DNA from: Patescibacteria group bacterium
GTDB taxonomy: Bacteria; Patescibacteriota; Dojkabacteria; JAKAPS01
Assembly: GCA_025450075.1 (NCBI GenBank)
Contig: JANWIC010000003.1
Location: 32,800 to 96,799 of the forward strand
DNA: 64,000 nucleotides
Direction of reading: 5' to 3'
Made by a program: the position numbers and the translations under genes. Of the stretch, positions 1 to 64,000 are shown in pieces. The notes under the pieces are model-generated. The model was not told the origin of the DNA, did no database searches, and saw only the letters and a list, made by a program, of their open reading frames with translations. Positions within the stretch are counted from its first letter, which is position 1. Each line of letters starts with the position of its first letter.

Positions 1-80
1 AAGAAAGTATTACAAGAGGTAATATTACAAAAGATAAAATTGAAGAATTAAGGGCGGAATTACAAAATATACTAGATCAA

Positions 81-1430
81 ATGGTAGCAGCAAGAAAAAA
101 CGGAAAACCACTAGATTTCGAAGAAGTATCGGGAGAAACCCAAGCGGAAATCGTTGAATTAATTACAAGGATAGCTACACTTGAAGTACTTGTAGATAAA
201 GCAAGAGAACCTTTAATAGCTGTACTAGAGAATAAAGCACAGGTAACATCTGAGGCGAGTAATGGTGAACCGGCTACTGCCGCTCCCGGCAGTGAAAATC
301 CCACGCTAGAGGATAATGATGAAGATAATGGTCCACCTGCATCTCAATACCCCGCATTATCTGACGCAGAATTAGCCGTACTAATTGCTCAATGGAGAGC
401 AGGGGATTTTGATAAAGATAAGGGTGATTCCCCAACTCCACCACAACCTATAGCGGTTATAGTAGATGGAGATTCAAAACATGTTCCTGAATCTGGACAT
501 GCAGGTTATCCTCCGGTTGGAGCTGGTACATTGGCTATATTGGAACCTAATAATCCGGGCCAATATTTTTCTGAAGTAACTCCACCTTCACTTGAAAGAA
601 CCGGCACAACAAAAGCACCTCACCTAGCCGTTTTGGTAGGTTCGGCTGGTATATTAGTCTCAATTCTATTGGGTTTGGTAAGGGGTGATGATATGAAACA
701 TGTTGCTGTGAAATCAACAAAACCAACAACCCCAACAGGACAGGTTGTGAACCCTCCAGTTATTCCAGTAACTCCGACCACACCTCCAACTGTTGATGTA
801 ACGAAACAGCAATGGTTTATAAATGCTGAGGCAAAAGGAACAGGGGGAGATACATTATTGGCTGTATGGAATGCATCACATGGAAATAATCAATATTCCA
901 ATGTAAGTGAATTATATGCGCAACAACCAGTATGGGTAATTCAAGTCCTGTCAAATCCAGCCTATGTTAGGGATGTAGTAAATCAGTCTGTACAAAGGGC
1001 AAACAATGAATTAGCCCATCCTGCTGCGGGAGATTCAAGCCAAGAGGTACTACGTCAAGTATATAATGCAGTAAGTGCTTTACAAGATCAGAAATATGGA
1101 GTATGGGATGGGAAAACATTCACATTTACTCCGAAATTTTATACTGCTTTACAAACAAATCCTTCTTCAGTATTACCCGATCTATATGATATTATTGCGC
1201 TAGGTAATCTAATTCCTTCACAAGCCCAAAACCCAGCTTTACATAATAATATGGTAAGTGATATGCTTGCTGCGCAACTCAGACAGGTTGTTAGAGATGC
1301 TACGAGTCAATTAAGTGTATTAGCTAAAACTCTTGAATCTAGGTCAACAAATGCATATCCACCTAGAGCAGCAAATAGACATATTAGAAACTTGCGTAAT
1401 GCGCAAGGATTGGTGTCGGCAAGAAGATAA
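81..1430 (+). CDS. Hypothetical membrane-anchored protein (acidic/Pro-rich N-terminus, single TM, Pro/Thr linker)
   Basis: 449-aa ORF; hydrophobic LAVLVGSAGILVSILLGLV followed by PTTPT/PVTPTTPPT linker; no family recognised. Confidence 0.75.
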   Translation: MVAARKNGKPLDFEEVSGETQAEIVELITRIATLEVLVDKAREPLIAVLENKAQVTSEASNGEPATAAPGSENPTLEDNDEDNGPPASQYPALSDAELAVLIAQWRAGDFDKDKGDSPTPPQPIAVIVDGDSKHVPESGHAGYPPVGAGTLAILEPNNPGQYFSEVTPPSLERTGTTKAPHLAVLVGSAGILVSILLGLVRGDDMKHVAVKSTKPTTPTGQVVNPPVIPVTPTTPPTVDVTKQQWFINAEAKGTGGDTLLAVWNASHGNNQYSNVSELYAQQPVWVIQVLSNPAYVRDVVNQSVQRANNELAHPAAGDSSQEVLRQVYNAVSALQDQKYGVWDGKTFTFTPKFYTALQTNPSSVLPDLYDIIALGNLIPSQAQNPALHNNMVSDMLAAQLRQVVRDATSQLSVLAKTLESRSTNAYPPRAANRHIRNLRNAQGLVSARR

Positions 1431-1474
1431 AATTTATTGGTTAGGTAGGCTGGAAATGAAGTAAATAATGCTTC

Positions 1475-1503
1475 TTGACAATCTTTCTACCACGTGGTAT
1501 AAG
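1475..1503 (+). promoter_or_regulatory. Sigma70-type promoter of the rRNA operon
   Basis: TTGACA-17bp-TATAAG about 130 bp upstream of 16S; leader 1541-1575 is complementary to spacer 3194-3226 (16S processing stem). Confidence 0.75.
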
Positions 1504-1633
1504 TAATTCGCAATCAAAAATTGTTTTGTTATTCTTTTTGTACTTTGACAACTGAATAATGGTAGAATAAGTGCGATAAAGTCAATTTCTTTTTTATACA
1601 GTAACCAGCGTTAATTTATTAACGCTTTCTAAT

Positions 1634-3135
<1,502 letters not shown>

Positions 3136-3274
3136 AAGGAGTGTTTAATCCATTTATCACTTTTGTGATAATAAAAAAACATCCGAAATTGTCCGCACAT
3201 TCTACCATTATTTAGTTGCCAAAGTAGCACTTTTAAAGTACAATTAAACTGGCTTGTAGCCTAGTTTTTGCTTC

Positions 3275-3351
3275 GGGCAACTAGCTCAGTTGGTTAGAGC
3301 GCAGTCCTGATAAGACTGAGGTCCATGGTTCGATTCCATGGTTGCCCACCA
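3275..3351 (+). tRNA. tRNA-Ile(GAT)
   Basis: Cloverleaf, anticodon loop CT-GAT-AA, encoded CCA, located in 16S-23S spacer. Confidence 0.97.
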
Positions 3352-3358
3352 TTTTAGC

Positions 3359-3431
3359 GGGGATGTAGCTCAGTTGGTAGAGCATCGCATTTGCAATGCG
3401 GTGGTCAGGAGTTCGAATCTCCTCATCTCCA
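3359..3431 (+). tRNA. tRNA-Ala(TGC)
   Basis: Cloverleaf, TT-TGC-AA loop, G3:U70 identity pair. Confidence 0.97.
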
Positions 3432-4171
3432 TATAGCAAGCATATATGAAGTGTATGCTTACTATATATGTCAAATCATTTTTGGCATATATGAGAGTTT
3501 AGCTCATTGAAAACTGAATAGAATGAAAAAACGACACACAGATATTTATTTGTTTAATTATTTGTGGGTATAAAAATTTCAATTTCGAATCAATGATCAC
3601 TTTAGTAAAATAATTAAAGAGCATATGGTGGATGCCTTGGTGTAAGAAGCCTATGAAGGACGTCCATACCTACGATAAGCCTTGAGGAGCTGGTAAAGAA
3701 GCGTTATTACTCAGGGGTCTCCGAATGAGGAAACTCATCCCTTTATGGGATATTCATTCTCCGAATAAAATAGGGAATGAAAGGGTACCTGGTGAACTGA
3801 AACATCTTAGTAACCAGAGGAAAAGAAAGAATATTCGATTCTCTTAGTAGCGGCGAGCGAAAAGGGAAGAGCCTAAACCTTATTATTGTTACGATATTTT
3901 CGATTCTGTTTACAGAAGAGACTATATCAGCGTTTTACAGACGTATCTAATAAGGGGTTGCAAGATATAGCGTGTTATGACTGTATAGCATAACAGGAAG
4001 TAAAAAAATTTGATTTTAGGAGAAGAATGCTGGAAAGCAACACCAAAGAGTGTGACAGTCACGTATCTAAAAATTTCAAATCTTCTTAACTATATTCTTA
4101 AGTACTACGGGACACGTGAAACCCTGTAGGAATCTACCTCGACCACGAGGTAAGGCTAAATACTTCTTACA

Positions 4172-4216
<45 letters not shown>

Positions 4217-5654
4217 GGGAGGGGAGTTAAAAGTACCTGAAACCATATGCTTACAAACAGTTGGAGGGTGAAGTTATCCAGTTTACTGGATACGCCTGAC
4301 AACGTGCCTATTGAAGAATGAGCCGGCGAGTTGTGTTCCAGTAGCGTTAGGTTAAGCTTTTAAATAAGTTGAGCCAAAGCGAAAGCGAGTCTTAAAAGGG
4401 CGATTTAGTTGCTGGAACTAGACCCGAAACCGTGTGATCTATCCATGGACAGAGTGAAGTCTTGAGAAATCAAGATGGAGGCTCGAACCAGTTAACGCTG
4501 AAAAGTTATTGGATGATCTGTGGATAGCGGTAATATGCCAATCGAACACGGAAATAGCTGGTTCTCCCCGAAATAGCTTTAGGGCTAGCCTTGAAATTTA
4601 AATTGCAGAGGTAGAGCTCTGATTGGATCGTTGGGGGTCTTTATGACCTACCACATCCTGTCAAACTACGAATGCTGTGATGTACATTTCAGGAGTTAGA
4701 CTATGAGGTCGAAGCTTCATCAGTCAAAAGGGAAACAGCCCTCATCGCCAATTAAGGTCCCTAAATTTAGTCTCAGTGGAAAAGGATGTGAAAGTCCTTA
4801 GACATCCAGTATGTTGGCTCAGAAGCAGCCATCATTTAAAGAGTGCGTAATAGCTCACTGGCAAAGGAAATTTGCACCGACAACGTAACGGGGCTTAAGA
4901 CTAATACCGAAATTGCGGGATTGTAGAAATTTATTTCTATGATCGGTAGGGGAGTGTTCTATATTCCACGAAGGTAGACCGTAAGGACTGCTGGAGAGTA
5001 TAGAAGTAAGAATGCCGGCATGAGTAGCGAAAGATATGTAAAAAACATATCCACCGCATGCCTAAGGGTTCCTCGGCTATGTTAATCATCCGAGGGTTAG
5101 TCGGTCCTAAGCTGAGAGCGAAAGCTGTAAGCGATGGACAACAGGTTTATATTCCTGTACTAGTATTTGTTCGTTATCAACAATGGGGTGACCGGGAAGG
5201 AGAACGTAAAGAGCTTTATGGTTAAGCTTCTAAGCAGCAAGGTAGGATTAGCAGGCAAATCCACTAATCCGTTACGTCGAGCTGTTATGGGGAGTCTGGT
5301 AGCAATACCGGGCGACTTTACTATTCATCCTGCAAGAAAAACCTCTAGCGAGAACAAATCTAACCGTACCGTAAACCGACACAGGTGGGCGAGTAGAGTA
5401 TACTAAGGTGATCGGGATATCTTCTCTTAAGGAATTCGGCAAACTGCTGTCGTAACTTAGGGATAAGGCAGCCCATGGGTTTTAATTCATGGGGACACAA
5501 ACCAGGCTCGAGCGACTGTTTAACAAAAACACAGGTACCTGCTAACTCGAAAGAGGATGTATAGGTGCTGACACCTGCCCAATGCCAGCATATTAAAGAA
5601 GTGGGTCATTCCGAGTTTACTCGGATGAAGCTTGCAACTGAAGTACTGGTCAAT

Positions 5655-5695
<41 letters not shown>

Positions 5696-6252
5696 CGTCG
5701 CTTGATAGGCGACCCGCACGAAAGGTGTAACGACTTGAGCGCTGTCTTGAGAGGAGGCCCGGCGAACATTGAAATGGCTGTGAAGATGCGGCCTACCCAC
5801 ACCCGGACAAACAGACCCTGTGGAGCTTTACTAAAACTTGGCATTGGATTAGGTTCATTGATGTAGAGTATAGGTGGGAGACTTTGAAGCAGTTCCGTCA
5901 GGAATTGTGGAGTCAACAGTGTAATACCACCCTTTAATGTTTCTGATTCTAATTTGAGCCGTAATCCGGTTCAAAGACAGTGTCTGGTGGTTAGTTTGAC
6001 TGGGGCGGTTACTTTCTAAAGTGTAACGAAAGTACTCAAAGGTTCCCTCAGTTCCAATGGAAACGGAACAAAGAGTGTATTGGCATAAGGGAGCTTTACT
6101 GTTACACCTACAAGTGGAGCAGTTGCGAAAGCAGGACAAAATGGCCCTTAGGTGGCATGTGGATGCGCCTAAGATTAATGGATATAAGCTACCCCGGGGA
6201 TAACAGGCTAGTCTTGCCCAAGCGTTCATAGCGACGGCAGGGTTCGGCACCT

Positions 6253-7086
6253 ACAACTAACACAACGGGGCGCGGTAGAAGTAATTCTATTAGCACTGTT
6301 ATAAAAATTTAATTATCAGCTCATAACGGTGGAGTCCTAATTAGGTATATAATATACCTGATGGATAATACCGTGGGAAGTCTAACAAATGAACAAAAGT
6401 CAATTCTCATAGGAACTCTTTTAGGAGATGGTTTTATGAGAAAAAAGAAGAACGCTTATTTAGAAATAAACCATTGTTATAAACAAAAGGCATTGGTTGA
6501 TTGGATCTTTAATAACTTTAAGTCGTACGTTAATACTCCTCCAAAAATAAGAAGAAATAATGGAGCAAGAGAAGCTTATAGATTTTCTACAAGAAGTCTT
6601 CCAGTTTTTACTACTTAATTATGACTTATTTTATAAAAATGGAGTGAAGCATATTCCAAACGATTTAATTATTGATCCACTTGCATTAGCTGTATGGTTT
6701 ATGGATGACGGAAATAAATCTAGATCATCAATATATCTAAATACACAACAGTTTATTCTAAATGATCAAATTCAATTAATGAACATTTTAAGAAAAGAGC
6801 TTGGAATCGAATCAACTCTAAATAAAGATAAAACTTATTATAGAATTAGAATAAGAACAAGCAGTACTCCAAAATTTGTTTCACTAATTGATCAATTTAT
6901 ATTGAAAGATTTTCGATATAAATTACCACTTTGTTATGACCCCGTATCGACTTAGAACATAATGTTCTGGAGTTCTCTTTAATATAGAGAGCTAAAACGC
7001 TGACTCCTACTCTTTAATATGACGAATTAAAGACAAGAGGATGAAGGTATAGTCAGTTCTTGTAAGTAATTACGAGGTATTTTACG
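6253..7086 (+). mobile_element. Group I intron (IA-like) in 23S after E. coli U2500, 834 nt
   Basis: Splits GGCACCT|CGATGTCGGCTC; 5' exon ends in U and intron ends in G; P3 TCAGC(6316)/GCTGA(6999), P4 ACGGT(6326)/ACCGT(6370), P7 GACT(6949)/AGTC(7051); extra hairpins between P7 and P3'. Confidence 0.93.
6361..6955 (+). pseudogene. Intron-encoded double-motif LAGLIDADG homing endonuclease, +1 frameshift near 6616
   Basis: Motif 1 ILIGTLLGDG in ORF 6361-6618; motif 2 ALAVWFMDDG in ORF 6560-6955; removing one base at ACT-TAAT-TAT joins them into ~197 aa. Confidence 0.88.
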
Positions 7087-7122
7087 CGATGTCGGCTCGT
7101 CACGTCCTGGGGCTGGAGAAGG

Positions 7123-7153
<31 letters not shown>

Positions 7154-7578
7154 TGGCACGTGAGCTGGGTTCAAACCGGCGTGAGCCAGGTTGGTCTCTA
7201 TCCGGTGTGGGCGTTGGATTTTTGAAGGGAGTTCGTTCTCAGTACGAGAGGACCGGAATGAGGAAACCTCTGGTGCATCAGTTGTTCTACCAAGGGCATC
7301 GCTGAGTAGCCAAGTTTCTATTTGGATAAGTGCTGAAAGCATATAAGCACGAAGCCAATCCCAAGATGAGAAATCCTTCTTAAGACCCCTTGTAGACTAC
7401 AAGGTATTTGAGTTCTAACGCAATTATGGAGCAATCTATATGCGTGTTAGTCCTCTTTATAGGCTCTAGGTGTAAGTACAGCAATGTATTCAGCCGAGGA
7501 GTACTAATCGGTCGATAATTTTACTAAAGTCGATCATTTCGAAATTAGATCATTCTATTCAGTTTCAAGGAGCTAAAT

Positions 7579-7695
7579 TCCTGGTGATGTTAGCGGAGTG
7601 GAACTACCTTAAACCATCCCGAACTAAGCAGTAAAACGCTCCATCGCCGAAAATACTTTCCCCATGGGGGATGGGAAGATAGGTAATTGCCAGGA
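7579..7695 (+). rRNA. rrf: 5S rRNA
   Basis: TCCTGG...CCAGGA terminal helix, CCATCCCGAAC loop C, 117 nt, directly after 23S. Confidence 0.95.
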
Positions 7696-7798
7696 TTTAG
7701 TTCTTTTAATTTGCTTCATAATCCCATATAATGGAGTTGTGTAGTGAATTAAAAGACGTTTAAAACGCCCAAAAATCTATAGAAAGGAATTTTTTAAC

Positions 7799-9013
7799 AT
7801 GGCGTCAAAGAAAAATAGCACAGAAGAAACTACATCAAGTCTTCTTTCTGAATACCTCGCTAGCTACATGCCTGCTAAACTCAAAAAAGGTGATATCGTT
7901 GAAGGAAAAGTTGTACAATCCAAAAAAGGTATGCTTTTGGTTGATGTTGGCGGTAAAGCAGAAGGAGTTATTTCTGGAAGAGAATTGCATGCAGAAAGCA
8001 CTGATATTTCAAAACTTCAAGCAGGCGATCCAATCTTTGTTTATGTCCTTACTCCAGAAGATGATAAGGGACAAATTCAGCTATCTTTACGAAGAGCTGA
8101 TATTTTAAAGAACTGGATTGAACTAGAAGAATTGAAGAGGAATAACGGTACAATTGAGGTTACTGTTCTTGATGCAAATAGCGGAGGATTATTGGTAAAA
8201 ACCAAAGGAGGACTTCCTGGTTTTATCCCATCATCTCAGCTCGATTCTGCACGATTGTATAAATCGACAAGCGAATCACGACAAGAAGCAATTTCAAAAA
8301 TGCCTGTAAAACTCAGCGAATTTATCGGTCAAAAAATTGCTACAAAAATCATTGAGATAGACAAAGATAAGAATAGAATTATTCTTTCAGAAAAGCTTTT
8401 GACATCAGGTGAGGATTTCTCAAAACGTGAGGAAACTCTTCGAAATGCAAAAGTTGGAGATGTCTTTGATGGAACAGTTACAGGTGTAACACCATTCGGT
8501 CTTTTTGTTAATGCAGAAGGACTTGAAGGATTAGTACATCTTTCTGAAATCTCTTGGGATAAAGTTTCTGATCCAGCTGATTTCCACGGAGTTGGTGATA
8601 AAGTAAAGATTCAGCTTATCGGTATTTCAGATAACGGAAAAAGAGTAGCATATTCTATCAAACGACTTATCAATGATCCTTGGGCAAATTCCATTAGCCA
8701 GTACAAACAGGGACAAATAGTTAAGGGAACGGTTCAAAAGATCGTAGACTATGGTGTCTTTGTAAAGATTACTGAAGGATTAAATGGATTGATCCATATT
8801 TCTGAGCTTTCCGAAGATATGGTCGATGACCCTTCTAAAGTTGTTAAAATCGGGGATGAATTAGATCTTAAAATCATTTCAATCTCACCAACAGACCGAC
8901 ATCTTGGCTTATCTCTAAAAAGAGTAAAGCATGATGATGGCTCACAACCTGTTGAAGAAGTACGATTAGGAAAGAATCGTGAGCAGCTACTTGATCCTGA
9001 ATCAAGGGCATAA
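7799..9013 (+). CDS. rpsA: 30S ribosomal protein S1 (four S1 domains)
   Basis: S1 repeats (GLFVNAEGLEGLVHLSEISW, GVFVKITEGLNGLIHISELS); SD AGAAAGGA. Confidence 0.9.
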   Translation: MASKKNSTEETTSSLLSEYLASYMPAKLKKGDIVEGKVVQSKKGMLLVDVGGKAEGVISGRELHAESTDISKLQAGDPIFVYVLTPEDDKGQIQLSLRRADILKNWIELEELKRNNGTIEVTVLDANSGGLLVKTKGGLPGFIPSSQLDSARLYKSTSESRQEAISKMPVKLSEFIGQKIATKIIEIDKDKNRIILSEKLLTSGEDFSKREETLRNAKVGDVFDGTVTGVTPFGLFVNAEGLEGLVHLSEISWDKVSDPADFHGVGDKVKIQLIGISDNGKRVAYSIKRLINDPWANSISQYKQGQIVKGTVQKIVDYGVFVKITEGLNGLIHISELSEDMVDDPSKVVKIGDELDLKIISISPTDRHLGLSLKRVKHDDGSQPVEEVRLGKNREQLLDPESRA

Positions 9014-9030
9014 TATGATTATGAAAAAAC

Positions 9031-9059
9031 AAAAGAGGGGTTTTAAACCCCTCTTTTTT
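9031..9059 (+). terminator. Intrinsic terminator after rpsA (potentially bidirectional)
   Basis: AAAAGAGGGGTTT-T-AAACCCCTCTTTTTT. Confidence 0.85.
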
Positions 9060-9161
9060 GTTTTGTATTACTCGGCATAACATGCAGGTTGGTACAATAG
9101 ACTATATGCAATGTTTGTGGAAATAGTATATAATTGCCCAAAGCTAATTAAGATTCAAGAT

Positions 9162-9674
9162 ATGTCAATTAATGGATTAACAGGTACGGAAACTGGTGTA
9201 GGGAATCCTGAAGGGAGTGTCTATGATCAAGCGCTTGAAGCATTCCTGGCTACGGGTGATAGTTCACTACTTCAAAAATTATTGGCTCGTCTCGGGATAT
9301 CGCAGCAAAGTGCATATGATGGAGAGTTCAATATGGATGGGCAAAATAGCTCAACAACAACTTTTGAAATTCCCCCAAGGAGATTTCCCTGGAGGAATAA
9401 TGCGGATATTATAAATAAACTTGTTGCCTCATTAGAACGCCTCATAAAAGATGGAAGAGATGCTGGAAGGAATGTTTATCGCATCCCAGATGAAGGACTA
9501 GAGAGTGTAATTATTGATTCGAGAGACATACCGACTACTTTAAATTTTCATCACACTGCACTCCATGTAATTGGGAGATTTAGTGAGGATGGAAAGATTC
9601 TAAATTTGGTAAAAATAACCTTAGAAACAGTCAACCAGACTTCACTTGTCGCGGATCCTAACATAGGTAATTGA
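9162..9674 (+). CDS. Hypothetical protein
   Basis: Open frame filling the gap between rpsA and clpC; start at 9111 or 9162. Confidence 0.65.
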   Translation: MSINGLTGTETGVGNPEGSVYDQALEAFLATGDSSLLQKLLARLGISQQSAYDGEFNMDGQNSSTTTFEIPPRRFPWRNNADIINKLVASLERLIKDGRDAGRNVYRIPDEGLESVIIDSRDIPTTLNFHHTALHVIGRFSEDGKILNLVKITLETVNQTSLVADPNIGN

Positions 9675-9789
9675 TTTTTACTTCCCTAAATTGCAAAAAA
9701 TGTTTCATATGATTGATGAGGTGATTCGTATCTTCCTGTAATCTATTCACTTTTCAATCTTTCCTTCATATAGTATAATAGAAATAAAG

Positions 9790-9816
9790 TTAGCACTGGT
9801 AACTTTCAAGTGTTAG
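9790..9816 (+). promoter_or_regulatory. Degenerate CIRCE (HrcA operator) upstream of clpC
   Basis: TTAGCACTG-N9-AAGTGTTAG versus consensus TTAGCACTC-N9-GAGTGCTAA, just downstream of TATAAT at 9774. Confidence 0.6.
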
Positions 9817-9875
9817 AATTATTTTCCATTTAATGGTATAATATCCTACCAACGTATTTTAAATATACATTTGTT

Positions 9876-12332
9876 ATGAGTGGAATCTCAAAATTAACGA
9901 ACAATGCAAAGAAAGCTTTAAAAGGATCATATAATGCAGTAAAGAAAAATAATACTTCTACTCTAGAAATATCACATCTTTTTCAGGGGTTACTTGAAGC
10001 AGAAGATGGTATAGCATCTCGAATTCTTCATGCTACTGGTTTTACCCCACTTATTGAGGATAAAATTACTGCATATACACATGAAGATGAGTTTGATGAT
10101 TATTCAACTACAATTCAGATATCTGATGATTACAGAAAAGCCTTAGAAAATGCCTTTAATATCGCCAGATCGCAATATCATGTGTATGTAGGAACAGAGC
10201 ATATCCTTTTAGGAATTTTAAAGATAAAAAAGAATTCATTTGTATCAGAACTTGCAAAAGCGGGGTTGACTTATGAATATGCAGATAAATATATTTCTTC
10301 ATATGCTAATTATCCTGCTGGGTTATTAGCTAAGTTCCCGGTACAGGAAGATAAGGGTAATTCAGTTCTCCCAATGCTTGGAAGAAATTTAACTGAGATG
10401 GTAAAGAATAATCAAATCGACATCATTCTTGGAAGAGAAAAGGAAATTGATAGAATTATCCATATTATTGAACGAAGAAGTAAAAATAATCCAATCTTAA
10501 TAGGGGAGGCGGGAGTAGGTAAAACTGCTATTGTTGAAGGATTTGCACAAAGAATTGTCAAAGGAGAAGTTCCTGAAGACTTAAAAGACGTACAAATTTG
10601 GGCGATAGATACTGCTCGTCTTATGGCAAGCACAGAAATGAGAGGAGATTTAGAAGCAAAAGTAATGGCTTTAATTGAAGAAGTAACAAGCAAAAGTAAT
10701 ATTATTCTTTTCATTGATGAAATTCATGGTATTGTAGGAAATGGTACAGGTAATGATATCAGCGCCATAATAAAGCCATATCTAACAAGACCATCTTTCC
10801 GATGTATTGGTGCAACAACTCTTTCAGAATACCAAAAATATTTTGAACCAGATGCTGCTCTTACAAGAAGATTTCAAACAATTCTTGTCGATGAAATTTC
10901 AGAAGATAGTGCTATAAATATTCTTAAAAATCTTCGAACCGAGCTTGAGAGATACCATAAAATAAAAATAAGCGAGGATGCAATATATAACGCGGTAAAA
11001 TTATCAACAAGATATATTCCTGACAGGTATTTACCTGATAAGGCAATTGATGTTCTTGACGAAGCAGCAGCAAAGCTAAAGCTTGAAAGGCAGGACATTA
11101 CAGAGGAAATGAAAACAGCAAGTTCAGAAATAGCTCTTTTAAGAAAAGAAAAAGAAAGCTTTGTAAATGAAAGTAACTTTGAAAGGGCATTAGATATTCG
11201 CAAACGTGAACAGGAGCTAAAATCATTTCTAGATGAAGCTTTCCATAACCTAAAACGAACAAGAACTTCGACTAGGTATGTAGTAAATGAAGATTCCATT
11301 CGAAGTGTAATCTCAGGCTGGACGGGGGTACCAATACAAACGTTAACGGTTACCGACAAATCTTCTTTGAAAAGCCTTGAAAATGATATCCAAAAGATGG
11401 TTATAGGTCAGGATGATGCTGTATCCCGGGTCACTCATGCAATTAAAAGCGCAAGACTCGGAATTCGAAACGAAAAAAGGCCGCTTGCATCATTTCTATT
11501 CTTAGGTCCAACGGGGGTTGGTAAAACAGAACTTGCAAAACAGGTAGCTATTAAGCTTTTCGGAGACCTTCGTTCACTCGTCCATATAGACATGAGTGAA
11601 TATATGGAAAGTCATACCGTTTCTAAGTTTATTGGCTCACCTCCGGGATATATTGGTTTTCAGGAAGGCGGACAACTTACCGAGAAGGTTCGACGAAGAC
11701 CATATTCCGTTATCCTATTTGATGAAATTGAAAAAGCGCATGTTGAAGTATTAAATATATTACTTCAAATTTTGGAAGAAGGACATTTGACGGATAGTAA
11801 GGGAAGAGTAGTAAATTTCAAAAATACTATTATCATTCTTACATCAAATATTGGTGCTGATCGAATCAAAAATGATAAGCACTTAGGATTTAATGTTTTA
11901 TCAAGAAAAGATGAAGAGGAAAAAAGTTATGATAAAGCGTATGAGGAGATGCGTGATAAGATTATGGAGGATATGAAGTCATACTTGACTCCTGAATTTG
12001 TAAATAGACTGGATGATATTATCATCTTCAGAGGATTGAATCAAGAAAATATTGAAAAAATTACGGAAAAACTTTTGAAGGAATTAAAAGATAGGTTGAA
12101 AGAGAATAGATTGAATTTTAGCTATGATAAAGATACCGTTTCATATATAGCGAGAAAAGGTTTTAATAAAGAATATGGAGCTAGACCAATTAATCGTGCA
12201 ATAGAGGAGCATATTGAATTCCCATTATCCGATAAGTTATTAACAAAAGATATTGGAAAGAAAACATATAACATCCGAGTCCGTATTCTCAAAAGTGGTG
12301 AGGATGAAAAAGTAAGTGTCGATTTTGAATAA
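9876..12332 (+). CDS. clpC: ATP-dependent Clp protease ATPase subunit ClpC
   Basis: Clp-N repeats, two AAA modules ([13 protein letters not shown] and [14 protein letters not shown]), short UVR-type middle domain, GARP. Confidence 0.92.
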
Positions 12333-12337
12333 TACAA

Positions 12338-13690
12338 ATGGTGAAGTATATATGTAATAACTGTGGGGCAGAATTTCCGAAGTGGATGGGAAGATGTACC
12401 GCTTGTAATGCCTGGAATACCTTAGAAGAAGTTGAAGTACGAGTTTCTACAGGGACCCGTACACGAGGATCGGTTGTTGTCCCTTCGTATACAACGTTAA
12501 ATGATATCAGACTTCAAAAAGATGACAAGCGATTAGGGACAGGTTTTCAGGAATTTGATAGGGTTCTTGGCGGTGGAATTGTAAAAGGAGAAGTTATCCT
12601 GTTAAGTGGTGATCCTGGAATAGGTAAGTCAACTCTCTTACTCCAATCTCTTGTTCAAATTATATCACAAGGTGCAAAAGTCCTTTATGCGACAGGGGAA
12701 GAATCGGAAAGCCAAATTGGTTTAAGAGCATCTCGTATTGCAAAAACAACCCAAGAAGCTGAGCGTGCCATGATTGTTGCATCAAGTGATATTGATGAGA
12801 TTATGCTACTGACTGAAAAGGTGAAACCCGATCTTCTTATCATTGATTCAATCCAAACTGTGGAATCAAGCAATATTTCAGGAGTTAGCGGAGGAGTTGC
12901 ACAGGTGAAAGAATGCTCTACTATTATCTCTCGGTTTGCAAAATCATCCGGTATTCCCGCTATTATAGTTGGTCATGTAACAAAGGAAGGCTCAATAGCT
13001 GGTCCTAAAGTATTAGAGCATATTGTCGATGCGGTAATTTATCTTGAAGGAGATAGTTTTAGAGAATTTCGAATCCTTCGTAGTGTAAAAAATCGTTATG
13101 GAGCCCAGGGAGAGATTGGTGTATTCGAAATGAAGGAAAAAGGTTTAAGTGAAGTAACTAACCCTTCCTCTATGTTTATTAATCCCCTTACTGCTTCTTC
13201 AGCAGGAGTATGTTTAGTGAGTATTATTGAAGGGTTACGCCCCATAATTCTAGAAGTTCAAGCATTAACTTCTCCAACATACCCTGGAACCGCAAGAAGG
13301 GTAGGGAGCGGTATAGAGTATAACAGGCTCCAATTGCTTACAGCAGTAATTTCAAAAGCTTTAGATTATAAGCTGCAAAACTTTGATATTTATGCAAATG
13401 TTGTTGGAGGTTTAAAGATAAATGATCCATCTCTAGATTTAGGAATCTGTGCATCAATCATATCTTCCTATACAAATAAGGTCATAGGACAAGATACTGT
13501 ATATATCGGAGAAGTTGGATTATCTGGTGAAGTACGAAATACCGTAAATATGGAAAAGAGGATTGATGAAATTGAAAAGCTGGGAATATCCAAAGCAGTT
13601 GTCTCCTCTCTATATAAACCAGCTAAAAAATCTCGAAAAGTCAAAATTCAGGGGATAGATAATATCTCCCACATGTTATCCACATTCTGA
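12338..13690 (+). CDS. radA: DNA repair protein RadA/Sms
   Basis: C4 zinc finger, GDPGIGKS, KNRYG motif, Lon-like C-terminus. Confidence 0.97.
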   Translation: MVKYICNNCGAEFPKWMGRCTACNAWNTLEEVEVRVSTGTRTRGSVVVPSYTTLNDIRLQKDDKRLGTGFQEFDRVLGGGIVKGEVILLSGDPGIGKSTLLLQSLVQIISQGAKVLYATGEESESQIGLRASRIAKTTQEAERAMIVASSDIDEIMLLTEKVKPDLLIIDSIQTVESSNISGVSGGVAQVKECSTIISRFAKSSGIPAIIVGHVTKEGSIAGPKVLEHIVDAVIYLEGDSFREFRILRSVKNRYGAQGEIGVFEMKEKGLSEVTNPSSMFINPLTASSAGVCLVSIIEGLRPIILEVQALTSPTYPGTARRVGSGIEYNRLQLLTAVISKALDYKLQNFDIYANVVGGLKINDPSLDLGICASIISSYTNKVIGQDTVYIGEVGLSGEVRNTVNMEKRIDEIEKLGISKAVVSSLYKPAKKSRKVKIQGIDNISHMLSTF

Positions 13691-13714
13691 TCAATTCGCC
13701 TAAAGTTATCCACA
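13676..13714 (+). promoter_or_regulatory. Two perfect DnaA boxes
   Basis: TTATCCACA at 13676-13684 and 13706-13714, same orientation. Confidence 0.6.
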
Positions 13715-13778
13715 GTTTGCAAAATCCCTAAATATATGCTATATTTTGAGTGTGAAAGAAGGGTATTCGACTATAGGC

Positions 13779-13807
13779 TTGACAAGATAAAAGTTATAGG
13801 CTATAAT
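13779..13807 (+). promoter_or_regulatory. Perfect consensus sigma70 promoter
   Basis: TTGACA-17bp-TATAAT. Confidence 0.85.
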
Positions 13808-13813
13808 ATAGAT

Positions 13814-14010
13814 GCAATTGAAAATATGAAGGTTTGAAGATAGGTCCCTGGGTCTGGTTAGTAAAAGAAGCTTTACTGGTCCCATGGATATATCTTCAAA
13901 CGAAATGAACGGGGGTGGGAGAAACCGCAATCGGAATCGATAAGAACATATTAGTTATCTATTATCTTCTTATCGGGGTCGGTTGGGGCAGTGCCGATCC
14001 CCCTTTTTTT
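13814..14010 (+). ncRNA. Structured RNA / putative attenuator upstream of rho
   Basis: Long hairpin 13832-13901; alternative hairpin 13928-13985 overlapping terminator 13975-14010; own promoter. Confidence 0.6.
13975..14010 (+). terminator. Intrinsic terminator
   Basis: GGGGTCGGT...GCCGATCCC followed by CC and a T7 tract. Confidence 0.75.
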
Positions 14011-14042
14011 CTTTTTTAATTCATAAATTCCCAAGGTGTCGT

Positions 14043-14071
14043 TTGACGGCAGAAAATAAATATTGTATACT
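14043..14071 (+). promoter_or_regulatory. rho-proximal promoter followed by C-rich/G-poor leader
   Basis: TTGACG-17bp-TATACT; leader 14090-14150 is C>G (rut-like). Confidence 0.65.
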
Positions 14072-14153
14072 CGAAAAAACTCTGATATAGAATCATCCAA
14101 CATATACTCTATGCTCTCACGATGCCCTCATTTACTTATTTAATTGTACTGCA

Positions 14154-15419
14154 ATGAACTTATCTGAACTAGACTCAAAAACGTTAGCCGAACTTCGCAA
14201 AATGGCTAAAGATAGAAAAATCGAAAATGCGACAGAATATAATAAACGAGAATTAATTCTCAAAATTTTAGAAGCGAAAACCCAAGATGAAGGAAATATC
14301 TTTATAGAAGGTGTATTGGAAATCATTAATGATGGGGCACATGGTGTCCTTCGATCAATGACCATGCGTCCTGGAGACAATGATGTATATGTATCAGGAT
14401 CTCAGATAAAAAGGTTTAATCTTCGAGAGGGTGATTATATTACGGGTCAAGCACGGCTTCCGAAAGATAATGAAAAATATCTTTCCTTGCTCCGCTTAGA
14501 GGCAATTAATGGAAGAGACCCTGAACAAGCTACAAAACGTGTTTCATTCGAACGTCTTACTCCAATTTTTCCAAATATTCAAATCAAACTGGAAACTGAT
14601 CCAAATGTGTTATCAACCCGTGTAATAGATTTACTTGCCCCTATCGGAAAAGGCCAAAGAGGGATGATAGTTGCTCCTCCAAAATCGGGTAAAACAATTC
14701 TTCTAAAGGAAATTGCTGATGGAATAGCTAAGAACAATCCTGATCTTCATCTATTAGTAGTCCTTATCGGGGAAAGACCAGAAGAAGTAACTGATATGCA
14801 ACGATTTGTTAAAGGCGAAGTTGTTGCTTCTAACTTTGATGACCAACCTGAAAACCAGGTACGTGTGGCAGAACTTGCTTTAGAACGTGCAAAGAGACTT
14901 GTTGAAGAAGGACTTGATGTCGTTATCCTTATGGATAGTCTAACCCGTCTTGCTCGAGCATATAATATGGTGTTACCAACATCTGGTAGGACACTATCTG
15001 GTGGATTTGACCCTGTTGCATTGTACCCGCCAAAGAAATTCTTTGGTGCAGCAAGAAACTTTGAAGAAAAAGGATCTCTTACTATTATTGCAACAGCTCT
15101 TATCGATACGGGATCACGTATGGATGATTTGGTTTATGAAGAATTCAAAGGAACTGGAAATATGGAATTGGTTCTTGACCGAAGACTATCTGAACGTAGG
15201 GTATACCCATCTATTGATGCGTCCCGATCAAGCACTAGAAATGAAGAAAAACTTCTTCCTCCTGAAATCCTCAATCAATCATGGAGAGTACGAAGAATGC
15301 TTGATGCTCTGAAACAAAATGAAAAGATGAGTGCTGAAGCATTAGAATCCTTCCTTGACAGACTAAAAAGAACAAAAAGTAACGAAATCTTCCTTGCAAG
15401 TCTACACGAAAGCTTCTAA
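14154..15419 (+). CDS. rho: Transcription termination factor Rho
   Basis: DVYVS, IGKGQRG, APPKSGKT, IGERPEEVTD, EEFKGTGNME. Confidence 0.98.
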   Translation: MNLSELDSKTLAELRKMAKDRKIENATEYNKRELILKILEAKTQDEGNIFIEGVLEIINDGAHGVLRSMTMRPGDNDVYVSGSQIKRFNLREGDYITGQARLPKDNEKYLSLLRLEAINGRDPEQATKRVSFERLTPIFPNIQIKLETDPNVLSTRVIDLLAPIGKGQRGMIVAPPKSGKTILLKEIADGIAKNNPDLHLLVVLIGERPEEVTDMQRFVKGEVVASNFDDQPENQVRVAELALERAKRLVEEGLDVVILMDSLTRLARAYNMVLPTSGRTLSGGFDPVALYPPKKFFGAARNFEEKGSLTIIATALIDTGSRMDDLVYEEFKGTGNMELVLDRRLSERRVYPSIDASRSSTRNEEKLLPPEILNQSWRVRRMLDALKQNEKMSAEALESFLDRLKRTKSNEIFLASLHESF

Positions 15420-15483
15420 AACCCATAGTATATATGTTGAGATTATGGTATAATGAACTGGTAGTTTATACTAGTATACATCT

Positions 15484-17010
15484 ATGTCAGAAAGTTACGA
15501 AGGAGGTTTTTATTACACTAGAGATTTTCCAGAAACAGAGAGTATAGATCCAACTGTCGATCGTGAACTCTTAAACATGATTTATGATGATCTTAACAAC
15601 GTTTGTTGGGCTTTTGCTGGATGCAATTTAGATGAAGCAGATAAAAAAAATCCTTTTATTTCATACATGCGTAGGCAATTGATTAATGCTGCAAAAAATA
15701 AGGCTGAATTTGATGAATTAACGGTAACTACTTCTGATCCAATAGCAAAAAGCATTATGTCCTTAATTGAAAGGGCATTTAACAACAGAATTGAACAAGC
15801 ATACATTGATAATGGTGTTAGGAATAATCGACCATATTCAGCTTGGCTTGGAGAAGATGGGACTAACAGTGATTTAAGAGCCTTAGATGTCCCGGAGAAT
15901 GCGGTAGCATTAGCTCTCTATGAAATTACTCATAAAGGTGAAAATTATCAAGTTTTTATTGGAGGATGTGTTAAAAAAAATCCAATTAAATTTTCTGCAT
16001 TTTCTTCTCTTGGATCTAAGCCATCAATATATATTGTGAGGATTAATAAAAATGGGAGCTATGATGGATTAAATAAAATAAATGACGCGTCTTTGATTGA
16101 AGAATTATTAAATGAAGCACAAAATGGTAATAAGGCTCTTCTCAGTGGTAATAAACCTGATCAAAATCAAAAAGGAATTTTGTTTGTATTACCAAGAGAA
16201 GAATACGAGAATCAAGTGAATACAGGTGTTGATTCTTCGCCTTTAGTCGATCCTCAAGCTCCTGAACCCTTGACTCCTCCACCAGTTGTTGCACCAAGAA
16301 CCGCCCCTTCTCCAGAACAGAAAAGAAAAATCCCTGGTTTATCTCATCTTGCACAAATTTTGCTTTATATTGATGAGAAAGGAACACGAAAGGCAGCAAA
16401 GGATATAGTTAATTTGGGTAAGGTTATCGTATTATTCGCATTAGCGGTACCGGTCGAGGGTACTTTGGGAATAAAAAATTATTTGGATGAAAGAAGAAGG
16501 CAGAAAGTAATTAACCGTTTGCACAGACAGGCTTATAAGTCCCAGCAAAGAGCAAATAAAGTACCTCGAGACAGATCTGCAAGCAAAACAAGAAAGACAT
16601 ATGGACGACCCAGTCTTCATGCACGGAAGCCATCCTCAAAAGTCAATATCAACAGGATCAAAAGGGAATCACCAGGTAAAACGAGAAGAGAAAGATTGAA
16701 AGAAATTGCCATAAGAAAATTCTTTCCAGCTGCAATTCCTGGAAAACCGCTTTTCTCTTCAGAAAATATAATTGCTGGGGGTAGTACTCCGGCATTATTT
16801 GTTAAAATGGTTGGGTATATTGGAAAACAAATAAATACTGCTGTTTTGAGAAGAAAACCTATACCTAACTCATTGCCAGATGCTGATGCGGAGAAACTAC
16901 TTAGGGAGCTTGCAGCAATGCTTTCTGATCCTCATGAACAGACTCCTACACCGCCTTCCGAATCAGCATATGAGGCTCCCCCTGATGTTGATGATGAAGT
17001 AGATATTTAG
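15484..17010 (+). CDS. Hypothetical protein (Pro-rich linker, hydrophobic segment, basic region)
   Basis: 508-aa ORF with upstream TGGTATAAT; no family recognised. Confidence 0.75.
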   Translation: MSESYEGGFYYTRDFPETESIDPTVDRELLNMIYDDLNNVCWAFAGCNLDEADKKNPFISYMRRQLINAAKNKAEFDELTVTTSDPIAKSIMSLIERAFNNRIEQAYIDNGVRNNRPYSAWLGEDGTNSDLRALDVPENAVALALYEITHKGENYQVFIGGCVKKNPIKFSAFSSLGSKPSIYIVRINKNGSYDGLNKINDASLIEELLNEAQNGNKALLSGNKPDQNQKGILFVLPREEYENQVNTGVDSSPLVDPQAPEPLTPPPVVAPRTAPSPEQKRKIPGLSHLAQILLYIDEKGTRKAAKDIVNLGKVIVLFALAVPVEGTLGIKNYLDERRRQKVINRLHRQAYKSQQRANKVPRDRSASKTRKTYGRPSLHARKPSSKVNINRIKRESPGKTRRERLKEIAIRKFFPAAIPGKPLFSSENIIAGGSTPALFVKMVGYIGKQINTAVLRRKPIPNSLPDADAEKLLRELAAMLSDPHEQTPTPPSESAYEAPPDVDDEVDI

Positions 17011-17052
17011 CAATTTCTATTAAACAAATTTTTAGTTATAATACATTTGTTG

Positions 17053-17124
17053 GGGGATGTAGCTCAATGGTAGAGCACTACATTCGCATTGTAGGGGTTG
17101 TGGGTTCAAGTCCCATCATCTCCA
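17053..17124 (+). tRNA. tRNA-Ala(CGC)
   Basis: GGGGATG/CATCTCC acceptor with G3:U70; TT-CGC-AT loop. Confidence 0.95.
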
Positions 17125-17224
17125 ATATCTTTATTGGATATTTAAAGTAATAACTTTTACTTAGTAAAATAGTTTGTTTGTTTTCAGTTTCTCATGATAT
17201 AGTGATGAGGAAATAATATCTGCC

Positions 17225-18466
17225 ATGAGAACAAGGTATTTTCTACCATTCAAAATAAAAAGTATTCATTATGTCATCGTTATAGGGACTTTTTGGGCAA
17301 TTTCAGACGCCTTTGTTTCATTTTATCTTCCAATACAAATGCAGTCTTATCTGCATAATCTCTTTTTATTCGGTCTTTTATTCGCGATATCATCGACTAT
17401 TGGGGCTTTAAGTGATATTGGATTAGGGATTCTATCGTCAAAAATTAAATATACCCTTTATTTCATATTGGGTTTACTTTCTTCTTTAGTACTTATATTT
17501 TCCTCCATTCTACCATTTAATGTAATCTTAATTGTTTGGATTATGGCTGTTTGGGGAGTATATTATGAATTTATGCAAATAGCTGTTTTCAATTATGTAA
17601 CCAGACATAAGCATATTGAAGAACACTCAAGAAATTTCGGTTTGATCTATCTTTTTGAAAATCTAAGTTATGTTATCGGACCTATAATCGGAGGATTTCT
17701 TATTGTATCAGGAAAATATGCAATATATTCTGTCTGCTTCGCGTGTATAATTATAGCTTTTTTGTTTATCAGGCCATTAATAGTTATACATAAACATAAG
17801 GAGAAGCCCTTTCTAGTATATGAAAAAAAATTATCATTTAATTTTAAAAAGGAGTTAAGAAGCTTCAAGAAGATTTGGCAGTTTGCATTCATAATGTTTA
17901 TAGGAATTTTTTTATATAACGTATGGGATTCATTTGTTTGGACTCTAGAACCCTTACAAAGTACGGTATCTAATGCAGTCTTTGCCGGTATTATCACTGC
18001 AATATTTACTCTTCCATTAGCAACTCTAGAAGCATGGGGAGGAAAGATTGCTGATATATATGGAAGAAGAATCACCTTCATCTTAGGATTTTTTATTGCA
18101 TCTTTATTTACATTTCTTTTTGGTTTACAGGATAATTTGTATCTGAGGATAATATTAGCTCTCATCGCTGCAGTAGGATTTGCCTTTGCATATCCGGCAA
18201 TGATGGGGGAGACGTCAAAAGAAACCAGTGAACATGAAAAGCAATTAGGTAATATTGCCGGGTTGCAACGAATATTCGTAAATGGTGGATATATTCTAGG
18301 TCCAATATTTGCAGGTTATGTAAGCAGCATTTATGGAATTCAACGTGCGTTTAGTATTCTTGGCCTTGTCATGATGTTCTCATTTATACCCATTCTTATC
18401 TTCATGACCCACTATCATTTTAAGGGGAGAATTCACAGAGTTCTTGTAACTGAATTTGAACTTTAA
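17225..18466 (+). CDS. MFS transporter
   Basis: About 12 TM helices; motif A GKIADIYGRR; GPIIGG/GPIFAG. Confidence 0.9.
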   Translation: MRTRYFLPFKIKSIHYVIVIGTFWAISDAFVSFYLPIQMQSYLHNLFLFGLLFAISSTIGALSDIGLGILSSKIKYTLYFILGLLSSLVLIFSSILPFNVILIVWIMAVWGVYYEFMQIAVFNYVTRHKHIEEHSRNFGLIYLFENLSYVIGPIIGGFLIVSGKYAIYSVCFACIIIAFLFIRPLIVIHKHKEKPFLVYEKKLSFNFKKELRSFKKIWQFAFIMFIGIFLYNVWDSFVWTLEPLQSTVSNAVFAGIITAIFTLPLATLEAWGGKIADIYGRRITFILGFFIASLFTFLFGLQDNLYLRIILALIAAVGFAFAYPAMMGETSKETSEHEKQLGNIAGLQRIFVNGGYILGPIFAGYVSSIYGIQRAFSILGLVMMFSFIPILIFMTHYHFKGRIHRVLVTEFEL

Positions 18467-18579
18467 TAACTTTTCTTGTTCACTCGTATCCTAATTTTGG
18501 AACAATTAATATTAATATTTCAGTTTGGGTTGCGGGGTATCCTCCTGTTTGCTATAGTAGTTTGCAATTAGATACTCCA

Positions 18580-20349
18580 ATGACATCAAATACAACTTTA
18601 CCTGTACAAGCAGATCTTCAAGCATATTATCCGGTATCATTTGAGCCGGATGTTTTTACTAAAGAAGAAAGATTCCTTTTAAATCCTTTTTTTACAAACC
18701 TTGATAAACCAGTTTTTGTTTTGCAAAATCTACCTACTGAAATTGCGGCAGCACTTGCTTCCCGTTACAGTAGGAGCATGTGGGGGCTTCGAAGAGTGTT
18801 TTTAAAGGAATATATATGGCCATTAGTTCATCCCGAGCTTCTTCCCGGATGGGAAAGCCTCGATATTGCGAGCAGGAAATCGTCCTTAGAAACAAAGGAT
18901 GAAGTTCTCGGCTTTATTACCTATCTGAATGAGCATGGAGGGCTTGAGCATGTAGCAGATATTCAACGTGCAAGAAAATTTTTTGAAAAATGGTTAAACC
19001 AATATGGAGATGATTCTATTGCAGAACTTGGATCATATTTAGTAGGGATAGAAGGAGTTTCCATGCTTTGTTCAATTTGGGGAGTAGAGAGTATTCCTTA
19101 CGCATCTCTAATTGCAAAATCAACCCGATATGTAAATTTTTCTGATAAACGTACAGATGGTGAATACAAATTTATTATTCCTGGTGAGATACGCGGAACA
19201 AAATATGAAGAAAGCTATACGAAAGCTCTCCATAATCTCTTTGCTACCTATGCGAACACGATTTCTCCCTATACAGAATATGTAAAGGGTATATACCCAA
19301 AGGGCGATGATGAAAGTGATACTTCATTTCATGCATCTCGTCAGGCAAAAGCATTTGACGACCTTCGAGAGTTGCTTCCTTTTGCAACACAGACAAGTTT
19401 TGCAATCCATGCGAACATGAGATCATTTGAAGCAATTATTAATAATCTTCTGGCTCAACCGTTTGGTGAAGCACGATGGCTAGGACAGGCTATCTTTGAA
19501 GAACTCCATACTGTTGCTCCTTCTTTAATATCAAGAGTAAATACACCAAGAGGAGCAGCTGTTCAGCAGTATCGAGCACAAATGATTACGTATAAGGGTA
19601 AATTGGGGAAAAAGGTAAAGACGAATAATGGGGTACTTGAAAAAGAAAGAATTCGATTGTTGGATTATACAAAAGATGCTGAAAAGAAAATCCTTTCAGC
19701 CTACTTATTTCATGAGGGAACTTCAGGATACGATGAGATTACGCAAAGTATTAATAAGCTTTCTGCTGAAGAAAGGAAAAAGATGCTCAAGGAGTTATTG
19801 AAATTAAGGAGTAATGGAGGTAGTAACATGCCAAGAGAGGCCATACGATTTAATACGGTAGAAGATGCATTCAAACATGCACACTATAGCTTTCTTCTTT
19901 TAATCCGTGGAGGTGATCTGCGGGATCTTTACAGACATCGCTATGCTGATAAGGCAATCTCATGTATGAATTTAAGGAATGGTTATACATTAGAAAATGA
20001 AGTGATAAAGTCTCCTTTCATTAAACAAATATCACAAGCTCTAGAAGGAGTGAAAAAAGTATATGACGATTTGGAAAAGAAAGACCCATCTATCTCCCAA
20101 TATGTCGTTCCTTTCGGGTATAGACAGGAGTTGTATCTTCAACTTAGCGCATGGGAGGTCTATTGGATTGGAGAACTGAGAACAGGCACTCAAGCGCGTC
20201 CAGAGTATGGAGAAATATGTAGGCAGATGGCCAGCATTGCAAAAAGAGTAGACCCAAATATCTTTAGCGCTATGATCATAGGAGAAGAAGAAGGAAGAAT
20301 CCCAAGAAGAAAATATGCTAAAAAGTTGGAAGAAAAAGCAAAAGAATAA
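18580..20349 (+). CDS. thyX: Tandem-domain ThyX-like FAD-dependent thymidylate synthase
   Basis: SRYSRS, YGDDSIAEL, KSTRY, RDLYRHR, ELRT motifs; ATG at 18580 preferred over TTG at 18562. Confidence 0.8.
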   Translation: MTSNTTLPVQADLQAYYPVSFEPDVFTKEERFLLNPFFTNLDKPVFVLQNLPTEIAAALASRYSRSMWGLRRVFLKEYIWPLVHPELLPGWESLDIASRKSSLETKDEVLGFITYLNEHGGLEHVADIQRARKFFEKWLNQYGDDSIAELGSYLVGIEGVSMLCSIWGVESIPYASLIAKSTRYVNFSDKRTDGEYKFIIPGEIRGTKYEESYTKALHNLFATYANTISPYTEYVKGIYPKGDDESDTSFHASRQAKAFDDLRELLPFATQTSFAIHANMRSFEAIINNLLAQPFGEARWLGQAIFEELHTVAPSLISRVNTPRGAAVQQYRAQMITYKGKLGKKVKTNNGVLEKERIRLLDYTKDAEKKILSAYLFHEGTSGYDEITQSINKLSAEERKKMLKELLKLRSNGGSNMPREAIRFNTVEDAFKHAHYSFLLLIRGGDLRDLYRHRYADKAISCMNLRNGYTLENEVIKSPFIKQISQALEGVKKVYDDLEKKDPSISQYVVPFGYRQELYLQLSAWEVYWIGELRTGTQARPEYGEICRQMASIAKRVDPNIFSAMIIGEEEGRIPRRKYAKKLEEKAKE

Positions 20350-20419
20350 CCAGTTTTACCTTGAACCGCATTTATCCTTGTGATATAGTCCAGTTGTCAT
20401 AATTTCTCTTAATATTCTT

Positions 20420-21448
20420 ATGCCCGAGTTAGATATTTTAAAAATTCTCCAAGATTGTCAAAAAACCCTTCTTATTGCATCTTTCCCAGCTGATATTGAC
20501 GGTATAGCCTCAGCAATTATTCTCAAGAAATACCTTGTATCAAATGGAAAAGATTGTATTGCAATCTGTCCCGATCCTATTACTGAAATTGCAAAGAAGA
20601 AATACAATTTTTTACCATATATGGATGAAATCTTGTATGCGGAAAGTAACGCCACCTTACTAAATGAAAACATTGATGCAGTAATATTATTTGACTCATC
20701 AACCTTAACCCAGTTTTATAACCCAGCAAAAGAAGAGGTTTTTGATCTTTGTAAAGTAAAAAAGGTTATTCATATTGATCATCATGAAGATATGGGGAAA
20801 ATCCCTGCAGATATTAAAGTAATTGATGTGCATGCTTGTGCAAGTGTTCAGGTTCTTTTGGATCAGGTTGTTCCACTTGCATATATAACACCATCATTGG
20901 GAGAACTTGTTTTTGCAGCATTAGTTGAAGATACAGGAAATTTTGTATGGAATTTGCAGTCTTCACGTCCATATAATATTGCTGCACATTTAATTGATAT
21001 TGGGGTACGTACTGCTCCGATCATCTACCAATTAATATTATGGAAAGATAAGGAATATATTGAAACATTAAAATGGATGCTTACACATATCGAATATTTT
21101 GATGATATCCATACCATTATGCTTTGTATTCCATTTGAAATAAAAGAAAAAGAGAAAATTGATGGGGAAAAGTTTCAGAAAATTAAGGAAATATTTGAAT
21201 TACAGATTGCCAAATTTATTAGGGGATATGACAGAGGAATTCTTATATATGAAGAGCGAAAAGGCTATATATATGCATCATTTAGGGCAAATGATGTAAC
21301 CAATACTGTTGATATTCCTGTATTGTTAGCAAAAGTAGGTGGAAAGAGTGGGGGTCATTTCAATTCTGCAAGCATAAAAATAGATGGAGTATTTGAAGAA
21401 ATAAAAGAAATTTTACAAGATCTTTTACATGATGCGTTAGTGAAATAA
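20420..21448 (+). CDS. DHH/DHHA1 phosphoesterase (NrnA-like)
   Basis: DxDG, FDSS, IDHH, DTGNF, SFR and GGH motifs. Confidence 0.9.
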   Translation: MPELDILKILQDCQKTLLIASFPADIDGIASAIILKKYLVSNGKDCIAICPDPITEIAKKKYNFLPYMDEILYAESNATLLNENIDAVILFDSSTLTQFYNPAKEEVFDLCKVKKVIHIDHHEDMGKIPADIKVIDVHACASVQVLLDQVVPLAYITPSLGELVFAALVEDTGNFVWNLQSSRPYNIAAHLIDIGVRTAPIIYQLILWKDKEYIETLKWMLTHIEYFDDIHTIMLCIPFEIKEKEKIDGEKFQKIKEIFELQIAKFIRGYDRGILIYEERKGYIYASFRANDVTNTVDIPVLLAKVGGKSGGHFNSASIKIDGVFEEIKEILQDLLHDALVK

Positions 21449-21506
21449 TCTTCTTCTTTTCAAGTTACTTTAAAAGTGTTATTATTCCCTGCAACTAATA
21501 TTAAAA

Positions 21507-22748
21507 ATGATAGAAAACTCTTCTGATCAAGATAGAAATTCAGAATCAGAATCTTTGAGGGAGCAGTTATTAACTGAGTTCCATAGAGCTGTCAATTGCT
21601 TGTTTCCTATTGGATGTGATGGAATACCTGAAGCAGGTATTTTAGGTACTTTTATGTATGTTTTTTTATATGATGGAGGAAAAAATGAAAATTTGGTATA
21701 TAACGGTTTAGATTACGATTATGGCTTTTATTCTCTTTCAGAATGGCTAGATAGTTTATTGAATAATGGGCGATCATTGAATAATTTAAATATTTATCAG
21801 GTTATATATGAACGTTTTAAAGAGGCTTATTGGGCTGCATCGCATGTTTGTGAGCATTTATTTCGGAATTCTTCCTATCGAAATATAGATGGTCATAATC
21901 CTCCTAAAGGTAAAATTTTTATCCCAGAAGATATTCGATGGGGAAGCATTGCAGGATCATTTAATATGATAGAAGAAGTGAGGGATATAAATAGTCCTAA
22001 TTCGAAACGTGTTGAAAGGTTAAAATTTCATTCATTTACAAACTATGCATCCGGGAGAGCAGATTCACGATGTTTATTTCATCTCAATTCAAGAAGAGAG
22101 GTAGATGCAATAATATCTCATATGGATGACCGTATTCCCCCATCTTTTGGACAGGAACAATTCTCTTCTATGGATAAAGCCGATCGCATTTCTGAAATTT
22201 CTACCGGATTGGTTAGTAACATTTGTTGCGAATATTTGGAGCAATTGAGAAATGAGCTAAGGATCTTTGGTACAGAAGATCAAGAAGAAAAGTTTCTTAG
22301 AGAAGTTAGAGAATGCATCACTTCACTATTTAATGAATTAAATAGTTTAGAAGGATTTGGAATAAGTTCTGAATTTTATAATGTGATTACTGATCTGGAA
22401 CAAATTCTTCTTCAAAATCAAAATGCATTAATGCAATATGTTCAATTTTTAGCTGATAGGGGTATACTTGTATATCTTTGTCAAAACTTGAAAGAGAATA
22501 ATTTTCCCTATATGCTGTTGTTTGCATATCACAAACTTGGTCAAAGTATCATACCGGTATTAGGAGCATTAAATTTTATTAATCCTTATCATGTCTTAAA
22601 ATTTTGTGTACTTTCCGATACGTTTGATGAAATTGAGGTGGATCCTGAAACACTTACAATAATAGTTGAAAACAGCATGACTACAATTATTCCTGTATCT
22701 TCTGATTCATCGATTAAAGCTTTAATCCCTATGAAAGCGGAAGTATAG
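21507..22748 (+). CDS. Hypothetical protein (possible nucleotidyltransferase-like motif)
   Basis: 413-aa ORF; ILGT...DYD weakly resembles hG[GS]..DxD. Confidence 0.65.
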   Translation: MIENSSDQDRNSESESLREQLLTEFHRAVNCLFPIGCDGIPEAGILGTFMYVFLYDGGKNENLVYNGLDYDYGFYSLSEWLDSLLNNGRSLNNLNIYQVIYERFKEAYWAASHVCEHLFRNSSYRNIDGHNPPKGKIFIPEDIRWGSIAGSFNMIEEVRDINSPNSKRVERLKFHSFTNYASGRADSRCLFHLNSRREVDAIISHMDDRIPPSFGQEQFSSMDKADRISEISTGLVSNICCEYLEQLRNELRIFGTEDQEEKFLREVRECITSLFNELNSLEGFGISSEFYNVITDLEQILLQNQNALMQYVQFLADRGILVYLCQNLKENNFPYMLLFAYHKLGQSIIPVLGALNFINPYHVLKFCVLSDTFDEIEVDPETLTIIVENSMTTIIPVSSDSSIKALIPMKAEV

Positions 22749-22767
22749 GTTCATTACTTTGATTAAA

Positions 22768-23604
22768 TCATACAACTTTTTGATGAGCGTTATTTGAGGA
22801 TACCTTCATCTTTAATGCCTCTTCCGGTTTTAGTGAAATTGACCAAAGTATTTCAAATATTTGCTTTTGTAGACTTGCAATAGCTTTGCTGTGTATTTCT
22901 ACTCCAAATATTTCTCCTTCCGTATTCCAATCAAAGAAACATACAACATCATTATAAATTGTTACCTGGTGATCTATTTTTAATTGCTCAGCGGGGATAT
23001 ATCGAAACATATAATTTTTAAAAAGTTCACCTTTAGTATAATATACTATATTTTCTTTTGTCAGGTATGGGTCATCAGTTGAAATAATTTCCCTTTCAGT
23101 AATTCCTCTTTCGTAGCATATCTCCCTGTATCTCTTTGCGAAAGTCTTTCCGAATATATCGACTTCCGTAAGATAATAATACGATAGAAGTTCTTTTGAT
23201 TCCAGTTCATGCCATATCATTTGTTTCAAGCCATCTTTACCACGATAAAATAATACTTCTGCCGCATTGTTATAACTATCTTTTCCTTCCTGTTCCAAGA
23301 TCTTTTGGAGCTTTGGAAATTCTTGCTCAATTTCTTGTATCTTTTGTCTTTTCTTTTCAATAAGGAAATATAACTCTTGAGGTTTAACAGCCTGTACTTT
23401 TTTTGATTTGTCTTCCGGAATTTCTTTGCAAATTCCCGTTTTTATCATGTTCTCAATTAACCGGTATAGAGTAGTTCTAGGAAGGCATGTATCTCTAGCA
23501 AGTTGAAGCAGGGTAGCTTCTTTGCGCTTTAGAAGCGCTTTATACACCAGCGTTTCTTTATCAGAAAGTCCTAATTCTTCAAAAAATGAAATAAGTTGAT
23601 CCAT
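22768..23604 (-). CDS. TrmB-family HTH transcriptional regulator
   Basis: LGLSDKETLVYKALL...LARDTCLPRTTLYRLIE HTH; C-terminal IYNDVV..F..FEILW effector domain. Confidence 0.85.
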   Translation of the reverse strand: MDQLISFFEELGLSDKETLVYKALLKRKEATLLQLARDTCLPRTTLYRLIENMIKTGICKEIPEDKSKKVQAVKPQELYFLIEKKRQKIQEIEQEFPKLQKILEQEGKDSYNNAAEVLFYRGKDGLKQMIWHELESKELLSYYYLTEVDIFGKTFAKRYREICYERGITEREIISTDDPYLTKENIVYYTKGELFKNYMFRYIPAEQLKIDHQVTIYNDVVCFFDWNTEGEIFGVEIHSKAIASLQKQIFEILWSISLKPEEALKMKVSSNNAHQKVV

Positions 23605-23633
23605 AATTACTGTCCACCATTTGGACAACAATT
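23605..23633. promoter_or_regulatory. Palindromic operator between the divergent regulator and SDR genes
   Basis: AATTac-TGTCCA-N5-TGGACA-acAATT. Confidence 0.6.
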
Positions 23634-23681
23634 ATACATTGCAGCACATGCATAATACAATAGGGATATCATATAATAGAT

Positions 23682-24395
23682 ATGAATAAAAGGAAGAAGG
23701 AACAATTCGCTGTTATAACTGGGGCAAGTACGGGAATTGGAAGAGCTATAGCAAAACAACTAGGTGATCGGGGATATTACCTTCTTCTTTTAGGAAAAAG
23801 TATTGATGGAATGAAGCAAACATTAAATGGATATTCAGGAGAAATATTTATTGTTGATCTTAAGAAAAAGAAAGAAATATTTTCTGTTTGCAGGAAGATA
23901 AAAGGTAAATATCCTCAAATTAATGTTTTAGCAAATGTAGCCGGTGTCTATCATAATCAATCCAGGGCATTTGCAGACATCCCCTATGAAAAATACTCAC
24001 ATGTTCAGTTGCAAGAAATTATGTCGGTAAATTTAGAAGCTCCAATGATATTATGTCACGAGCTTCTGACACATATGCCTCGTAATGGTAAAGTTATAAA
24101 TATATCGGGTACTTTTGAATCCGGAGCAAAGGGTTGGTTACCATATTATCTAGCAAAAAAAGGAGTTGAAGATTTTACCATTGGGCTTGCTCAGGAAGTT
24201 GCTGATAAAAAGATTCAAGTTAATTGTATATCTCCCTCTGATACTAAGACTGAAGGATATGAAAAATACTTTCCTGAATATGCTAAAGATGATATTTGTT
24301 TGCAGCCTAGTGAGGTTGCAAAAATAGCAGAGTTTTTAACAACTGCAGATTCAAAAATAATTTCGGGACAAATTATAACCGTAAAGCGATACTAG
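23682..24395 (+). CDS. Short-chain dehydrogenase/reductase
   Basis: TGASTGIG, NVAG, YYLAK (YxxxK), VNCISP. Confidence 0.92.
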   Translation: MNKRKKEQFAVITGASTGIGRAIAKQLGDRGYYLLLLGKSIDGMKQTLNGYSGEIFIVDLKKKKEIFSVCRKIKGKYPQINVLANVAGVYHNQSRAFADIPYEKYSHVQLQEIMSVNLEAPMILCHELLTHMPRNGKVINISGTFESGAKGWLPYYLAKKGVEDFTIGLAQEVADKKIQVNCISPSDTKTEGYEKYFPEYAKDDICLQPSEVAKIAEFLTTADSKIISGQIITVKRY

Positions 24396-24446
24396 TTGCT
24401 ATCATCTAAAACTCATGTTATATTCCAAACATATTATCCATTTATT

Positions 24447-25190
24447 ATGAATCCCTTAGAAAACTTGGCAGATTATTCCTCAGAGACAGGGGGATTAGGT
24501 TATGTGGATATTGAAAAAGTTATTACTGATGTCTTAAGTGGAAAAAGTGAATATGAAGATGGGAAAAGATTATTAAGTGGTATTGTAAGTAGAACTCTAG
24601 GTGCTTCTTATAATGATATATATTCTTCAATTGCTGATATTAGTATACATGTGGCGGGTTGGTTAATTGCATTTGGAATTGATCCAAGAAGAAATACAAT
24701 GGAAAATGGTACAGTAAAGAATTCTGATCCAAAAACTATATTATCCGAAATGTCAGGAGAATATGAGAGAAGTGGAAAATATACTGAAAATAAAATATTG
24801 CATGAGGCGTATACAAGCACTTATGAACTTTTATGTCGTTATCAACGTCTTCCTGAACATAGAACTTTAGTGGTCGATGATGTGATAAAAGCATTGGAGG
24901 AGAAATTAACATTAGGAAGAATAAATTTTATTGAAGGTAGAATGATGATTTTAAGAGCTATGCCTGATTTTATAAGTCATGGAGGTGTATATGGTGATAT
25001 TAAATTTGCGGCATATGCATTAGCTTTTGGAGTAAAACCTGTAAAAGGTAATGAGCAAGATGGATACAAGATTGGAAATCGATTTGAAATATACAACGAA
25101 TTTATGCGGGAGTTAATAAATTTAGGATTTTTGGTTGAAGCATATAACTTATTAGAAATATATGCAGAATTAACAAGATTAATAGATTAA
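24447..25190 (+). CDS. Hypothetical protein with internal duplication
   Basis: Two similar halves (WLIAFGIDP / YALAFGVKP); start 24447 preferred. Confidence 0.7.
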   Translation: MNPLENLADYSSETGGLGYVDIEKVITDVLSGKSEYEDGKRLLSGIVSRTLGASYNDIYSSIADISIHVAGWLIAFGIDPRRNTMENGTVKNSDPKTILSEMSGEYERSGKYTENKILHEAYTSTYELLCRYQRLPEHRTLVVDDVIKALEEKLTLGRINFIEGRMMILRAMPDFISHGGVYGDIKFAAYALAFGVKPVKGNEQDGYKIGNRFEIYNEFMRELINLGFLVEAYNLLEIYAELTRLID

Positions 25191-25260
25191 GTTGTATGAT
25201 AAGTTATTTAGATTAATTGCTACTTTTTCCAATATTTAATACAATCTACTCATACTTTCC

Positions 25261-25334
25261 GGGGCTGTAGCTCAGGTGGTTAGAGCACTTGCATGGCATG
25301 CAAGGGGTCAGGAGTTCGAGTCTCCTTAGCTCCA
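25261..25334 (+). tRNA. tRNA-Ala(GGC)
   Basis: GGGGCTG acceptor, G3:U70, AT-GGC-AT loop. Confidence 0.95.
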
Positions 25335-25389
25335 TTTTATTGAATTGCACTTGTAAATTAGAGTATAATCCATTAGTCACGAACGAAAT

Positions 25390-27786
25390 ATGGGACAAAC
25401 TTATGACTTTGCAAAAATTGAAGAGAAATGGTTAAAGAGATGGAATGAAAAAGGGGTCTTTACCACAAATTTAAAAGAGAAGAACAAGCCTAAATTCTAT
25501 AACCTCTGTATGTTTCCATATCCGTCTGCAGCAATGTTACACGTGGGGCATGCATATACATATAGCGGAACTGACGCATATGGTAGATTTAAACGTCATT
25601 TAGGGTTAAATGTCTTCCAGCCTATGGGATTTGATGCATTTGGCATCCATGGCGAAAACTTTGCAATTAAAGTAAATAGACATCCAAGTGATGTGTTGGA
25701 AGAAAATGTTAAAAACTTTAAATCCCAGATGGATAAGTTGGGGGTTATGTTTGACTGGTCACATACAGTAAACACCTCATATCCTGACTATTACAAATGG
25801 ACCCAATGGATTTTTGTCCAGTTGTATAAAAATGGATTGGTTGAGCGGAAAAGCGCTCAAGTAAATTGGTGTCCTTCATGTAAAACCGTGTTGGCAGATG
25901 AACAGGTTATCCAAGGAAGATGTGAGCGATGTTCTACTCTAACAGAAAAGAAAGAGATGTTACAGTGGTTTTTCAAAATCACAGACTATGCACAACGGTT
26001 ATTGGACAACTATGATACGATTGATTGGCCACAAAAAGCAGTTGCTTTGCAAAAGAATTGGATTGGTAAATCAGAAGGTGCTGTTATTTCCTTTGATTTA
26101 CAGAATGAAAATGGTGAGGTAATTCCGGAAAACCTTGAGGTTTTTACGACACGTCCTGATACAATTTTTGGTGTTACTTTCATTGTCATTTCAACCAAGC
26201 ATTCATTAATTAAACGGGTAAGTAGTAAGGCATATGAAGATGTTATCTCCTTTATTAAAGAATCTGAAAGCCAGACAGCTGTAGAAAATCAAAAAAATAA
26301 AGCAGGAGTATTTACCGGTATATATGCAAAGAATCCTTTAAGTGAAGATAAAGTTCCTGTTTATGTTGCAAACTATGTTTTAAATGATTATGGAACTGGG
26401 GCTTTAATGGGTGTGCCTGCTCATGATCTGCGGGATTATGAATTTGCAAAGAAATATGAAATTGATATTAAACCAGTAATTGCATCTGATGGAAAAGAAA
26501 TTCCATTCGAAGATGAGGGAGTTCTAATTAAATCCGAAGCGTATGATGGTATGGAGTCATCTACAGCAAGAGATAAGATAATAAAAGATTTGAAAAAGAA
26601 AAAGAAAGGATATGAACATACTACATATAAATTACGTGATTGGTTGATATCAAGGCAACGATATTGGGGTCCACCAATTCCGATAGTATATTGTGATGAT
26701 TGCGGCCCGGTGGTTGTTGAAGACTTACCGGTATTTTTACCGAATGTGGAAGATTTCAAACCGAAAGGTGATGGAAAATCACCATTGGCAAATATTGAAT
26801 CATTTATAAATACTACATGTCCTAAATGTGGAGGAAAAGCAAGACGTGAAACTGATGTCTTAGATAATTTTGTTGATTCATCTTGGTATTTTTTGCGATA
26901 CCCTTCTGTAGGTATTGAAGATAAACCATTTGATCCATCTTTGACTAAGAAATGGTTACCGGTTGATGTATATATCGGTGGATTAGAGCATGCTGTTTTA
27001 CACCTGTTATATGCCCGTTTTATTGTAATGGCTTTACATGATATTGGGTATCTTGATTTTGAAGAACCATTTACCAAACTTCGTGCGAATGGATTAATCA
27101 TTAAAGATGGAGCAAAAATGAGTAAATCAAAGGGAAACGTTATTAATCCTGATGATTATTTGAAAGCATACGGAGCAGATGTCCTACGAACATATTTGTT
27201 ATTTATAGCCCCATTTTCTGAAGGGGGAGATTTCTCTGATCGGAATATAGTGGGAATTGTTCGTTTCTTAGAAAAAGTATGGCAAATGCGTGCATTAACC
27301 GGAAAGGCGAAAAAAACGACAGTTTCTTTTGACCAGTTATATGAATTTACAAAAAAAATTACGGAAGATATTGAAAGCTTACGATATAACACAGCAATAT
27401 CTGCTTTGATGGAATATATTACTTGGATAAACAAACATGCACAAGAGATTGCCTCAAAAGATATGGTTACTATTAAAGAAAACTTCTTAGTTATGATATC
27501 TGTTTTCGCGCCATTCATATCTGAGGAAATATGGGAAGAAATGGGTCATTCTGAATTCATTATTGATGCAAATTGGCCAGAATTGGTTGAAGTAACAAAA
27601 AAGGAAGTAGATATTCCTATACAAATTAACGGGAAAGTTCGATCAACAATAAAGGCGAAAATCGATATAGATGAAGAACAAATAGTAAAGATTGCATTAA
27701 ATGATGAAATTGTGAAAAAATATATTACTGGAAGATATAAAAAAATTGTTTACGTCAAAAATAAAATATTGAATATTATCCTTTAA
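25390..27786 (+). CDS. leuS: Leucine--tRNA ligase
   Basis: MFPYPS, HVGH, FTTRPDT editing domain, SRQRYWG, KMSKS. Confidence 0.98.
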   Translation: MGQTYDFAKIEEKWLKRWNEKGVFTTNLKEKNKPKFYNLCMFPYPSAAMLHVGHAYTYSGTDAYGRFKRHLGLNVFQPMGFDAFGIHGENFAIKVNRHPSDVLEENVKNFKSQMDKLGVMFDWSHTVNTSYPDYYKWTQWIFVQLYKNGLVERKSAQVNWCPSCKTVLADEQVIQGRCERCSTLTEKKEMLQWFFKITDYAQRLLDNYDTIDWPQKAVALQKNWIGKSEGAVISFDLQNENGEVIPENLEVFTTRPDTIFGVTFIVISTKHSLIKRVSSKAYEDVISFIKESESQTAVENQKNKAGVFTGIYAKNPLSEDKVPVYVANYVLNDYGTGALMGVPAHDLRDYEFAKKYEIDIKPVIASDGKEIPFEDEGVLIKSEAYDGMESSTARDKIIKDLKKKKKGYEHTTYKLRDWLISRQRYWGPPIPIVYCDDCGPVVVEDLPVFLPNVEDFKPKGDGKSPLANIESFINTTCPKCGGKARRETDVLDNFVDSSWYFLRYPSVGIEDKPFDPSLTKKWLPVDVYIGGLEHAVLHLLYARFIVMALHDIGYLDFEEPFTKLRANGLIIKDGAKMSKSKGNVINPDDYLKAYGADVLRTYLLFIAPFSEGGDFSDRNIVGIVRFLEKVWQMRALTGKAKKTTVSFDQLYEFTKKITEDIESLRYNTAISALMEYITWINKHAQEIASKDMVTIKENFLVMISVFAPFISEEIWEEMGHSEFIIDANWPELVEVTKKEVDIPIQINGKVRSTIKAKIDIDEEQIVKIALNDEIVKKYITGRYKKIVYVKNKILNIIL

Positions 27787-27789
27787 TTT

Positions 27790-28533
27790 ATGCATACATT
27801 TTTAAAAGTCGGTGTTCCTGTTATTACTGTTATTATTATTTGCATTATCGCATTTTTTATGTTTAAACCAGATGCAACAACTCCTGCAACATCAAGCCAT
27901 ATAGGAGATTCAAGTTCATGTAATATTAAGTTTCAACCAGCAATCAAGCAGTACCAGGCTTATCCTGCAATGTGCATTGATAAAAATAAAACATATACAG
28001 CAGTTATCCATACATCTCTTGGAGATATTACAATGGATCTTTTAGCAAAAAACGCTCCAAAAACAGTAAATAGCTTCGTCTTCTTAGCAAAATCAGGCTT
28101 TTACAATAATTTGATATTTCATAGGATAATTCCCGGATTTGTCATCCAAGGTGGTGATCCTAAAGGAAATGGAACTGGAGGCCCTGGATATACATTTGCT
28201 GATGAAATTAATCCTGATACACTTGGTCTAAACTCTGATCAGATTAAGAATAATGAAGCTTCAGGGTATGTCTATGACCACTCACTACAAACAGTTAAAT
28301 TTGTTACCGGAATAGTGGGTATGGCTAATTCGGGACCGAATACAAATGGAAGCCAATTCTTTATCACACTTGATACTCAATCACAACTAGATGGATCATA
28401 TACACCGTTTGCACAAGTTACTTCTGGAATGGATGTTGTTAATACAATAGCTCAACTTCCAACAGACCCGAATGCAAAACCAAATAATCCTCCGGTTATC
28501 AAGTCTATTGAAATAACAGAAAAGTTGAGGTAG
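27790..28533 (+). CDS. Membrane-anchored cyclophilin-type peptidyl-prolyl isomerase
   Basis: N-terminal TM; FHRIIPGFVIQGGDP, MANSGPNTNGSQFFIT. Confidence 0.95.
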   Translation: MHTFLKVGVPVITVIIICIIAFFMFKPDATTPATSSHIGDSSSCNIKFQPAIKQYQAYPAMCIDKNKTYTAVIHTSLGDITMDLLAKNAPKTVNSFVFLAKSGFYNNLIFHRIIPGFVIQGGDPKGNGTGGPGYTFADEINPDTLGLNSDQIKNNEASGYVYDHSLQTVKFVTGIVGMANSGPNTNGSQFFITLDTQSQLDGSYTPFAQVTSGMDVVNTIAQLPTDPNAKPNNPPVIKSIEITEKLR

Positions 28534-28563
28534 AGTATATTCATATATCATACGCACTATAAT

Positions 28564-29445
28564 ATGTCGGATGAAGGTGCTTTGCCTACTGAAGCAGGTA
28601 AAAGAAATGAGTGGGAGGATTCTGTTTCAGATGGATTATCCCTAGTGTTTGATGAGATAAAAGTATATTTTTCAGTTTTTCTTTCCCTACCGAATGAAGA
28701 ATTTTTAGTCCAACAGGAAAGACTAAAATTATTGCAAGATCCGAATACACACCGACAAGCTAGAGATCTCCTTTTGACCTATGTTGAAATAATAGGAGCT
28801 TTATATCAAAAAGGTGAAACGTATGTTGGAATTCACTTTGATGAGATTCTTAAAATAATTTCATCTGGCGTACTAGTTTTAGGAGATATTAACCCTAATG
28901 AAATTGAAAGAAGAATTATTGAACTTAAGGCATCTATTTCTCAAGAAAACTCCGATTTTCAAACTGTTAAAGCACTTGAGAAATATATTAATGGTTTAAG
29001 TATTTTTCGTGCGAATGAAAAAATAGAAGTCGTTGAAAAAGCTATCATAGCAGAATTGGCAGCGATTTTGTTAACGGGAAATGAAAGTCTTGCAAGAAGG
29101 AAATGGATAGACATTCGAAGTAGATTGCAAAGGAACCTTCATCAGTGGCTAGGGTTGTACCAGTTGCAAAGTAGGGTCGAAAATTGGATAAATAGTAATA
29201 TTCCGGAAGAAGAAGTGTCTACTCCTATTATTAAACCACTAACATCTGAAGAAAATTATTATACTTTCCTTGGGGTAGCAAGAAATGCTAGTGTAGAAGA
29301 GATAAGGAAAGCATTTAGAAGAATTGCATTGCAAACACATCCAGATGTAGTAAAAGGTAGGGAAGAAGATTTTAAAAAAGCATTGAGGGCTGTTGATATT
29401 CTTTCAGATCCTAATCAAAGAGAATTATATGATAGAAGTATATAA
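28564..29445 (+). CDS. Protein with C-terminal J-domain
   Basis: NYYTFLGV...EIRKAFRRIALQTHPD...ILSDPNQRELYD. Confidence 0.88.
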   Translation: MSDEGALPTEAGKRNEWEDSVSDGLSLVFDEIKVYFSVFLSLPNEEFLVQQERLKLLQDPNTHRQARDLLLTYVEIIGALYQKGETYVGIHFDEILKIISSGVLVLGDINPNEIERRIIELKASISQENSDFQTVKALEKYINGLSIFRANEKIEVVEKAIIAELAAILLTGNESLARRKWIDIRSRLQRNLHQWLGLYQLQSRVENWINSNIPEEEVSTPIIKPLTSEENYYTFLGVARNASVEEIRKAFRRIALQTHPDVVKGREEDFKKALRAVDILSDPNQRELYDRSI

Positions 29446-29461
29446 ATAAACTCATTCTGAA

Positions 29462-30149
29462 TTATAACTGTTGTGTATTTTTTCTTTCTTCTAAAAGTTG
29501 GTTTAAAAGATGTAATCGTTTTTCCATTGGCTGAATTTCATCTTCTGAAAACCTTTGTGTATCTCTCATATATGCTACTATCCTTTCAATTTCCTAAGTT
29601 TTGTATAAGAACGAATGCTTTAGGGTATCGATATAATAAATCTTTCCAGAGAATGCGACATAATTTGAATTATACAAGTCGAATCTAACAGGTAATCTCT
29701 ATATTAAATATCTCTGCGAAATAATATATATTTTCCTGATATCGCTGATTAGGGTCAAAAGGTATTCTCTGTCTAATGCTTCCAGTTTTTAAAGGTAATA
29801 TAGAACCTCCTAAGGTAGCAATAAATCGGGGGAAATTATCAGGAAACAGTGTAGAAAGCACAGCGTGAGTATGAAAAAGAATTCTTGATTCTTCAAAATT
29901 CATTGACCTCTTTAACCGTAATGCCAAAACAAGATCTGGACGGGTAGGGTGTGTTAGGACAATATGTTCACTTCCTCTACCGATTATCTCCACTCCATTG
30001 CTCTGAGCAAGTGCAGCTAATTCCTGTTTAGACATTGCTAGAAATGATTCCCAATTATCACTTCCTTCGATTTGCCATTCTAATAGTTTTTCAATAAATA
30101 GGGTGGGATGAGGAATTAGGAGCTCATATCCTGATGATTCACTTAACAT
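29462..30149 (-). pseudogene. Protein-kinase-like pseudogene (frameshift ~29700, in-frame TAG at 29594-29596)
   Basis: IIGRGSEHIV Gly-loop in the first frame; the shifted frame reads RFDLYNSNY...IYYIDT and continues past TAG to TAA at 29462. Confidence 0.7.
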
Positions 30150-30174
30150 GGATGGATTTACTATTGATTAGAGG

Positions 30175-30792
30175 TTACTTCTTTTTCTTTTTATTTAATT
30201 TTCCGGTATATCCCATTGCTTTATGATGAGATAATTCATGCTGGTCAAAAATTTCATCAGTATTAAACCAGAGGTCAATCTCAAAATCAGCTTCTTCCTT
30301 GTTTCCAGAAGCGTGAATAAGGTTATAAAAAGGACGTTTCAGATCGTTAGCAAGATCAGCGTTATCGAAGCTATAATCGCCTCTGATAGTCCCTGGTGAT
30401 GCCAATGCTGGAACAGTAGATCCAACAAACTTTCGAACCAATTTGATGGCATCTGGCCCCTCAAAGACCATAGCCAGGACAGGTCCAGCTGTTAGGTATT
30501 CAACATTCCATGCTTTAATTAACTTTCCAATTTCCATTGGATTATCAGTTCCAAGTCTTTTAATTGGATCAATTTTTTTCTCTTTGTATTCATCAAGTGT
30601 CCTATTTCCAACTGTCTCGAGCCACTCTTTTGAATTAGGATAGTGTTTATGACCCATTTCTTCAGTCGCTTCAACTAGTTTCATAGCACAGAGTTTTAGC
30701 CCAACACGTTCAAATCTGTGAATGATTTCACCCATAATGCCTCGTGCAACACCATCATGTTTTATTATTACTAAAGTTTTTTCGTATGCCAT
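30175..30792 (-). CDS. ndk: Nucleoside diphosphate kinase (copy A, long-insert type)
   Basis: IKHDG, GTIRGD, NLIHASG. Confidence 0.93.
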   Translation of the reverse strand: MAYEKTLVIIKHDGVARGIMGEIIHRFERVGLKLCAMKLVEATEEMGHKHYPNSKEWLETVGNRTLDEYKEKKIDPIKRLGTDNPMEIGKLIKAWNVEYLTAGPVLAMVFEGPDAIKLVRKFVGSTVPALASPGTIRGDYSFDNADLANDLKRPFYNLIHASGNKEEADFEIDLWFNTDEIFDQHELSHHKAMGYTGKLNKKKKK

Positions 30793-30798
30793 AACGTA

Positions 30799-31380
30799 TT
30801 AAAAAAATATTGCATCTGATCGATCATATTCCATTGGTTCAAAATCTAGTCCAAACCAAAGCGAAATCTCTCGATTTGCCTCATTTACATCTCCTGAGGC
30901 ATGGACAAGATTACGAACGACTCGATTATTCAAATTTGCAGACATTGGTGAGTCATGTGAAAGATCTCCTGTAATTGTTCCTTTTTCTGCTGTGAATGGG
31001 GTAGTGTCACCACGAAGTTTTCTTGCAACAGAAATTGCATTGACTCCTTCCCAAATCATAACAATAACCGGGCTCATTAGCATGTATGCTTTGAGGTTAT
31101 TTACAACATCAACGCCGATTTTATACGGATCATCAGTTCCCATTTCTTTAACAATATCAAGCCCTAATTCTCTATATGCCCTCACACTTTTTTCACCGGC
31201 CATTTCAACCCATTGGCGATTTGAAATATCATACATTTTTTCTATTATTTTCTCATCTGCCTGGGTCATTTTACAGGCAACCAATTTTAAACCGACTTTT
31301 TCAAATCGATCCATTATGTTTCCGACTAATCCCCGTAAAAGAGTATCTGGTTTTAAAACAACCAATGTATCTTCAATCAT
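30799..31380 (-). CDS. ndk: Nucleoside diphosphate kinase (copy B)
   Basis: LKPDT, GTITGD, NLVHASG. Confidence 0.9.
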   Translation of the reverse strand: MIEDTLVVLKPDTLLRGLVGNIMDRFEKVGLKLVACKMTQADEKIIEKMYDISNRQWVEMAGEKSVRAYRELGLDIVKEMGTDDPYKIGVDVVNNLKAYMLMSPVIVMIWEGVNAISVARKLRGDTTPFTAEKGTITGDLSHDSPMSANLNNRVVRNLVHASGDVNEANREISLWFGLDFEPMEYDRSDAIFF

Positions 31381-31457
31381 GTTGTAAATATAACGTCAAT
31401 GTACTATACAACATTTTTATACCGTTTTCAATCATGTTTTGATATAATGCATCTATC

Positions 31458-31532
31458 GTCTCTGTAGCTCAGTCCGGATAGAGCATCTCGGTCCTAACGA
31501 GGGGGTCGCAGGTTCGAATCCTGCCAGGGACA
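31458..31532 (+). tRNA. tRNA-Arg(CCT)
   Basis: GTCTCTG/CAGGGAC acceptor, A20, loop GT-CCT-AA. Confidence 0.92.
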
Positions 31533-31546
31533 TTTTTTAATCTTCT

Positions 31547-32209
31547 ATGACAAGAAAAACAAAAAGGATCATTGTAAAGAGTGTATTTAATTCTCTCATG
31601 ATTGGATCTATATTGTTCCTTACTGCATCTTTTGGGCCATTTTTACGGTATGAAATTGAATATCGTCTTTTTGTCCTTTCCGGGAAAAAATATGCAATTG
31701 ATTCCACAAACGGTACTACAAACACAGGCCTTATTCAAGCTATCTTCTCTCATAGCGAAACTATCTTTATCAAGCCGATTGACTCTAATTTTGATATCAT
31801 TATCCCTAAAATCGGTTTAAATGAAAGGATTATTGATAATGTTGATAGCAATAATGTCCAAGCTGTAGAGGATAGTTTAAAGATTGGAGTAGGGAGAGCG
31901 AGAGGGACTGCTTATCCTGATCAATACGGAAATATGTATTTATTTGCTCATTCGAGTACAAATGTATTGTCCATTGACAGGTATAATGCGGTGTTTACAT
32001 TGCTACGGGATATGAAAGACGGTGATCTTGTTTATGTTTTTTATAAAGGAAAAGAATATACCTATCAAATATATACGCAGATTATTGTTTCTCCAAATGA
32101 TACAAAAGACATTACTTTCAATGCTCCATATCCACAAATAACGCTGCAAACATGTGATCCACCTGGATTTGATATCAATAGGCTACTTCTTAAAGCTAAA
32201 CTAATCTAA
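31547..32209 (+). CDS. Sortase
   Basis: N-terminal TM; catalytic H (LFAHS), C (TLQTC) and R (NRLL). Confidence 0.9.
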   Translation: MTRKTKRIIVKSVFNSLMIGSILFLTASFGPFLRYEIEYRLFVLSGKKYAIDSTNGTTNTGLIQAIFSHSETIFIKPIDSNFDIIIPKIGLNERIIDNVDSNNVQAVEDSLKIGVGRARGTAYPDQYGNMYLFAHSSTNVLSIDRYNAVFTLLRDMKDGDLVYVFYKGKEYTYQIYTQIIVSPNDTKDITFNAPYPQITLQTCDPPGFDINRLLLKAKLI

Positions 32210-32210
32210 G

Positions 32211-33656
32211 TTATAAACCTTGTATGGAAATGGAATATATACCCTTGTCTAATGGAGAGTTATCTTGTGTAAGATTTGCCATTTCAAAGTAGATGTCACT
32301 AGCATTTGGTGATAAAAGGATATTTGGTGAAGTGATAAGAGTACTTAATAATGTATCATTATTACTCCCATCAAAATTTACCGCCTTTATATCGTAATAT
32401 GTTCCACTGGTAACCGACTGGTCTTTTGTGGTGTATAAAATGATTCGGGAAGATTTGTCCCAAATAAAGTAAGTAACATCGCTATATCTTAAATTCAGGT
32501 TAAAAGATTCATTCGTTTCAATCGAGTAAGTATACATGGTTCCATTTACATCCCTGTATAAAATATACTTTCCGTCAGGAGAATAAGAAAGTGGATACAT
32601 GCTGATGTTATTTATTACTTGAAGATGGTTAGGAGAAATCTCTGGGGCATTGATTTCAATATCTTTCCCCTCCAGGCTATAACTATAATCATCCCCTGTA
32701 CTTATAAAATTCTTGATTGGAGTTGTACTCGTAATAATGGTTGTTTCATTTGTTCCATCAAATTGAACTGTACTTACACTGTAGGTTGGATTTTGGTTAT
32801 TGGTTTTTTTAATAACGTAAAAAACATTGTCAGAAACATTGACATCAGTAATCTGTGAAGTTGTTCCTGCATCGGTTAATAAAATCTTTTGTCCGTCAGT
32901 AATATCAATAGATATAAACATTTGTGAATTAAAAAGGACAATATGGCTATCATCTTTTCCCCATTCAACGGTTGAATACATTGTCGGGTCAATAAAGTTT
33001 GATATATCTATTGCTTGTCCAGAACCATCAGTATTGAACACAAAGTATTTTTCAGGAAGGTTTGGAGCAGAAAAGTCAAATAACGCTCGTGTGCTATTTG
33101 GAGCAACTGCTGCTTGCTTTAACATATAAGCGCTATTAATATTCAGTATATTTGTATTAAAGAGGAATTGGGTATTGTCTCCAATATTTAAAAACCCGCT
33201 TCCAAATGAATGGAAATATACATTCATTCCAGCAGTCTTATCTTTTGTTTCATATACATAATTATTTTTCCCAAAGAATGTTGCGCCGACATTTACCAAA
33301 GATTCCTGCCTTGTTGGTTTGATTGATGATGGGAAGAGGATAGGATAAACTAAGTTAATCTTCCCCCCTTGAACAGTAATCTTTGTCGTCCAAGGTACGA
33401 ACCCATCTTTTTTAATTGAAAGAGCATATTCTCCAGGAACAAGATTAAAAACTGATACGGGAGATTTCCCTTCATTTTTATTGTTAATATAGACATCTGT
33501 TCCGCTTGGAGTAGAGGTAATTTTAATTACTCCTGTTTTTTGAATTGTCTTGGAATCAAGATTTAGTGTGTAGCCATTGGCAAAAAAGATTATAATGATT
33601 GTTGTTATTAGGACAAGTACAAATCCTAAAAAGGAAATGAGAATGCTTTTTTTCAT
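32211..33656 (-). CDS. PEGA-domain, beta-propeller-like surface protein
   Basis: N-terminal TM; ITSTPSGTDVYIN...PGEYALSIKKDGF; YSPDGK repeat. Confidence 0.85.
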   Translation of the reverse strand: MKKSILISFLGFVLVLITTIIIIFFANGYTLNLDSKTIQKTGVIKITSTPSGTDVYINNKNEGKSPVSVFNLVPGEYALSIKKDGFVPWTTKITVQGGKINLVYPILFPSSIKPTRQESLVNVGATFFGKNNYVYETKDKTAGMNVYFHSFGSGFLNIGDNTQFLFNTNILNINSAYMLKQAAVAPNSTRALFDFSAPNLPEKYFVFNTDGSGQAIDISNFIDPTMYSTVEWGKDDSHIVLFNSQMFISIDITDGQKILLTDAGTTSQITDVNVSDNVFYVIKKTNNQNPTYSVSTVQFDGTNETTIITSTTPIKNFISTGDDYSYSLEGKDIEINAPEISPNHLQVINNISMYPLSYSPDGKYILYRDVNGTMYTYSIETNESFNLNLRYSDVTYFIWDKSSRIILYTTKDQSVTSGTYYDIKAVNFDGSNNDTLLSTLITSPNILLSPNASDIYFEMANLTQDNSPLDKGIYSISIQGL

Positions 33657-33745
33657 GGTATAATCAGACAAAGGGATACACTAGCTTTAAAAAGTTCCTA
33701 AAAGCTTATATAATTATAGCACACTCAGTATATTATAAAAATATT

Positions 33746-34747
33746 GTGTTAGCAAAAAAAATAGGGATTGATTTCGGTACGGCAAACTCGATTATATACA
33801 TAGAAGACAGGGGTGTAGTATTAAATGAGCCAACTGTTGTAGCCGTTTCATTAAATAACAATAAGATTTTAGCAGTCGGAAAAGAGGCAAAGGAAATGCT
33901 TGGGAAAACCCCAAGCGGTATAATTGCCCGAAGACCATTAAAAAACGGAGTTATCGCTAGCTATAAAGTTACTGAAGTACTACTCAGGTATTTTCTCTCA
34001 AAAACGCTTGGATATTCAAAAATATTTCGTCCCGAAGTAGTTATCAGTATTCCTGCAGGTGCGACATCTGTTGAAAAAAGAGCGGTCTATGAAGCAATCA
34101 TGTCTGCAGGTGCCAAAAAAGCATATCTTGTTCCAGAACCATTTTTAGCAGCTATCGGCGCAGGATTACCCATTAATACATCTGCGGGAAATATGATAGT
34201 TAATATAGGAGGGGGAACAACGGAAATTGCAGTAATTTCTTTAAATGGTATCGTTGCATGGAACAGTGAACGTGTTGCAGGGGATGCGTTTAATGATGGA
34301 ATTATTACATTTCTTCGAAGGAAAAATTCAATTACAATTGGAGAACAAATGGCAGAAGAGGTAAAGATCCAAATTGGATCAGCTATGCCTCTTGATGAAC
34401 CTCTTAGTATGGAAATTAAGGGAAGAGATGCTACTACAGGTATGCCCAAGACAATGCTTGTGACAACTAATGATTTAGTGGATGCATTTAAACCTCCTAT
34501 TACTCTTATCATCCAGGCAATTAAAACAGTACTGGAAAAGACTCCTCCTGAACTTGCATCCGATATCATTGATAGGGGTATTGTTCTCTCGGGGGGAAGT
34601 TCAATGCTTCGTTCATTAGACATCTTACTAACCAAAGCAATTGGTGTGCCGTTTCATTTAGCTGATGAGCCAATATTTTGTGTCGCAAAGGGGACCGGTA
34701 TTGCTTTAAAGCATTTCGATATTTTAGAAAATATTGTCGTTAAATAA
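33746..34747 (+). CDS. mreB: Rod shape-determining protein MreB/Mbl (stand-alone paralog)
   Basis: GIDFGTAN, EPTVVA, NIGGGTT; GTG start. Confidence 0.92.
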   Translation: MLAKKIGIDFGTANSIIYIEDRGVVLNEPTVVAVSLNNNKILAVGKEAKEMLGKTPSGIIARRPLKNGVIASYKVTEVLLRYFLSKTLGYSKIFRPEVVISIPAGATSVEKRAVYEAIMSAGAKKAYLVPEPFLAAIGAGLPINTSAGNMIVNIGGGTTEIAVISLNGIVAWNSERVAGDAFNDGIITFLRRKNSITIGEQMAEEVKIQIGSAMPLDEPLSMEIKGRDATTGMPKTMLVTTNDLVDAFKPPITLIIQAIKTVLEKTPPELASDIIDRGIVLSGGSSMLRSLDILLTKAIGVPFHLADEPIFCVAKGTGIALKHFDILENIVVK

Positions 34748-34748
34748 T

Positions 34749-36056
34749 ATGGAAGGGATTGCTCTTTTATTTTCTGTCGCCTTATCAGGGATTGAACGTC
34801 TTTCAATAAATCTTGGATTTACCCTTACCCCGATTTTCCTGGTTGCTTGTTTCGTACTCATTTTAGCCTTCCTGAAAAGGGGATATGGGGTAAATATCTT
34901 TAAAGATAGAATATTTTTTATAGTGTTAGCAGTATACATAGTCGCCCTGCTATCGTGCGTATCTTCTCCTTTCAGGGCAGCATCGCTTAAGTCTTCCTTA
35001 TATGTTCTGATATATGTGTCGCTAATCTATTGTTTAAGTATTTTACCCTTTACAAAAAATAGCTATTCATTAATGAGGTGGGGAATCTATTCCGGTCTCT
35101 GTCTCTTTAGTCTTTATGGAATATTACAGTACCTTCGTTATCAATCGGGACATTTTCCCGATCTTTTTACTTTTCCCATTCCACATAATAATGCACTCTC
35201 TCCGCTGGATTTTGTCATACACTCAGGAACCTCAACGATACTTAGACCGAATAGCGGATTTAATGACGTCAATGCTGCAGCAGCATTCGCTTTACTCTAT
35301 CTGCCAATCATCCTATATTACACCTATTTAAAAATATTTCAATACATTCGTTTTAGAAAGATAACTGAATTGTACAAGGCAATAGGTTGGGTACTTTTAT
35401 TTTTAATCTCTCTCTATGCGTTTATACTTATGGCTTCTCGTGCCGCTTTGATTGCCATATTTATTCTTATTCCGTTTATTGTGATTCTGTTGGCATTTAG
35501 GTTAATAAAAAATAAAAAGCTTGTCTTTTTCTCATTAGTTGTTTTGGTTGTGGTTATTTTTGGTGCAGCGGTTTATCGCCGCTCTAGCATTTCAACCAAA
35601 CTGAATCAATTATATAATCAAGAGTATTCTGCGAAGGCTCATGTGGCGTATACCGATTCTGCAATCCGTGAATTTAGGCACTACCCTTTAACTGGAGGGG
35701 GAGTAGGGAGCTTTTATCAATACTTCCAATCTGAAGAGATGAAGGGAATCATTGGTGGATATTACCCGTCTGTTGATAATCCCCCCATGTTGATTAAGGT
35801 TTTAGCTGAGGAAGGAATACTGGGATTTATTGCATACCTAATCCTATTTAGTATCCCAGTTATTATATGTATCAAAAAGTTTATTAAAGATTCATCTCTT
35901 AACCATGCGATGTTCTGGCTTTCTTTTGCAATAGGATTTGTAGGGCTATTCCTTTCAAATCTTTTCCATTCAAACATGCAGCTATTCTTTACCGCAGTAT
36001 TTATTGGATTAGTACTTTGGCTTGCAAGAAGAGAGAATAATTTACCCGAAACTTAG
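34749..36056 (+). CDS. O-antigen ligase/Wzy_C family membrane protein
   Basis: Multi-TM; RPNSGFNDVN, SRAA, PLTGGGVGSF, LAEEGILG. Confidence 0.85.
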   Translation: MEGIALLFSVALSGIERLSINLGFTLTPIFLVACFVLILAFLKRGYGVNIFKDRIFFIVLAVYIVALLSCVSSPFRAASLKSSLYVLIYVSLIYCLSILPFTKNSYSLMRWGIYSGLCLFSLYGILQYLRYQSGHFPDLFTFPIPHNNALSPLDFVIHSGTSTILRPNSGFNDVNAAAAFALLYLPIILYYTYLKIFQYIRFRKITELYKAIGWVLLFLISLYAFILMASRAALIAIFILIPFIVILLAFRLIKNKKLVFFSLVVLVVVIFGAAVYRRSSISTKLNQLYNQEYSAKAHVAYTDSAIREFRHYPLTGGGVGSFYQYFQSEEMKGIIGGYYPSVDNPPMLIKVLAEEGILGFIAYLILFSIPVIICIKKFIKDSSLNHAMFWLSFAIGFVGLFLSNLFHSNMQLFFTAVFIGLVLWLARRENNLPET

Positions 36057-36283
36057 TTGACCACTCTTCTTAAGGAAAATGTACGTCATTGGCAGTCGGT
36101 GCTAATATTGTTAACGGGTATGTATTTGCTATCTACAGAAGGCAATCACGCTTTTTACGATCTGGAATGTTTCAAATATATGTATTAGTCCTTCAGACTT
36201 ATATTGCAATAGAACTATTTCTTTGTATTTCCTTGCACTTGATATATAAAGGGGGTATACTTTTCCAGAATTAATCCCGTTCT

Positions 36284-37861
36284 ATGAAGAAATCGAAAAC
36301 TGAGAAAGTCTCCAACACATCACCTAAATACAATATTGTATTTATTTCTCCTGAAGTAGCTCCTTTTTCAAAGTTTGGCGGTTTAGCAGATGTATCTTGG
36401 GCACTCCCTAGAGCATTAAAACGATTAGGCCATAATGTAAAGATTATTATGCCGAAATTCGGAAGTATTGACGATGAAAAATTTGGAATCAAAGCATATA
36501 AACAAAATTTAAAAGTACCAACAGCAGATAAAGATATTGTATGCAATGTAAAAATTGGATATATACCTGATGGCCTTGAGGTGTATCTTATTGAGAACAT
36601 GGAATATTATGAGATGCGTGCCAATGTGTATGGATATAAAGATGATGCACGAAGGTTTGCACTGCTCTCTAAAGGGGCATTGGAGCTTATCAGATCTCAA
36701 AAATGGCAGGTTGATATAATCCATTCTAACGATTGGATGACCGGATATGTTTCCAATTATTTAAAAACTGAATATAAGCTTGATCCAATATTAAATAAGG
36801 CTGCCTCAGTTTTCACAATCCATAATTTGGCTTTGCAAGGGGTAAATAGAAGAACACTTACTCAGACGCAAATCGACCAGGGAACATCACCTCTTCCGGA
36901 TCTTTTAGACGATGATATCTTTTTTGTAAATGGAATGCTGAGAGGTATTGTTTATTCTGATTTTGTAAATACAGTTTCAGAAAGATATGCAAAAGAAATA
37001 TTGACTCCAGAATATGGAGAAGGAATGGATAAAATCCTTCAAGAGATGAGAAATAAACTTGTAGGGATACGTAACGGTGTGGATTACGATGTATTAAACC
37101 CAAGAGTTGATAAAAATATTTATGTTAATTATGATTTAGGTGATATTGAAAAGAAAAAAGAAAATAAAATAGCATTTCAGAAAGAATTTGATTTGGTTAT
37201 TGATCCTGCAATCCCTCTTGTTGGGTTTGTAGGGCGTTTGAGCGAGCAAAAAGGATTGGGATTGCTTCATGATACCATTCGACCTCTTCTTGCTAATTTA
37301 AACTTTCAGTTTGTGATCGTAGGTGGAGGAGATGAGTATTGGGAAAAGTTTTTTGCCAAACTTATTAAAGATTTTCCTGGGAAAGTAAATGGATATCTTA
37401 TGATTAGTACCACGTTTGCTCAAAAACTTTATGCTGCATGCGATATACTTGTTCATCCATCGAAGTTTGAGCCTTGTGGAATAACACATGCTATAGCAAT
37501 GAGATATGGAACAGTCCCTATTGTTCGTGAGACAGGAGGTCTTGCTGATTCTGTAATAGATTATGGAAAAGACAGGAAGAATGGAGATGGATTTATGTTC
37601 AAAGAATTCAATGAAATGGCATTTCTTATTCAACTTGTTTCAGCACTTACTACATTCAAATCAAATAAACGAGAATGGAAAAAAATTCAATCCCGCTCTA
37701 TGAGAAAAGATCTTTCATGGAACGCCTCTGCTGTAAAATATATCGACCTTTATGAAAAGGCGATTGATAGACATGTAAAGTGGTTAAAGAAAGAAGGATT
37801 GGTAATGGCAGACTCTCCAGTAGAAGTGCCAGGTTATTCTTCGATAGATATCCTCAGTTAA
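36284..37861 (+). CDS. glgA: Glycogen/starch synthase (GT5)
   Basis: KFGGLADV, HSNDW, TIHNL, EQKG, PSKFEPCG, TGGLADSV. Confidence 0.93.
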   Translation: MKKSKTEKVSNTSPKYNIVFISPEVAPFSKFGGLADVSWALPRALKRLGHNVKIIMPKFGSIDDEKFGIKAYKQNLKVPTADKDIVCNVKIGYIPDGLEVYLIENMEYYEMRANVYGYKDDARRFALLSKGALELIRSQKWQVDIIHSNDWMTGYVSNYLKTEYKLDPILNKAASVFTIHNLALQGVNRRTLTQTQIDQGTSPLPDLLDDDIFFVNGMLRGIVYSDFVNTVSERYAKEILTPEYGEGMDKILQEMRNKLVGIRNGVDYDVLNPRVDKNIYVNYDLGDIEKKKENKIAFQKEFDLVIDPAIPLVGFVGRLSEQKGLGLLHDTIRPLLANLNFQFVIVGGGDEYWEKFFAKLIKDFPGKVNGYLMISTTFAQKLYAACDILVHPSKFEPCGITHAIAMRYGTVPIVRETGGLADSVIDYGKDRKNGDGFMFKEFNEMAFLIQLVSALTTFKSNKREWKKIQSRSMRKDLSWNASAVKYIDLYEKAIDRHVKWLKKEGLVMADSPVEVPGYSSIDILS

Positions 37862-38397
37862 CAAACCCACAGTTTTCAGCTCAGCATTCAATTCATTTTA
37901 AGTGCCAATAGACGTATTAACCCCTGACCATGGGGGATAAGTATATCGTTGAGCAATTTGTTTCCATTAAAAGCGATTTCAAATATCTTCCCTACGAATT
38001 CTATATTGTGATATTTCATATATTCTCGACAGATTTAAATATAAATAACATCCTATAGAAAGGACGGTGTTAAATTACGTATCAAATATAGTCATTATAA
38101 ACTAAATAGAGAAGTATATCACTTCAATAAGATTGACTGCTTGTCTTAAGTGCTAAATCAATAAGGAGTGGTGTGTTCGAATATTATATTTGAATGGTGA
38201 GTGATAATTGTGTCTTCTAATGCTATAGCAATATGATAATTTGCTATTGTAAAGTTAATTTATATTGCGAGTATGTTATATGTTCTAGTTATTTCGATAC
38301 ACCCCACATATTCTCTTGCTATGCAATACAACGGAATTATTTAATAAATATTGTGGGGGAGGGGTAAGACTGATGGTTTAGCAAACTATGCGGATAA

Positions 38398-38428
38398 GAA
38401 AAATGGGCCGTATTAACTACGGCCCATC
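38398..38428 (-). terminator. Intrinsic terminator after rplL
   Basis: Minus strand ATGGGCCGTA-GTTAA-TACGGCCCAT-TTTT. Confidence 0.85.
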
Positions 38429-38438
38429 AAATTCCTCT

Positions 38439-38834
38439 TTATTTCAATTCGACTTTTGCTCCTGCTTCTTCAAGTACCTTCTTCATCTTTTCTGCTTCAT
38501 CCTTACTTACGCCTTCTTTTACTGCCTTCGGTGATGCATCAGATGCCTCTACAAGATCCTTTGCTTCTTTTAGACCAAGGTCTGTAATGGTTCTAAGGGC
38601 TTTAATAACTGCGAGTTTTTGTGTTCCTGAACCAGCTAATACGACGTCAAAGGAGGTTTTTTCTTCTGCTGCTTCTGTTGAAACTGCAGTTGCTGCTGGT
38701 GCCGCTGCCATTACAGGCATTGCTGCGCTAACACCAAATTTTTCTTCTAAATCCTTTGTCAGTTCTGAAAGTTCAAGTACTGTCATGGATTCAATTGCCT
38801 TAAGAATATCTTCTTTTGTTAATTTTGCTGCCAT
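38439..38834 (-). CDS. rplL: 50S ribosomal protein L7/L12
   Basis: [21 protein letters not shown]; SD AAGGAGGTG. Confidence 0.98.
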
Positions 38835-38872
38835 ATAATTTCACCTCCTTTAGTGAATATACATAAAATATA

Positions 38873-39388
38873 TTATTTAGTTGCTTCTACTGCTTTAAGA
38901 GTGTATAAAAAGTTTCGTTGTATTCCAGTAAGTGTATTTACAATTGAATATAGTGGATATTTTATTGTTCCCACTGTTTTTGCAATCATTTCAGGCTTTG
39001 CTGGAAGTTTTGAAATCTCCATAACCTTTTCCTTATTATAGAGTATATGTTCTATAACGCCGATTTTAATTGAAGATGTGCTATTGCTACTGATAAATTC
39101 TACAATAGCTTTCAAACTTGGCCCCATTTCTTCAGGTGCAAATACAGCTCCTGTACTGCCTTGAAGAGTTACATCAAGTGTTTCATCATGTTCCTTTAAG
39201 GCCTTTGAAAAGATCGTATTTTTGACCAAAATATATTTTGATCCTTGATCTGCCAGTTTGTTCTTAAATTGCTCTACTGCAGATGTTTTAATAGCGGACA
39301 TATCAAGTAAGACGATGGTCTGATAATTGTCCAGATTATCTTTGTAGGACTTGTAGATATCCTGCTTTTTTTGTTTTGTCTTTGCCAT
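38873..39388 (-). CDS. rplJ: 50S ribosomal protein L10
   Basis: MAKTKQKK start, VKNT, SKLP; synteny. Confidence 0.92.
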   Translation of the reverse strand: MAKTKQKKQDIYKSYKDNLDNYQTIVLLDMSAIKTSAVEQFKNKLADQGSKYILVKNTIFSKALKEHDETLDVTLQGSTGAVFAPEEMGPSLKAIVEFISSNSTSSIKIGVIEHILYNKEKVMEISKLPAKPEMIAKTVGTIKYPLYSIVNTLTGIQRNFLYTLKAVEATK

Positions 39389-39399
39389 ATCAAAAAAAT

Positions 39400-39492
39400 A
39401 AAATAAAAAAGACTTCACATAAATATTTAATGAAGTCTCAGACGTGAATCTCGATAGGATTTTAACCGATTCCGGACCTATTGTCTCCGATT
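39400..39492 (-). promoter_or_regulatory. L10 leader with downstream attenuating terminator
   Basis: Minus strand TCGGAGACAATAGG...TTAAAATCCTATCGAGA, then AGACTTCA...TGAAGTCT-TTTT. Confidence 0.8.
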
Positions 39493-39515
39493 CATTAAAT
39501 AATACTATTTAATTG

Positions 39516-40214
39516 TTATTGTTCTAGTTCTTTAAAAATTGATTCAATATCAATCTTTACTGATGGACCCATGGTTGGAGCCACATACATATTCTTAATA
39601 ATAAGTCGTGGAGTCTTTCCTGAGTTTTGAACTAATGATTTCGCAAATCTAAGAAGATTCTCTTTAAGTTCTTCCGGAGTACTTTCCTGGGTTCCAATAA
39701 TAGAGTGGACTACACCGGTCTCATCAGTTTTATAATCAATTTTACCACCCTTATAGCTCTCTACAGCTGTCTTAACGTCATCAGTTACAGTTCCGGATTT
39801 AGGGTTTGGCATAAGTCCTTTTGTTCCTAAAATTCTTCCAAGCATAGCGATTTTTGGCATAACTGCAGGGACTGCAATTGCAACATCAAAATCAGTCCAT
39901 CCATCTTTTACTTTGTTAATTAAATCATCAAGTCCAAAATAATCAGCGCCAGCTTTTTGTGCTACATCTTGATTCATTGGATCTGCAAAAACCAATACTC
40001 TTTTAATTTTTCCTACTGGTTTTACATAGGTAACATTACCACGAATAGGTTGCTTTCTTTCTTTTTCATTCAAGTTCAAAGCAACATGGATTTCAATTTT
40101 ACCCTTAAATTTACTTGTTGAAAGTGATCCGACGGTTTTTAATGCTTGATCAACATCTAACATATTTGTTTTAAGAGTTTTTTTTGTTGCGTCGTATTTT
40201 TTTCCTCTTTTCAT
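39516..40214 (-). CDS. rplA: 50S ribosomal protein L1
   Basis: LGRILGTKGLMPNPKSGTVT, TMGPS. Confidence 0.97.
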   Translation of the reverse strand: MKRGKKYDATKKTLKTNMLDVDQALKTVGSLSTSKFKGKIEIHVALNLNEKERKQPIRGNVTYVKPVGKIKRVLVFADPMNQDVAQKAGADYFGLDDLINKVKDGWTDFDVAIAVPAVMPKIAMLGRILGTKGLMPNPKSGTVTDDVKTAVESYKGGKIDYKTDETGVVHSIIGTQESTPEELKENLLRFAKSLVQNSGKTPRLIIKNMYVAPTMGPSVKIDIESIFKELEQ

Positions 40215-40237
40215 GGTTTAATTAAAATGATATATGC

Positions 40238-40666
40238 TTATTTTTCGTCATATTCTACACCCATATTTCTTGCAGTCCCTTGAATCATTTTGATTGCTGC
40301 TTCTAAATCTTTTGTATTTAGATCCGGCATTTTTGTTTTCGCAATTTCTTCAAGTTGTGCTCGGGTAAGTTTTCCGACTTTATTTTTATTTGGTACCCCT
40401 GAACCTTTTTGTAATCCAAGAGCTTTTTTAATCAAAGTTGCAGCAGGTGGAGTCTTTGTAATGAAATCAAAACTTCTGTCTTCATATACAGTAATAACTG
40501 CTGGGATGATTAAATCACCCATACCCTTTGTCTTTTCATTGAATTTATTACAAAAATCCATGATATTTATTCCTTGCTGACCAAGAATAGGGCCAACTGG
40601 AGGTGCTGGATTAGCTGCTCCTGCTTTGATCTGAATTTTCAATACTGTCTTAATTTTTTTTGCCAT
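40238..40666 (-). CDS. rplK: 50S ribosomal protein L11
   Basis: [19 protein letters not shown]. Confidence 0.98.
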
Positions 40667-40681
40667 AGGAATATTCTAGAA

Positions 40682-41287
40682 TTAAAATCGTTTCACTTGA
40701 GTAAAGTCCAATTCTACAGGAGTTTCCCGTCCGAATATGGAAATGAGCACTTTAACTTTTCCTTTACTATCATTGATTTCAATGATTTTTCCAGGGAAAT
40801 CCTTGAAAGGACCTTCAAGAATGTTAACTGCATCATTAATTGCGAATGAGGATTGATATGCAGGTTGTTCAACCTCCATAAATCTCATAATTGCCTTTAC
40901 TTCTTTTGGATTAAGTGGAGTAGGCTTCTTATCCATACCGGCAAAGCCGATTACTCCTTGCGTATCACGAACCAATGGCCAGGTTTGGTCATTCAAGTTC
41001 ATTTTAATAAGTATATATCCTGGTAAAATTTTATCTTCTACTGATTTCTTCTTTCCTTCTGAAACTACAATTTTGTTTTGAGTTGGAACAAGAATTTTTG
41101 ATACTTCGCTGTTTAATTGTGCAATATCAATACGTTGTTGGATTAGTTCAGCAACACGCTTTTCGTGTCCTGAGTAGGCGTTAATGACATACCATTTCTG
41201 GTTCTTATTTTCATCGTTATCAATCTCTTCGGGTGTAATAACCTGTTCTTGAGCTTCTGTTGTCTCTTTTTTATCGTCTTTTTTCAT
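40682..41287 (-). CDS. nusG: Transcription factor NusG
   Basis: WYVINAYSGHE, PGYI, KOW domain IFGRETPVELDF. Confidence 0.97.
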   Translation of the reverse strand: MKKDDKKETTEAQEQVITPEEIDNDENKNQKWYVINAYSGHEKRVAELIQQRIDIAQLNSEVSKILVPTQNKIVVSEGKKKSVEDKILPGYILIKMNLNDQTWPLVRDTQGVIGFAGMDKKPTPLNPKEVKAIMRFMEVEQPAYQSSFAINDAVNILEGPFKDFPGKIIEINDSKGKVKVLISIFGRETPVELDFTQVKRF

Positions 41288-41291
41288 AAAA

Positions 41292-41468
41292 CTATTTATT
41301 CAAAATTGTAAAGATTAATTTGCTAAATATAAGGTCATTGGCAAATAAAAACAAGCTGATAGTTATAGAGGCTATAATAACGATCAAAGTAGATCGAAAC
41401 AACTGCTCTCTAGACAGCCAAGTTACGTTTCTTAATTCTACCAAAATCTGCCTAAAGAAATCAATCAT
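41292..41468 (-). CDS. secE: Preprotein translocase subunit SecE (58 aa; not in ORF track)
   Basis: MIDFFRQILVELRNVTWLSREQLFRSTLIVII..., single TM, directly upstream of nusG. Confidence 0.92.
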   Translation of the reverse strand: MIDFFRQILVELRNVTWLSREQLFRSTLIVIIASITISLFLFANDLIFSKLIFTILNK

Positions 41469-41580
41469 AACAGTTAATAACTACATTGTGCACTTGCGGG
41501 CGACCAGTCCGAATAATAACAAAAAAGCGAACAAATAGCAAGCTTTTAGTATTACGCCAGTACAATATTGGTTTTTTATA

Positions 41581-41652
41581 CAGGCTCAGTAGGATTCGAA
41601 CCTACACTGGTGGTTTTGGAGACCACTGTTCTACCATTGAAACTATGAGCCT
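41581..41652 (-). tRNA. tRNA-Trp(CCA)
   Basis: CT-CCA-AA loop, discriminator G73, located between rpmG and secE. Confidence 0.96.
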
Positions 41653-41820
41653 TTATTTCTTTACTTCCTTATGCGCAGTATGCATTTTGCATTTTGCACA
41701 AAACTTGTTAAGCTCTAGTTTGTCTTTTGTGTTATTGACATTCTTAGAAGATGCATAGTTTTTGCTTTTACAAACAGTACATTCAAACACAATAACTTGT
41801 CTTGCTAGTTTCTTTGCCAT
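41653..41820 (-). CDS. rpmG: 50S ribosomal protein L33 (zinc-binding form)
   Basis: MAKKLAR...CTVC...KFCAKC...HKEVK. Confidence 0.95.
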   Translation of the reverse strand: MAKKLARQVIVFECTVCKSKNYASSKNVNNTKDKLELNKFCAKCKMHTAHKEVKK

Positions 41821-41856
41821 AATAAAAACAATTAAATATAAAATATGCAATAAGTA

Positions 41857-41929
41857 AGCTGAAGATGAGAATTGAACTCATGACCTTTCCCTTACCATGG
41901 GAATGCTCTACCAACTGAGCTACTTCAGC
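41857..41929 (-). tRNA. tRNA-Thr(GGT)
   Basis: Cloverleaf, AT-GGT-AA loop. Confidence 0.95.
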
Positions 41930-41933
41930 AAAA

Positions 41934-42007
41934 AGCCTTCTGTCAGATTCGGACTGACGACCTACTGTTTACAAAACAGTTGCTCTGACCAGCTGAGCTA
42001 AGAAGGC
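41934..42007 (-). tRNA. tRNA-Thr(TGT)
   Basis: Cloverleaf, TT-TGT-AA loop; T-loop reads TCCGAAT. Confidence 0.93.
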
Positions 42008-42035
42008 GTTTGTTAGAGCACTCAAATGCTAGATG

Positions 42036-42064
42036 ATTATAGTAATAATGGGAAATTAAGTCAA
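42036..42064 (-). promoter_or_regulatory. Promoter of the tRNA-Thr/rpmG/secE/nusG cluster
   Basis: Minus strand TTGACT-17bp-TATAAT. Confidence 0.75.
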
Positions 42065-42067
42065 TGA

Positions 42068-42215
42068 ATTGCCGGATTCTACTCGTATTTAAGCGAATCC
42101 TGCTGAAAACAACAGGTGGAATTGCTCATAATATACCCCTCAGGATAATTAGATCTTGCATTTCCGAAAATTTGAATGTTCAGAATATTTTTAAATACTT
42201 TGTTCATCCGGCACC
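42068..42215 (-). ncRNA. 6S RNA-like structured RNA
   Basis: Rod fold: TGCCGGAT/ATCCGGCA, GTATTTAA/TTAAATAC, central bubble with 3' hairpin, apical GGAAATGC/GCAATTCC; TATTAT -10 just upstream. Confidence 0.65.
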
Positions 42216-42258
42216 TACATAATACACTATTTCGTCATGTTTTAAAAGTACTTTTCTG

Positions 42259-42903
42259 TTAAGGGAGCAGGAGAGTAGATAAGGATGTTATGATTGGGCT
42301 AAGGATAAATGAAATTGCCGATTGCCCGTTAATAAGAGGAAGGAATGCTAATAGAAGTAAAATAATAATATAACCTTCAGAAAATTGGGCTATTTTATAT
42401 TGTATAGAGTAGGGAAGGAATGGGCGATAAATGTTACTCCCATCAAGTGGAGGAAAGGGGAGCAAATTAAATACTGCCAACCCAATATTAATAGTTACCA
42501 TTACTTCTAAAAATACCCCTAGATTGAAGACAACAGGGCTTGAGTCTGGAGCAAGTAAAAGCAGCCTAAGTAGTAATGATGCTAGAATAGCAGTTAATAT
42601 ATTCGAAATAGGCCCTGCAATTGCTACTAAAAGATTATCTGTTTTTGGTTTATGCATATTATTAGGGTTTATTGGTACTGGTTTTCCCCAACCGAAGTTT
42701 GTAAAAAGCATCATAAGAAATCCAAAAGGTTCAAAATGGGAGATTGGATTAAGGGTGAGTCTTCCATAATCCTTTGCGGTACTGTCTCCTCGAAAATATG
42801 CGATGAGTGCATGGCTGCATTCATGAATACTCACACTGATAATTAGTGCAATAAATACAAGAAGAGCATAAAATAATCCAAAAGTCGGTATATTTAATAT
42901 CAT
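42259..42903 (-). CDS. Site-2 protease (M50) family
   Basis: HECSH, AIAGP, FNLLPFPPLDG. Confidence 0.93.
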   Translation of the reverse strand: MILNIPTFGLFYALLVFIALIISVSIHECSHALIAYFRGDSTAKDYGRLTLNPISHFEPFGFLMMLFTNFGWGKPVPINPNNMHKPKTDNLLVAIAGPISNILTAILASLLLRLLLLAPDSSPVVFNLGVFLEVMVTINIGLAVFNLLPFPPLDGSNIYRPFLPYSIQYKIAQFSEGYIIILLLLAFLPLINGQSAISFILSPIITSLSTLLLP

Positions 42904-42959
42904 ATGGCTTGAAAAAAAGTCTGTGATAATGTATCATACGGCAGTCACTAGAAATAATT

Positions 42960-43169
42960 ATGGCAAATATTTGTGAAATATGCAAAAAAGGAACTATGAC
43001 GGGTCGTCATATTAAGCATAAGCAAACTGGAGGTTGGGCTCTAAAAGCTCCACGTACCAATAGAAAGCTTTCACCAAATCTACGGACTATTAAAGTAGCG
43101 TATGAAAAAGGTGGAACAGAAAAGGTAAAAGTTTGCATGAAATGCTATAAGCGTCTACAAGCAGCCTAG
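42960..43169 (+). CDS. rpmB: 50S ribosomal protein L28
   Basis: CEICKK..G...RTNRK..PNL...VCMKC. Confidence 0.92.
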   Translation: MANICEICKKGTMTGRHIKHKQTGGWALKAPRTNRKLSPNLRTIKVAYEKGGTEKVKVCMKCYKRLQAA

Positions 43170-43195
43170 AAGCCTCGTTGAAGCTCACCCCTTAC

Positions 43196-45232
43196 TCAAA
43201 GTAGATCAAATGGATCGATATTTATACTTACACCTGCGGGACGTGGGAGTCGGTTTATAATTGTAATCGCTTTTTCAAAATTTTCATTTTCAATTCCAAT
43301 CCGAGATGGGGTATGTTTTGATTTATCTCCTCCAAATGTCATAATTTTGATCTTAATTGTACTTTGAAAAAAGTATGTATTATTTACTTTGGAAAGGAAG
43401 CATTTTGAGGGTCCAAGCAAACTAAAGCTATGGTTGCCAATCGTCTCTGTTAGGTTTTTTACTAAAGCATTTGTAAGTGTTTTTATGGAGTTAAATGCTT
43501 TCGTCTCGTTACTATCTTTCGCTATTACCTGTATAAGGTTAACAAATGGCGGGTATTCAAGCTTTTCTCTTAATTGTACCTCTTGTTCATAAAAATTTCT
43601 GTAATTATTCTTCAGTGCTGTAAGTAAGATTGGGTTTTGGGGATTATATGTTTGAATAACACTTGTACCTGGTTTGTCACCTCTGCCTGCCCTGCCTGAA
43701 AGTTGAGTAATAAGCTGGTATACCCGTTCTGAGGTTCTATAGGAAGGGAAGAGGAGGTCTGAATCTAGGAGGAGATATCCTGTAAGGCTAACGTTTGAAA
43801 TATCCCAACCCTTTGTAATCATTTGTGTTCCTATGAGGATACCTGCTTCCTTATTTTCAAATGACTTAAAGATTTTTTCATGCGATCCTTTTTTACTTGT
43901 CGTGTCTTTATCCATTACAATTGCGTTTGTATTGGGAAAAAGTCTTTGTGTCTCATGCAGTATTGCTTGGGTCCCATACCCAGTTCCTTTTAGAAATCTG
44001 CTCCCGCAGGTTGAACATTTTTCAGGTATTTGCTTGGTAAAGAAACAGTAGTGACAGACAAGGATAAACTTATCCTTTTTCTTGTGAAGGGTTAGTGGCA
44101 TATTGCATTTCGGACAGTTTTCATAATTACCACAATTAGTACAAAGCAGACCACTTCGAAGTCCTCTCCTGTTTAAGTAAAGGATAACCTGTTCACTTTT
44201 GTTGAGCGTAGATTCAACCTGTTGTAGCAACTCTTTTGATATGATCGAGTAATTATTTTTATCTGTTTTCTCTTTTGCATCAATCACTATTGTCTTTGGA
44301 AGAGTTCCTTTAATTCTATCCGGAAGTTCAATAAGGGAGATTGATCCATGAAGGCAATCGTAATATTGTTCAATAAGTGGAGTTGCACTACCAAGAACCA
44401 GAATAAGATTATCTCTCCGGGCAATATATTTTGCTAATTCAATTGCGTTATACTTTGGATTTTTATCTTGTTTATAACTTTGTTCATGACATTCATCAAT
44501 AATAATTGCCCCTAAATTATGAAATGGAGAAAGTATGGCACTTCTTGATCCTATGATGACTGACTTGGTACCTTCCTGTATTTGCTTCCAGGTCTTTGCT
44601 CGTATAGTATTGCTTACCCTGCTATGGACAATAGCAAGTTCATCTCCTCCAAACCGCATGCTAAATCGTTCTATGAGTTGAGGAGTAAGTGATATTTCAG
44701 GAACCAGGAATAGTACCTGTTTTCCTTCTTGTATACAATTGGCTGCGATATGTAGGTAAACTTCTGTTTTTCCGCTTCCTGTTATACCATGCAAAAGAAA
44801 TATCATGTCAGTTTTTTTGCTCTGAATTGTCTTAACAGCTTGTTGCTGTTTTGGTGTAAGGATTGGAGGTTTATCTCGAACAGTCGAAGAAGGGATGACT
44901 TTGGATTCTCTTTTATTTTCGTTCCGAGGTAAAAGTGCTTGGATACACTCATAAAAATTACAAGAATAGCGAATACTTAACCATTCAGCAATATCTAACG
45001 ATGATGGTGGTAATACCGGTGCAGATGGAGATATGGTTATTATATCTTTTGTTTTAAATGTGGGTTTCTTATTGATAATGGCAAAAATTACCCCTTCTGT
45101 TTGCCTTTTCCCGAATGAAACAGTAACTTGTCTTCCTGGTATTGCCAAATAAGCAAGTTCCTGGGGAATACGATACGTATATGTTTTTCCGATCGAGGGA
45201 ATATTCGTTTTTACGATTATTTCTGCATACAT
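43196..45232 (-). CDS. priA: Primosomal protein N'
   Basis: GITGSGKTEVY, DECH, SATP, Cys cluster, GTQMITKG, GRAGR. Confidence 0.96.
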   Translation of the reverse strand: MYAEIIVKTNIPSIGKTYTYRIPQELAYLAIPGRQVTVSFGKRQTEGVIFAIINKKPTFKTKDIITISPSAPVLPPSSLDIAEWLSIRYSCNFYECIQALLPRNENKRESKVIPSSTVRDKPPILTPKQQQAVKTIQSKKTDMIFLLHGITGSGKTEVYLHIAANCIQEGKQVLFLVPEISLTPQLIERFSMRFGGDELAIVHSRVSNTIRAKTWKQIQEGTKSVIIGSRSAILSPFHNLGAIIIDECHEQSYKQDKNPKYNAIELAKYIARRDNLILVLGSATPLIEQYYDCLHGSISLIELPDRIKGTLPKTIVIDAKEKTDKNNYSIISKELLQQVESTLNKSEQVILYLNRRGLRSGLLCTNCGNYENCPKCNMPLTLHKKKDKFILVCHYCFFTKQIPEKCSTCGSRFLKGTGYGTQAILHETQRLFPNTNAIVMDKDTTSKKGSHEKIFKSFENKEAGILIGTQMITKGWDISNVSLTGYLLLDSDLLFPSYRTSERVYQLITQLSGRAGRGDKPGTSVIQTYNPQNPILLTALKNNYRNFYEQEVQLREKLEYPPFVNLIQVIAKDSNETKAFNSIKTLTNALVKNLTETIGNHSFSLLGPSKCFLSKVNNTYFFQSTIKIKIMTFGGDKSKHTPSRIGIENENFEKAITIINRLPRPAGVSINIDPFDLL

Positions 45233-45256
45233 AAGACGAGTATATACCTGAGGGTT

Positions 45257-46120
45257 CTATATTTCCACTTTGGAAAGTTTCTTTTGTATCACATAGATGG
45301 AAAAAAGTATTTCAACTAAACCAAGGGTTAAAAGAAACAATAGTGCAAAAGAAGGAAATGAAGAAAGGTTTTCGGGATAGATGAAGTAGGGAAAATGAAT
45401 TCCAAGAAGCCCAAACCATACCAAAATAAATTGTACAAGAGAGAAAATTGCCATTTGTCTCTTATTCCCTTTTAATGAATATCTGCTGAAAAGGAGCATA
45501 GATATGATAAAAATAAAGAATATGAATATATCCGGAATTGTTGTAAGTAATGTATATGGCAAAAACTTGAGAAGTACCACTGGTAAGGCTAGAAAAAAAA
45601 GCAATTGGAATAGGTGTGATTCATGAATCATTGTAGCAAGTGATTCTGATGTATGCATTGCAATATAGGCAAATACAATAGAACTCATACTAATTGCGCT
45701 AGTCAGCATGAAGGTAGATAAAAAAATATCTACCATGATATATACCAATCCCGAAGGAGAAATATATGAAACGAGAAGGGAAGGAATTGATAATAGGCAA
45801 CTTGCATTTATAAAAAGATAAAGCAGTTTCTTTGCAAAGTTATCATTTTTGCCTAAATGTATAAATCTTAAAATCAAAAAGAAGAAGGCAAAAAATACAA
45901 GAACTAAATTCCTATGGAAATAAATAAGGGGTAACGCTAAAAAAAGTGTGGCACTCCAGGTCCATAGCTGACGTGTATATACAGGTATACGATAATAGGG
46001 TGATGGTCCGGGTAATAGTTTTGGGAACGTACAATAAACAGCTGTGCTGTACTCGAGTGTTGCTAGCAATAAAAGGATAACAAATACTGCTGCAAAAATG
46101 CTGGATAAAAATAGTAACAT
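45257..46120 (-). CDS. Polytopic membrane protein, divergent cytochrome bd subunit II (CydB/YthB)-like
   Basis: About 9 TMs; ATLEYSTAVY, LILR, QFILVWFGLLGIHFPYFIYP resemble Firmicute YthB segments. Confidence 0.45.
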   Translation of the reverse strand: MLLFLSSIFAAVFVILLLLATLEYSTAVYCTFPKLLPGPSPYYRIPVYTRQLWTWSATLFLALPLIYFHRNLVLVFFAFFFLILRFIHLGKNDNFAKKLLYLFINASCLLSIPSLLVSYISPSGLVYIMVDIFLSTFMLTSAISMSSIVFAYIAMHTSESLATMIHESHLFQLLFFLALPVVLLKFLPYTLLTTIPDIFIFFIFIISMLLFSRYSLKGNKRQMAIFSLVQFILVWFGLLGIHFPYFIYPENLSSFPSFALLFLLTLGLVEILFSIYVIQKKLSKVEI

Positions 46121-46256
46121 AGGCGTAATCTATTAAAGTATATCGGGTCAATAAGATATTTACAATATTACATATTCTTATAAGAATTATTATGGTAACA
46201 AAACTCCTTCTATCATAGAAAATATGCTACAATAGCAATGCATTAAATCAAGATCG

Positions 46257-47312
46257 ATGAATGTTTTTAATTCGGTATGGGGAGTATTTTCACATGATAT
46301 TGGTATCGATCTGGGAACGGCAAATACCCTGGTTTCAGTAAAGGGACAGGGGGTTCTCATTTCAGAGCCTTCAGTTGTAGCTGTAAATAAAAAAACAGGT
46401 GAAATATTAGCTGTCGGGAGTGAAGCGCGCCGGATGGTTGGACGTACACCAGCACATGTCGTGGCAATAAGGCCTCTTCGTGATGGAGTAATTTCTGATT
46501 TTGAATCAACGAAAGAAATGATTCAATATTTCATTCAAAAGGTACATTCGCAATCATCAAAGTTTTTTAAGATTCCTCGACCTCGCGTTGTTATAGGAAT
46601 TCCTTCATCTGTTACCGAAGTTGAGAAACGGGCTGTTGTTGATGCAGCGATTCAAGCTGGAGCTCGTAAAGCATATATCATTGAAGAACCCATGGCTGCA
46701 GCTATTGGAGCTGGTCTTCCGGTTACAGAGGCAACTGGAAGCATGATTGTTGATATTGGTGGGGGAACTACAGATATAGCTGTTATGTCTTTAGGTGGAA
46801 TTGTTGTAGATAAATCACTTCGTGTTGCAGGAGATGAGATGGATCAAGATATTGTAAATTATGTTCGACATAAATATAACATGCTCATAGGTGATAAGAC
46901 AGCTGAGGATATAAAGATATCAATTGGATCGGCTTTCCCTTCAAAAGAAAATAAAGCTGTGGAGCTTCGTGGCCGTGACCTATTACAAGGACTTCCGAAA
47001 TTTATTAATATAACCAGTTCTGAGATCCGGGAAGCGATTATGAATTCATTAAATATAATAATAGAATCAATTAAAGATGCAATAGAAGAAACTCCTCCTG
47101 AACTGTTATCTGATATCGCTGATCAAGGAATTGTTATTGCTGGTGGTGGAGCGTTGATACCGGGTATAGATAAGCTCATTGCTGATAGAGTTCGTATGCC
47201 GGTACGTATAGCCCAGGATCCTCTTACCTGTGTGGTACGGGGAACTGAGATCGTTATAGAGGATATTGACTTACTCTCAAAAGTTGAAGTGAATAAAGAT
47301 GAATTTGAATAA
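46257..47312 (+). CDS. mreB: Rod shape-determining protein MreB
   Basis: GIDLGTANT, EEPMAAAIGAG, DIGGGTT; first gene of mreBCD. Confidence 0.97.
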   Translation: MNVFNSVWGVFSHDIGIDLGTANTLVSVKGQGVLISEPSVVAVNKKTGEILAVGSEARRMVGRTPAHVVAIRPLRDGVISDFESTKEMIQYFIQKVHSQSSKFFKIPRPRVVIGIPSSVTEVEKRAVVDAAIQAGARKAYIIEEPMAAAIGAGLPVTEATGSMIVDIGGGTTDIAVMSLGGIVVDKSLRVAGDEMDQDIVNYVRHKYNMLIGDKTAEDIKISIGSAFPSKENKAVELRGRDLLQGLPKFINITSSEIREAIMNSLNIIIESIKDAIEETPPELLSDIADQGIVIAGGGALIPGIDKLIADRVRMPVRIAQDPLTCVVRGTEIVIEDIDLLSKVEVNKDEFE

Positions 47313-48114
47313 TGAAAAATATAAACAACAGATTATTCCTCTTATTATTTATCTCTTTTTGAGTTTTGTCCTTGTCTCCTTATCTATGGTCCGCTTCTTT
47401 GATCCAATTTATTTAATTACCGATGCGCTGACTAAAAATTTGCGATCTAGCCTCTATGTTACAGGTGTTGATTTGGCGAATACATTTACATATATAGGTA
47501 ATTCAAATACATTAATTCAGGATAACAAAAAACTAAAGCAGGAGCTGTATTCGCTTCATTCAATTCAAGCACAAAATTATCTTTTAACGAATGAAAATAA
47601 AGCATTATCTGAACAACTTGGAACGATGGTAAAAAGTTCTAACGTTACTCCTGTAATGGCAGAAATTATTTCTACCACAACTACTTCTGATTATATTACG
47701 ATTGGAGTAGGTGGAAATGAGGGTGTTGCGAACAATAATATTGTAGTATACAAGAATATTCTTTTAGGCATAGTTACCGATGTTCGACCTGAAAGTTCAG
47801 TAGTCCAATTAGTAAGTAGCAAAGACAGTTCAGTTCCCGTGAGTGTAAGTGGAAGCCAGGTGCAAGGCATTCTTACAGGATCAGTGGAATCCGGACTTAT
47901 CATTAATGATATATTACCGGATGAGACAGTTGATCAAAATGCTATGGTCCTTACATCTTCATTAGGTGGAGGATTATATCCTTCAGGATTACTTGTTGGA
48001 TATATCTCATCTATACAACCTGTAACAAGCCAACCATTTAAAATAGCTCAAGTAAAACCAGCTGTTGATATTTCAACAATTGATTATTTATTCGTTTTAA
48101 AAAACAAATCATGA
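47299..48114 (+). CDS. mreC: Rod shape-determining protein MreC
   Basis: TM, coiled coil ENKAL, VLTSSLGG..YPSGLLVG, VKPAVD. Confidence 0.9.
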   Translation: MNLNNEKYKQQIIPLIIYLFLSFVLVSLSMVRFFDPIYLITDALTKNLRSSLYVTGVDLANTFTYIGNSNTLIQDNKKLKQELYSLHSIQAQNYLLTNENKALSEQLGTMVKSSNVTPVMAEIISTTTTSDYITIGVGGNEGVANNNIVVYKNILLGIVTDVRPESSVVQLVSSKDSSVPVSVSGSQVQGILTGSVESGLIINDILPDETVDQNAMVLTSSLGGGLYPSGLLVGYISSIQPVTSQPFKIAQVKPAVDISTIDYLFVLKNKS

Positions 48115-48602
48115 AGTATGTAACAGGAACAATTCTAATAGTGGCATTATGTATTATCTATACATCTTTTTTAACAGGTCTTCGATTTATTTTTCCCTGG
48201 TTTAATGTGGTATATGTCTGCTTATTTGCTTATTATATTTCAAGAGAATCTAAATTATCATTATACCTTTTTTTTATAGGGGGGATATTTTTAGATATAT
48301 TTACCATCAGTCAGGTTGGGTTTACCAGTGCAAACTTTTTCATCAGTCTCTTGATTTATGCTCTTCTTACAAGAATATTCCCTGCAGAAAGAAGCGGTAA
48401 GCTTTTATCACTTCTGGTTTCCAGCACGTGTTTTTATCTAATCTCTTATATCACCTTAAATTTCATAACAAACCATGGCATAGCAGGTCTTTTGTTATAC
48501 ATCCCATGGGGTATTGCAAGTGCATTATGCATATTTTTCCTTTCATTTACGATTTCGTTTCTTTTCCCGGTCAATCATGAGAGAAAGATCAGTATCGGTT
48601 AA
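48111..48602 (+). CDS. mreD: Rod shape-determining protein MreD
   Basis: Small multi-TM protein with GGIFLD..G; overlaps mreC stop. Confidence 0.8.
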   Translation: MKYVTGTILIVALCIIYTSFLTGLRFIFPWFNVVYVCLFAYYISRESKLSLYLFFIGGIFLDIFTISQVGFTSANFFISLLIYALLTRIFPAERSGKLLSLLVSSTCFYLISYITLNFITNHGIAGLLLYIPWGIASALCIFFLSFTISFLFPVNHERKISIG

Positions 48603-49792
48603 ACCAGATAAGGAAGATAGTTGTTGAGATTTATTATATGTTTTCCGCTTTCCGGATATGTATTTTCAAACCCTTTTGAAAAGCTTTCTTTATAAACATC
48701 GATTGAAAAACCTTCTAATTTTGTATCTTTTTCGAGCACAAGTGCAACTTCTGATCCTTGAGTTGTTTTCCAGTAATGGAATTTGTATCGGAGAGAATAG
48801 TAAGCATTTAACTTTTTTATCTCAGCGATAATAAAGTTAGCAAATATTTTATTGAAGTCAGTTCGCATGGTTACGGGTCGAAAATCATTTAACAATGCAT
48901 TTCGAATACCTAGATCATAAAAATATATTATTTCATATTTACTGATTTCATCCTCCCGTTCTTTTGTATATGGAGAAAGTGTGAAAATGATATAGCTTTT
49001 TTCAAGAATCTGGATATAGTCAGTTATTGTTTGTCTTGCAATACCAAGCCTTTTTGATAGATCAGAAATATTGATAGGTTGTCCGATAAATGAGGCAAGA
49101 AGTTTTAATAATTCCACTAATCCTGAGGTGTTTTTGACTAAGTTAAGGTAGAAAATATCCTTTAGAATTACAGCATCAACAAGTTCTTGAAGATAACTTT
49201 CTGCCTGAGTATTTACAACTCCGGGATAAAGTCCAATTCTCATCCGTTCATACGCTTCCTCTGTAAGAGTGTGTGCTGTTATATCATCATAGGAGAAAGT
49301 AGTAGAAAGAGGAAATTGATGGATACCATCTTCATGAACTAGATTCCGTTGCACTAAATATTCTTGAAACGACAGTGGAAAAAGATTAAGCGTAGTCTTT
49401 CTTCCTGCAAGACTTTCCGAAGTCTTTTTCCGGATATCTAGAGTAGCTGAACCTGTAAGGATTACTTTTACATTTTCAATTTCATCATAAAATATCTTTG
49501 CTGCAAGTCCGGGATCCTTTAATCGCTGTGCTTCATCTAGAATGAGGATGATCTTATCATGTTCATTGTGAAATGAAGAAAGTTGTGAATTTATGTATGA
49601 TCGGTATTTGGCGATAGATAAGCTGTCAAAGAAATCTCTATATACTTTATCATCCAAATCTATATATATAGCTCGTTCTTTTAAAAGATTTTTTAATAGT
49701 GTCGTTTTCCCGACTTGCCTGGGACCTAAAAGAATTAATACTTCTTTGGAATCAATGTTTTTTACAATTGTTTGAGAAAGAGATCGATACAC
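48599..49792 (-). CDS. AAA_14/DUF4143 (COG1373-type) ATPase with wHTH and degenerate PD-(D/E)xK domain
   Basis: GPRQVGKTT, ILDEAQ, TGS, ESLAGR, YFYDLGIRN; GTG start. Confidence 0.9.
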   Translation of the reverse strand: MYRSLSQTIVKNIDSKEVLILLGPRQVGKTTLLKNLLKERAIYIDLDDKVYRDFFDSLSIAKYRSYINSQLSSFHNEHDKIILILDEAQRLKDPGLAAKIFYDEIENVKVILTGSATLDIRKKTSESLAGRKTTLNLFPLSFQEYLVQRNLVHEDGIHQFPLSTTFSYDDITAHTLTEEAYERMRIGLYPGVVNTQAESYLQELVDAVILKDIFYLNLVKNTSGLVELLKLLASFIGQPINISDLSKRLGIARQTITDYIQILEKSYIIFTLSPYTKEREDEISKYEIIYFYDLGIRNALLNDFRPVTMRTDFNKIFANFIIAEIKKLNAYYSLRYKFHYWKTTQGSEVALVLEKDTKLEGFSIDVYKESFSKGFENTYPESGKHIINLNNYLPYLV

Positions 49793-49795
49793 AGT

Positions 49796-49856
49796 ATTAC
49801 AAATAATGTACCATTGCTGTACAGTCAGTGTACAGATTCTATACAGAAGATGTCAA
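49796..49856. repeat. 11-bp-phased TGTACA-like repeats
   Basis: ATTACA 49796, TGTACC 49807, TGTACA 49818, TGTACA 49829, TATACA 49840, TGTCAA 49851. Confidence 0.65.
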
Positions 49857-49920
49857 ATTCTGCAGTTTTGCGTATTCCAATTGGCTATGGTATATTTATT
49901 TAAATTTCAAACCCAATAAT

Positions 49921-50310
49921 ATGAAAAAAAACGTAATGTTTCTTATTCTTCCTATTGCTTTGTTAGTTATATCTGTTGGAACTTTTGTTGGGCTTGGAAT
50001 ACAAAGTCACTTGGTAGGCAGTAGCGCACATGTTATTAATGGCTTTACTACTGAAACAGCACTTGTATATGAAAGCAAGGCTTGCATATACGGCAGGCAA
50101 TATAAAGTTATCAATGGTTTTATCCAAGCAATTAGCTCCAGGTATGGTGTCACCATTCAGGATATCTATCGAAGCCGTGACGGCTATTATGCTCAATTAT
50201 CCTCACCAATTCCATCCAACGATCATGTTGGAAGCAGGGTAACTATACTTGGAACTTGTTCTGAACAACCAAGAAGTGGTCTTTGGATGAATAACGCAGC
50301 ATTGTTTTAA
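49921..50310 (+). CDS. Exported OB-fold-like protein
   Basis: N-terminal signal/TM; YGRQYKVINGFIQAI...GSRVTILGTC resembles the tRNA_anti-like OB fold. Confidence 0.55.
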   Translation: MKKNVMFLILPIALLVISVGTFVGLGIQSHLVGSSAHVINGFTTETALVYESKACIYGRQYKVINGFIQAISSRYGVTIQDIYRSRDGYYAQLSSPIPSNDHVGSRVTILGTCSEQPRSGLWMNNAALF

Positions 50311-50358
50311 TTGCCGAGTAATTTCTATAAGAGTTTTTGTCTTTTAAATAGAATCGTT

Positions 50359-50954
50359 CTATTTCTCTGAAGCTTTTGGATATTTTCTTAAATAATTGGT
50401 TATTACCAAGAAAATTATAAATACTATTACCCATATTACAGGGTATGAAATAGTTAATAGATTATACCGCTGCAAAGCAATTAATATAAGTGTCATCTTG
50501 ATAATCGTTAAATAGTAACTTGGCAAAGATTCTGAATATGGATCATGAATTGTTTTTCTAAATGTTGGAGCAAATGATATGACTTCAGCAGATGTAACGA
50601 TTGCAAGTGAAACAAATGGAACGCTATGAAAAAACGCATAGGAAAGAACTCCAATTATAGAGAGAGCCAGACAGACTTTATCAAAGAATATAATATCTTT
50701 TGTTCCAAATCTAAAGCAATAAAATAGAATTACGCCATCAACAATTGAGCTTAATATTGTTGGTAACGTACCAATTCCTGCTCCACCAATTAGTTGCAAA
50801 TATGCAACAACGGATGTTACAAGAAAGTAACTTACCCAGTATAAAGATGGGGTCTATTTTTCCCTTTGAACATATCTATAAGGTAGGGAAGATATGCGAA
50901 AACTGCAATTGCAGTAGCTATTGATGATGCCAAAATTTTAAAAGTATAAATCAT
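50359..50954 (-). pseudogene. PQ-loop-like membrane protein, 1-bp deletion near 50839
   Basis: 5' frame MIYTFK...YLPYLIDMFKGKNRPHLYT then shifts to WVSYFLV...LQLIGGAG; second repeat FAPTFRK...SESL. Confidence 0.75.
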
Positions 50955-51073
50955 TTGAAAAACTAATCAATTTGAAAGATTATATCAATATTTTGAAGTA
51001 TTGTAATGGTTATCCAAGGGCATATTGGGTTTCTGCTGAATAGGATTTATAATAGGATTATTAAGAAAAACCC

Positions 51074-51574
51074 ATGATAGGGATTCTCATCATTTTAATA
51101 GCTTATCTTTTGTTTGTATTTGTTATCTTGCGGCTTTTTGTTCCGAATCTCGGTTTTAAAAAATCTCCATTAACTTCCTCAATCCCAGAAGATCTTGAAA
51201 ATCAGATTAAAAAAATGAATATGCAAGCAAAAGATGACTTGGATTTTCTTCGACAAACATATGAATATATTACGGGAAGGTATTATGGAAGAAGGGTAGA
51301 AACAATTCTTATGTTTTGGTATGCCTTTGAAACGGTTTTAGAATACAAACCCGGATATTTGCCTTGTACTTCACTGAATTATTTAATCAGGATTTTCCTT
51401 ATTAAAAGTGGAAGGTTTACTGAGGATGATATTAAGATTAAGACAGTACCATTAAATCTTTTTATCCATCAATATTTGGAAGTGAAAGTAAATGGAGAAT
51501 GGATTTTTATTGATCCTTGGTCAGCACATCTAGGGATCCCTTTTGGAAAGCATTCATTTTTATTTGCCTTATAA
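51074..51574 (+). CDS. Transglutaminase-like Cys-His-Asp protein with N-terminal TM
   Basis: LPCTSLN, HQYLEVKVNGEWIFIDPW. Confidence 0.8.
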   Translation: MIGILIILIAYLLFVFVILRLFVPNLGFKKSPLTSSIPEDLENQIKKMNMQAKDDLDFLRQTYEYITGRYYGRRVETILMFWYAFETVLEYKPGYLPCTSLNYLIRIFLIKSGRFTEDDIKIKTVPLNLFIHQYLEVKVNGEWIFIDPWSAHLGIPFGKHSFLFAL

Positions 51575-51582
51575 ACTTTCTG

Positions 51583-51610
51583 TTGACTTTTTACCAAGGA
51601 GTATTATAAT
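51583..51610 (+). promoter_or_regulatory. Promoter of the T-box/trpS transcript
   Basis: TTGACT-16bp-TATAAT. Confidence 0.7.
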
Positions 51611-51616
51611 GAGGAA

Positions 51617-51835
51617 AACAATGATGGAGTGGCATGGGCTCCGGAGTTGCAAGTGAAAACCCGTAAGGGACAAGTAGCTGTCGCCGCAAAAGATGCGTCA
51701 ATTCTTAGCTGGTTTGATGACCAGTCACAAAGATTGTTGTAGTAATACAACAATGAATATAAGGTGGCACCACGATCTTTATCGTCCTTATATAGTCATA
51801 TACAATATGTGTATGTCTATAAAAGGACTTTTTTT
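51617..51835 (+). promoter_or_regulatory. T-box riboswitch (Trp; ultra-short Stem I; transcriptional)
   Basis: K-turn plus UGG specifier at 51635-51637; Stem II S-turn GAA/AGUA; antiterminator AAGG-TGGCACC-ACG...CGT-CCTT; overlapping terminator with T7. Confidence 0.88.
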
Positions 51836-51856
51836 ATTTTATCTTTCTAAATTTGT

Positions 51857-52852
51857 ATGAAAAAGAGAATATTAACTGGAGATAGGCCAACGGGAAAATT
51901 GCATATTGGTCATTTGATCGGTTCATTAGAGAATCGTGTAAAACTACAGCAAGAATATGATACATATATCATGATTGCAAATGTCCAGGCGCTAACTGAT
52001 AACTTTGATAATCCTGGAAAAGTGAAAAATAGCATCCAGGAACTTCTTTGTGATTATTATGCAGTAGGGATAGATTTCGATATTTCACATATTTTTATTC
52101 AGAGCGAAATCCCCGCGATTCATGAAATTTTTATTTATCTAGCAAACTTTGCAACTGTCCAGCAAATTTCCCATAATCCGACAATAAAGACGGAATTAAA
52201 ACAAAAAGGATATGAGGCTTCAACACCTCTAGGTTTTTTTATTTATCCAATACATCAAGCTGCAGATATTACATGTGTCAAAGCTGATCTCGTGCCGGTT
52301 GGAAAGGATCAGGCTCCGATGGTTGAGTCATGCAGAGAATTGGTTCGAAAATTCAACAATACATACAGCATGAATGTTTTACATGAACCGGAAGCTCTAT
52401 ATGGAGTAGAAAAAAACATTCCTGGAATTGACGGTAATGAAAAAATGGGAAAGAGCCTTAACAATGCTATTTATCTAAGTGACTCAGCTGAAGAATTGAG
52501 GAGAAAAGTATTTTCAGTTACTACGGACCCGAATCGAATTCATCCGACTGATCCTGGAAAAGTTGAAGGAAATGTAGTCTTTACTTATCATGATATCTTT
52601 AATTCAAACAAGGATGAAGTGGCGGATTTAAAACTTCGTTATACAACAGGAAAAGTGGGGGATGTTGAAGTTAAAGAAAAGCTATATAAAGCTATGGAGC
52701 AAACCCTAGCCCCAATTCGTGAGAAAAGGTATGAAGCTGAAAAGAAAAAAGCAGAACTACTTGAAAAAGTAATAGAAACAAGCCGTGAAGTAAGAAAAAT
52801 TGCAAGACAAACAGCAGACGAAATGAAGGAAGCCATGCAGATTAAGTTTTAA
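51857..52852 (+). CDS. trpS: Tryptophan--tRNA ligase
   Basis: TGDRPTGKLHIGH, YPIHQAADI, VPVGKDQ, KMGKS. Confidence 0.97.
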   Translation: MKKRILTGDRPTGKLHIGHLIGSLENRVKLQQEYDTYIMIANVQALTDNFDNPGKVKNSIQELLCDYYAVGIDFDISHIFIQSEIPAIHEIFIYLANFATVQQISHNPTIKTELKQKGYEASTPLGFFIYPIHQAADITCVKADLVPVGKDQAPMVESCRELVRKFNNTYSMNVLHEPEALYGVEKNIPGIDGNEKMGKSLNNAIYLSDSAEELRRKVFSVTTDPNRIHPTDPGKVEGNVVFTYHDIFNSNKDEVADLKLRYTTGKVGDVEVKEKLYKAMEQTLAPIREKRYEAEKKKAELLEKVIETSREVRKIARQTADEMKEAMQIKF

Positions 52853-52910
52853 ATTTCATTTAAAACGTAATGATTAATTTAGTATAATTTTAGGATTAAA
52901 GGTAAATATA

Positions 52911-53240
52911 ATGGAAGATTTAAATCAAAATCTCCAACCTACCGAACCACCTACACTTCCAGAAATAGGAATAGCAAGAGGATCTTATCAAGATATTGTA
53001 GATCGGTTAGGAAAAATATATGGATGGGCGGAGGTTTTAGCTATTGCTGGGTCAGATTTTTGGCTTATAACCAAATTGCTATATCTTACTATCACAACTG
53101 GTGAAAATAATGCTAATTCTAATATAATTGAATTAATGTGGTCCCACCAAGACGTACGTGTTGTATTGGCCATCCTATTATCAATAGGTGGATTTAATCT
53201 CATTGATTTAGTATCAAGTGAAATTCGTACTGATGAATAA
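52911..53240 (+). CDS. Small hypothetical membrane protein
   Basis: 109 aa, two hydrophobic segments, upstream TATAAT. Confidence 0.6.
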   Translation: MEDLNQNLQPTEPPTLPEIGIARGSYQDIVDRLGKIYGWAEVLAIAGSDFWLITKLLYLTITTGENNANSNIIELMWSHQDVRVVLAILLSIGGFNLIDLVSSEIRTDE

Positions 53241-53282
53241 ACGCTATAATTATTGTAGTCAATATATTACAATAGATATAGT

Positions 53283-55157
53283 ATGGCCGAAGAACTTACT
53301 GACTGGACAATCGAAGAATTTTCTTTCACTATTGAACCTCCTCGTCCATCTGAGGATCAGTCTCATGCATGGAAAATGCTGTATTTCAAAATTGGAATGA
53401 TTGCATCAATTGCAATAGTCTTTATCTCTTTAATCAATTTAGAAATCGTAAATGGAGCAAAACTGCAAACAGAGTCAAATACACAACGAATTTTTGTAGA
53501 AACACTTCCCGCTCCCCGAGGTATTATATATGATAGAAATCATATTCCACTTGTATATAATATCGATACATATAAGGTAGTTATTGATACAAATATATTT
53601 GATCCAAAAAATCAAGGAAGCGAGTTTGCCAGTATTGCAAACCTATTACACATTCCTGTTGAGCAGGTTTCGTCAATATATACAAAAGGGATCGTAGCCC
53701 ATGAGGATGTTATTACAGTTCAAGATAATATTAACAAAGATCAGGTAATTGCTTTAAGCACCGATCCAATCTATAAAGGGATTCGTGCTGAATCCAGCAC
53801 CATCAGGCAGTACCCATATATTCAGTATACTGCTGCAATCCTTGGTTATACTGGTGGAGTAAGTGAAAGTGACTTGCATTCAAATGCAGGTCTCAATAGT
53901 CAAGACACAATTGGGAAGGCTGGAATTGAGGCTCAATATGATACTGCACTCCGTGGTGTGGATGGTCAAAAGATCGTTGAAGTAAATACCCTTGGTCAGG
54001 TAGTGAATGTTATTAAAGAAGAGGATCCTATTCCCGGAAACAATATTATTCTTTCACTTGATATTAATGTACAAAAAAATCTTTCAGATGCTCTTGCTTT
54101 AGGTATTAAAGACAGCTCCGCAACAGGAGGTGCCTCCATTATTCAAAATATAAATGATGGTAGTATTATCGCAATGGTAACACTTCCTACATATGATAAT
54201 AATAAGTTTGCACAAGGTATTTCACAGTCCGATTATGCATCCTTATTGAATGATCCGAATACTCCCCTTATTAATAGAGCAATTTCAGAAGCACAACCGC
54301 CTGGCTCAGTAATGAAAACAATTACAGCTTCAGCTGCCCTTCAGGAAAAAGATATTACAACCAGTACATTAGTTGATGATAAAGGAACTTTCGATTTGGG
54401 AGGAATCGTTTTCCAAAACTATGAAAAGATAGCACGAGGTATTATTAATGTCATAGGGGGATTGCAATGGTCATCCAATGTCTTCTTCTATAACGTCATC
54501 CATTCATATTTAAACATTAATACGTTTGTGAAATATGAGAAGCTTTTTGGAGCTGGTTCTTTGACAGGAATCGATCTTCCCGGAGAACAACCTGGTGAAC
54601 TTTCAAGTCCCCAAGTTAAACAAGAATTAACAGGACAAGTCTGGTTTGGAGGAGATAGTCTAAATGCCGCTATCGGTCAGGGATATACTTTAGTAACCCC
54701 AATTCAGGTAGTGAACTGGATTACATCAATTGCAAATGGAGGTACATTATTCAAACCACAAATGGTTTCACGAATAGAAAATGGAACAAGTAATGCAGCA
54801 CAGGTGTTTAATGGTTCAGTTGTTCGCCAAGGATTTGTAGATGATAAATATCTCAGCATCGTAAGACAGGGAATGCATGTTGCTGTGCAAAGCGGTATCG
54901 ACCATACCCTCTATACTTCAGCTGTCGATATTGCAGGAAAAACAGGTACTGCAGAATTTGGAGCTTTAGATGCATATGGGCAATATACTCATGAGCATGC
55001 TTGGGCTTCAGGATTTGCCCCATACGATAAACCGCAAATTTCTTTTGTAGTATTTTTGGAAGGGGGAGGATTGAGTTCAAACTCTGAAAGAGTTGCAAAA
55101 AGTTTTCTAACCTGGTATTACGGAACATATCTAAAACAAAATTCAAATAATCTATGA
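53283..55157 (+). CDS. mrdA: Penicillin-binding protein 2
   Basis: APRGIIYDRN, PGSVMK (SxxK), SSN, KTGT. Confidence 0.95.
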   Translation: MAEELTDWTIEEFSFTIEPPRPSEDQSHAWKMLYFKIGMIASIAIVFISLINLEIVNGAKLQTESNTQRIFVETLPAPRGIIYDRNHIPLVYNIDTYKVVIDTNIFDPKNQGSEFASIANLLHIPVEQVSSIYTKGIVAHEDVITVQDNINKDQVIALSTDPIYKGIRAESSTIRQYPYIQYTAAILGYTGGVSESDLHSNAGLNSQDTIGKAGIEAQYDTALRGVDGQKIVEVNTLGQVVNVIKEEDPIPGNNIILSLDINVQKNLSDALALGIKDSSATGGASIIQNINDGSIIAMVTLPTYDNNKFAQGISQSDYASLLNDPNTPLINRAISEAQPPGSVMKTITASAALQEKDITTSTLVDDKGTFDLGGIVFQNYEKIARGIINVIGGLQWSSNVFFYNVIHSYLNINTFVKYEKLFGAGSLTGIDLPGEQPGELSSPQVKQELTGQVWFGGDSLNAAIGQGYTLVTPIQVVNWITSIANGGTLFKPQMVSRIENGTSNAAQVFNGSVVRQGFVDDKYLSIVRQGMHVAVQSGIDHTLYTSAVDIAGKTGTAEFGALDAYGQYTHEHAWASGFAPYDKPQISFVVFLEGGGLSSNSERVAKSFLTWYYGTYLKQNSNNL

Positions 55158-55648
55158 TAAATCCGCCAAAATCAAAAGAACAATATATTAAGATAGCTTT
55201 GGAAAAAGAGAAAGAAGCTGAGAAGTGCCAACATGAAATAAGATACCAGGAATCAAAGATTCAAAGTCTAAAAAGCAAATTAAATTCTTTACAGCATGAT
55301 CTTCGGGATGCCCAATCAAAAGCTTCTTCCTATGAATCTGAAGCAAGAGGACATGAATCTGATGCCAGAAGTTATCAATCACAAGCTAGGCGATATGAAT
55401 CCAGTATAGATCCTAATGAAAGAAAAATGGCACAAGAGCTTTATGCAAAGGCTGATTCTGCGCTTTCATCTGCAAAAGATGCAAAGAAGAGAGCGAGAGA
55501 TGCTAATAATGATGCAACAAGAATCCGTTTTGATATTTCATTTACTGACAAGGATATCGTATTTGAAGAACGAGTACGTGGTGATTTTGAAGTGAGAATG
55601 AAACGCGCACAAAAAGAAGCATCAGAAATGAGAAACAAAGCAAAATGA
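55154..55648 (+). CDS. Hypothetical coiled-coil protein
   Basis: Charged helical sequence with 7-aa repeats (SYESEAR/GHESDAR/SYQSQAR); overlaps mrdA stop. Confidence 0.7.
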   Translation: MINPPKSKEQYIKIALEKEKEAEKCQHEIRYQESKIQSLKSKLNSLQHDLRDAQSKASSYESEARGHESDARSYQSQARRYESSIDPNERKMAQELYAKADSALSSAKDAKKRARDANNDATRIRFDISFTDKDIVFEERVRGDFEVRMKRAQKEASEMRNKAK

Positions 55649-55827
55649 AAAATATTCTGTTATATACAAAAACACTATTACTTTTTCTTTCCCTCTTTAC
55701 CATTCTTTTTGCATTTTTTCTTTCTCATATTTTCCCTAAAGAAAAATCACTAGTCCTTATTTACTGTCTCATAAATCTTGGCATTTATCTTGTAGTCTAT
55801 CTTTGGATAGTAAAACTAAAAAGATGA
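55645..55827 (+). CDS. Small two-TM protein
   Basis: 60 aa; ATGA coupling to the upstream gene. Confidence 0.5.
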   Translation: MKNILLYTKTLLLFLSLFTILFAFFLSHIFPKEKSLVLIYCLINLGIYLVVYLWIVKLKR

Positions 55828-55830
55828 TGG

Positions 55831-56346
55831 TTATGCTGCAGGAAAGAGTTCTGGATTCATGAGAAATGATGATGTGTTTGCAATCGGATTTATATTGAGA
55901 AAATGATCCTCCTCAACTCCATAATTCCCATTCTGTGAAGTAAAATATCTTTTGGTCAAAAGAAGTGCTTGAAGTAAGTAGTGGATTCTCACTCGTTCAT
56001 TATCTGCAATGTATCCATTATATGCTTGTGTGAGTGGTGTTTGTTTGTCTAGTGGATCCATCATCCATATTAGAGGATTATCAGATTCTCGATAAAGTGC
56101 AAAAAGAAAATCTTGAGGATAGGAAGTTCCTCTTGAAAGATTAATTAATGCTACAGTGAAATTTTTTCCTTGCAGTATGACATTTGGTTGTTCAAAAGGT
56201 GAGGTTGAAGAATCCCAAAAGACAAATTCTTTAGATAATACAAATGGAATAATATCTTCTTCGATATGTCTTCTTAGCCCCATTATTTTGTTGGGATCTA
56301 AATCGCCTAACTGGATTTTATGTAACTTGTAATGATCGAATTCCAT
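55831..56346 (-). CDS. Hypothetical protein
   Basis: 171-aa ORF divergent from topA. Confidence 0.65.
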   Translation of the reverse strand: MEFDHYKLHKIQLGDLDPNKIMGLRRHIEEDIIPFVLSKEFVFWDSSTSPFEQPNVILQGKNFTVALINLSRGTSYPQDFLFALYRESDNPLIWMMDPLDKQTPLTQAYNGYIADNERVRIHYLLQALLLTKRYFTSQNGNYGVEEDHFLNINPIANTSSFLMNPELFPAA

Positions 56347-56456
56347 AGGTATAAAGTATAATGAAAGGAAGTAGGCTCATGCAAGAATGAAAAGAATTGT
56401 TGAATTTGACAGACTTAGCATATATATTGTATTGTCTGAATCGTTACACAAGAATT

Positions 56457-58619
56457 ATGAAAGATATCATTATCGTAGAATCGCCATCAAAGGCAAAAAC
56501 AATTGAAAAGTATTTGGGAGGAGAATATCGGGTTGTCGCCAGTAAAGGCCATATAATGGATCTTCCAAAAAGTGCTTTAGGTGTTGATGTAGAGAATGGC
56601 TTCAAACCTACCTATGTTATCAGTGAAGGTAAAAAGCAGGTAATTAGTCTTATTAAAAAGGATTTGCCCGATAAAGGTACTGTCTATATTGCTTCAGATC
56701 CTGATCGAGAAGGGGAGGCAATTGGATGGCATGTTGCAAAATCTATTGGTCTTATCACTGATGGAGGAAAAGAAAAGAAAGTAAAAGGTAAAGATCTCTC
56801 ATTAAAACGAATTGTCTTCCACGAAATTACTAAGGATGCTATTCTTGATTCGTTCAAGCATGCGAGAAGCATCGATATGAACCTCGTAGATGCCCAGCAG
56901 GCACGGAGAATCCTTGATAGGTTAGTAGGATATAAATTGTCTCCTCTCTTATGGACCAAGATCCGTTACGGCTTATCTGCAGGTAGAGTTCAATCTGTTG
57001 CAGTGAGACTAGTTGTTGAGAGAGAACGTGAACGAGATGCATTTGTAACGAAAGAATATTGGTCAATCGATGGTGTTTTTGCACATAAAAATGGTGATAT
57101 CAAAGCACAACTTCAAAAGGTTGATGGGAAGAAAATTGAAATTCCAAATAAAGACGAGGCTGACAAATTGGTTGGAAGGATAAAAAATGCTCAATATCAT
57201 ATTATACAAGTAACATCAAAAGAAGTTAAACGTCATCCATCACCGCCATTTATTACTTCTACTCTTCAGCAGGAAGCAAATAGGAAATTGGGATTTAGCG
57301 CAAAAAGAACCATGTCGATTGCCCAAAAGCTGTATGAAGGTGTTGAAACTGCAAATGGACGAGTCGCACTTATCACCTATATGAGGACGGACTCATATAA
57401 TCTTTCGGCTCAATCAGTTACAGGAATCAGAAATTATATACAAAAAATATTTGGAAAAGAGTATGTTCCCGCAACACCCAATGTATACAAGAAAAAAGCA
57501 AAACTTGCCCAGGAAGCTCATGAAGCAATACGTCCAGTAGATGTGTCTCATACTCCTGACTCAATGCAAAAATTCCTCTCTTCTGATGAACAGAAACTTT
57601 ACGATCTTATTTGGAAGAGAACGCTTGCATCACAAATGTCAGATGCCAGATTTAACAGTTTAGCTATCGATATAGAAGGAGATGCAATGCTTTTTAGGGC
57701 AAATGGACAGAAAGTTCTCTTTCCTGGATTTATCCAAGTATATTATGAAAGCAGTGATGATGAAGAAACAGCACAAGATATCCTAGATAATATCTTGCCG
57801 CAGGTTGAAAAGAATGATGGAGTAAACTTAAAAGATACACTTCCTGAACAGCATTTTACACAGCCACCAGCAAGATTCTCAGAAGCAACTCTAGTTAAAG
57901 CGCTAGAAGAAAATGGGATTGGAAGACCATCTACCTATGCTCCTATCATTAGTACGATATTAGATAGGGGATATGTTGAAAAAGAAGGAAAATATTTTAA
58001 ACCGAAAGATGTTGGGTATGTGGTAAATGATTTGTTAGTAAAACATTTCAGTTCTATCGTTGATATGAATTTTACATCAGAGATTGAAAAAGAACTTGAT
58101 GAAATTGCAGAAGGGAAGAGAGAATACCAAAATGTTTTAGAAGGATTTTATACTCCTTTTGAAAAGAATCTTGCAGTAAAACAAAAGGAAATTAAAAAGG
58201 AAGATGTCGTAGTTCTTGCTAAAAGTAATGAGGTTTGTCCCGAATGTGGAAAACCTATGGTCGTAAAATTAGGGAAATATGGAAAGTTCTTAAGCTGTTC
58301 AGATTTTCCAACTTGCAAAGGGATGAAAAGTATGGATGATGATGGACAGGAGGTTTCTGATGAGAAATGTGATAAGTGCGGAAGTCCACTCGTGGTAAAG
58401 ATGAATAAGAAAGGGATGAAATTCCTAGGCTGCTCAACTTATCCTGCATGTGACTTTACAAAAAATATTGCAACAGGACTAAAATGTGATATCTGTGGGG
58501 CTGAATTGGTAAAAAGAAAAAGCAAGTGGGGAAAGATTTTTTATGGATGTTCAAGATATCCGGATTGTAAGTTTATTTTAAAGCAACAAAAAACTGCTGA
58601 AAAAGAAGAAACTGCATAG
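56457..58619 (+). CDS. topA: DNA topoisomerase I
   Basis: IVESPSKAKTI, DPDREGEAI, SAGRVQS, ITYMRTDS, C-terminal Zn ribbons. Confidence 0.98.
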   Translation: MKDIIIVESPSKAKTIEKYLGGEYRVVASKGHIMDLPKSALGVDVENGFKPTYVISEGKKQVISLIKKDLPDKGTVYIASDPDREGEAIGWHVAKSIGLITDGGKEKKVKGKDLSLKRIVFHEITKDAILDSFKHARSIDMNLVDAQQARRILDRLVGYKLSPLLWTKIRYGLSAGRVQSVAVRLVVERERERDAFVTKEYWSIDGVFAHKNGDIKAQLQKVDGKKIEIPNKDEADKLVGRIKNAQYHIIQVTSKEVKRHPSPPFITSTLQQEANRKLGFSAKRTMSIAQKLYEGVETANGRVALITYMRTDSYNLSAQSVTGIRNYIQKIFGKEYVPATPNVYKKKAKLAQEAHEAIRPVDVSHTPDSMQKFLSSDEQKLYDLIWKRTLASQMSDARFNSLAIDIEGDAMLFRANGQKVLFPGFIQVYYESSDDEETAQDILDNILPQVEKNDGVNLKDTLPEQHFTQPPARFSEATLVKALEENGIGRPSTYAPIISTILDRGYVEKEGKYFKPKDVGYVVNDLLVKHFSSIVDMNFTSEIEKELDEIAEGKREYQNVLEGFYTPFEKNLAVKQKEIKKEDVVVLAKSNEVCPECGKPMVVKLGKYGKFLSCSDFPTCKGMKSMDDDGQEVSDEKCDKCGSPLVVKMNKKGMKFLGCSTYPACDFTKNIATGLKCDICGAELVKRKSKWGKIFYGCSRYPDCKFILKQQKTAEKEETA

Positions 58620-58620
58620 C

Positions 58621-59256
58621 ATGCAAAATTTTGAAGAAGAAATTCTAACCCTATTAAAGCAACGATATCCAAACGCCCATACTGCGCTTAACTATTCTAG
58701 TCCCTTAGAGCTTCTTGTCGCAACAATCCTTTCTGCACAATGCACCGACAAGCGAGTAAATATAGTAACAGAAAATCTATTTAAGAAATACAAATCCGCA
58801 AAAGACTATGCAGATGCAACAAATCTCCAAGAAGATATTAAATCGATTAATTTTTATAGAAATAAAGCGAAGAACATCCAGGCTATGGCAAAGATTCTTG
58901 TTGATAGGTATAACGGGAATGTACCTGATAAAATGGATGCATTACTCGAGCTTCCGGGAGTAGCGCGTAAAACTGCTAATGTAGTGTTAGGGAATGCCTT
59001 TGACATTCATGAAGGAATTGTTGTTGATACTCATGTAAAACGAGTTTCATTAAGACTTGGCCTTACAAAACAGTATGATCCGATAAAAGTTGAAAAAGAC
59101 CTAGTACAATTATTTCCACAAAACGAATGGGTTTTATTGTCGCATCTATTTATCTATTTAGGTAGAGATGTGTGCAAAGCACCAACTCCAAAATGTCAAG
59201 CCTGTGTGCTTCGACACATTTGTCCATCCTCCCAAGTAAACTCGAATCCTTCTTGA
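58621..59256 (+). CDS. nth: Endonuclease III
   Basis: LSAQCTD, LPGVARKTAN, VDTH, C-x6-C-x2-C-x5-C. Confidence 0.97.
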   Translation: MQNFEEEILTLLKQRYPNAHTALNYSSPLELLVATILSAQCTDKRVNIVTENLFKKYKSAKDYADATNLQEDIKSINFYRNKAKNIQAMAKILVDRYNGNVPDKMDALLELPGVARKTANVVLGNAFDIHEGIVVDTHVKRVSLRLGLTKQYDPIKVEKDLVQLFPQNEWVLLSHLFIYLGRDVCKAPTPKCQACVLRHICPSSQVNSNPS

Positions 59257-59305
59257 ACACAAGCAATGATTGTGTTATAGTATATAGGGTATTATTTACG
59301 CACTA

Positions 59306-59848
59306 ATGGTTGTTTTACTGGACTTTGCTATTCTCAATAATCCCTATATACAAAAGAAGGTTGGGCGGATTGAAACCCTTCACGAACAAGTACTTAAGCT
59401 CCCTATTAACAACCATTTTGAAATGGTGATGAAAGACCGTGCAATATTATTCTTTACGTTTAAGTGGGTTGGATGCTCATGGGGATGATGTTCGAATAGT
59501 GCTACAAGGGAAAGATGAGTGGTTAGGTGAGAAGGTACGTATCCAAACAAGTGAATGGTTGATTTTATCCATGCATAATACAACAGGAGTAATGCAAGTT
59601 TTGACCATCAGTTTATTAAGAATGTCCATACCAATTTGTTCTATCATGTTCCTGGAATGATCCAACCAGGAAATTATCGTACTGTAGATCAGATACAAAT
59701 TAAATATCTGCCTTGTCCAGCTGGGGATGTGTATATTCATATGCAACACATCACTGAATTGCTGAATAGAATGGATGGGATTTATCCAGAAAAAGGGACT
59801 TGGTCGATCCACTTTCTATTTCCTTCGAAAGCAATTAGGAGGAGATGA
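59306..59848 (+). pseudogene. Degraded Fic-family gene fragment
   Basis: Joined frames give KVGRIE...LPI...YYSLRLSG...VRIVLQG...FIKNVHTNLF...PGNYRT...YLPCP..V...M; frameshifts, an internal stop and no HPFxxGNGR. Confidence 0.6.
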
Positions 59849-60593
59849 TATATTGTAGGATAGCTGTAATGGCAATTGGTGCTGTTTCCGTTCGTAAAAT
59901 GTTTGACCCGAGAGTTATCGATTTGAAGCAATACTCATCTATACATGTTTGGATCTCTTGAGATTGAAAACCTCCTTCAGCTCCAATCAAGACAAAGACA
60001 TCTTGAATCTCGGGAGAAATGATTTCGTTGGTAATATGATGGAGGGTTATATCCTTTTCTCCTTCGTTTAAAAGGATTGCATAACTGCTTTTAGCAAGCA
60101 ATTTCTCCTTGTTTTTTATGAGAAATTCACTTAAAGATAAAGGGTTTTGAACACGAATAATATCCATTCTTCCTGATTGAATAGATGACTCCTTAGCTAT
60201 TTTTTGCCATCTTGATAACTTATTTTCTCCAATTTTTCCCTTAATATCAGTGTTGTGAGAGAAGAGGGGAACGATTTCATATCCGCCAAGTTCAGAAACC
60301 TTTTGTAAAATCAATTCCAACTTGTCTAATTTGGGAATACATTGCAATATATGTATCTTCTTTTTGTATTGTATGGCTAAGTCTTTCTTTTCCTTGATAA
60401 ATCCGGTATATCGCTTTCCATTTTTACTTACAAGGATGGTATATATATGAGCATTATTTTCAAGTGGTTCGATACAAGTTAAAATGTCTCCGTCTTCAAG
60501 TCGAATAGAGATAAAGTGTCGAATATCGTCTTCAGAAAATATTATGGTATTATCGTGGATATTTGATTGCTCAATAAAAAAATGTCTTGCCAT
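59835..60593 (-). CDS. rsmE: 16S rRNA m3U1498 methyltransferase RsmE
   Basis: ILQKVSELG, ESSIQSGR, IGAEGGF, LGSNILRTETA. Confidence 0.93.
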   Translation of the reverse strand: MARHFFIEQSNIHDNTIIFSEDDIRHFISIRLEDGDILTCIEPLENNAHIYTILVSKNGKRYTGFIKEKKDLAIQYKKKIHILQCIPKLDKLELILQKVSELGGYEIVPLFSHNTDIKGKIGENKLSRWQKIAKESSIQSGRMDIIRVQNPLSLSEFLIKNKEKLLAKSSYAILLNEGEKDITLHHITNEIISPEIQDVFVLIGAEGGFQSQEIQTCIDEYCFKSITLGSNILRTETAPIAITAILQYIISS

Positions 60594-62389
60594 TACAATA
60601 TAGGAATTCTAAAGGTGAAGGTTGAACCTTTTCCCACTTCACTTTGCACCGTTATATTTCCATTATGTGCATCAATTATGCTCTTGACGATGTAGAGGCC
60701 AAGGCCAAGACCTCCCTGATGTGATTCTTTCTGCCCGTAGGGAAGAGGATTACTGCTGTTAATACGGTGGAACATTTGGAAAAGAGTTCCCTGTACGTTT
60801 TCGGGAATTCCTTTCCCTGTATCGCTGATTGCGACTTCAATAAAGTTATTCATTAAATCGCTTGAAATGGTTATTCTTCCATTTTCCGTATATTTGATTG
60901 CATTTGTTAAAAGATTATCTATAACCTCTCGAATACGTGTACTGTCTGCCCGGACTTCAGGTAGCGGGACTCCACTGGATATGTATTCCATTCGTAACCC
61001 TTTTTTTTCAGCTTCCATAGTTAATTCTTCAACTGCCATACGTATCAGCTTGTCAACATCAACTTTTTGATAAACCAGTTCCATCTTTTTAGTATTTATC
61101 CTTGAGGCTTCGAGCATGGTAGTAATAATGTTGAGCTCACGATCGGCTGATTCTTTTACCATCTCCATTTTTTCCAACACATTTTGGTCCTGAATTGTTT
61201 TGTATTCTAAGATAAGAGAAATAGCGTTTCTTGCAACAGTTGCAGGAGTACGAAGCTCGTGGGATGCCATCGATATCAGATTGTCTTTTTCCTTGTTTAT
61301 CTCTTCTAATTTTTTGTATGCAGCTTCTATGCTTTGTTTAGAGCTTTCCATACTTTCAATTGTTGAGGAAAGCGAGAATGCACTTGAAATTATTGATGAA
61401 TAGTCTTTGCAAATCTCCTCAATTGTATGAGAAATATCCTTCTCCTGGAATAAATGGATAATAACTCCATATAAACTGTCGTGGTAACATATAGGAACAA
61501 CATACACAAGTCTTGCCTGCAAAAGTTCTTGGATTTTATTCGCAGCAGCTGTATCAATATTATTCGGTAGAATATCTTCCAGCTTATTTGTCTTGAACGT
61601 CTTTAGTTGACGGATTTGCTCAAAAACTGGTTTGTCTTCAAGCTCTACCATGGTATATCCGGTGATAGATCTGTCTAATATATCGAAGGAACTTGCTTTT
61701 TCTGGAAGCTGACTTATTGATTCTAGTTTCCAAGTCGAACCGTTTTTTAAGGCTACAATACATGCAACGCTTTGCAGGTCTTCTGGAAGGTGGTGTGCAA
61801 TGTATTCAGACATTGCATGGATATTTCCAGAAGTTAAAAGCATTGGAACAAAAAGTTTTAACCTTTCATGGAGCCTTATTTCGTTTTCAAGATTTTTCAT
61901 CCGATTTTCGGAAGAGAAAAGTTTGCTCTGGGCAAGGATAATAATCTTAAGCAATTCAAAAAGAATAGGTTGTAAATTCTCATTTAATTCTGTGGATGAA
62001 CCAGCGAGGATCATATAGCCGGCTTCCGGTATCCCAATAACCTGCTTAATTCTTCGAGAATATTGCAAGTCTTCAATATTTGCCGGATCCATGATTCCGG
62101 AAAGAATAGTATTCAATTGCTGGGTTTCAAGTAGTGATTCCTCAAGTATGTGTTTTTCAAGCAACACATTACTTCCTCGAATATGTTCCAGATAAGGGTA
62201 AGTAGCATACAAAAAAGAAAGGTCTTCCTCTTCTTTTTTTACTATACATAAAAATTCCAGTTCCAAAGATGCAAGCGACTTTTGTAATGCTTGCGGGATA
62301 TCCTCATCCTCTAGGATCATATGGAGTATATTTATCAAAAAAGATAAATATTGGCCTGGAATATCGGCATTCTTTTTAGAAAACAGCAT
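60593..62389 (-). CDS. Cytoplasmic sensor histidine kinase (GAF-like + HisKA + HATPase)
   Basis: ASHELRTP, NLLTNAIKYT, DTGKGI, GLGLGL, GKGSTF. Confidence 0.92.
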   Translation of the reverse strand: MLFSKKNADIPGQYLSFLINILHMILEDEDIPQALQKSLASLELEFLCIVKKEEEDLSFLYATYPYLEHIRGSNVLLEKHILEESLLETQQLNTILSGIMDPANIEDLQYSRRIKQVIGIPEAGYMILAGSSTELNENLQPILFELLKIIILAQSKLFSSENRMKNLENEIRLHERLKLFVPMLLTSGNIHAMSEYIAHHLPEDLQSVACIVALKNGSTWKLESISQLPEKASSFDILDRSITGYTMVELEDKPVFEQIRQLKTFKTNKLEDILPNNIDTAAANKIQELLQARLVYVVPICYHDSLYGVIIHLFQEKDISHTIEEICKDYSSIISSAFSLSSTIESMESSKQSIEAAYKKLEEINKEKDNLISMASHELRTPATVARNAISLILEYKTIQDQNVLEKMEMVKESADRELNIITTMLEASRINTKKMELVYQKVDVDKLIRMAVEELTMEAEKKGLRMEYISSGVPLPEVRADSTRIREVIDNLLTNAIKYTENGRITISSDLMNNFIEVAISDTGKGIPENVQGTLFQMFHRINSSNPLPYGQKESHQGGLGLGLYIVKSIIDAHNGNITVQSEVGKGSTFTFRIPIL

Positions 62390-62496
62390 GGCGTATTGAT
62401 GACACATTCATTCTAATATGAAACGGGAAAATGAACAAGGGATTCAGTAATTTTGCCAAAATTCTTCTCGTATGCTACAATACTGCCATATTATTT

Positions 62497-62540
62497 CACA
62501 TGCAGATAAGCTTTCTTTGATTATCAATTATCTGCAGAGG
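62497..62540 (+). promoter_or_regulatory. rpsB (S2) leader hairpin
   Basis: CACA-TGCAGATAA...TTATCTGCA-GAGG after extended -10 TGCTACAAT. Confidence 0.6.
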
Positions 62541-62563
62541 TTTAAAAGAAAGGAAAAACCACA

Positions 62564-63385
62564 ATGGCAACATTACCATCAGTAAAAGACCTGCTGGAAG
62601 CAGGCGTGCACTTCGGCCATCAAACAAAAAGATGGAACCCGAAAATGAGAGAATTCATCTTCACTCAGAAGAATGATATACATATTATTGACCTATCCAA
62701 GACTCTTATTAATCTTGAAGAAGCAGTCAATTTTCTTGAAAGCAAAGTATCTTCAGGAGGAAGCATTCTTTTTGTAGGAACAAAGAGACAAGCCCAAGAA
62801 GTTGTCGAAGATATTGCAAAAAGAACAGGTGTTTTTTATGTGACAAACCGATGGGTTGGAGGACTCCTTACCAATTTTTCCATTACAAAAAAGAACATCA
62901 ATAAAATGATTGAGTTGCAAATGGGTATGGAGAAAGGTTTTGAGAACAGAACAAAGCAAGAAATTTCTTTAATGGGAAAAGAGCTTGAAAGATTAGAAAG
63001 ACTGTATGGAGGGATTAAAGGACTAATGGGAAAACCTTCTGTTATTGTTCTTGCTGATCCTCACCATGAACGAATTGCAGTAAAGGAAGCACAAAAACTG
63101 GGTATTCCGGTTATTGGTGTTGTTGATACCAATTGCGATCCGGATGAAGTAACCTATGCAATTCCTGGAAATGATGATGCGATTAAATCTATCTCATTGT
63201 TCTTTAATCTGTTCGCTCAAGTGATAGACGATGCAAAGAAAAACATTGCATCAAAAGAAGAAAAAGTTGAAGTACCAGCTGAAAAAACAGAGAAAAAGAC
63301 AGAACCAAAAAAAGATACTAAAGAAAAGAAAGCTGTTGTAAAGACAAAGGCAGATACAAAGAAAACGAAAGCAAAAAATTCCTAA
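62564..63385 (+). CDS. rpsB: 30S ribosomal protein S2
   Basis: LLEAGVHFGHQ, RWVGG.LTN, DTNCDP, PGNDDA; Lys-rich tail. Confidence 0.98.
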   Translation: MATLPSVKDLLEAGVHFGHQTKRWNPKMREFIFTQKNDIHIIDLSKTLINLEEAVNFLESKVSSGGSILFVGTKRQAQEVVEDIAKRTGVFYVTNRWVGGLLTNFSITKKNINKMIELQMGMEKGFENRTKQEISLMGKELERLERLYGGIKGLMGKPSVIVLADPHHERIAVKEAQKLGIPVIGVVDTNCDPDEVTYAIPGNDDAIKSISLFFNLFAQVIDDAKKNIASKEEKVEVPAEKTEKKTEPKKDTKEKKAVVKTKADTKKTKAKNS

Positions 63386-63400
63386 ATTATTCTGACCCAT

Positions 63401-63982
63401 ATGACAAGTATTGAAGATATTAAAAAACTAAGAGAAATGACTTCAGTTGGAGTTGCTGATGCAAAAAAAGCATTGGAAGCTTCAAACGGTGATTTTGATA
63501 AAGCAAAAGACTGGCTTCGAAAAAAGGGCCTTACAAAAGCAGTTGAAAAGGCAGATAGGGACGCACGTGAAGGATTAGTCGGGAGCTATATTCATCAAAC
63601 AGGAAAAATTGGTGTTTTGGTTGAAATTAATTGTGAAACCGATTTTGTCGCAAGGACTGATGATTTTAAAAATTTTGCACATGATATTGCGATGCATATC
63701 GCAGCTTTTGATCCTGAATTTGTTTCTTCAGAAGATATTGATAAAAAGACTTTGGATAAAGTAAAAGAGGAGTATGCAGATGAAGTAAAATCAAAACCAG
63801 CTGCTGTTCAAGAACAAATTATGAAAGGGAAACTTGAGAAATATTATTCTCAGGTATGTCTTTTAAACCAACCCTTTATCAAAGATGATTCAATAACAGT
63901 CGGTGAGTTGGTTGGAGAAATGGTCGGAAAGTTAGGGGAAAATATTAAAATAGGGAAGTTTAGCCGTATCCAAATAGGATAA
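63401..63982 (+). CDS. tsf: Elongation factor Ts (short form)
   Basis: IKKLREMT, EINCETDFVA, LLNQPFIKD. Confidence 0.97.
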   Translation: MTSIEDIKKLREMTSVGVADAKKALEASNGDFDKAKDWLRKKGLTKAVEKADRDAREGLVGSYIHQTGKIGVLVEINCETDFVARTDDFKNFAHDIAMHIAAFDPEFVSSEDIDKKTLDKVKEEYADEVKSKPAAVQEQIMKGKLEKYYSQVCLLNQPFIKDDSITVGELVGEMVGKLGENIKIGKFSRIQIG

Positions 63983-64000
63983 TTGCAAAATATACTTCTT

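Follow-up and report, generated by a model that had tools for sequence, protein, structure and literature searches.

A T-box leader with an ultra-short Stem I was identified 5' of trpS, from position 51617 onward of the window (the whole 64-kb stretch of DNA analysed here). The leader probably binds tRNA-Trp through a UGG codon in the apical loop of Stem I and controls trpS by transcription attenuation; its action on transcription and its dependence on tRNA are what we infer from sequence comparisons and predicted folds. Comparative analyses further indicate that it belongs to a Patescibacteria family of T-boxes with a short Stem I, most of them linked to predicted terminators, which serves many amino acid specificities. 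An earlier sequence-only reading of this DNA had described a Trp-specific leader that combines an ultra-short Stem I with a terminator platform, and these three features were all upheld by the comparative tests reported below.

The trpS leader and its elements

The elements of the leader, the regulated gene and the predicted ligand are listed in Table 1. The product of trpS scores 246 bits against TIGR00233, for a cut-off of 177.

Table 1. Features of the trpS leader region and the predicted tRNA ligand (window coordinates)
Feature	Position	Strand	Basis
Sigma-70-type promoter (TTGACT, 16 nt, TATAAT)	51583..51610	+	11/12 consensus; predicted start about 51616-51618
Ultra-short Stem I	51617..51648	+	3-bp stem, tandem-GA kink-turn, 5-bp (5-6-bp) helix, 9-nt apical loop
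Trp specifier UGG (51635-51637) and 3' purine G	51635..51638	+	AUGGG invariant in 16/16 Trp leaders; cognate-codon tests
Stem II with S-turn (GAA / AGUA), GNRA hairpin cap	51649..51681	+	Rfam alignment; GAA..AGUA in 13/16 Trp leaders
Stem IIA (CGC/GCG) and IIB pseudoknot (AAGA/UCUU)	51685..51706	+	Pairing in 16/16 Trp leaders
Small linker hairpin (putative)	51708..51725	+	Read off sequence
Stem III with flanking purines	51732..51754	+	Rfam alignment, folding
Antiterminator with bulge UGGCACC (51765-51771)	51760..51790	+	-5.1 kcal/mol; bulge C complementary to G73 of tRNA-Trp
Predicted intrinsic terminator, hairpin 51784-51828 and U-run	51784..51840	+	-22.1 kcal/mol, z -6.9
trpS, tryptophanyl-tRNA synthetase, 331 aa (regulated gene)	51857..52852	+	TIGR00233 above cut-off
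tRNA-Trp(CCA), predicted ligand	41581..41652	-	Discriminator G73; CCA not encoded

Among the checks suggested in the sequence-only reading were a search with the class I T-box model and an analysis of covariation across trpS leaders. With RF00230, positions 51612-51792 scored 55.2 bits (E 4e-11). The gathering score of 93 is not reached for lack of the long Stem I, and no T-box was listed by the Rfam scan of the window at gathering thresholds. The alignment spans the kink-turn, Stem II, IIA/B, Stem III and the antiterminator, with 76 Stem I positions of the model replaced by 9 nt. This replacement, together with a promoter that ends (at 51610) 6 nt 5' of the hairpin, bears out the absence of an AG bulge and of distal T-loops. 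The fold of 51617-51648, the RF00230 alignment and the covariation described below likewise agree with a Stem I of about 32 nt in which a K-turn and a short helix carry the Trp codon in the apical loop. Folding of Stem I alone gave a modest signal (z -1.6 to -2.4), so that its support rests on comparison.

The sequence-only reading had raised the possibility that transcription starts further upstream and yields a full Stem I. This was rejected for two reasons. In T-boxes with a long Stem I, the additional sequence is inserted between the strands of the kink-turn; here the short hairpin already closes both strands, so that an upstream start cannot supply it. The promoter is also in the wrong place for such a start, since 14 of the 16 Trp leaders have a -10 box no more than 25 nt 5' of the base of the stem (background of 0.18 per random window).

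In the central domain, the S-turn of Stem II was recovered as first described, both in the RF00230 alignment and by its recurrence in most Trp leaders. The IIA/B element was present too, but the CGC/GCG pairing that had been taken for its pseudoknot corresponds to the Stem IIA helix, the pseudoknot being the IIB pairing of AAGA (51690-51693) with UCUU (51703-51706).

Elsewhere in the window, a ribosomal protein L10 leader (39396-39508, minus strand) lies at the Rfam cut-off (44.1 versus 44 bits). The 23S rRNA gene (3603-7528) has 3926 nt for a model of 2925 positions; the excess of about 1 kb corresponds to insertions, of which two, both short, are visible in the part printed. In the host assembly, which measures 1.11 Mb and is 93.5% complete, no L7Ae-family K-turn-binding protein was found and trpB gave a weak match only, far below cut-off.

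Conservation among Trp leaders and reverse search in metagenomes

Across 16 aligned Trp leaders, compensatory changes occur at all eight pairs of Stem I and 91% of cells are paired; the covariation score of 0.69 compares with 0.29 after shuffling (0/500 as high) and with at most 0.21 when slid. For the IIB pseudoknot, the loop forms 3-5 Watson-Crick pairs with the 3' strand in all 16 leaders, with a mean of 4.25 against 3.13 when cross-shuffled (0/5000 as high).

These data bear on whether the leader could be a decayed or weak T-box that has lost its distal Stem I, in which tRNA binds too slowly relative to the terminator and trpS is expressed from leakage or from another promoter. Such decay would fit the view, put forward in the accessible text of PMC7583486, that the elbow-binding motif is necessary for fast binding in transcriptional T-boxes. 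It would also fit the distribution of the leader, which is patchy among trpS genes since a T-box motif occurs within 450 nt at one of the 80 nearest TrpS loci and the Trp Stem I model matched 5 of 42 TrpS loci. Decay is nevertheless unlikely, because the compensation in Stem I and in the pseudoknot, the invariant specifier and the tracking of genes by codons over many amino acids (see below) point to selection on function.

For a functional leader that senses tRNA-Trp, the choice of UGG as specifier needed comparison, as the apical loop of the window also contains GGC-A and AUG. A loop read in one of these other frames, as Gly or Met codon, alone or besides UGG, is very improbable. The loop of the window holds both triplets, and AUG shows the same invariance as UGG (Table 1), but GGC is variable among the Trp leaders and is lost in the two closest loops, which have GGU and GGA. 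In addition, the bulges of Gly leaders read UGGA and those of most Trp leaders UGGC, the latter suiting G73 and not A73, which is the discriminator expected of tRNA-Met, and the genes downstream are trpS, TrpD-like and TrpE. Ribosome-mediated attenuation through a leader peptide can be put lower still: short frames with Trp codons start within the leader of the window, and one with a single Trp codon overlaps Stem I, yet such frames occur in only 2 of the 16 Trp leaders, at different places, and stop about 100 nt 5' of the switch.

Recognition of UGG by tRNA-Trp, the reading retained here, was also approached from the motif. A search of metagenomes with a 24-letter Stem I pattern gave 23 matches, three of which were too near a contig end. 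A T-box was found 109-151 nt downstream in 19 of the 20 evaluable matches, 16 of these 19 having a hairpin of -17 kcal/mol or less, and no T-box followed the remaining match (L324). The genes after the 19 T-boxes correspond to trpS (7, one of them a copy of a leader found earlier and two identical to each other), TrpD-like (4), a TrpE domain (1), a B3/4 domain (1) and unassigned products (4), with too little sequence in two cases. The Stem I motif thereby predicts tryptophan genes with no gene information as input. A looser Stem I pattern, run over 401 genomes of the phylum, gave 12 matches against about 27 in controls, no more than chance, and failed to match the window itself, so that its result carries no information.

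Specifier codons and downstream genes in related genomes

The comparison comprised the class, the phylum and metagenomes. The RF00230 search of 41 related genomes gave a first set of 88 matches in 27 of them, all 88 sequences being retrieved, and the downstream genes were labelled by Pfam and NCBIfam except for four Trp labels that were taken from trpS coordinates. A parser that is blind to genes and recognizes a kink-turn with a short hairpin, designed after the first-set sequences had been seen, called a short Stem I in 33 of the 88. The cognate codon was found within one frame shift in 25 of 26 synthetase-labelled short loops (19 in a single frame), compared with a mean of 6.0 and a maximum of 15 in 20,000 label shuffles, whose counts overstate significance because the genomes are kin. 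The sole miss, L166, is due to a wrong hairpin picked by the parser, which also overlooked real short stems (for instance L128, L013 and L163). Two of the four coordinate-based Trp labels were confirmed as TrpS fusions; weak Trp labels are those of L148, which ends at a contig end, and of L164, which has a degenerate bulge and two genes between leader and trpS.

The unchanged parser was applied to a held-out set of 79 further genomes of the class, 68 of which had matches (225 in total, the best 150 being listed). Eighty-seven matches were examined, namely the 30 best, 11 upstream of trpS and 46 short ones down the list, and 29 were called. With one previously seen leader left out, all 18 synthetase-labelled loops contained the cognate codon (17 in a single frame), and so did all 10 non-Trp loops, a result equalled by 3 of 20,000 shuffles among genomes that are again kin. 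Among the matches listed, 10 of the 11 upstream of trpS have a short Stem I with a loop ending in AUGGG, one of the 10 having been seen earlier, and the eleventh controls an intervening proS-like gene. Outside the class, RF00230 matches were detected in 43 of 143 genomes of the phylum; the parser called 10 of the 45 matches examined, and the eight labelled loops were all cognate (Ile, Val, Asp/Asn).

Altogether, the short-Stem-I design was found by the parser for Ile, Val, Asp/Asn, Pro, Gly and Tyr as well, and by eye for Arg and Leu, and its scope had therefore been understated in the sequence-only reading. Matches above the RF00230 cut-off occur in only 5 of the 41 and 11 of the 79 genomes, against 27 and 68 with any match. 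The span from GA to GA is 18-20 nt in 14 Trp leaders versus 16 nt in 10/10 Ile leaders; the longer Trp loop may, as a guess, be an adaptation to the CCA anticodon.

Antiterminator, predicted terminator and mode of control

The antiterminator and the predicted terminator share 7 nt (51784-51790) and are mutually exclusive, in line with the switch that had been drawn before trpS, and none of 200 shuffles was as stable as the terminator hairpin. A consensus terminator scan of the window called none, because the stem is long and bulged. The bulge and its C facing the discriminator of tRNA-Trp were also confirmed, both for the coordinates and for G73. Bulges in Trp leaders are either UGGC or UGGU and the discriminator match is therefore not strict; for the Trp T-boxes of TBDB, the accessible text of PMC7778990 gives 46% U at the corresponding bulge position.

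In 15 of the 16 Trp leaders a hairpin of -20 kcal/mol or less precedes a U-run, and the sixteenth scored -41 in separate folds. The strong hairpins begin in the 3' strand of the antiterminator and, in the 12 leaders for which a start codon was found, this codon lies 24-189 nt after the hairpin. Among the 33 short calls of the first set, only 21 have a hairpin of -15 kcal/mol or less, three of the other 12 being calls for which no T-box was found by the script as a starting point; some short-Stem-I leaders that have no strong terminator may act on translation.

For the trpS leader itself, binding of tRNA-Trp could likewise affect translation or RNA stability, with the hairpin acting as a sequestrator as in actinobacterial short-Stem-I T-boxes. 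Known Class III T-boxes are mostly translational (PMC10482949, accessible text), the 3' arm of the hairpin contains AGGA, the 16S rRNA retains a CCUCCU tail and certain relatives have short-stem leaders with no clear terminator. However, some 30 nt separate this AGGA from the AUG, too great a distance for a Shine-Dalgarno (SD) site, and the hairpin is followed by a U-run, with the start codons of relatives as distant as given above; the AUG in the window lies 28 nt after the terminator and is preceded by no purine-rich SD. Control of translation or of RNA stability is thus unlikely here, and transcription attenuation is retained.

Proposed mechanism

By analogy with Class III structures, the kink-turn would dock Stem I on the S-turn of Stem II, and the groove so formed would receive the anticodon while the tRNA elbow is left uncontacted. 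As in known T-boxes, the anticodon would pair with UGG and stack on the next G within the groove between Stem I and the S-turn. According to the general T-box mechanism, the 3' GCCA of uncharged tRNA-Trp would pair with the UGGC of the bulge and hold the antiterminator, so that the polymerase enters trpS; with charged tRNA, the stronger terminator would form ahead of the start codon and transcription would stop. The specifier lies about 130 nt from the bulge, with about 60 nt more to the U-run, which would give the tRNA time to bind.

Other leaders in the host and related genomes

Five T-box-like elements were found in the host genome, four of which have a short Stem I as judged by eye and by the parser. 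These are located 5' of aspS (AAC), of trpS (UGG) and, as a tandem pair, of glyS (GGC). In the thrS T-box (L003; G000:C3:18262-18447), as judged by eye, Stem I is long and displays ACC, and Stem II is not evident; the host genome thus has both the long and the short type. The tandem glyS T-boxes (L004 and L005; G000:C21:27376-27662, minus strand) have an ultra-short Stem I with GGC-A. In these and four other Gly leaders (L025, L266, L274 and L286) the distance to the T-box is 36-57 nt, versus a median of 101 nt in 49 other leaders. By eye, the Gly leaders appear to have no Stem II, in which case they would lack both this stem and the elbow motif.

In aspS leaders the short loop has either the Asn codon AAC (L001, at G000:C21:7672-7826, and L121, L157, L306, L361 and L366) or the Asp codon GAC (L031, L116, L127 and L354), a split that would be expected if the synthetase is non-discriminating. 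A short T-box with GAC was also found 5' of a peptidase S51 gene (L019:747-1490, minus strand), the family that includes the Asp-specific dipeptidase E.

In many cases TrpS carries a tRNA-editing domain fused to its N terminus (L229, L231, L234, L237, L240, L241 and L242), and in two genomes the fusion also includes a B3/4 domain (739 and 899 aa). A TrpD-like protein of about 444-468 aa, below the trpD cut-off, is found under Trp T-boxes (L318, L326, L327, L335 and L311). Trp-type leaders are also found 5' of an AstE/AspA-like gene or of genes for which no family matched at the thresholds used (L239, L317, L308, L322 and L330), which ties these genes to tryptophan.

Several leaders (L022, L027, L123, L129, L147 and L157) have a short Stem I, no clear terminator and a start codon 12-33 nt after the antiterminator and are candidates for translational control. 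In others (L028, L130, L140, L016 and L017) Stem I is intermediate in length and has a small additional hairpin 5' of the specifier, a Class IV-like arrangement as judged by eye. Finally, small genes of the "23S rRNA-intervening sequence protein" family lie directly after T-boxes L153, L252, L259 and L265.

Implications

Probably, though with less confidence than for the trpS leader itself, Patescibacteria possess a T-box branch not yet described, whose minimal codon hairpin, having no elbow motif, drives transcription attenuation for at least 7 amino acids (9 when those identified by eye are included), with a loop size tuned to the codon, and whose Gly versions, also devoid of Stem II, would be the smallest natural T-boxes. 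If this is true, elbow contact is not required for co-transcriptional switching, and Rfam-based surveys have missed most of the tRNA-sensing regulation of Patescibacteria, their RNA-based amino acid sensing escaping annotation at gathering thresholds.

Transcriptional T-boxes are described in the accessible text of PMC7583486 as generally requiring a long Stem I for a kinetic reason, namely that its elbow-binding motif catches the tRNA in time. Stem I length is thus currently tied to the mode of control, a claim that natural short-stem, terminator-linked leaders make testable. The same text reports that the S-turn of Stem II prefers G34, and the many specificities found here provide a series in which to follow the recognition of each anticodon by a small loop, that of Trp, which has no G34, among them. 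The specifier also assigns an amino acid to genes of unassigned function, and T-boxes this small and modular would suit engineering.

Comparison with known T-box classes

Four T-box classes are distinguished in the accessible text of PMC10482949, where Class III is defined by a short Stem I with a loop of 5 or 6 nt and a Kd near 24 nM is given in the absence of elbow contact. According to the accessible text of PMC7778990, class II was sought in Actinobacteria for TBDB, and the class II model was also applied to class I matches with a truncated Stem I; leaders such as those described here may therefore sit unremarked in TBDB data. A literature search, whose reach did not extend to the TBDB data or to key primary papers, returned no paper on a short Stem I combined with a terminator and none on T-boxes in Patescibacteria or candidate phyla, and this combination is absent from the accessible parts of PMC11404447, PMC11297988 and PMC10907184.

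The sensor end of the trpS leader resembles the Class III ileS T-boxes of Nocardia farcinica and Mycobacterium tuberculosis as presented in the accessible text of PMC10482949 and PMC7583486. Both have a short Stem I with no interdigitated double T-loop, an apical loop that presents the specifier with a purine 3' of it, a kink-turn, an S-turn, a IIA/B pseudoknot, Stem III and a UGGN bulge. The trpS leader differs from them in its specificity (Trp and not Ile), in a loop of 8-9 nt versus 5-6 nt, in a predicted intrinsic terminator with no SD at working distance where these have an SD sequestrator, and in its occurrence in Patescibacteria rather than Actinobacteria, with many specificities within one lineage. 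When the specifier of the M. tuberculosis ileS T-box was engineered from AUC to UGG, binding of tRNA-Ile was lost (PMC11297988, accessible text).

With Class II glycyl T-boxes of the Bacillus subtilis glyQS type, the leader shares a transcriptional mode, predicted in the present case, and the Gly leaders of the host also appear to have no Stem II; in Class II the long Stem I is retained, whereas the Trp leader has Stem II but no long Stem I. With Class I (the B. subtilis tyrS type, RF00230, and the Firmicutes trpS and trp-operon leaders) it shares a predicted antiterminator/terminator platform, a Stem II domain, Stem III and the control of a synthetase gene, but it has neither an AG bulge nor distal T-loops nor an internal specifier loop, and its score of 55 bits is to be compared with the gathering score of 93. 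Taken together, the comparisons point to a real T-box whose 3' end would switch as in Class I and whose 5' end is built as the sensor of Class III, and which departs from each of the two classes in a feature by which that class is defined.
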